A stretch of DNA of 32,043 bases, taken from the IMG/VR virus record IMGVR_UViG_3300027212_000022, positions 1-32,043 of that record. One strand, 5' to 3'. Below the pieces are notes generated by a model. The model made no database searches. It was not told the DNA's origin and saw nothing but the letters and a program-made list of their open reading frames with translations. The DNA is from a virus (Duplodnaviria > Caudoviricetes). Positions 1 through 32,043 of the stretch are shown one piece after another. Positions within the stretch are counted from its first letter, which is position 1; every line of letters begins with the position of its first letter. Both the position numbers and the translations under genes were made by a program.

Positions 1-340
1 ATTCAATGGATTCAAATTGTTTTTTGTTTTGACAATTAATTCGCCCGAATCATCAACATCGACGTTGAAATTTTGGTTCAAATAATTGTTCACGGCCGGA
101 ATCACAACATCGGATGAAACGATCAACGATTTTTTCGCGATCATCGAATTGATGATTGATTCACGTTTGAACGATTTAATTGCGGCCTTTGCTTCGTTTT
201 CCTTTGCCGGAATGATTTCATCAACCAAACGTTTGTTTTCGTTGGTTAATTCAATCAATCGATTTTGCAGTTCCTCGGCGCCCGTGTTTGTCGCCCTGGT
301 TGATTTCTCAAATGCCACGTTGATGATATCGTCGAACTTT
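1..340. repeat. Terminal direct repeat, copy 1 (circularisation overlap)
   Basis: Matches 31704-32043 apart from one mismatch that I found (C46 vs G31749). Confidence 0.97.
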
Positions 341-588
341 TTATCCTTGACATCATCCGGCGACAATGAAAACGTTTTTTTGATTTTGTGTTCGATTTTC
401 GACAATTGTTCGCCGCGAATTTCGTCCTTTATTGGTTGAATGAATTCCGGATCGTTTTTCAAAACGTCGCGTTGAATTGATTTGAACGATGTGACAATTT
501 CGTCAACGTTCGCATCGTCGGAATTTAATTTGGTTAACGTATCGGCGTTGATTCCGATTTTTTTCAAAAATGTTTCGATGTTCGTCAT
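1..588 (-). CDS. Capsid scaffolding protein, 5' part (continues across the junction to 31470; about 273 aa in total)
   Basis: ATG at 588 (MTNIETFLKKIGINAD...) is in frame with the 31470..32021 ORF through the repeat. The protein is charged, coiled-coil-like, has no Cys and lies directly upstream of the capsid gene. Confidence 0.75.
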   Translation of the reverse strand, partial: MTNIETFLKKIGINADTLTKLNSDDANVDEIVTSFKSIQRDVLKNDPEFIQPIKDEIRGEQLSKIEHKIKKTFSLSPDDVKDKKFDDIINVAFEKSTRATNTGAEELQNRLIELTNENKRLVDEIIPAKENEAKAAIKSFKRESIINSMIAKKSLIVSSDVVIPAVNNYLNQNFNVDVDDSGELIVKTKNNLNPLN

Positions 589-597
589 GTTGGATTT

Positions 598-855
598 TTA
601 ATTGATTTGTGATTCACTTGTTTCGTCGATTGTTGATTCCGGTGTTTGATCCGGTGTTTCAACGTCAACGGTTTTTTTGGTTTTTTTGTTTGGTGTTGGT
701 GTTGGTGTTGGCGTGAATTTGATTTTTTCACGGGCCGATTCGTCGATGATGTCGAATTGTTTGTGTCGCCCTGTTTTTTTCATCAAATCCCATGCAACCA
801 TTGTGATTTCGGAAATCTTTCCCGTTTTCACATTTAAAACTTTGATTTTTTTCAT
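598..855 (-). CDS. Hypothetical 85-aa protein with a PT-repeat, low-complexity C-terminal half
   Basis: ORF fits the operon packing, has an A-rich start context and a TATATTTG motif just upstream. Confidence 0.75.
   Translation of the reverse strand: MKKIKVLNVKTGKISEITMVAWDLMKKTGRHKQFDIIDESAREKIKFTPTPTPTPNKKTKKTVDVETPDQTPESTIDETSESQIN
691..714. repeat. (TGGTGT)x4 imperfect tandem repeat encoding TPTPTPTP
   Basis: tggtgt tggtgt tggtgt tggcgt read directly. Confidence 0.85.
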
Positions 856-870
856 TGTGTTGTTTTTTTA

Positions 871-878
871 CAAATATA
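871..878 (-). promoter_or_regulatory. Bacteroidota-type -7 promoter element (TATATTTG)
   Basis: Matches TAnnTTTG; intergenic, 15 nt upstream of the ATG at 855. Confidence 0.55.
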
Positions 879-883
879 AAATT

Positions 884-1078
884 TTATTGAACCCCAATTG
901 CAATTGATTGATTCGATGTAATTAATGCAAAAAACCATTCCGATCCCTCCGGAATTAATTCATTTGAAATCGTTTCATTTTTAACGATTGTATAAATTTT
1001 TTTTAATGTTTCAATGTCATTGTTGGCCGATGCGATTTCGGTCGCCTCCGATAATTTGGTCATTTGTTCGATTGTCAT
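884..1078 (-). CDS. 64-aa protein, candidate immunity partner of the MuF peptidase
   Basis: ATGA overlap with the stop of the upstream MuF-like gene. The function is inferred from position only. Confidence 0.55.
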   Translation of the reverse strand: MTIEQMTKLSEATEIASANNDIETLKKIYTIVKNETISNELIPEGSEWFFALITSNQSIAIGVQ

Positions 1079-2778
1079 TTTTTAAAATATTGCGTGATTG
1101 TTGATTTTTCGATATTGTATTCATCAAATAATTTATCCATAAAAAAACTAACTTTTGGATGTGTTTCAATTAACCATTCCGGCGCGTAAACATAGGCCGT
1201 AAATGATTCGGCCCAAAATTCTGAATGATTAACTTCGCCGTATTTTGTGGGCGCATCCGATAATTTTATTTTTAATTTTTTCATCAAATCTTTCATTTTC
1301 ACATGTCCTTTTGGATCCCCCCTATAAAATGCGATTTGATTTGGATCGACTTTGTTATGTATCAAATGTGCAAATTCATGTGTAATTGTTGGCGCAACGT
1401 TTTGATCGATAACACGCGAAACGGATGAAATCGTCCAAAATTTATTTCCATTAAAACGAGTTTTTGAAATCATCAAACATTCATCTGAATAATTACGTCC
1501 CTCAATTTTTTGATTGTCCTTTATTAAAACGGACAACATTGAATTGTCTGTATAACAAACGCCACCGGCATCACTTGGAACCTTTGCGATTTGTTTTGGA
1601 TTTATTTGTTGTTTTGATTTCCACAAATCCGAATTTGAATTTGATGATGGATTTCCACGTTCGGATTCATTTAATAATCCAACAACGGTTTTTTTTTCAT
1701 TTGCTATTTCGGCCGCGCCGTCTTGACCATTAACCAAATCAATAAAGTTTTTTTGAATGGATGGCGATTGTGTTGTTGCTAAAAATTCCGAATTGTATTC
1801 ATTTTTTTTATTTGCCGATTGATTTTTTTCATTTGTTTTATTTGCATCATTTAAAACTTCATTGATTTGTTGATCAACTTTCGTTTCAACTTTCGTTTGT
1901 TCCAATCCCAATTTTTCGCGTTGTGATTTGGTCAATTTGAAAGGGATGGCGGCGTGTCGACAATTATAACCGCCACGATACACGATAAAATTGTCCGGTG
2001 TTGTTCCGGAAATCATTCCGGTTCCGTTATTGTTGGCCCAATTTATTTCACTTTGCAATTCGGATTTTTGCAATACACGTTTTCCAACCCAACGTCGACA
2101 TTGGGGCCGTGAATCGTCAATCAATGAACCAACATATCGAAACGCATCCAATCCGAATTCATCGGCAATTCGCGCGTTTGTTTGGCCATCAAATTGGCCT
2201 AATGCGTCGCGTGATACTTGTTTCACATATCGTGAATAAAGGCCGTCAATATTCGGATTTCCCAAAACATAATTTCTCAAATATTCCTCCAATTGCGTTC
2301 GATTTGTTCCGGCGACGATATTTTGAAAAATACCTTGACGAACCGGTTCAATGAAATTTGTGTTCACGCCGGATCCGGTCAACCCGTTCAACGTTGTTTC
2401 AACGGCCAATTTTTGAACCGGTGAAACCAATTTTTCCAATTCGGATTTTGACAAATCGTTCACATTTTTATGAATGTCAAAATTGAAATCCGAAATCGTT
2501 TGAAAATTTCGTAAATATTTTGTGATTGCCGACGGCATGGTTGAACCTTGAATTGCGTCAATCATGATTCGATCCAATGAATTCACCAAATCAATGTTTT
2601 TTTCATCGAATTGAATTGTTCCACCCTCAACATTCAATTTGTTGATGGCCTTTTTTAAATCTTCAAAAATGATTTTTTCAACGTCATTCAATTGACCATA
2701 CAAATCCAATTCGGCCGTGTCGATTGTTTTGATTTTTTTATCAATGATTTTGATGATCGCGTCGGTGAATTCGGCCAT
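1075..2778 (-). CDS. MuF/SPP1 gp7-like minor head protein with a C-terminal zincin metallopeptidase domain
   Basis: Follows the portal. Has YVGSLIDDSRPQC...RGGYNCRH (minor-head signature), then THEFAHLIH and EFWAESFTAY. Confidence 0.8.
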   Translation of the reverse strand: MAEFTDAIIKIIDKKIKTIDTAELDLYGQLNDVEKIIFEDLKKAINKLNVEGGTIQFDEKNIDLVNSLDRIMIDAIQGSTMPSAITKYLRNFQTISDFNFDIHKNVNDLSKSELEKLVSPVQKLAVETTLNGLTGSGVNTNFIEPVRQGIFQNIVAGTNRTQLEEYLRNYVLGNPNIDGLYSRYVKQVSRDALGQFDGQTNARIADEFGLDAFRYVGSLIDDSRPQCRRWVGKRVLQKSELQSEINWANNNGTGMISGTTPDNFIVYRGGYNCRHAAIPFKLTKSQREKLGLEQTKVETKVDQQINEVLNDANKTNEKNQSANKKNEYNSEFLATTQSPSIQKNFIDLVNGQDGAAEIANEKKTVVGLLNESERGNPSSNSNSDLWKSKQQINPKQIAKVPSDAGGVCYTDNSMLSVLIKDNQKIEGRNYSDECLMISKTRFNGNKFWTISSVSRVIDQNVAPTITHEFAHLIHNKVDPNQIAFYRGDPKGHVKMKDLMKKLKIKLSDAPTKYGEVNHSEFWAESFTAYVYAPEWLIETHPKVSFFMDKLFDEYNIEKSTITQYFKK

Positions 2779-2787
2779 TGGTCAAAA

Positions 2788-4695
2788 TTAAGCCGTTACC
2801 GGCGTTTTAATTGGTGAACCCAATATGTTTTCCGCTTGGTTCATATCAAACCCATAAATCGTTTGTAATAACGTCAACGCCGCGTCGCGTTGTGTGATTC
2901 CTTGGGAAACGGATTGTTGAATTTGCAAAATACCTTGAACGCCACCAACGGTTCCCTTTAAATTCGCCTGGGCCTGGGCCCGTTGACGATTCAATTCCGT
3001 ATCGCCTCCAAATTCACCGGAAACATCAATGACGGTTTTCGGAATATACGATTCCAACATTGGCGCCATTGCCAAATCCAATTGATTGAAAATGTCACCC
3101 AATGGTTGTTCCAAAAATTGTGTTCCGTTTAACGCAACCAAACCGGCCAATGTTTTATAAGCGAACAACGATTTCAACAAATCATCCTTTCGAATCGTTC
3201 CGGATGCCAACAACATTTGTTTGTCCTTAGTGTTTAAATTGAAAATTGGATCGTATGAAACCAAAACTTCAACCATTCGCGAAACGGATTTGTTTCCGGA
3301 AAAACGTTTTCGGGCCAAATCCTTTGTTGACTCAACCAAAAACGCAACCGGCGCGTTTTTATCCGATAATTTCGTGATTTCATCAATCAAATCGGATTCG
3401 GATTTCATCGAAAACGAAATCGGTTTCACGATGATTGGATCCGACGGTTCAACGACATTTCGATATTTTTCAATGAAAACCAATGAACGATAAATGATTT
3501 CATCGAATACGTTGTTTGAAATCTTTGTCAATTGCGAAAATGAATCCTCACGATCGATTTGTTTGGCCGTTCCGCTTTGCGCCTCATCAATGGTTGTTAA
3601 ATGTAGTGCGTCCTCGGCCTTTCTTAACAATGTTTCCCATGCTTCACCCGAATATTTGATGATATCAACCGGCGGCGAAATGAATCGCAACATCGGTTCG
3701 GATGATGTTGTTTCACCCATTGCGGAATTTCCTTTCTCACGAATGAAAACGCCAAATGGCGAACGCGAAATCACGCGGCCCGAACCTTTGCATGTTCCAC
3801 AACGATCATGTTCGTCGGTTTCGGAATTATACACAATCCCGTTTCGACATCCTTTCGCGTCGCATGTTTCGGCCTGTTCCTCACGATATGGAAACGCCGA
3901 TGTGGTCATGACCGCCGTCCAATCCGAATATTGGCGAATTGCTTCATTGGCAAACGGAACGAACGCCGAAAAATACGAATCGAAAAAATTTTCATCGGTG
4001 TAATCGCCACCCAAAACGATGGCCGGAACCATCCCAATGTTGTGTTCGTAAATCAAAACCGTGTTAAATTTCCGGTCGATTTTGGAACCAAATTGTTCGT
4101 GACGATAAAAACCCGTTTCCGTCAATGAATAATAAACACATCCATCGTCAACATTGCGTCCATTAACGCGAACCATTGAATGTTCATTTTCGGTTTCCCA
4201 GGTAATAATGTTTTCATCCAAAACCTTTATTTGATCCGACATTATCAACACCGGTTCAACATCAACCTTTTTTGATGGATCGGTCAACCCGTCGCCGGAT
4301 GGAATCCACGCCAAAAATCCGTTCGGATCTTCAATCATCCGACGCATGATGAATTTTTGGATGTACGAATAAAAAAATTGACCATTGAATTTTTTTTCCG
4401 ACAAATATGTGTTCAATTCGTCCGAAACCGAAATCGAAAAATTGGCGTTTTGGAATATCCGAAACAATTTGTCGATGGCCCGATTCATCGAACCTTTCGT
4501 GATTGGTTCATAAATCGACAAACGATATTTTTGAACCTCCGGATCTTCATTCGGTCGCCGTTGTGTCAATATGCGTTCCGGATTGCGGCCGCGTGTATGG
4601 ATGAACATCGTTTCCCGAACACGGTTCCAATGTTCGTATTTTTTCGGATGATAGCGATCATCATTTAATAAGGCCGGAATTTGTTCGATATTCAT
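2788..4695 (-). CDS. Portal protein with a Cys4 zinc-finger-like insertion
   Basis: 635 aa, upstream of MuF/scaffold/capsid, with a portal-like AQSGTAKQIDRE motif and helical character. Confidence 0.8.
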   Translation of the reverse strand: MNIEQIPALLNDDRYHPKKYEHWNRVRETMFIHTRGRNPERILTQRRPNEDPEVQKYRLSIYEPITKGSMNRAIDKLFRIFQNANFSISVSDELNTYLSEKKFNGQFFYSYIQKFIMRRMIEDPNGFLAWIPSGDGLTDPSKKVDVEPVLIMSDQIKVLDENIITWETENEHSMVRVNGRNVDDGCVYYSLTETGFYRHEQFGSKIDRKFNTVLIYEHNIGMVPAIVLGGDYTDENFFDSYFSAFVPFANEAIRQYSDWTAVMTTSAFPYREEQAETCDAKGCRNGIVYNSETDEHDRCGTCKGSGRVISRSPFGVFIREKGNSAMGETTSSEPMLRFISPPVDIIKYSGEAWETLLRKAEDALHLTTIDEAQSGTAKQIDREDSFSQLTKISNNVFDEIIYRSLVFIEKYRNVVEPSDPIIVKPISFSMKSESDLIDEITKLSDKNAPVAFLVESTKDLARKRFSGNKSVSRMVEVLVSYDPIFNLNTKDKQMLLASGTIRKDDLLKSLFAYKTLAGLVALNGTQFLEQPLGDIFNQLDLAMAPMLESYIPKTVIDVSGEFGGDTELNRQRAQAQANLKGTVGGVQGILQIQQSVSQGITQRDAALTLLQTIYGFDMNQAENILGSPIKTPVTA

Positions 4696-4698
4696 ATT

Positions 4699-5781
4699 TT
4701 AACAAGTTAGATTTTTTGAACAATCACAATGTTCGAATTTTATATCGGCCCACCATCGCGTTCCGGTTTCATTATTTTTTCCAATTTCACCCTGGAAATT
4801 ATATTCGCGCCCGTCAATCATGACATCAGCACCGGCGATAATTCCAATCAATTTTTTCGCGAATGGTTGTGGCAATGGAAACGTTTTCATCGTCCATGAT
4901 TCACAAATTTGCGTTCCGGTTGTTTTGCGCGATGATTCAATGATTGATTTCGTAATTTGAAACGAATCGTTTTCAAAATAGGCCGGAACCCTTAGTTCGT
5001 TTGAATAAACAAATGGCGTTCCGCCTTGAACATTCGACCAATTGTTCCCGTAGTACATGCCAAAACAATCCGTTGATGAATAAACCGATGAAATCAAAAC
5101 CGAACGTTTTTCATTTTCGCAAACCTCCAATTTGAACGGTTCCGAACAAAAACAATCGACTTTGTCCGGATCGGTGAAAATTTCATTTATTGGATCCGTT
5201 GTTTTTGAAAAACAAAATTCAAAATAAAAACATGGATCCTTTAATAAAATGTTTGATATATAATCGGAAATGTATGTGAAATCAAATTCAATTTGTTGGA
5301 TTTGTGTTTCGGTCGATGTTCCATTGTATTCAAATGTTTCAAATTCGCCAATGAATTGATTTGAAATAATATCATCAAACAAACGGTTGTCAATTGGAAC
5401 GATTTCATCGTCACAACATGTTCGGATTTGAAATGATGCCATCCCCACAATTGTCGAAAACAAATTTGGTGTCGTCCATCCATCGTTCGTTCCAATAACC
5501 GCGTTATTTTGTTGAAATTGAAACGTGAATGTGTCGCCTATATTGAAAACATTCCAAAACGGCGAATCATTTCCGCACAAATTACAATTGACTGATTCGC
5601 CACAATCGCACAAAACCAATCCATCGCCAACAATCAATCGTGAACAATTCAATAATGTTCCACAATTGACAATTAGTTCATCGCATAATAAACGCGAATT
5701 TGGAACGGGACACGCGTTGATTTCCGAAATATCGCAATAAACAACATCGCCCAATTGATACGAATCAAATATTAATCCCAT
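4699..5781 (-). CDS. Cys-rich putative tail structural protein (360 aa, 21 Cys)
   Basis: Lies in the module downstream of the tape measure and looks beta-rich. No specific family recognised. Confidence 0.6.
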   Translation of the reverse strand: MGLIFDSYQLGDVVYCDISEINACPVPNSRLLCDELIVNCGTLLNCSRLIVGDGLVLCDCGESVNCNLCGNDSPFWNVFNIGDTFTFQFQQNNAVIGTNDGWTTPNLFSTIVGMASFQIRTCCDDEIVPIDNRLFDDIISNQFIGEFETFEYNGTSTETQIQQIEFDFTYISDYISNILLKDPCFYFEFCFSKTTDPINEIFTDPDKVDCFCSEPFKLEVCENEKRSVLISSVYSSTDCFGMYYGNNWSNVQGGTPFVYSNELRVPAYFENDSFQITKSIIESSRKTTGTQICESWTMKTFPLPQPFAKKLIGIIAGADVMIDGREYNFQGEIGKNNETGTRWWADIKFEHCDCSKNLTC

Positions 5782-5793
5782 GGTTCAAATTTA

Positions 5794-8610
5794 TTATAAT
5801 AATGACAAATATCCACAAACAATATATCGACCATTTCCCAAAGTTGAAATGTCCAATTCGGCCGTCGCGTTGTTTCCGGCGAAATCGTCGTCCATCAAAG
5901 CAACATTGAACAATTGCGGAATTCCGTTTGGCGATGGATTGTTTTCGGATTCCAAAATATTATTCACATTGCCGCCCAAATATGGTTCCATGAAAAATAT
6001 AAAATCGCCGTTTATGTTTGAATTATATCGAACACGAATTCGTTTGTAATCGTTTGGACAAAATGGATTTGTTACGGGAACAAACGCCGTTCCCGTGTTT
6101 AATATTCCTTGAATTTCAAAACCTATCAAATGTGAACTAATTGGCGCCACATTCGGTTCGTTTGGAATGGCGTTGACATCGAATGATTTGACCATGTTAA
6201 TGATGTACGGTGAACCAAACAATGGCGACAAATCTAATTGATAAATATATTCATAGTTGATTGTTCCATTTGACCAATTGTTGTTGATTCCCAATGTTGA
6301 AACATAGGTGTTCCCCAAAAACCCAACGTTTGTTCGATTCATGAATGTCGCCGTGTTTGCAACAAATACATTTGATCCATCGAATGGCGTGTTTTCCCAT
6401 CGAACGCGTGTCAAAAAATCGGTTGTGACATTGTTAAAATAATCTTTAACGATTAAATTCCCCAAATTTTGCCATCCGAACGGGAAACCGGCGACGCGAT
6501 TTGAAACGTGTTGTTCAAACATGAAAAACGTTGTTTCGGTCGCCGTTGGAAACGCGGCGTTTTTATAATAAACATTCAATGAAATCCTGGTCAAATATTG
6601 TTGGAAATAATCGCCGCCCCAATTTTCAAGGCAATCAATAAACGTCCCCACACTTATTTCAACATGATGTTGAATTCGTTCCTTTAATGTTGGACGAATG
6701 CAATTTGCGTTGATTTGTGAATTGAAATATTGGTTAAATGTTGAATCGGTTTCAACAACGCATGTATCACATGTTGAATCCGGTGTTGATGTGACCGGAA
6801 TTTGTTCGGAAATAAACGTGTTGACCATTGATCCATCGCCCGAATAAACGATTGCCGCCATTCGATATTTTCCAATCGGTGAAACGGTTGTGTCAACATA
6901 GGCCGAAACAATCCAATCGTCGCCGATATTCAATGAATTAACGGATGGCAAAACAATATGATTGTTTATTATTCCCGTTCCACCGGATGTTTGAATGACG
7001 GCCCGTGATGAATCGTAATTCGTTAAAAAATCGACGGTGTTATTTGTTCCGGTTTCATCGAATAATTCAAAAACACAATATCCCATCCCTCCAAAACTTG
7101 CATCGATTTTAACGCGAAACGTCACATTCGTTTTTTCAATTGTTGAAAAATTCAATTGTGTTCCGGTTGACCTGGTCAATTCAAATGTTGGCAATGGCGA
7201 CGTCCATCCGGTGAATTCCGACGGGCCGTTGTATAGCCCCAAATTATAAAAACGCGATGAATAATTCAATGAATTGTTCACGAAACATTCCGTTGGTTCA
7301 TCCAAAATCAATGTGTTTGGATCGCGAATGTATGTCAACGAACAAAGTTTTTTGTTGGCATTGTAAACCGAACCAATCAAATTTTCGTAATTCGAACCAA
7401 TTGCCGGATTCGGCGCGTTCACCGAATTTCGTCGCCATTTCGGATTGTTCAACAATGATGAATTCGCGATCCAATTTTCAATGTCGGAAATATGATAATA
7501 GTCAATTTGAATTTGAAAATTATTCGCGTCAACCCATCCGAAAACAACATCAAAATTTGTTTGACTAAATTGATTTGAACCCGTTCCAATTAAGTTCATC
7601 ACATAACCGGCCGGGTATGTCATGACGGCCGCGTTAACCTCAATAAACCAACCTTGTGGCGGCGGCGCGTTAACCGATGACGGATATTTTGAATCGAAAT
7701 CACATGTGAACGCAAACAACCAGGGATTGAACCAAACTTTGAATCCGGTGTCAATCGTATTCGCATAATTGAAAAAATATGTGATTCGTTTTTTGTCGCA
7801 AATCGCCGATTCGGTGAAAATGGTTGTGTCGGATGGACTACGAACAACGTCATTCATTAAAATTCCCGACGGGCCACCAGGTGTTTGAATTAACAATTGT
7901 TCCAAACACAAACAATCACATGGCGCCGGTGTTGATAATCCATCCAAATCAACTTTCGTACAAATACAAACGGAATCATCGGCGTTCAATACGCAAAAAT
8001 TGACATAACAATTCAAATTTTCATTCGGGCCGATTGGCAACCACGTACAATCAAAAGTTGATGAACCGCCGGATGGAATCGATAATGGAAAACCAACCGA
8101 AAACGCAAATTCATTTGGACAAATTCCATTGTCAAATGTATAATTAACATCAAATGATGTTGAATTTGATATTGTTATTGAAACCGGTGTTGATGCTGAA
8201 AATTGAACAACCGATCCGAAATCATGTGTTGTTGGCGAAACCGCGCCCGTTCCAAAAACAACCGCGTCAAAATTAAAAATTTGCGGCGTGTCTAATCCGT
8301 GTTGTGTTGTTTGAAAATTAATGGTTAATGTTTCCGGCGGCTTCATACCACAAACATCAAAAACAAGTTCAAACGTATCACCGGATTCGACTTGAAACGG
8401 ATATGATGGCGCCGCGCCGTTAATTGTAACAATTGTCACCGACCATGTCGTTCCGGAAAAACTCATTGAAATTGCTTCAACATCCAATCGCGTGTTGTAT
8501 ATATTTTCAACGTTGCATGTGATACGTTGACAACATCCCTCATAAATATAATTGATTCCAACACTTGAAGGAATCATACAATCGCCAAAACTAAAACGCG
8601 GAACCGCCAT
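5794..8610 (-). CDS. Large tail or adhesion protein with N-terminal Ig-like (ASH-type) domains (938 aa)
   Basis: DFGSV...SITISN...FPLSIPSGGSSTFDCTWLP pattern; position downstream of the tape measure. Confidence 0.6.
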   Translation of the reverse strand: MAVPRFSFGDCMIPSSVGINYIYEGCCQRITCNVENIYNTRLDVEAISMSFSGTTWSVTIVTINGAAPSYPFQVESGDTFELVFDVCGMKPPETLTINFQTTQHGLDTPQIFNFDAVVFGTGAVSPTTHDFGSVVQFSASTPVSITISNSTSFDVNYTFDNGICPNEFAFSVGFPLSIPSGGSSTFDCTWLPIGPNENLNCYVNFCVLNADDSVCICTKVDLDGLSTPAPCDCLCLEQLLIQTPGGPSGILMNDVVRSPSDTTIFTESAICDKKRITYFFNYANTIDTGFKVWFNPWLFAFTCDFDSKYPSSVNAPPPQGWFIEVNAAVMTYPAGYVMNLIGTGSNQFSQTNFDVVFGWVDANNFQIQIDYYHISDIENWIANSSLLNNPKWRRNSVNAPNPAIGSNYENLIGSVYNANKKLCSLTYIRDPNTLILDEPTECFVNNSLNYSSRFYNLGLYNGPSEFTGWTSPLPTFELTRSTGTQLNFSTIEKTNVTFRVKIDASFGGMGYCVFELFDETGTNNTVDFLTNYDSSRAVIQTSGGTGIINNHIVLPSVNSLNIGDDWIVSAYVDTTVSPIGKYRMAAIVYSGDGSMVNTFISEQIPVTSTPDSTCDTCVVETDSTFNQYFNSQINANCIRPTLKERIQHHVEISVGTFIDCLENWGGDYFQQYLTRISLNVYYKNAAFPTATETTFFMFEQHVSNRVAGFPFGWQNLGNLIVKDYFNNVTTDFLTRVRWENTPFDGSNVFVANTATFMNRTNVGFLGNTYVSTLGINNNWSNGTINYEYIYQLDLSPLFGSPYIINMVKSFDVNAIPNEPNVAPISSHLIGFEIQGILNTGTAFVPVTNPFCPNDYKRIRVRYNSNINGDFIFFMEPYLGGNVNNILESENNPSPNGIPQLFNVALMDDDFAGNNATAELDISTLGNGRYIVCGYLSLL

Positions 8611-8621
8611 ATTTTTATTTT

Positions 8622-10376
8622 TTATACAATGCCCGAAACTTGCATCGTTCGATTTACAAAATTAATTTTAACCTCTTTAACCTGGCCATTTTTTGCCGTT
8701 CCGTTTTGAATGATCCGAACCGTTTTTGAAAAATCAAAATTAGTCAAATCCGAACAATTGAATTGAAATGTGAAATCAAAATTAAAATTTCGCGCCGATG
8801 GCAAACGGGGATTGTCGATATAATGGAACAATGAATATAAATTGTTATTGTAACCCTCTTTAAACCACAAAGGATAATTAAACAAATTCGATGTTGAAAC
8901 CGTTTGACCGCCACTAATTACGGGCCCACCGGTGAACGATTCCGGATAATCATGTTTGATTGTTGCGTTTTGACGATCCACGCCGTCCCAAATTAACAAT
9001 TTGTAATTCATGGCCGTGTGTTGGTTCATCAACAACGCGTTTGTGTTTCCGGATGTCAATTGTCCCCCAAAAAACAAATTCAATAAACCGCCTTGAAAAA
9101 CGGCCAATATTTCAAATATTGTTCCCTCATTGTCAACGCCATCGGAACGGAAACGGGCCGGTGAAAATGGCAATGTGTTAATCAATTGACCTTTTTGAAT
9201 TGGATTATATGGATTGTTCCATTCAACGATGTCCGAATATCGTTTCATTGCTTCATTCCCAATGATGTCAATCGCATCCGGAACATATTCATATCGACCA
9301 AACGCGAATCGTTCATCGTCAATCCATGAAAAACATATTTTATTTTCCACAATTCGATTGTCGTTCATCAATTGTTCCGAATCAATCCATGACGCGTTTG
9401 AAATAAAATAATCCTTTCGTTCAAAATATAATGTGTTCCCGACGATTTGCCAATCGCCGTTGAATGTCGGTTTCAATAAATTATTCAAAAACGTTTCGGC
9501 CGTTTCGATTGGATTATTGTCCTCAATCATATCATCCGATATAATGTTTTCGTTTATACCTTTTTCAATCGTCGCGGAAAACAATAATAAATTGAAATAA
9601 GGTGACGCCGGATCGGTTAAAATTGTCGATTGAAAATTTAATCCACATTGTTCACATAAATCATCCAAATATTCGCGAACCAATCCCGTTGGATGTTTTT
9701 TGTTGCATGTGTCAAAAAATCCGACCATTACCGCCAACGAATCGCCCAATGAATCCAAAACACTATTCGGCGACAAATCGGCGTCGTCACATGTATCCTG
9801 GTCGCAATCGGTGAACGGAATCGCACAAACGATTGAACAAATCACGAAAAAAACGCCCGAAATAATTAAAATGACCAAAACAAATGGAATCAAAACCGTC
9901 GAAACAATATTTCCCAATAACGCCAATAAAAAACCTAAAATGATGTGCCACCATTTCGGCCGTCCCTCCAAACAATAATTGACATTTACGGGATGAATTA
10001 TTCTTTGACCAATGATTGGTTTTGATTCGATGCAATTATATTGCAATTCGTTTTCAATGACATTGGCCGTCACCGAACAATCCGGTTCACACCAATCCAA
10101 TGAATCGCCACGAACAATTCCAACGAACACCGGTTCGGAACAACACGAATCATAAATTTTAACATCGATTTTTTGATTGAATCCAAATGGATCATCAATC
10201 AATAATGTTTTTATTAATTGATAGCCGTCATCATAAAACGTTAATTCGGATGAAAACGATCGCGTTGTTTTTCCGGCGTTGTCGGTTCGCCTTAGTGTGA
10301 CCTCAAACGTTTCGATTCCATCAATTCGACCGGTCAACAATGCGTTGTTGAACGTGATTTTCATGTTTGAATTCAT
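8622..10376 (-). CDS. Tail-tip/hub-like protein with an internal hydrophobic segment (584 aa)
   Basis: ATGA overlap with the tape measure gene; beta-rich ends and a central hydrophobic stretch. Confidence 0.6.
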   Translation of the reverse strand: MNSNMKITFNNALLTGRIDGIETFEVTLRRTDNAGKTTRSFSSELTFYDDGYQLIKTLLIDDPFGFNQKIDVKIYDSCCSEPVFVGIVRGDSLDWCEPDCSVTANVIENELQYNCIESKPIIGQRIIHPVNVNYCLEGRPKWWHIILGFLLALLGNIVSTVLIPFVLVILIISGVFFVICSIVCAIPFTDCDQDTCDDADLSPNSVLDSLGDSLAVMVGFFDTCNKKHPTGLVREYLDDLCEQCGLNFQSTILTDPASPYFNLLLFSATIEKGINENIISDDMIEDNNPIETAETFLNNLLKPTFNGDWQIVGNTLYFERKDYFISNASWIDSEQLMNDNRIVENKICFSWIDDERFAFGRYEYVPDAIDIIGNEAMKRYSDIVEWNNPYNPIQKGQLINTLPFSPARFRSDGVDNEGTIFEILAVFQGGLLNLFFGGQLTSGNTNALLMNQHTAMNYKLLIWDGVDRQNATIKHDYPESFTGGPVISGGQTVSTSNLFNYPLWFKEGYNNNLYSLFHYIDNPRLPSARNFNFDFTFQFNCSDLTNFDFSKTVRIIQNGTAKNGQVKEVKINFVNRTMQVSGIV

Positions 10377-13300
10377 CGCGCTTTGTTTCTTATACGGTTG
10401 TTTTTATATTGAATCTTCGAAACGATTCCGTTGATTCCACGTTCATCGATGGACAAATTCAAACCCTTTTGTTCGCGAATTGCTTTCTCAATACGATCCA
10501 ACTTTCCATCCATTGAACGATTGTTCATCGTCATGATTTGCCCGTTCAATCCTTTCGCCAACAATGGATCCCGTCCGGAATGGATCGCCTCCAATAAAGG
10601 CCGGAACCTTTGCGTTTTTTCCTTTGTCACAACGAATTCACCGCGATGGACAATTCCGGCCGGTTGATATTTGCCACCGTCGCCCGTGTAACCACCCGTC
10701 GCGAATGACGCCGCCGCCCTTGCCTGGGCCCTTGCCGCCACCAATCCGGCCGCCAATGCGATCAATGTCGCGGCAATCGTAAACGGCGCCGCCGCGCCAC
10801 CTTCGGCCGCCGCCTTTGAAATGGCCACCGCCGAATTCGCCACCAATTCAATCGCCGCCAATGCTTGTTGTGCGCGAACGAAATTGGCCTTTTTTTCGTT
10901 CAGTTTATTCAAACGATCCTCCTCAATTTGCAACAATTCGGCGTTTCCCTTTTCGGCGATTTTCGCGGCCGCGTCAACACGTTTTTGTTGTGCGTTAATT
11001 TGTCCCTCTGTTTCGGAAATGGCGGCGTTCAACGCCGTGTTTGCCAAATCAATGGTCGCCTTTGCCACTTTCTCAATCCCATCCAAAACCGCTTGTTTTC
11101 TTTCATCGGCTTGTTTTTTCGATTCGGCCGTGTTTTCATCGTCCAACGCCATGATTTGGTCGCCGAAATCTTGACGCGCTTTCAAAATGTCCAAATCGGC
11201 TTGTTTCTCAATTAACACCCTTTCATCGGCCGTCAATTTAACATTCAATAATTCGGCGTCCCTTTTGCTTTGAATCCCTTGAACGACCAAACTTTCCTCG
11301 GATTGAATTGAATCCTTTAAATCGCCTAAATTGGCGTTCAATTGTTCTTTTATGGCGTTTCGTTCGGCCGTTGATCGTGACGCCGCGAATTGTTCAATCA
11401 AAAATCCTCGTTGACGTTCGATTTCGGCCGTGTTTTGTTCAACCTCTGTCAATTGACGATCCAAATCAACTTGACGAATTTCGGCCAATGTTTGATTTCG
11501 TTTTTCCGCCGCTTGAATTGTGACCTGGTTGATTTCATCATTTGTTTCATTAACGACTTTTAATGTTTGCAATCGTCTAACCTCAATGAATTGTTGTTCA
11601 ATTCCGGCCGTTAATGTTCCGGCTTCACGCGCTTTGTCGATTCGGTCTTTTATCGTGTTGTTGATTTCATCGATTTCGAATTGGGCCAATGCTTTGATTT
11701 TCGTTTTCTGTTCATCCAATGATTTTGGATCGATGAATTCAATCGGTTGTTTTTTAACCTCAACACCCAAATCACGAATTTCACGTTGCAAATCTAAAAT
11801 CAATTCACGGCGTTTGTCACCTAATTTTTCCGCCGATTTCGCCGATTCATCGTCAACCTTTTTAATCGTTTGACCGGAATCAACAATTTTTTTTGAAATA
11901 TCATCAATTGATTTTGTTGTCAAATCATATTGGGCCTGTAAGGCCTCAACATTTCCATAAATTTGATTTTGTAAATTTTTTGCGTTGTCCAATTCAATTT
12001 TTTGATCAGTAACGGAAACGAATCCCGTTTTTTTCTGTTGTGCTTTCAAATCGGCCGCCGCCTGTCCCTCCTTTGCCTTAATCAATTTTTCCTCCAAATC
12101 CAATTGTTGTTTTGTCAATTCAACCAATTGTCCCTCCGCCGCTTTCGCGAATGCCACTTGTTTAATTGAATTAACTAAATTTTGATATTCGGCGTCTAAT
12201 TGTTTGATGAACTTTTTTTCGTCCGTGATGTTTTTGATTGTCGTTCCATATTGACCATTTAATTGATCAATCAATTTTTTTCGTTCGGCCGATCCGGTGT
12301 TGGCCGATTTTATTTCCTTGACTAATTTGTTCAATTCGGAAATTGATTTTGCCGATTCCGCGTTTGCCTCGGTGTTTGCCGTCGTCAACGCCGTTTGTGA
12401 ATCCAATAATTTTTCGGTTTGAACCGCCGTTTCCTCAACCGAATCCCCAAAATCAACGAACAACGCCGCCGCCGTCGCCAATAATCCAACAATCAAACCA
12501 ATTGGATTCGCTTTCAACGCCGCGTTGAATCCTGTTGTTGCAATGGTCGCCGCGCGTGTTGCCACCGATTGCGCCGTCGTTGCGCCCGTCATTAAATTGG
12601 TCGCCGTCGTCGATGCGCGTGTGAATAACGCCTTTGCACGTTGAACAACCAATCCAATTTGTTCCTGTATTAATAACGCCTTAAATCGCAATTCATAAAT
12701 CAATTGTTGTTGAATTGCCGCCTTTTGTTGGCCAACATAAAACGCGACCGCACCGGCCAACAACAACAACGCCGTTTGGTTTTCCTCAACGAACGCCGGA
12801 ACCTTTTGAATTGCCGTGATAAAATTGAACGCCGCGTCGGTTAATGTTTCGAAAATTGGCAATAATCCCGTTCCGATGGATCGTTTCAATTCGTCGAACT
12901 TTCCGACCAATGTGGACAATCGACCGGCCGTTGATTGTGACAATTTATCGGTCAATCCGAAAAACCGGCCACCCTCCGATGTCAATGATTTGAAACCGTC
13001 CTCCAAATTTTGAAACGATATTTGTCCCTCGGATCCCAATTTTTTCACCTGGGATTCGGAAACACCCAATTGTTTCGCGAATTCGCCAATGATAGGAACA
13101 CCGGCCTCGGTTAATTGGTTGATGTCCTCGGCAAATAATGTCCCTTGAACACGGGCCTTTCCATAGATCACGGCCAATTCGTTGAAATCCTTTCCGGTCG
13201 CCGATGCAACGTCACCAATTCGCCCCAATGTCGTCGTTAATCCATCAACCGGTTCGCCAAATGCTAACAACGCCTTTCCGGCCTGGTTAACCTGTTCCGG

Positions 13301-13639
13301 TGTGAATGGCGTTTTGATTGAAAATTGGTTCAAATCTTCGAATACTTGTTTCGCCTTTTCCGCCGACCCCAAAAACGTTTCCAATGATATTTGAACGGTT
13401 TCATAATTCGAAACCGCTTCAATGGCGCCCTTTCCGAAATCAATCGCCGATGCGGCCAATGAAACGCCACCAAACGCCGCCGCCGCGCCAGTTAATGTTT
13501 TTTTCAATCCGGTCAATTGGGATTCGGCGCCCTTTGTCGCCGTTCCAATGTTTCCCAATCCGGCTTTGACGGCCTCCAATTCACGACGCAATTGAGCCGT
13601 GTCCGCTTGAATTTTGAATAAAACGTTTTTAACCGCCAT
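10373..13639 (-). CDS. Tail tape measure protein (1088 aa)
   Basis: Tape-measure domain motifs (KTPFTPEQV, DINQLTEAGVPI), Ala-rich and coiled-coil sequence, C-terminal FATGGYTGDGGKYQPAGIVHRGEFV. Confidence 0.95.
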   Translation of the reverse strand: MAVKNVLFKIQADTAQLRRELEAVKAGLGNIGTATKGAESQLTGLKKTLTGAAAAFGGVSLAASAIDFGKGAIEAVSNYETVQISLETFLGSAEKAKQVFEDLNQFSIKTPFTPEQVNQAGKALLAFGEPVDGLTTTLGRIGDVASATGKDFNELAVIYGKARVQGTLFAEDINQLTEAGVPIIGEFAKQLGVSESQVKKLGSEGQISFQNLEDGFKSLTSEGGRFFGLTDKLSQSTAGRLSTLVGKFDELKRSIGTGLLPIFETLTDAAFNFITAIQKVPAFVEENQTALLLLAGAVAFYVGQQKAAIQQQLIYELRFKALLIQEQIGLVVQRAKALFTRASTTATNLMTGATTAQSVATRAATIATTGFNAALKANPIGLIVGLLATAAALFVDFGDSVEETAVQTEKLLDSQTALTTANTEANAESAKSISELNKLVKEIKSANTGSAERKKLIDQLNGQYGTTIKNITDEKKFIKQLDAEYQNLVNSIKQVAFAKAAEGQLVELTKQQLDLEEKLIKAKEGQAAADLKAQQKKTGFVSVTDQKIELDNAKNLQNQIYGNVEALQAQYDLTTKSIDDISKKIVDSGQTIKKVDDESAKSAEKLGDKRRELILDLQREIRDLGVEVKKQPIEFIDPKSLDEQKTKIKALAQFEIDEINNTIKDRIDKAREAGTLTAGIEQQFIEVRRLQTLKVVNETNDEINQVTIQAAEKRNQTLAEIRQVDLDRQLTEVEQNTAEIERQRGFLIEQFAASRSTAERNAIKEQLNANLGDLKDSIQSEESLVVQGIQSKRDAELLNVKLTADERVLIEKQADLDILKARQDFGDQIMALDDENTAESKKQADERKQAVLDGIEKVAKATIDLANTALNAAISETEGQINAQQKRVDAAAKIAEKGNAELLQIEEDRLNKLNEKKANFVRAQQALAAIELVANSAVAISKAAAEGGAAAPFTIAATLIALAAGLVAARAQARAAASFATGGYTGDGGKYQPAGIVHRGEFVVTKEKTQRFRPLLEAIHSGRDPLLAKGLNGQIMTMNNRSMDGKLDRIEKAIREQKGLNLSIDERGINGIVSKIQYKNNRIRNKAR

Positions 13640-13646
13640 GATATTT

Positions 13647-13946
13647 TTATTTTATTTTTTCGAATGCTTCATTTCGTTCATCGATAATTCGGAAATATGT
13701 TGCAACGGTTTGATAATATTCATCGGTTGAAAGGTTTTCCAATGCTTTCATTTCGGTGACTTTTGAATCACAAATTATTTGATTGACGAAATTGATTTGG
13801 TCAATGTATCGCCCAATTTCAAACGATGCAAAATTTGATTGAACCGTTCGTTTGACGGGCCGTTGGCTTTCAAATAAACGTGAATATCGTTGACGGATAG
13901 TTCCGAATATTTCGTTGTGAATGCGAACGCCCGTTCCAAAAAAAAA
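13647..13946 (-). CDS. -1 frameshift extension of the tail assembly chaperone (gpGT-like)
   Basis: The -1 frame is open from the T9 run at 13946-13938 to TAA at 13649-13647 (...MKALENLSTDEYYQTVATYFRIIDERNEAFEKIK). It is closed by a TAA just upstream of the run. Confidence 0.75.
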   Translation of the reverse strand, partial: FFFGTGVRIHNEIFGTIRQRYSRLFESQRPVKRTVQSNFASFEIGRYIDQINFVNQIICDSKVTEMKALENLSTDEYYQTVATYFRIIDERNEAFEKIK

Positions 13947-14389
13947 TCCTTTGAACGGCCATTTGATTTAATTTTTTCAATTTTTTTCGATTTCCAAACG
14001 TCGGAAAAATCGGTTTCATCCTCGCCATTCAAAACGAAATAACACGCCGCCAATTCAATCAATGTATTTTCCTCGCCTATGTATGTCAACCGGAATTCAA
14101 TTTCACTTAATAAGTGAAACAATTCAACGATGTTCCCATTGTTCGCCGCTTTTTTCATTGAATCGATGAATATTGTCATTGATTCGTTCGTCATGTTCAT
14201 TTCGGCGAATCGTGTGGCGATTTCGGCCGCGATTGCACGTCGCGCCGGAATGGTCATGATGTTGGTGTATTGAAACCATTCGTCGCCATCATCGTCGATG
14301 AATACGCGTTCCAATGGAATTTTTGATCCGGTTGTTGAAATCGATTTCGATTCCATTTCATGTTTTGGTTTTCGGTTGAATAAATTCAT
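13775..14389 (-). CDS. Tail assembly chaperone (gpG-like)
   Basis: Immediately upstream of the tape measure gene; contains the slippery GAT TTT TTT TTG. Confidence 0.7.
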   Translation of the reverse strand: MNLFNRKPKHEMESKSISTTGSKIPLERVFIDDDGDEWFQYTNIMTIPARRAIAAEIATRFAEMNMTNESMTIFIDSMKKAANNGNIVELFHLLSEIEFRLTYIGEENTLIELAACYFVLNGEDETDFSDVWKSKKIEKIKSNGRSKDFFLERAFAFTTKYSELSVNDIHVYLKANGPSNERFNQILHRLKLGDTLTKSISSIK

Positions 14390-14544
14390 TTTTTGGTTTT
14401 TTTGGTGTTTGCGATTTTTCCCGAACCTTGTTTGTTAACACTAACCTGGCAAATCGCATACGATGTTGATTTGTCCTTTCCGGATGATTGAACCGATGAA
14501 ACACATCGATTGAATTTCGCGCTGAAATGTTTTGTTTTTGGCAT
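14386..14544 (-). CDS. 52-aa basic two-Cys peptide (missing from the ORF track)
   Basis: MPKTKHFSAKFNRCVSSVQSSGKDKSTSYAICQVSVNKQGSGKIANTKKTKK; ATGA overlap with the chaperone start; promoter motif 20 nt upstream. Confidence 0.7.
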   Translation of the reverse strand: MPKTKHFSAKFNRCVSSVQSSGKDKSTSYAICQVSVNKQGSGKIANTKKTKK

Positions 14545-14564
14545 GGTTCGAATTTTTCGTTTGC

Positions 14565-14572
14565 CAAATTTA
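14565..14572 (-). promoter_or_regulatory. Bacteroidota-type -7 promoter element (TAAATTTG), candidate late promoter
   Basis: TAnnTTTG between the terL stop and the ATG at 14544. Confidence 0.5.
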
Positions 14573-14576
14573 AAAC

Positions 14577-15857
14577 TTATTTGAATGTTTTGATGAAATC
14601 ATTGTGAAATGTCCAAATGTAATATCGAAAACAATCCAATAAGTGTGTCAATTTCGCGTCCTTACCTTTGTCAATGTCGCCATCCGGTGTTGTTTCGACG
14701 GCCTGTAAATCATGAATCAAAAATTGACATGATGAATCAATGACCAGGTCACCGTGTTTTTGCAACATCGAATTCAATAACACGCGTGAATTTTTAATCG
14801 ATGGATTGACCGTTGGAACCTTGAACGCCGATTTCGGGATTTCAAGTTCATCGCGAATGATTGTGTAATAATTCAACGCGCCTTTCGTCATGGCGGAACG
14901 ATTCGCCCCCGACGCGTCACCGGTGACGATGAAAAACCGTTCACCGAATTCGATTTTGATCGTTTCGCATAAATTGAAAATATCGGAATTCCGCAATCGA
15001 AATTCACGAAATATTCGAATCTTATTTCCATACGATTGACCGGCAATACATGTGATTGGATCAACGTTGAAATCGAACGACAAAATGATTGGTTCGTTTG
15101 GATGAATTTCAACATTCGGTTTGACCGTTTTGAATTTGTCGAACGCATACGCAAACGGCCGTTGAACATCCACGACATCCCAATCGCCATTCACGAAAAC
15201 CGCGCGTGTGACATCATCCAAATTTTCCATCGCGGCCATGTATTCCGGCGGCAATGTTGGATTATCAATCATCAACGCCCGTTTGTAAAAATAGGACGGT
15301 TTCAATTCGTCATTGATGAATGGTTCGTGAAATTCCGTTTTCGTCCACGTTTGCGATGGATTGCATGTCATTAAAATTAATCGCGGCGGCGTTTTCAATG
15401 GTTCCGCCAATATGTGACGGCCCACCCTCAATTTGCATTTGTCAAACGTTTTTTTTTGTAGTTCCTGTGATTCCTCCAACAAAAAAAAATTCGTTTCCAA
15501 TCCGTCGAACCTGGTCAAATTTTTGTCCATGTTGTAATTTTCGGGAAAAAATTCCAACGTTGAACCATTTGTGAACGTGACGATATGATCCGTTTGATGA
15601 TATGATTTAATGAAATTTTTCGGGCAAAGTTTAAAAAACGTCGGAATGGTCGTTCGTTTCAATGACGGCAATGATTCACGAATCACATGTGATTTTGAAT
15701 GTGGAAATACACGGGCCAACGCAATCAACGTCGCCAACGAAACAAATGATTTTCCGCCACCGGCCGCGCCTCCAAACAATAAACATTCATATCGAAACGA
15801 AAAAACCGCCTCCATGAATTCAAATTGTTTTTGATGTGGTTCAAACGCAATGTTCAT
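14577..15857 (-). CDS. terL: Terminase large subunit
   Basis: Walker A GGAAGGGKS, Walker B FFLLEES, TCNP coupling motif, nuclease motifs SFDFNVDP, GDASG and HLLDCFRY. Confidence 0.95.
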   Translation of the reverse strand: MNIAFEPHQKQFEFMEAVFSFRYECLLFGGAAGGGKSFVSLATLIALARVFPHSKSHVIRESLPSLKRTTIPTFFKLCPKNFIKSYHQTDHIVTFTNGSTLEFFPENYNMDKNLTRFDGLETNFFLLEESQELQKKTFDKCKLRVGRHILAEPLKTPPRLILMTCNPSQTWTKTEFHEPFINDELKPSYFYKRALMIDNPTLPPEYMAAMENLDDVTRAVFVNGDWDVVDVQRPFAYAFDKFKTVKPNVEIHPNEPIILSFDFNVDPITCIAGQSYGNKIRIFREFRLRNSDIFNLCETIKIEFGERFFIVTGDASGANRSAMTKGALNYYTIIRDELEIPKSAFKVPTVNPSIKNSRVLLNSMLQKHGDLVIDSSCQFLIHDLQAVETTPDGDIDKGKDAKLTHLLDCFRYYIWTFHNDFIKTFK

Positions 15858-16105
15858 TTTTGATTGGCCCGAATGAAATCGTCAAATTGATCCAATGGAA
15901 TATCCAACGAAAACGAAATTCCGGATTTTAAATGAATCGCCGTTCGATTGTCATTGTCGCCATAAAAACATTGCAATTCATCCAATCGAAAACGAAATGG
16001 ACATCGTTCAACCGGATGTTCCATTCCCAAATCTTCGAAGATAATTTCGGAATTAACCATAAAAAACGCATCACAAAAAACCAATTCGCCGTTTCGTTCA
16101 ATCAT
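15854..16105 (-). CDS. Hypothetical protein (83 aa)
   Basis: ATGA overlaps on both sides, between terS and terL. Confidence 0.75.
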   Translation of the reverse strand: MIERNGELVFCDAFFMVNSEIIFEDLGMEHPVERCPFRFRLDELQCFYGDNDNRTAIHLKSGISFSLDIPLDQFDDFIRANQK

Positions 16106-16302
16106 ATTTCCAATTTTTTACGTTCCATCAATTCCGAATATATGTCAATCCAATAATCGACCGATTCATTGTCCAACGATCGTTCGTTTTTCAATTTGAA
16201 TTCGGTCAATATACTATCAATTTTTTTATGAACGAACAACATGGCCGTTTGAACGTCACCATGTTTATCAATTAACCTATCAACAACGTCGTTTTCCATC
16301 AA
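16102..16302 (-). CDS. Hypothetical protein (66 aa)
   Basis: ATGA overlaps on both sides. Confidence 0.7.
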   Translation of the reverse strand: MMENDVVDRLIDKHGDVQTAMLFVHKKIDSILTEFKLKNERSLDNESVDYWIDIYSELMERKKLEI

Positions 16303-16829
16303 TTAAATTCAATAACCTGGTCACCAATTTTAAAAATTTGTTTGTCGCCCGAAATTTCAACGTTCATGTTTTCGCCCCAATTCGCCGGATCAACATTTTT
16401 CAACGCAAAAATCACGGCCGTTGCATTTGGGCCAACATATCGTTTTTTGGTTTTGACGCGTTTTCCGGTCAATTGTCCGGTTATGGAAAACAATTCGTCG
16501 ATTTCGGTTTCCTCAACCCAATAACCAACAACCAATCTCATCAAACCATCCTCCGATTTTTCGCGAATTGATTCCTTTCCGATTTTGGCGTGTTTTTCCT
16601 TTGCCTTTTTGTATCGGTCGGAAATCCATGAATCGCCATCCGACCAATTCCAAAACGTTCGAACCGTGATTCCATGTTCGCCACAACATGATTCGATCGT
16701 CACGTTGCCGGTTTCATAGGCCGAACAAATCAATTCGATTTTTTCGCGACGTTCGACCATTATTTCGGCCGCCGTTTTTTGAACCTTTTTTGGCTTTGCC
16801 GTTTTCGGTTCGGTTTTCTTTTTTGTCAT
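16299..16829 (-). CDS. terS: Terminase small subunit
   Basis: N-terminal HTH-like ESCCGEHGITVRTFWNW and a PNATAVIFALKN..P..W motif; upstream of terL. Confidence 0.8.
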   Translation of the reverse strand: MTKKKTEPKTAKPKKVQKTAAEIMVERREKIELICSAYETGNVTIESCCGEHGITVRTFWNWSDGDSWISDRYKKAKEKHAKIGKESIREKSEDGLMRLVVGYWVEETEIDELFSITGQLTGKRVKTKKRYVGPNATAVIFALKNVDPANWGENMNVEISGDKQIFKIGDQVIEFN

Positions 16830-16896
16830 GGTTCCATTTGTTTGGACATGGATGTCCCGTTGGCGTGTTTTACGAACGCCGAATCGTTTTGTTGTG

Positions 16897-16904
16897 CAAA
16901 TATA
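16897..16904 (-). promoter_or_regulatory. Bacteroidota-type -7 promoter element (TATATTTG) for the packaging genes
   Basis: TAnnTTTG in the gap upstream of terS. Confidence 0.5.
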
Positions 16905-17294
16905 TCAAAACAATGATTGTTGAACGTGACGTCCGTTTAAACGTTGAACATGTTGTTCGGCCTGTTCGCGAATTTTTCGGATTGCATTTTCACGCGATTT
17001 CAATGAATCAATCCAATCCATTATTTCATCCGGCGATTGGGCGACGAAATAACCTTTTGACGTCGCGACCAAACCAGGAACCAAATTGTTCAAACGAATG
17101 TATTGAATCATTTTCCGGATTCGTGATTCCTTGAATTCAATTCCAAAATGTGCTTTCAATCCAATGGCTATTTTATCGGCCGTGACAATGTTTGATTTTC
17201 CAACTTTCGTTTCAAATCGTTTGATTATGATGTTGACGACATATTGTTCCTCCGGTGTAATTTCAACGGTGAAATCTTCGAATCCGACTATCAT
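16905..17294 (-). CDS. Putative winged-helix DNA-binding protein (129 aa)
   Basis: ESRIRKMIQYIR...LVATSKGYFVA helix-plus-wing pattern followed by a coiled coil. Confidence 0.6.
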   Translation of the reverse strand: MIVGFEDFTVEITPEEQYVVNIIIKRFETKVGKSNIVTADKIAIGLKAHFGIEFKESRIRKMIQYIRLNNLVPGLVATSKGYFVAQSPDEIMDWIDSLKSRENAIRKIREQAEQHVQRLNGRHVQQSLF

Positions 17295-17458
17295 GATTTT
17301 TTGAGTTTTTCCAATTGATCAATTAATTTTTGACGTTTTTCCGACCAACTATCAATCATTTTTTGAGTTGTTTTTTTTTGTTGTTCCAATGATTGAATCA
17401 AACGATCGGCGTGTTCAATTCCGTTTTGAATTGAATTTGATGTGTTGAATAAATTCAT
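17291..17458 (-). CDS. 55-aa coiled-coil protein (missing from the ORF track)
   Basis: MNLFNTSNSIQNGIEHADRLIQSLEQQKKTTQKMIDSWSEKRQKLIDQLEKLKKS; ATGA overlaps at both ends. Confidence 0.75.
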   Translation of the reverse strand: MNLFNTSNSIQNGIEHADRLIQSLEQQKKTTQKMIDSWSEKRQKLIDQLEKLKKS

Positions 17459-17703
17459 ATATTTTTGTCAAATTGTGATTGAATGAAATCAGACTTTCGA
17501 ATTTTCGCCCATTGGTTTTTTATGTTTTGTTTTCGGATTTGGTCAAATATCAATTCCAATGAACCGGCCGTTCCAGAATAAACCAAAACGATTTTGAAAA
17601 CGTAAATGGTTAACGTTAAAATGGCAATTGTAATAATTGCAACAATTGAAATTGGAATAGTCCAAATCAATGAAATTTTTTCGATTGTGTTTAATTTTTT
17701 CAT
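17455..17703 (-). CDS. Small membrane protein (82 aa)
   Basis: One long hydrophobic stretch and a basic tail. Confidence 0.7.
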   Translation of the reverse strand: MKKLNTIEKISLIWTIPISIVAIITIAILTLTIYVFKIVLVYSGTAGSLELIFDQIRKQNIKNQWAKIRKSDFIQSQFDKNI

Positions 17704-17707
17704 GTGT

Positions 17708-17956
17708 TCAATTTATTAATAAAATTACAATGATTGATCCCGTCGCATATCCAAAACCCATACACATGGCAATTTTGAAACGTTCGGCGTTCGTTTTGGC
17801 TTCGATTTGATATTTGATGAATGGCAAACCTAAAAACGGGCCTACAAACGCCCAAAAAACCATTGGGATTGAATCTTTGTTTGCGACGGAACCAATGTAA
17901 AATGTTGCGGCGATTTCAATGATTAAACTTGAAATGAATAATATTAAAAATTTCAT
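17708..17956 (-). CDS. Small multi-pass membrane protein (82 aa)
   Basis: Three hydrophobic segments. Confidence 0.7.
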   Translation of the reverse strand: MKFLILFISSLIIEIAATFYIGSVANKDSIPMVFWAFVGPFLGLPFIKYQIEAKTNAERFKIAMCMGFGYATGSIIVILLIN

Positions 17957-17958
17957 GA

Positions 17959-18375
17959 TTAAAATGGCAAATCGCCGGAATCGGAATCAATCGATTCCAA
18001 AAATGATTGTGGTTTTGTTTCTGGTTGTTGAGGTTCGTTTTTATTTGTTGCGAATTCGGAATCGCGTTCGATTGACGACATGATTTCACATTTTTCGCCG
18101 ATGATTTGAATCGATTTTTGTTTGATTCCGTTTTTATCAATGTATTCATCAATTTCAATTTCGCCAACGATTAAAATTTTCATTCCTTTTTTGATGTAAT
18201 TTTCGGCGAATTCGGCCGAATAACGAAATTGAATGATTCGAAACCATGTGGTTTTTTTTTCATCCTTTATTTTTTTGGTGACTGCGATGGAATATTTCGC
18301 CGTTTTGATTCCGTTGGTCGATGTTAAAATTTCCGGATCCGATCCGACATTCCCGACAATTGTGATTTGGTTCAT
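17959..18375 (-). CDS. ssb: Single-stranded DNA-binding protein
   Basis: MNQITIVGNVGSDPE, TTWFRI, KKGMKILIVGEI and an acidic C-terminal DLPF. Confidence 0.95.
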   Translation of the reverse strand: MNQITIVGNVGSDPEILTSTNGIKTAKYSIAVTKKIKDEKKTTWFRIIQFRYSAEFAENYIKKGMKILIVGEIEIDEYIDKNGIKQKSIQIIGEKCEIMSSIERDSEFATNKNEPQQPETKPQSFLESIDSDSGDLPF

Positions 18376-18698
18376 GGTTTTATGATTTTAAGTTGATTAT
18401 TTGGTTGAATGATGTTTGATTGTTCAATGATTAATTGGTTTTGAATTAACCAGGATTCGAAATTCAATCCCATTGGATGGACGGCGCGATCTAATGGTTG
18501 ACCGGATTCGTCAGTTCGTTGGATTCCGTTTTCATCCATTGCCGGTTCAATTTTACATTCACGAATGAATTCGCGTTGCAATAACATCAAAACGGCCGTT
18601 CCGAATTGAATTTGTTGTTGGTTTTTGTTCATTGTTTTGGTTTTGGTGTTTGGTTTATTCAATCTATTTGAATGAAATGGTTGTTTGTTTTTGCTCAT
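18372..18698 (-). CDS. Hypothetical protein (108 aa, or shorter from an internal Met)
   Basis: ATGA overlaps with both neighbours. Confidence 0.65.
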   Translation of the reverse strand: MSKNKQPFHSNRLNKPNTKTKTMNKNQQQIQFGTAVLMLLQREFIRECKIEPAMDENGIQRTDESGQPLDRAVHPMGLNFESWLIQNQLIIEQSNIIQPNNQLKIIKP

Positions 18699-19573
18699 TG
18701 TTTCAATTTTAGTGTTTCAATGATGTCGATGAAATCGATGTTGTTGTTTTTCAGTTTTTCAAAATATTCACGGATTGCAATTTCACGCGATTTGGTTTGA
18801 ACCATATCATTGAATTCAATGTGACGTTCGCCATTTTCGATTGTTTCGATTATTTTTCGCGCGTGTTGAACCTGGGACAATTTATTGAATGACGCCGATT
18901 TCAATTCATTTTTAACGATTGGTTCGGCCCTTTGATATATATCCCTTTTTTCGTTAATCGTCAACGCAATCAATCCCAATTCATTTTCCAACGTATCGAA
19001 AACGGTTCGTGTTGAAATGGTTCCCCAATGGATGGAATGTTTTTCATTGAATTCAATCCATTTTTTGACGATGCAATCATCCACAAATTGCCAAAACAAT
19101 TTTTTTTTCGTTTCCGGTGTTGGTTCCAATGGTTGTGATGATTCATTCAATTGTTGGTTGAATTCCTTTTGGGCCGAATTTTTCATTTTTTGAAATGCGT
19201 TCATGACATCGGCAAAATAAACGGCGTTAAAATTTTGATAATGCGTCAAATCAACGTTTAATTTTTGCGCGGCCGCCATTCGAAATGCCAATTTCATTTC
19301 CTCGGTGTTGAATGATTTCATTTCGGATTTGATGAAATCAATCAAAACGGCCTTTTGTAGATCCGACGGCAAATTTTCCGCTTTCAATCCGATTAAAGCG
19401 AAAATATATCGCAATGATTGTTTGATTGGTTCCACGTCGTCCAAATCGCGAATTTTGATTCCGGTGTTGGCGGCGACTAAAATTTCACGCGCGTTAAAAC
19501 TCACGAATTGCATCGTCGAAATTTGGTTTTGAATTTCGATTTCCGTTTGGTGTTTGATGATTTGATTTTCCAT
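18695..19573 (-). CDS. Putative helicase loader or replication accessory protein
   Basis: Overlaps the initiator gene by 80 nt, in the lambda P-like position. No Walker motif, so the function is positional inference. Confidence 0.45.
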   Translation of the reverse strand: MENQIIKHQTEIEIQNQISTMQFVSFNAREILVAANTGIKIRDLDDVEPIKQSLRYIFALIGLKAENLPSDLQKAVLIDFIKSEMKSFNTEEMKLAFRMAAAQKLNVDLTHYQNFNAVYFADVMNAFQKMKNSAQKEFNQQLNESSQPLEPTPETKKKLFWQFVDDCIVKKWIEFNEKHSIHWGTISTRTVFDTLENELGLIALTINEKRDIYQRAEPIVKNELKSASFNKLSQVQHARKIIETIENGERHIEFNDMVQTKSREIAIREYFEKLKNNNIDFIDIIETLKLKQ

Positions 19574-20306
19574 TTGATTTGATTTTGAGCCAATTTTTAA
19601 TTGTTAAATTTACGGATGTATATTTTGAAACCAACGGTTTGAAATTTTCCATTTGATCCAAAACGTCACAAATATTTTGAAACGATTCCAATGTCATGAT
19701 TTTTTCCGATTGTTCAAAATTGATTTGCGTTTTCATTTTTTTTATGTTGGGACAATTTTCATCGATATAAATCATCAAATCGTTTTTTCGTTCATCAATA
19801 TTAATATAATTAATATTGTTTAATGAAGATGAAGATGAAGATGAAGATGAAGATGAAGGGGTTCGGTTTTGGTTGTCGGTTTGCTTAACCAAACGTCCAA
19901 CCAAATTTGAACCTTTCGATTTTTTTTCAATCAATTTTGGATTCCCTCCCAATTGACCAACATCGCGTCGAATTTGGCGAATGCGTTCATCGTTGACCAT
20001 TCGTTTCGAAAAATAACGATTTTTTTCATCCAACTTTAGTATTCCGAATTTCGTCAGTTCATCGAATGTTTTTTTGAACTTTTTTTGACTTAATCCGGTC
20101 AACTTTTGGATTCCTTTTGAATCCAAAACGTGTTCATTTATCATCAAAACACCGATTTCATCCGACAAAAACATGATCGACAATAAATCAATCCAAACGC
20201 CGCGTGTTTCATGGGAACACATTCGCAACGATGGATCCGTCAACCAATCGGCCGCGTAAAATTGAAACGCCGGTGAACGATCGCGTGAATTTTTTTTGAA
20301 CGTCAT
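19494..20306 (-). CDS. Replication initiator-like protein (YdaU/DUF1376-type N-terminus)
   Basis: SPAFQFYAADWL, RGVWIDLL, SKRMVND...GGNP and a poly-Ser linker. Confidence 0.75.
   Translation of the reverse strand: MTFKKNSRDRSPAFQFYAADWLTDPSLRMCSHETRGVWIDLLSIMFLSDEIGVLMINEHVLDSKGIQKLTGLSQKKFKKTFDELTKFGILKLDEKNRYFSKRMVNDERIRQIRRDVGQLGGNPKLIEKKSKGSNLVGRLVKQTDNQNRTPSSSSSSSSSSSLNNINYINIDERKNDLMIYIDENCPNIKKMKTQINFEQSEKIMTLESFQNICDVLDQMENFKPLVSKYTSVNLTIKNWLKIKSNGKSNHQTPNGNRNSKPNFDDAIREF
19823..19858. repeat. (ATGAAG)x6 microsatellite encoding poly-Ser
   Basis: Six perfect copies read directly. Confidence 0.95.
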
Positions 20307-20716
20307 GATTGAATCGATTTCATCAATTGGTCAAATCGTCCATCGCGAATTTTGCGTTTTCCGGCAATCACATTATGAACAAACGTTCCGGAAAAATCCG
20401 GATGTTGTGAAACGAAATTTCGCGTCGTTTTGAACCTGGTCAACAATTGAACGCGAATCATTTCGCGTTCATTGTCATTGATACATTCGTCACAATTCGG
20501 TTTCGGCGTTGATTTAATCAAATCATTCAATTGATTCAATATGAATTCCGTTTTTCGTTCCGACAATCGTCCATTGATGGCGTTGGTCGCCGTGAAATAA
20601 TTGAATTTTGTGATTCGGCAAAAATTTTTGATGGATCCGAAATTTTCACGAATATGATATTGCGTCGAAAACATTTTGTTATTGGCCCCAATTGGGGATT
20701 CGATTATTTTTTTCAT
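20303..20716 (-). CDS. Putative tandem-HTH DNA-binding protein (137 aa)
   Basis: Two similar halves: FGSIKNFCRIT...ATNAINGR and FKTTRNFVSQH...VHNVIAGKR. Confidence 0.55.
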   Translation of the reverse strand: MKKIIESPIGANNKMFSTQYHIRENFGSIKNFCRITKFNYFTATNAINGRLSERKTEFILNQLNDLIKSTPKPNCDECINDNEREMIRVQLLTRFKTTRNFVSQHPDFSGTFVHNVIAGKRKIRDGRFDQLMKSIQS

Positions 20717-21612
20717 TCGATTTCGGATATAATGTTCATTCGGTCGTTTGCCGCCATCAAAATGGCCGGTTCGGTTTCATCAATTGTCAAATCGATTATT
20801 TCGTCGCATGTCGTCGCGTTTTGTATTTTCACCAACATTTCGACATGTTTATCAACTTTCGATTCGTCCACAACGTTTATTTGGGCCTTAATCGCGATTT
20901 TACGTTCGGACATCGTTTGTTTGAATTCCGGATTGCCTTGAAATTTTTCGTTTGATTTCCAAATTTCAATCAATTCATCGATTGTTCCGGCCGCCATTAC
21001 TTTCGAAATGATTGGGCCAATTGGTTCATCAACCGGTTGAATCGTGATTTTATTTTCAACAACAACATGATCGACATCCATCGCGTTCATTTCCTCGCGT
21101 GTGTATGGCATCCCTCCCAATTCATCGGAAAAACACAATCGAAACCCTTGGGCCATTGCGACTTTTTTTGTCATTGTGATCGGTTTTTCTTTCCAAAATT
21201 TGGTCGGTTGTCCATCACGACGACGGCCAACGTATTCAATGAAATAAACGTCATGGATGAACGGATGTTCGAAATCCTTTCGGTGAATTTTAATCCTGGC
21301 CATCAACGTCGAATTTTCGATGTTTTTCCAATCAACGGTTCCGAATGTTTCAACATGCCATCCGGAAAGTAATCCCGAACGTTCGGCGCGTTTGATGTAC
21401 GTTTCGAAACCAACAATGACCGAAAATTGATCGCCATATTTTGACGCGTAAATTTCGCGCTTAAATGGATTCAATCCGAATGATTGGGCTATTTCAACGA
21501 ATTGTTGGAATTCATTCGAATTTAGGTTGTTTCCCATTCCCATCGCGTTCAAATACGTTTGTAATTTTTCAACGTCGATTGGTGTTTGATTTGATTTTTG
21601 AATTGCTTTCAT
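20713..21612 (-). CDS. bet: Bet/RecT-family single-strand annealing recombinase
   Basis: GLNPFKREIY and WKEKPITMTKKVAMAQGFRLCF..GMPYTREEM. Start moved to the ATG at 21612. Confidence 0.9.
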   Translation of the reverse strand: MKAIQKSNQTPIDVEKLQTYLNAMGMGNNLNSNEFQQFVEIAQSFGLNPFKREIYASKYGDQFSVIVGFETYIKRAERSGLLSGWHVETFGTVDWKNIENSTLMARIKIHRKDFEHPFIHDVYFIEYVGRRRDGQPTKFWKEKPITMTKKVAMAQGFRLCFSDELGGMPYTREEMNAMDVDHVVVENKITIQPVDEPIGPIISKVMAAGTIDELIEIWKSNEKFQGNPEFKQTMSERKIAIKAQINVVDESKVDKHVEMLVKIQNATTCDEIIDLTIDETEPAILMAANDRMNIISEIE

Positions 21613-21634
21613 GATTGATTTGATTTGATTTTTG

Positions 21635-21642
21635 CAAATATA
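21635..21642 (-). promoter_or_regulatory. Bacteroidota-type -7 promoter element (TATATTTG)
   Basis: TAnnTTTG 22 nt upstream of the bet ATG. Confidence 0.55.
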
Positions 21643-21674
21643 ACTATTTTTAAATTCAAACAATAATTGTTTGA

Positions 21675-22154
21675 TTATTTTGCCAATGAAATTTCAACGG
21701 TTGTTTTTGATGATTTGATTGGAGGATGGACATCAATTAATTCACCGGTGTCCGGAATGGCAATTTGCGTCGATTTTTTGATTGTTTTCAATGTGGTTTC
21801 GAATTCCTTTCGTTCGTCGGTCGCCAATTGTTCGGCGTGTTTCAATTCGTTCCACAATGGCGTTTGGCTGAAATCATATTTGACGGCCGTTTCTTTGTGT
21901 TTGAACGTCACGCCGAATTTCGTCACGCCGGTTCGTGATTCGGGCCCGTACAAATCCAATTCATCAATGGCGCGTTCCCTCAATTGATTTTTGGCGTTTT
22001 CAATTACCTGGCTAATGAATTCCATTCGGGCCAAAATTGTCAAGGTGTCCACATGTCCATCGTCATTCACTTGAATGATCATGTTGGCCAATTCGGCGGC
22101 GCGTGATTTTGACAATTGTTGTTCGTCGTTTGCGATTTCCAATAAATTTTTCAT
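21675..22154 (-). CDS. Hypothetical protein next to the recombinase (159 aa)
   Basis: Clean ORF with KYDFS..W and DTGE..PP motifs; function not assigned. Confidence 0.8.
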   Translation of the reverse strand: MKNLLEIANDEQQLSKSRAAELANMIIQVNDDGHVDTLTILARMEFISQVIENAKNQLRERAIDELDLYGPESRTGVTKFGVTFKHKETAVKYDFSQTPLWNELKHAEQLATDERKEFETTLKTIKKSTQIAIPDTGELIDVHPPIKSSKTTVEISLAK

Positions 22155-22155
22155 G

Positions 22156-22518
22156 TTAAATTGATTTGATTTTTGTGATTAATATGTCGGAAAGGATCCG
22201 GCCGACATTTCCGAATTGTTTTTTTTGCAAATATTGAATAATTGATAAATTTTTGATTGTTCCCAATTTTATTTCGTTGATTGGTTTCCCGAATAAATTA
22301 TCGCGATTGATGTTCGTGATTAGGAAATCGATTTCCATTTGACCGACCATTCCAAACAATGATGAAAATGTACTATTTTCGTCGATCATGTTGGCGATTT
22401 TGGTTTCGCCTTGGTGTTTGATTCGGTCGATGTATTCATCGACCGTTTCGTTTGATTGAATTTCCATGAAATCATTTGAACTTACAATCGTTCCGTCGTT
22501 CATTATAAAAAATGTCAT
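22156..22518 (-). CDS. Hypothetical protein (120 aa)
   Basis: ATGA overlap with the upstream gene. Confidence 0.7.
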   Translation of the reverse strand: MTFFIMNDGTIVSSNDFMEIQSNETVDEYIDRIKHQGETKIANMIDENSTFSSLFGMVGQMEIDFLITNINRDNLFGKPINEIKLGTIKNLSIIQYLQKKQFGNVGRILSDILITKIKSI

Positions 22519-22994
22519 GATTCGAATTTTTCTTTAATAAATGAACATGCGTCAACCAGGGTTTCGAATTGTTGTGAAATCAAAATGTCGAATGTGAATC
22601 GGTTTTCAACGATTGAAATCAAATGGCCGTTTTTTTCCCAAATTTCAATTTTGTCGTCGAACATTGGCATTTGTCGCGCGTCGATGGATCGTAAAAAGAA
22701 ACGCAATTTTCGCAAATGATCCGGTTTCATTTCATAATTGTCAACGTCATTCAATGGTTGAATTTCGGATCCGGTTGTTTCCAAAACAACGGTCGTTTTT
22801 TTATCATCGGATTTGGCCGAAAAAACTAATTGTGGAACATAGTTTGTCAACGAATGGATGTCGTAACCATGGCCACGAAAATCGTTGATTCCATGTTCGG
22901 AAATTGTTTTCATGAAAAATTCGAACGATTGTTCCCAATTTTTCAAATCAACTTTAATTTTTGATTTTGGTGTTTTGATTGTGATTTTATACAT
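22515..22994 (-). CDS. Hypothetical protein (159 aa)
   Basis: ORF preceded by an AATC-repeat start context. Confidence 0.75.
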   Translation of the reverse strand: MYKITIKTPKSKIKVDLKNWEQSFEFFMKTISEHGINDFRGHGYDIHSLTNYVPQLVFSAKSDDKKTTVVLETTGSEIQPLNDVDNYEMKPDHLRKLRFFLRSIDARQMPMFDDKIEIWEKNGHLISIVENRFTFDILISQQFETLVDACSFIKEKFES

Positions 22995-23014
22995 GATTGA
23001 TTGATTTGATTAAT

Positions 23015-23308
23015 TTATGAAATTTGAATTAAAAATGATTCGATTTCGTCGCCGGTTAAAATTGTGGCATGTGCCGCGTCGTAATACAACCCCCATTTCG
23101 ACAAATTGTCGAACATGTTCCGGATTGGTTCATCCGAATATAATTCACGGGCCATTTTTGCCAAATAATCACGCGCGTCGTCCACGGTGTTGAAATGTTG
23201 CCAACAAACCAATTGACCAAATATTGTTTTTGAGTGTTCCAAACGGAACGATTTGGCCGAATTATATTGATGCGGCGTTGGTGCGAATGTTTTTATTAAT
23301 GCTTTCAT
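23015..23308 (-). CDS. Hypothetical protein (97 aa)
   Basis: ORF preceded by AAAATCAAATCAAATG. Confidence 0.75.
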   Translation of the reverse strand: MKALIKTFAPTPHQYNSAKSFRLEHSKTIFGQLVCWQHFNTVDDARDYLAKMARELYSDEPIRNMFDNLSKWGLYYDAAHATILTGDEIESFLIQIS

Positions 23309-23334
23309 TTGATTTGATTTTATTTGATTGGTTT

Positions 23335-23565
23335 TTATTTAATTGATTTGATTTGAATCCATCGCCATCGATAGCCGAAAAACTTTAAAAATGCAACGAA
23401 TTCAACACATTCGTTTAATGTCATTGGACGCGTTTTGTCCAATTCCGGATTGTCAACTAATTCGAAAAAAACCATGTGGTTGAATTCGTTTTCCGGTTCG
23501 AATAACTTAATCGTTTTCGTTTTCCTCGTTTTCCTCGTTTTCCTCGTTTTCATCGTCGTCGTCAT
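23335..23565 (-). CDS. Hypothetical protein (76 aa) with a basic KTR-repeat N-terminus
   Basis: Fills the gap between neighbours and overlaps the upstream gene by 59 nt. Confidence 0.6.
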   Translation of the reverse strand: MTTTMKTRKTRKTRKTKTIKLFEPENEFNHMVFFELVDNPELDKTRPMTLNECVEFVAFLKFFGYRWRWIQIKSIK

Positions 23566-23686
23566 TTATTGGTTCGCATCCATCGCCATCGCAATGGGAA
23601 CATTCAACCTGATACGATTGGCGTTCATCCGGATCGAAATCCCAATCGAATCCGGCGCCGTTGCATTGTGAACATATTTCATTCAT
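23507..23686 (-). CDS. 59-aa DnaJ-type zinc-finger protein with an acidic tail
   Basis: CSQCNGAG and CSHCDGDG (two CxxCxGxG motifs). Start moved to the ATG at 23686, which gives an ATGA overlap. Confidence 0.75.
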   Translation of the reverse strand: MNEICSQCNGAGFDWDFDPDERQSYQVECSHCDGDGCEPINDDDDENEENEENEENEND

Positions 23687-23985
23687 GATTTCGTCCAAAT
23701 ATTTTGATGAATAAAATTTTCCGGATGTTTTTTCGCGCATGAATTCCCAACTAAAAAATAACCTTGGGATTGGAATCCATGTTTTTCCGCGTCGGAATCG
23801 GTTTTGATTGAATTGTCCATCGCCATCCAATTCGTGTTCATGTGAACCATTGACGATTCGTTTTCATTCATTGCTTTGCCACAACATTCACACATGTTGG
23901 AACGTTCGCCGAATTTGTCAATGTTTCTTTCTTTCATTGGCGATTCATACAATGGCCATTCAATTGATTCGAAATTTGCTTTCAT
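23683..23985 (-). CDS. Hypothetical Cys-containing protein (100 aa), possible zinc ribbon
   Basis: CECCGK...VGNSC; AAATC-repeat start context. Confidence 0.7.
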   Translation of the reverse strand: MKANFESIEWPLYESPMKERNIDKFGERSNMCECCGKAMNENESSMVHMNTNWMAMDNSIKTDSDAEKHGFQSQGYFLVGNSCAKKHPENFIHQNIWTKS

Positions 23986-24012
23986 TTGATTTGATTTTTG
24001 ATTGATTTAATT

Positions 24013-24042
24013 GGGGCCGGATTTTCCGGCCCCGTTTTTTTT
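24013..24042 (+). terminator. GC-rich hairpin with a T-tract on the + strand
   Basis: GGGGCCGGA-TTT-TCCGGCCCC-G-T8. Confidence 0.6.
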
Positions 24043-24454
24043 AGATTCCTAATTTTGACCAAACGGTTTGATATTTTAATGAACATGATTTCATGTGTTC
24101 AAACGCCGCGTCCGAATTATTTATCCAATTGTTCACGCCAAAAATTTGAACCGTGTTTTCCGGCATCATTTCCAATTTTTGAACATCAAATGATGAAATA
24201 CAAATTGAATGAAAACCGCCGTTTGTCAATGATGATGAATAATCCAATGAATTGAAAAAAATCATTCCATCATTTAATTCATATTTTACGAAAAAACGAT
24301 CGTATTGATAAACATCATTTTTTTCAACTTTGAAAAATTCGACATTTGAAAATTTTGAATAACGGTTGACAACCTTTGTCCATTCCGTTGGATTGTATTC
24401 GCGAATTGAATCGTTTTTCACTTGTTCGTTTGATAATTTGATTGCTTTTAACAT
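24041..24454 (-). CDS. Hypothetical first early protein (137 aa)
   Basis: Start moved to the ATG at 24454, downstream of the promoter motif. Confidence 0.7.
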   Translation of the reverse strand: MLKAIKLSNEQVKNDSIREYNPTEWTKVVNRYSKFSNVEFFKVEKNDVYQYDRFFVKYELNDGMIFFNSLDYSSSLTNGGFHSICISSFDVQKLEMMPENTVQIFGVNNWINNSDAAFEHMKSCSLKYQTVWSKLGI

Positions 24455-24486
24455 GATTTCGATTTTTATGTGGTTGTTTTGTTTGA

Positions 24487-24494
24487 CAAATGTA
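24487..24494 (-). promoter_or_regulatory. Candidate main early promoter, -7 element (TACATTTG)
   Basis: TAnnTTTG in the largest intergenic region, after the late-operon terminator. Confidence 0.6.
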
Positions 24495-24580
24495 TAAACG
24501 TTTTTCATTCCAACAACATTCGTTTGATTTATTTTTTGATTTATTTTGTTGTTTTGATGTAACACGCTGAAATTGAGCAC

Positions 24581-24615
24581 AAAAAAAACGCGTGACAACC
24601 GCCACGCGTTTTTTT
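24581..24615. terminator. Bidirectional intrinsic terminator ending the late operon
   Basis: A8-CGCGTG-acaaccgc-CACGCG-T7. Confidence 0.85.
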
Positions 24616-24666
24616 AATTAACCCAATCATTTGTTCGCAAAAATCAAATCTGTCAAATATATGAAA

Positions 24667-25086
24667 TTATGCGTTCACTTTGCGTTCCATGATTGCCAAA
24701 AATACATGTGACAACGCCGCCATCGGAATGAACCACCAAAACGAAATCGAAATGGATGTTTTGGTGACCATAAAAACGGCCAACGCCACCCAAATGTTCA
24801 TACAATACAAACAACCTCCCATTGGCTTATATAACACCTTTAACGGATTGCGTTCGTGTTTGATCCATGTTTCCAAAAACCGCCCGTAAAACGCGAAGAT
24901 TTGACCAGGTTGAATAATGAAATCAATAAACAATGAAATCGCCATCGTGAACGTCGCCATGGCCGTGATCCAAACAATCGTTGAATTTGTGTTGATAGTT
25001 GTGAAAAATGTCGCCGCCGCAAAACCGAACATGGCCCCGACAATTAACAAAATTGTGTTTTCAATTGGTTTTTTTGCTTTTTTCAT
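24667..25086 (-). CDS. 4-TM membrane protein with a CLYC motif (DUF1360-like; candidate thiol oxidoreductase)
   Basis: Four hydrophobic segments, with KPMGGCLYCMNIW at the start of the third. Start moved to the ATG at 25086. Confidence 0.7.
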   Translation of the reverse strand: MKKAKKPIENTILLIVGAMFGFAAATFFTTINTNSTIVWITAMATFTMAISLFIDFIIQPGQIFAFYGRFLETWIKHERNPLKVLYKPMGGCLYCMNIWVALAVFMVTKTSISISFWWFIPMAALSHVFLAIMERKVNA

Positions 25087-25096
25087 TTTTTTCAAA

Positions 25097-25402
25097 TTAA
25101 CATGATGGAATGATTCCGGAAACCTCAAACGAACACGCGCCGTCCGATGTCGTCAAATAATAAAAACCATAACCCGAAAAACCGGCGTCAACTTTTATTT
25201 TGATGATTGTCGTCGAATTTTCATTGAATGTAAATGGTAATGTCAAATTTAAACCAAACGTTCCCGTTCCTATTATTGTCGTGAAACCGGTGTTGGAAAA
25301 TATTTCGAATATATAATCGCCCGTGTATGGCGCCAATATTCCAAAATTTATTTGGTCGTTTGGTAAAAAACAACCGATGTGTTTTGTGCAACCGCAATTC
25401 AT
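25097..25402 (-). CDS. Small Cys-rich beta protein (101 aa)
   Basis: MNCGCTKHIGC...GACSF...IIPSC. Confidence 0.75.
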   Translation of the reverse strand: MNCGCTKHIGCFLPNDQINFGILAPYTGDYIFEIFSNTGFTTIIGTGTFGLNLTLPFTFNENSTTIIKIKVDAGFSGYGFYYLTTSDGACSFEVSGIIPSC

Positions 25403-25430
25403 TTTTTCAGTTTTTTAAATTTATATAAAT

Positions 25431-26000
25431 TCAACACGATGGCGTTGAACACGGATTCAAACAATAATATTCCAACGACATGTCACGATCCCCAACCAAA
25501 TCAAAATCAAACGCAATAAACGTCAAATTTTTATCAAATGGTTTTACAACACCTTTTGGCGATTCCTCAATCACAACCGCCATTGGATCAATCGTTGATT
25601 CAATTGGTTCAATTGATACATTGGCGAATGATGAATTGGAAACCAATCCGGCGTTCATGATTGCAAAACGAATTTTTTCCTCAAAACAAACCGGATCGGA
25701 ATTTCTCAAACATGCGACGACGCGTAAATTGTAACGCATCCGATAAAAATTTTGCATCGCCGCGAATTTTTTGGATGTTGATGTTTCCGAAAATTGAATT
25801 TTCCCATCGTTCCGCAATCGGATATAAAAATATCCATCGTCGCGATCATGGATTCCGGCGAACACGTATTCATTTTGATTCAAATCGCGTTTCAACACGC
25901 GGCCGTCGTCGTCAATCTTTGCCAAATAAATGGCCGTTTTCATTTCGGGAACATTCGTTTTGATCGAATCAACAATGATTTGAATTTGGTCGTTTGTCAT
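25431..26000 (-). CDS. Putative tail terminator or neck protein (189 aa)
   Basis: Follows the neck-type gene; size and alpha/beta pattern fit. Positional inference. Confidence 0.5.
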   Translation of the reverse strand: MTNDQIQIIVDSIKTNVPEMKTAIYLAKIDDDGRVLKRDLNQNEYVFAGIHDRDDGYFYIRLRNDGKIQFSETSTSKKFAAMQNFYRMRYNLRVVACLRNSDPVCFEEKIRFAIMNAGLVSNSSFANVSIEPIESTIDPMAVVIEESPKGVVKPFDKNLTFIAFDFDLVGDRDMSLEYYCLNPCSTPSC

Positions 26001-26446
26001 AAATTCGCGATTAATCGATCCAAATCCTCGTTGATTAATTCCGAAATATATATTTCGACTTCTGTTCGTTCGGCTTTGGTCGGTTCAAAAATAATCTTTT
26101 TTCGTCGTTCCTCGTTTCCTTTTGCTTTCGCGAAATCTTTGTCGTTGATAATTGCCAAATAAACGTCGCCGCCATCTTCAACGACTTGAATTGAACCAAT
26201 CAAATCGCCGGTGAATTGCAAATCGACGTAACCGGTTTGAAATCCCAATTCGGAACGCGTTTTTTTCCATGATTTGGATTTGTAATTCCCAATTTTGGAA
26301 CCGGATGTGGCTTTCCCGTCGTTGAAAATTCGTTGTTTCATGGATACCTCCAACAATAAACCGCCTTGAATCAAATAACCCGTTTTTTTTCGGGAAATTT
26401 CTGTCGCCAATGACGAAATTTTTCGGGCCAATTCATCCGGTGTCAT
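25997..26446 (-). CDS. Neck or tail-completion protein (HK97 gp10/Mu gpG-like)
   Basis: Basic 149-aa protein with a VDLQFTGDLIGSI motif. Confidence 0.65.
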   Translation of the reverse strand: MTPDELARKISSLATEISRKKTGYLIQGGLLLEVSMKQRIFNDGKATSGSKIGNYKSKSWKKTRSELGFQTGYVDLQFTGDLIGSIQVVEDGGDVYLAIINDKDFAKAKGNEERRKKIIFEPTKAERTEVEIYISELINEDLDRLIANL

Positions 26447-26856
26447 TTGCTCAATTTTTTAATTCCCAATAATATCAAAATTAACAACATGAACATGACA
26501 ATGAAAATCAAAAAATCACGCCAATTCAATTTGTCAATGTCATTTTCCGATTTCGTGATCGTTTGAATATATTTTTCAATCCGGATTGTGTCGGATGGAC
26601 ATTTTGTGTCCACAAAAATCGAATCATTAACACGAACCAATTTCGTTTCAATTCGCGTTTTGATGTCCCGAATGAATATTGTATCGCGTCCATTGAATTG
26701 AACGATTGTGTCGAACGATTTGGATTGTGTCACAATTTCGGTATCACGATAAACGGTTTCGATTTGTTGCATGAACGGAAAACGTTCGCGACATTTTTTT
26801 TTCGTAACGCATCCGGAAACCAAAACCAAAACAAAAATGACGAAAGTATTTTTCAT
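26443..26856 (-). CDS. Putative unimolecular spanin
   Basis: Lipoprotein signal MKNTFVIFVLVLVSG-C, beta-rich DT-repeat core and a C-terminal TM helix followed by KK. Confidence 0.7.
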   Translation of the reverse strand: MKNTFVIFVLVLVSGCVTKKKCRERFPFMQQIETVYRDTEIVTQSKSFDTIVQFNGRDTIFIRDIKTRIETKLVRVNDSIFVDTKCPSDTIRIEKYIQTITKSENDIDKLNWRDFLIFIVMFMLLILILLGIKKLSK

Positions 26857-26865
26857 TTCATAAAA

Positions 26866-27378
26866 TTACGATTTGAATTCGAATTTTAATTCATCGATAA
26901 ATTCAACCCAATGGTCAAATGAATTGACCAGGTATTTCATTGAAATGAATGTCATGAATCCCAATGTCAACCCAAAACAAACGCCATCAAAATTTTGATT
27001 TGGGGCCTTTGTTTCATGATGAACCGGCCATTGAACGAATTCCGACGTCATTCGATTGTCGCCGCAATGAATCAAATTCGAATCACATGGTTGAATTGTG
27101 TCGGAATCATATCGAACAACGGTTGTTTTTTCAACCTCAACATTTTTTCGTTTTGGTTCAATGGTCATTGTGTCGCCAAATTCATTCACATGCAAATGAA
27201 TCATTTTTCCATCAACAACAAAATCAATGTTTTCGGGTTTTTGTGGTTTCAATATGATAAATTTTTCAATCATTTTGTGATTGTGTTTTGAACATTCGGG
27301 CCCTAAAATACAAATTTGATCGCGATAATTTATCACGTTGATTATTGTGTCGCGCGTTCCATCATTTGTTTTCATCAT
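26866..27378 (-). CDS. Hypothetical protein with a C-terminal TM segment, inside the lysis cluster
   Basis: Likely start at 27378 overlaps the holin stop; hydrophobic GVCFGLTLGFMTFISM. Confidence 0.6.
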   Translation of the reverse strand: MMKTNDGTRDTIINVINYRDQICILGPECSKHNHKMIEKFIILKPQKPENIDFVVDGKMIHLHVNEFGDTMTIEPKRKNVEVEKTTVVRYDSDTIQPCDSNLIHCGDNRMTSEFVQWPVHHETKAPNQNFDGVCFGLTLGFMTFISMKYLVNSFDHWVEFIDELKFEFKS

Positions 27379-27565
27379 TATTCGATTTTGGTAAATATCC
27401 GGCCGCAATTAGGGCCGCAATGATTGACGCCAACGTTTCAACCGATATTTTTTTGAATATCAATAAAAACACGGAAACCAAAATCATCAACGATCCAATT
27501 GTTTTTCGCCAATGTTTCAAAACAATATCAATGATTTTTTTGGTTTTGCTTAATTGACGGGCCAT
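27362..27565 (-). CDS. Putative holin (67 aa, 2 TM)
   Basis: HWRKTIGSLMILVSVFLLIF and LASIIAALIAAGYL with charged termini. Start moved to the ATG at 27565. Confidence 0.65.
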   Translation of the reverse strand: MARQLSKTKKIIDIVLKHWRKTIGSLMILVSVFLLIFKKISVETLASIIAALIAAGYLPKSNNDENK

Positions 27566-27629
27566 GTCCAATTTTACGAATTTGAAATGATTCGGTTTTC
27601 GACAAATCGCCGGAAAACTTACGAATGAA

Positions 27630-27743
27630 TTATCGTGTTGGTTTCGGTCGTTGAACCGGACGCGATGTTGGTCGTTGTGTTGGCCTTGGTTTTGACGTTC
27701 CACAATTACAACCCTTAAAAATGATGTCGTTTAATTTTATCAT
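27630..27743 (-). CDS. 37-aa GCNCG and Pro/Arg-rich peptide (missing from the ORF track)
   Basis: MIKLNDIIFKGCNCGTSKPRPTQRPTSRPVQRPKPTR; starts 12 nt after the upstream stop. Confidence 0.6.
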   Translation of the reverse strand: MIKLNDIIFKGCNCGTSKPRPTQRPTSRPVQRPKPTR

Positions 27744-27755
27744 GATGTTTATTTG

Positions 27756-28700
27756 TCAAGGTAAACCATACACAAAACGTGATTGGTTGCATGTGATACA
27801 AATGTCGTCCATCCTGGCAAATAATGACGGCAATGAATCGATGGATGTTTTGAATGTTGATTCATATTGTTTTTCAAATTCGGCCAATAAAAATTCACAT
27901 TTGGCCGAATCTAACAACGTCACCGAATTCAACCGGTCGGTCGTTAATGCTTCTTTAACAATTTCGATTCCGGTTCGATATAATATTGGGAAACGTAGTT
28001 TTTGCGCCAATACACAACCGATTTCATCAACCGAACATTCGGCCGCCGCGTTCACGACCAAACCAAACGACGTTGATGTTGTGGTTGATCCCGTCCATCC
28101 ATTGGCCACCAAAAATTCCGATTTCGTTGTGGAACAATTACATGATCCTTTCACTTTCGTTTTGTTCGGATTGATGGCCGTGTTGTCCATTGTGACATAT
28201 ATTTCGGATGTGTTCGATAAATAGTCAACGAAAATTTCGGCGTCACCGTTTGCATCTGTTGTAAATGGAAACGAAATATTGTCAACGCCATCAAAAATTT
28301 GAATCGAATGAACCAAATTTGTTTCAAGGATTCGGATTTTGATTGATTGAACACGAATTCGCAACATTCGCGAATCACGCGTTTGAATCCGGATCCCTTT
28401 GAAATTATTCGACGGCAATTCGAACGTCGATGTGAATTCGCCAATCTTCAATTCATCGACCAGGGATTTCATTCGAAAATAAGGTGACGCAAATTTTGAA
28501 ATATCATCCAAAACCAATTGTGTCGCGAAATCAATTTTTTGCATCAACAACGAAATTCCCGACGTCGTTCCGGAATCGGCAATATCGGCCGCGAACCTTA
28601 AATTGATTCCCTCCAAATCATCAACATATAATCCGGATTTCGGTGTTGTTAATGAAACACATTTAATTCCAATAAAATTTTCAAAACAATTTGTCGCCAT
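27756..28700 (-). CDS. Cys-rich putative head-tail adaptor or structural protein (314 aa)
   Basis: Helical ends flank a beta insert; late-operon position; 9 Cys. Confidence 0.5.
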   Translation of the reverse strand: MATNCFENFIGIKCVSLTTPKSGLYVDDLEGINLRFAADIADSGTTSGISLLMQKIDFATQLVLDDISKFASPYFRMKSLVDELKIGEFTSTFELPSNNFKGIRIQTRDSRMLRIRVQSIKIRILETNLVHSIQIFDGVDNISFPFTTDANGDAEIFVDYLSNTSEIYVTMDNTAINPNKTKVKGSCNCSTTKSEFLVANGWTGSTTTSTSFGLVVNAAAECSVDEIGCVLAQKLRFPILYRTGIEIVKEALTTDRLNSVTLLDSAKCEFLLAEFEKQYESTFKTSIDSLPSLFARMDDICITCNQSRFVYGLP

Positions 28701-29199
28701 AACCGAAAGGATCGTTTTTGTAAATATTTCTATCTTTTATTCCTATGGATTTCAAAAAATCCGGAACCCAAAATGATGGACATGCTTTGTTCCCGAATTG
28801 ATTGTGTCCCCCAATTAGAACATCCGGCGCGTAATCCAAAACCATTTTGATGATTTCGGTCAATGTCTTTATTTGTGAAACCGTCATTGTATTTTTTGGC
28901 GTTCCATCATGATCCAAACCGCCAACATAAACAACATGACGCGAAATTGAATTGATTCCTTTCACGCCATTTGTGATTTCCTTTGAATCAATCCACAAAT
29001 CGCCATTGTGTTCAACGAATCGATGGCGAATCCCGTCCAACAATATCATGTCGGAATATCCGACTTTTGTCCATCCCCGACCATTTGGCGGCGGCGATGT
29101 ATGCCATTGGATGATTTGTTCCGGTGTGACCTTTTGGCCCTCACGCGTCGCCGTGCAATGAATCACGAAATATTTGAATGGTTGAATTTGCATGTTCAA
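28681..29199 (-). CDS. N-acetylmuramoyl-L-alanine amidase endolysin (T7 lysozyme-like)
   Basis: VIHCTAT, GWTKVGY, YVGGLD and GHNQFGNKACPSF zinc-ligand motifs. Confidence 0.93.
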   Translation of the reverse strand: MNMQIQPFKYFVIHCTATREGQKVTPEQIIQWHTSPPPNGRGWTKVGYSDMILLDGIRHRFVEHNGDLWIDSKEITNGVKGINSISRHVVYVGGLDHDGTPKNTMTVSQIKTLTEIIKMVLDYAPDVLIGGHNQFGNKACPSFWVPDFLKSIGIKDRNIYKNDPFGYGDKLF

Positions 29200-29600
29200 A
29201 GTTGTTCAATTGTTTCATCAATTGGTTCGGGTTTTTTAACCGTTTTTAAACTGAAAAAAAACACATCGAATTTTTCGTTTTTAATTACAACATCGAATTC
29301 AACATCCGGATGTTCAATTTTAATTTTTTCGAAAACGGATTTGATGTTTTCATTTTGCTTTCGCCTCAAATAAGTAGATTGAATTGTGAAAATCACGCCG
29401 TTGTTTTCGTCAATTTGACGCGGCCATGTTGTTTTCATCATCTTATATTTCTTATTCCGTTCGTAATCCCTCAACATGTCCAAATGCGACGTTTGAAACG
29501 CCCAAACGAACAAATCATCATTCACATCGAAATGAATCAAATCAACGATGAATTTCAACGTTTTTGGAATTTCGTGAATGTCGTGTTTGCAATAAATCAT
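29196..29600 (-). CDS. Hypothetical protein (134 aa)
   Basis: Start moved to the ATG at 29600, downstream of the terminator; ATGA overlap with the amidase. Confidence 0.65.
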   Translation of the reverse strand: MIYCKHDIHEIPKTLKFIVDLIHFDVNDDLFVWAFQTSHLDMLRDYERNKKYKMMKTTWPRQIDENNGVIFTIQSTYLRRKQNENIKSVFEKIKIEHPDVEFDVVIKNEKFDVFFFSLKTVKKPEPIDETIEQL

Positions 29601-29627
29601 TTGATCGATTTTTAACAAAGATAAAAT

Positions 29628-29667
29628 AAAAAAATCCCCAATGACCAAAACGCCGTTGGGGATTTTT
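29628..29667 (-). terminator. Intrinsic terminator after the capsid and tail tube genes
   Basis: Minus strand AAAAATCCCCAACG...CATTGGGGATTTTTTT. Confidence 0.85.
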
Positions 29668-29682
29668 CAAATTTACTTCAAA

Positions 29683-30225
29683 TCAAATTCCGTCCAAATT
29701 TACGGCCACACCACAATAATTCAATGTCGCCGTCCATGAAATGGTTCCGTCAAAAAATATTGAACCGGTGTTATTGTCCTCAATAACCTGGTCAATTTCG
29801 GTTTGAAACGATGCAATCGGCCCGTAAAAATAGCCGTCACATGTATAATATCCGAATTGATAATTCGTCGCGTTTGCTTGGATTGTGTTCCAAAATGTGA
29901 TGTCGCCACACGCCGCCGGATCCGAATTGTAATCTTGGAACGTGATTGTTTTTTCACCGCCAACAACCGCCTCCGGGCCACATGACGAAATTCGTTTTTT
30001 CGTGAATGAACCTTTTGGTTTTTGGCCAATGATTAATCCCGTCAAAACGATGTCACCGGCCGCGATGGCCGTGATCCATTCGTTGCGATCTTCGATGTCC
30101 GTGAATGTGTAATCACATTTAATGAACGCCAATTTTGAAATCCCCCCGTTTCTTGTAACCACGCCACAACCGGCCGATGGGGAAATCGGTAACGCCGGTG
30201 CACATGAACTTGGACATAATGCCAT
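29683..30225 (-). CDS. Putative major tail tube protein (180 aa, 8 Cys)
   Basis: Co-transcribed with the capsid ahead of a terminator (fits high copy number); GGISKLAF motif; beta-rich; typical size. Confidence 0.6.
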   Translation of the reverse strand: MALCPSSCAPALPISPSAGCGVVTRNGGISKLAFIKCDYTFTDIEDRNEWITAIAAGDIVLTGLIIGQKPKGSFTKKRISSCGPEAVVGGEKTITFQDYNSDPAACGDITFWNTIQANATNYQFGYYTCDGYFYGPIASFQTEIDQVIEDNNTGSIFFDGTISWTATLNYCGVAVNLDGI

Positions 30226-30258
30226 TTTTTAAAAGTATTAAAAAGGTGAATAAAAAAA

Positions 30259-31284
30259 TTAAGGACATGCAACGATTGTCGAACAATCTTTGAAATTGAA
30301 TGTGTAATTCACGCCGAAATTGTCGTCGGTTGCCGCGAATGAATTCGATGGCAAATAAAACACGCCCCAATTCAATGACAATTTCATGATCCATTGATCC
30401 TGGCAATCATCATAATGAACCTTTAAATCATAAGTTAAACCGGTGAATGGATCCGTGATTGTTCCATGTTCGAACACATCATTTCGTTTTGCGTAATCGC
30501 CAACATATTTGTTCCACGTAACCAATTGAACCGCGTTTGGTGCCAACACGATGAATTCACCGGCCCCAATTACACCCTCAACAAAACGGTCGTTGAAATA
30601 CATGTAATCAGTCCAACGGGCCATATCGGTTCCGGTTGTTGAATTACAACATGCGATTTGTTGTGTTTTTGCATACAAATCAAAATTTCCCGAACCGATA
30701 ATCATCGGCGCACCCGACGCGCCAACCATGTCCAATTCATGCGTGATTTGTGCGGCGGCGATTGAACGCGGCGCGTTTGTCGTTCCCTCAAATAATTTAA
30801 CGGATTTCAACGATGTTCCGTCGGAAAATTTTCCAAAATTAGTTGATTGCTCGGTCAACAATTGTTTGTTCAATGCGACGTTCATCGCGTTGATTTGTGC
30901 CATCATGACGTTCGATGTATAAACCGAATCGGCCTCACATAAACGACGCATGTCGGATTCCGAAAATCCCATTCCTTTCGTTTCAATGCAATTTTCAATG
31001 TTGAAAATTGTTTCCAACGGTTCAATCACCTGGTCAACATCGCAATTATTTGTGCAAGTTAAATTGATTGAATCATCCGTTCCGCGTTGAATGTAGTTGA
31101 TTTGAACGCCACGATATTTTCCGTTGGTTGGAATTTGAATTGCTTCAAATCCGGCGCGATTTTCATCGCTCATTAATGCGTCTAAGTAACCGACGCGATC
31201 ACGTTTTAATGATGGCGCGTTTTGACCGGCCACCGCGTTCAAATTTTGTTGTAAATTGGAACATAATCCCTCTGTGAATGCCAT
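30259..31284 (-). CDS. Major capsid protein (341 aa, 10 Cys)
   Basis: Follows the scaffold; size and long-helix pattern fit an HK97 fold; TITDPFTGLTYDLKV. Confidence 0.8.
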   Translation of the reverse strand: MAFTEGLCSNLQQNLNAVAGQNAPSLKRDRVGYLDALMSDENRAGFEAIQIPTNGKYRGVQINYIQRGTDDSINLTCTNNCDVDQVIEPLETIFNIENCIETKGMGFSESDMRRLCEADSVYTSNVMMAQINAMNVALNKQLLTEQSTNFGKFSDGTSLKSVKLFEGTTNAPRSIAAAQITHELDMVGASGAPMIIGSGNFDLYAKTQQIACCNSTTGTDMARWTDYMYFNDRFVEGVIGAGEFIVLAPNAVQLVTWNKYVGDYAKRNDVFEHGTITDPFTGLTYDLKVHYDDCQDQWIMKLSLNWGVFYLPSNSFAATDDNFGVNYTFNFKDCSTIVACP

Positions 31285-31469
31285 TGTTTTAAATTTTTAG
31301 ATTTTTAAAAAAGTTAGTTGAAAAATTGATTTTTGGTTATAACACAAAACCCATATCAAAACAATCGATGTTAGAATCGAAAATTCCGAAATGGGCCGGT
31401 TTCCCCAAATTTGCCGAATAGGTTCGGCGAACCCGTGAAAAATTACGTTTTCGGGCCGTCGCCCCGTTT
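31285..31469 (-). ncRNA. Candidate structured leader RNA of the capsid gene
   Basis: 185-nt gap with several GC-rich stems in an otherwise tightly packed genome. Confidence 0.4.
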
Positions 31470-32043
31470 TTATTGTTGACCGAATGTTTTCATTGATTTC
31501 AATGATTCGGCGTTTTCCTGTGCTTTTTTCAACCCTACCAAATTAAATGTCGGTTTGTCGCCTCCATTCGTCGGTTGTGTTGACGTTGTTTGTTTGTTTG
31601 GTGTTGGATTATTTGGATTGCCGTTTGATTGTTTTACAACACCCAACGACGCCAAATGTCCATCCAATATTTCGTCAAATGTAACGATTTTTGTTCCATC
31701 CAAATTCAATGGATTCAAATTGTTTTTTGTTTTGACAATTAATTCGCCGGAATCATCAACATCGACGTTGAAATTTTGGTTCAAATAATTGTTCACGGCC
31801 GGAATCACAACATCGGATGAAACGATCAACGATTTTTTCGCGATCATCGAATTGATGATTGATTCACGTTTGAACGATTTAATTGCGGCCTTTGCTTCGT
31901 TTTCCTTTGCCGGAATGATTTCATCAACCAAACGTTTGTTTTCGTTGGTTAATTCAATCAATCGATTTTGCAGTTCCTCGGCGCCCGTGTTTGTCGCCCT
32001 GGTTGATTTCTCAAATGCCACGTTGATGATATCGTCGAACTTT
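31470..32043 (-). CDS. Capsid scaffolding protein, 3' part
   Basis: Continues in frame from 588..1 through the terminal repeat. Confidence 0.75.
   Translation of the reverse strand, partial: KFDDIINVAFEKSTRATNTGAEELQNRLIELTNENKRLVDEIIPAKENEAKAAIKSFKRESIINSMIAKKSLIVSSDVVIPAVNNYLNQNFNVDVDDSGELIVKTKNNLNPLNLDGTKIVTFDEILDGHLASLGVVKQSNGNPNNPTPNKQTTSTQPTNGGDKPTFNLVGLKKAQENAESLKSMKTFGQQ
31704..32043. repeat. Terminal direct repeat, copy 2
   Basis: Matches 1-340. Confidence 0.97.

Follow-up and report, generated by a model that had tools for sequence, protein, structure and literature searches.

How do virions and spore coats acquire disulfide bonds in the reducing cytoplasm? The question is left open in the accessible part of a preprint on the Jabs virion, which reports about 1,700 disulfides and treats their catalyst as an open question. 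It is also posed in the accessible text on the spore-coat protein CotY, which ascribes the bonds to cooperativity (PMC4950064). The locus described here is the last late gene of a phage with Cys-rich late proteins, and it encodes a small membrane protein with a single CxxC motif.

The window (the whole stretch analysed, 32,043 nucleotides) is nearly the whole genome of a tailed phage, in which terminase, portal, tape measure, amidase and RecT were recognised by family profile matches. Positions 1-340 and 31704-32043 are identical at 339 of 340 bases; this overlap of its ends makes the record a circular assembly some 31.7 kb long. A Cys-free, scaffold-like gene crosses the circular join and has a product of 273 aa in L001. 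A homologous gene run found in a genome from the Bacteroidota points to a host in this phylum, and the gene order is maintained in 25 related viral loci. Eight late ORFs of the window have a Cys content of 2.6-5.8%, against a median of 0.62% across 47 control phage loci, which bears out the Cys-rich virion operon described in the initial annotation. In contrast, the tape measure protein (10373..13639, minus strand) has no Cys in 1088 residues and the portal has 0.8%. The Cys-rich late ORFs are putative capsid, tube, adaptor and tail-tip proteins, their roles being taken from position because informative family matches are absent. On the minus strand we thus annotated a putative major capsid protein (30259..31284, 10 Cys in 341 residues, from position and size without a family match), a putative tail tube protein (29683..30225, 8 in 180), a putative head-tail adaptor (27756..28700, 9 in 314), whose homologues retain 8-11 Cys down to about 20% identity, a putative neck or tail-terminator protein (25431..26000, 5 in 189) and three genes after the tape measure in the presumed tail tip region (4699..10376, 15 in 584, 25 in 938 and 21 in 360). 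In several relatives (L011 and L014-L025, at about 4700-5500 of those loci) an extra protein of 274-286 aa with 12-14 Cys is encoded after the tube gene, and it resembles part of window 5794-8610. Elsewhere, the product of window 1075-2778 is minor-capsid-like in its N-terminal part, while its C-terminal region bears an HEFAH motif and is possibly a zinc metallopeptidase-like domain, with weak Pfam matches under the cut-off.

The gene of interest (24667..25086, minus strand) encodes a protein of 139 aa, P0001. It had been described as the last late gene, in agreement with the strong 15-pair hairpin between A and U runs that follows it (24582..24615, minus strand; z -5.9, with none of 200 shuffles equally good). 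This hairpin is likely the late-operon terminator and was absent from the output of a simple terminator scan. Directly upstream of the membrane gene in the close family lies the gene of a 101-aa protein that starts with MNCGC and contains 5 Cys (25097..25402, minus strand), probably a virion protein. A basic, Pro-rich peptide of 37 aa with a GCNCG motif is encoded at 27630..27743 (minus strand) and is a candidate shuttle or staple.

P0001 is hydrophobic throughout and has exactly two Cys, which form a CLYC motif at residues 92-95 (24802..24813, minus strand). The AlphaFold2 model, made with a 91-row alignment (mean pLDDT 86.7), contains four long helices (7-30, 36-58, 93-111 and 116-138) and two short ones (65-75 and 81-91). 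One non-helical residue, C92, opens helix 93-111, which the motif caps, so the four hydrophobic helices and the CLYC at a helix start noted from the sequence were recovered in the model. The Lys and Arg residues are found at positions 2-6, 69-87, 109 and 135-136. Because their excess sits in the loop before the CxxC and in the C-terminus, the predicted position of the motif is on the cytoplasmic side, as the initial annotation had argued by the positive-inside rule. All 17 homologues of the four-helix form show this charge bias, as do 69 of the 70 with three helices, which makes 86 of the 87 phage-type rows classed; four of the 91 rows fit neither form. It is also seen in 35 of 36 Bacillales homologues. 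The homologue search returned 87 representatives, and in the 91-row alignment the first helix is missing in 70. C92 and C95 are invariant in all 91 rows, which were gathered with Cys-bearing queries that favour hits sharing the query Cys; no further column is invariant, and W99 is present in 80 rows. A second Cys pair is absent from the P0001 chain, and no other conserved Cys column was seen among the 91 rows.

Judged by profile and predicted fold, P0001 is a distant member of the DUF1360 family (PF07098/PHROG 781). PHROG 781 matches P0001 (E 2.6e-5) as well as AWGoat gp16 and Bacillus members, and hhalign of the P0001 family gave 85% (E 6e-6) against Bacillales members and 95% (E 2.3e-8) against actinophage members. 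With Pfam, no match to P0001 was obtained at E ≤ 0.05 and a PF07098 search of the whole genome found nothing; the same profile weakly matches 16 of the 91 homologues (best E 1.3e-4). The best BFVD rows for the model, none at E ≤ 0.001, include DUF1360-labelled models and a 139-aa protein of crAss001 (TM 0.64). Like B. subtilis YjcA, crAss001 gp97 and the actinophage 'membrane protein' encoded before the portal, P0001 has a predicted three-helix membrane core, an amphipathic loop and a C-x-x-C-x-x-x-W helix start. This last feature opens the second-last helix in the P0001 family as in DUF1360, and is invariant in 36 Bacillales rows, themselves selected on the motif. P0001 differs from the DUF1360 members by one additional N-terminal helix, and it has no RLTRLxxxD signature, whereas Bacillales and actinophage members do.

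P0001 had initially been read as an inverted enzyme of the DsbB/VKOR kind. By sequence, this identity gave way to DUF1360: at E ≤ 0.05 the 91 members together match 15 Pfam families, and neither DsbB nor VKOR is one of them. Foldseek of the model on the PDB returned nothing at E ≤ 0.001. In VIA-align against 48,161 chains no hit reached Z ≥ 8; the highest Z, 7.1, belonged to unrelated helical proteins, and the best 50 rows contain neither DsbB nor VKOR chains. Searches of the PDB sequences with profiles of the phage family, the Bacillales family and the Milano peptide described below gave nothing meaningful. We also rejected an Erv1/Alr identity, P0001 being hydrophobic throughout and having no PF04777 match. 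PF04777 was found in none of 80 records searched, window included, in a search run with no positive control, and on the same count Erv1/Alr was rejected as a replacement enzyme in phages that have only the peptide.

We next consider whether Cys-rich shells accompany the gene, as had been suggested; the answer depends on the branch of the family, and homologue and control regions were compared in bulk, without gene-by-gene matching. Upstream of 26 more distant homologues, of Bacteroidota type, the genes have a median Cys content of 1.80%; in 32 low-GC controls it is 0.54%. Downstream of the actinophage homologues there is no enrichment (0.78%, n=55, against 0.83% in 15 high-GC controls, p 0.28). 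AWGoat has just 2 Cys in its capsid protein and 2 in its tail-tube protein, and only its adaptor is Cys-rich. A mycobacterial prophage with a DUF1360 gene encodes a 10-Cys adaptor and an MGCGC peptide, with no Cys in the portion of its tape measure that was retrieved. A phylum-wide search of Bacteroidota found a homologue in 1 of 201 genomes, in a phage-like remnant and after a Cys-rich adaptor-like gene, and a plasmid search with the AWGoat homologue gave no match.

The DUF1360 family is not confined to phages and also occurs in Bacillales, where co-occurrence with Cys-rich shell genes is again seen. The gene there is one that we take to be yjcA, from its position on the B. subtilis map. Scanning genomes for the motif yielded 120 matches, of which 80 had flanks and 64 were scored, the others being 14 without an ATG-started motif ORF and two chance matches. 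Out of 45 yjcA-type loci, 32 have an ORF of at least 6% Cys within 2.5 kb, compared with none of 19 loci of a second subtype and with 3 of 290 farther ORFs. Nine of the 12 Cys-rich neighbours tested are CotZ (PF10612), and the coat genes adjoining yjcA-type genes are mostly of CotY/CotZ type. In B. spizizenii the DUF1360 gene stands back to back with a five-gene cot cluster, presumably the cotVWXYZ of the B. subtilis map, and is directly followed by a 38-aa ORF ending in KKKGCGCGKKK (L638:5745-5858). The second subtype keeps the CxxC yet has neither a Cys-rich neighbour nor a GC[N/G]CG peptide (0 of 19 loci). Its genes (L068, L081-L083, L088 and others) often lie between those of a LysM-CAP protein and an FAD/Rieske oxidoreductase, the latter being possibly another redox partner of this subtype. 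According to the accessible parts of the respective papers, yjcA is under sigma-E control (PMC517825) and occurs in most Bacilli while being absent from Clostridia (PMC3533761). The text available on CotY describes its multimers as disulfide-linked and its lattices, when expressed in E. coli without sporulation genes, as resistant to heat and DTT (PMC4950064).

A short basic GC[N/G]CG peptide gene, recognised by sequence, travels with DUF1360 in the window, in related phages, in actinophages and behind yjcA. The initial suggestion that small Cys peptides could be partners thus stands in so far as this is the most widely shared partner gene of the family. Peptides were scored by a single rule (short basic ORF with GC[N/G]C[G/S]) that was fixed after the first cases had been seen, and all phage and Bacillales samples are clustered by descent. 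Of the 45 yjcA-type loci, 23 have the peptide, always on the same strand and in 19 cases 240-390 bases beyond the CxxC; among the 16 unscored loci it is present in 4, each of them a Bacillales record. Among phages it is present in 11 of 25 close loci, and within 10 kb in 6 of 28 more distant ones and in only 5 of 73 of actinophage type. Altogether, 22 of 126 phage loci having the membrane gene hold the peptide, against 1 of 80 terminase-motif control loci.

A reverse test started from the peptide: an MGCNCGK scan gave at least 120 matches, and 50 of the larger records were searched. PF07098 matched 17 of these 50 records and 1 of 49 controls (Fisher p 3e-5, not corrected for relatedness, a value that overstates the evidence because the records are related by descent). 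With local profiles, a homologue was found within 10 kb in 14 of 80 peptide-picked records and in none of 80 controls. The one control that PF07098 matched, and only weakly (E 0.006, under the cut-off), is L260/G220, the sole control locus that holds the peptide. Its 90-aa membrane ORF has CPIC, and the locus is the most Cys-rich of the 47 scored controls (1.86% against the median of 0.62%). Among the 14 peptide-carrying records that are at least 90% complete, 6 have a Pfam match, 2 more were recognised by local profile or by eye, and 1 has a protein of the Milano type; in 5 no membrane CxxC candidate was found, one of the five not having been inspected by eye. Members of a low-GC group of phages of 30-34 kb (G256, G271, G280 and G284; L612-L619) have MGCNCGK-starting ORFs of 59-102 aa, and no membrane CxxC candidate was seen in them. 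The MGCNCGK motif is very common among viral contigs, and it also starts proteins of 190-215 aa in L476, L480, L486, L505, L542, L544, L551 and L553, records mostly rated as small fragments of large genomes.

Two virions with known disulfides bear on the function of the pair. In crAss001, gp97 is a homologue (E 9.6e-16) annotated as DUF1360. Its gene sits outside the structural block, the capsid is Cys-poor, and no coding match to the strict GC[N/G]CG motif was found. The accessible description of crAss001 has disulfide-linked tail hubs, rings and vertex protein (PMC10172136), and that of Milano a DTT-sensitive disulfide network in the virion (PMC10491603). Milano gp4 has a CPCC ahead of a hydrophobic helix, gp5, adjoining it directly downstream, is a 42-aa MGCGCGK peptide, and the tape measure has no Cys in 778 residues. 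The gp4 family profile matched DUF1360 with a probability of 41%, so that kinship is only a lead suggested by sequence, and an Atlas search found no family for the Milano-type protein. In the loci of the gp4 family, 27 in total, downstream Cys is raised (1.39%, n=17) and the peptide is present in 5 of the 19 scored. A further phage, G279, has a Milano-type CPCC protein and the peptide; its putative tail genes (L625:5403-16500) are extremely Cys-rich (18 in 510, 23 in 411 and 24 in 303).

The motif, its conservation and the gene neighbourhoods are what we observed. By analogy, it is likely that the DUF1360 protein helps form the intracellular disulfides that hold Cys-rich shells together. As to how, we lean towards P0001 being a cytoplasm-facing membrane thiol oxidase with a separately encoded GC[N/G]CG shuttle peptide. 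The peptide would oxidise shell cysteines and the membrane CxxC would then reoxidise the peptide. In DsbB and VKOR the CxxC is oxidised by quinone, and here too a membrane carrier, most simply quinone, would take the electrons from the CxxC. Yeast Erv2 carries its shuttle Cys pair in a CGC tail; since P0001 has no second conserved pair, the short CxC peptide may supply one in trans. The substrates would be the outer virion proteins in this phage and the CotY/CotZ/ExsY-type crust or exosporium proteins in Bacillales. Against this reading speak the lack of Cys enrichment beside actinophage homologues and the rarity of the peptide there, its absence from crAss001 together with the Cys-poor capsid of that phage, the second Bacillales subtype with its CxxC but no Cys-rich neighbour, and the CotY lattices that form in E. 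coli without sporulation genes.

The same genes could be read as a structural staple and its anchor, the CxC peptide being cross-linked into the shell and tethered or chaperoned by the membrane protein through its CxxC, with disulfides forming uncatalysed once the lattice is built or at lysis in air. In keeping with a structural role, Milano gp5 is annotated as virion-associated because it resembles a 7-7-1 protein. The accessible account of Milano also offers a solved precedent in LP2, a 38-aa Cys linker (PMC10491603), and for CotY the available text argues that bonding is spontaneous or cooperative (PMC4950064), an idea also raised in that of the Jabs preprint, whose authors suggest that bonds may form at lysis or later. 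However, one peptide motif accompanies unrelated shells, namely the spore crust and several phage architectures, which a shared membrane partner fits better than a shared structural site, and, as a weaker point, gp5 has no match among solved chains. We therefore consider this reading unlikely. Metal handling is distinctly unlikely. CxxC and GCxC are common metal-binding motifs, and the pair might bind Zn, Cu or Fe and load or strip metal on Cys-rich shell proteins, protecting their thiols until assembly. A polar residue near position 127 would be a potential third ligand, but third and fourth ligands are not conserved (His127 in 33 and Asp55 in 50 of the 91 rows), and the solved virions having this gene or a look-alike show disulfides. 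That the pair instead keeps shell Cys reduced, or reshuffles wrong bonds until assembly ends, is very unlikely: a CxxC by itself is silent on the direction of electron flow and CxC motifs can isomerise disulfides, but the cytoplasm already contains thioredoxin and low-molecular-weight thiols, which leaves less need for a dedicated membrane reductant than for an oxidant.

Returning to the membrane thiol oxidase, a broader proposal can be made, which we hold only tentatively and with some doubt. DUF1360 and the basic GC[N/G]CG peptide might form a two-part, membrane-driven cytoplasmic disulfide machine that sporulating Bacilli share with tailed phages whose hosts span at least three phyla, and be the missing catalyst of stapled virions and of the CotY/CotZ crust. 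DUF1360 itself is already catalogued; what is added here is the parallel with the spore crust, the peptide common to both settings, and controls run blind and in reverse. In the accessible parts of the literature naming DUF1360 no function is assigned, and our search of the open-licence literature found no proposal of this function under yjcA, UPF0713, yngL or PF07098, nor of a phage or spore-coat disulfide oxidase. One gene family and a mostly unannotated peptide thus link the virion and spore-coat cases. If the proposal is true, a natural cytoplasm-facing membrane oxidase would be a tool for producing disulfide-bonded proteins in bacteria.

DsbB and bacterial VKOR are small helical membrane proteins in which a CxxC opens a membrane helix. 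P0001 resembles them in its predicted model by a helix-capping CxxC in a membrane helical bundle, and differs from them in that the second, shuttle Cys pair is absent from the chain and the CxxC is predicted to lie on the cytoplasmic side. The poxvirus E10 and baculovirus P33/Ac92 sulfhydryl oxidases, according to the accessible part of a published account (PMC11654684), are like the proposed system a virus-encoded disulfide route for particles built in a reducing compartment; they belong to the soluble, FAD-dependent Erv/QSOX type, whereas P0001 is a membrane protein. Disulfides are solved in the Milano, crAss001 and Jabs virions and in the window phage are only suggested by its genes. As in these virions, outer proteins rich in Cys would be combined in the window phage with a tape measure that lacks Cys, and two of them also have a counterpart of its membrane gene: crAss001 encodes a DUF1360 protein, and Milano a CxxC membrane protein together with the peptide.
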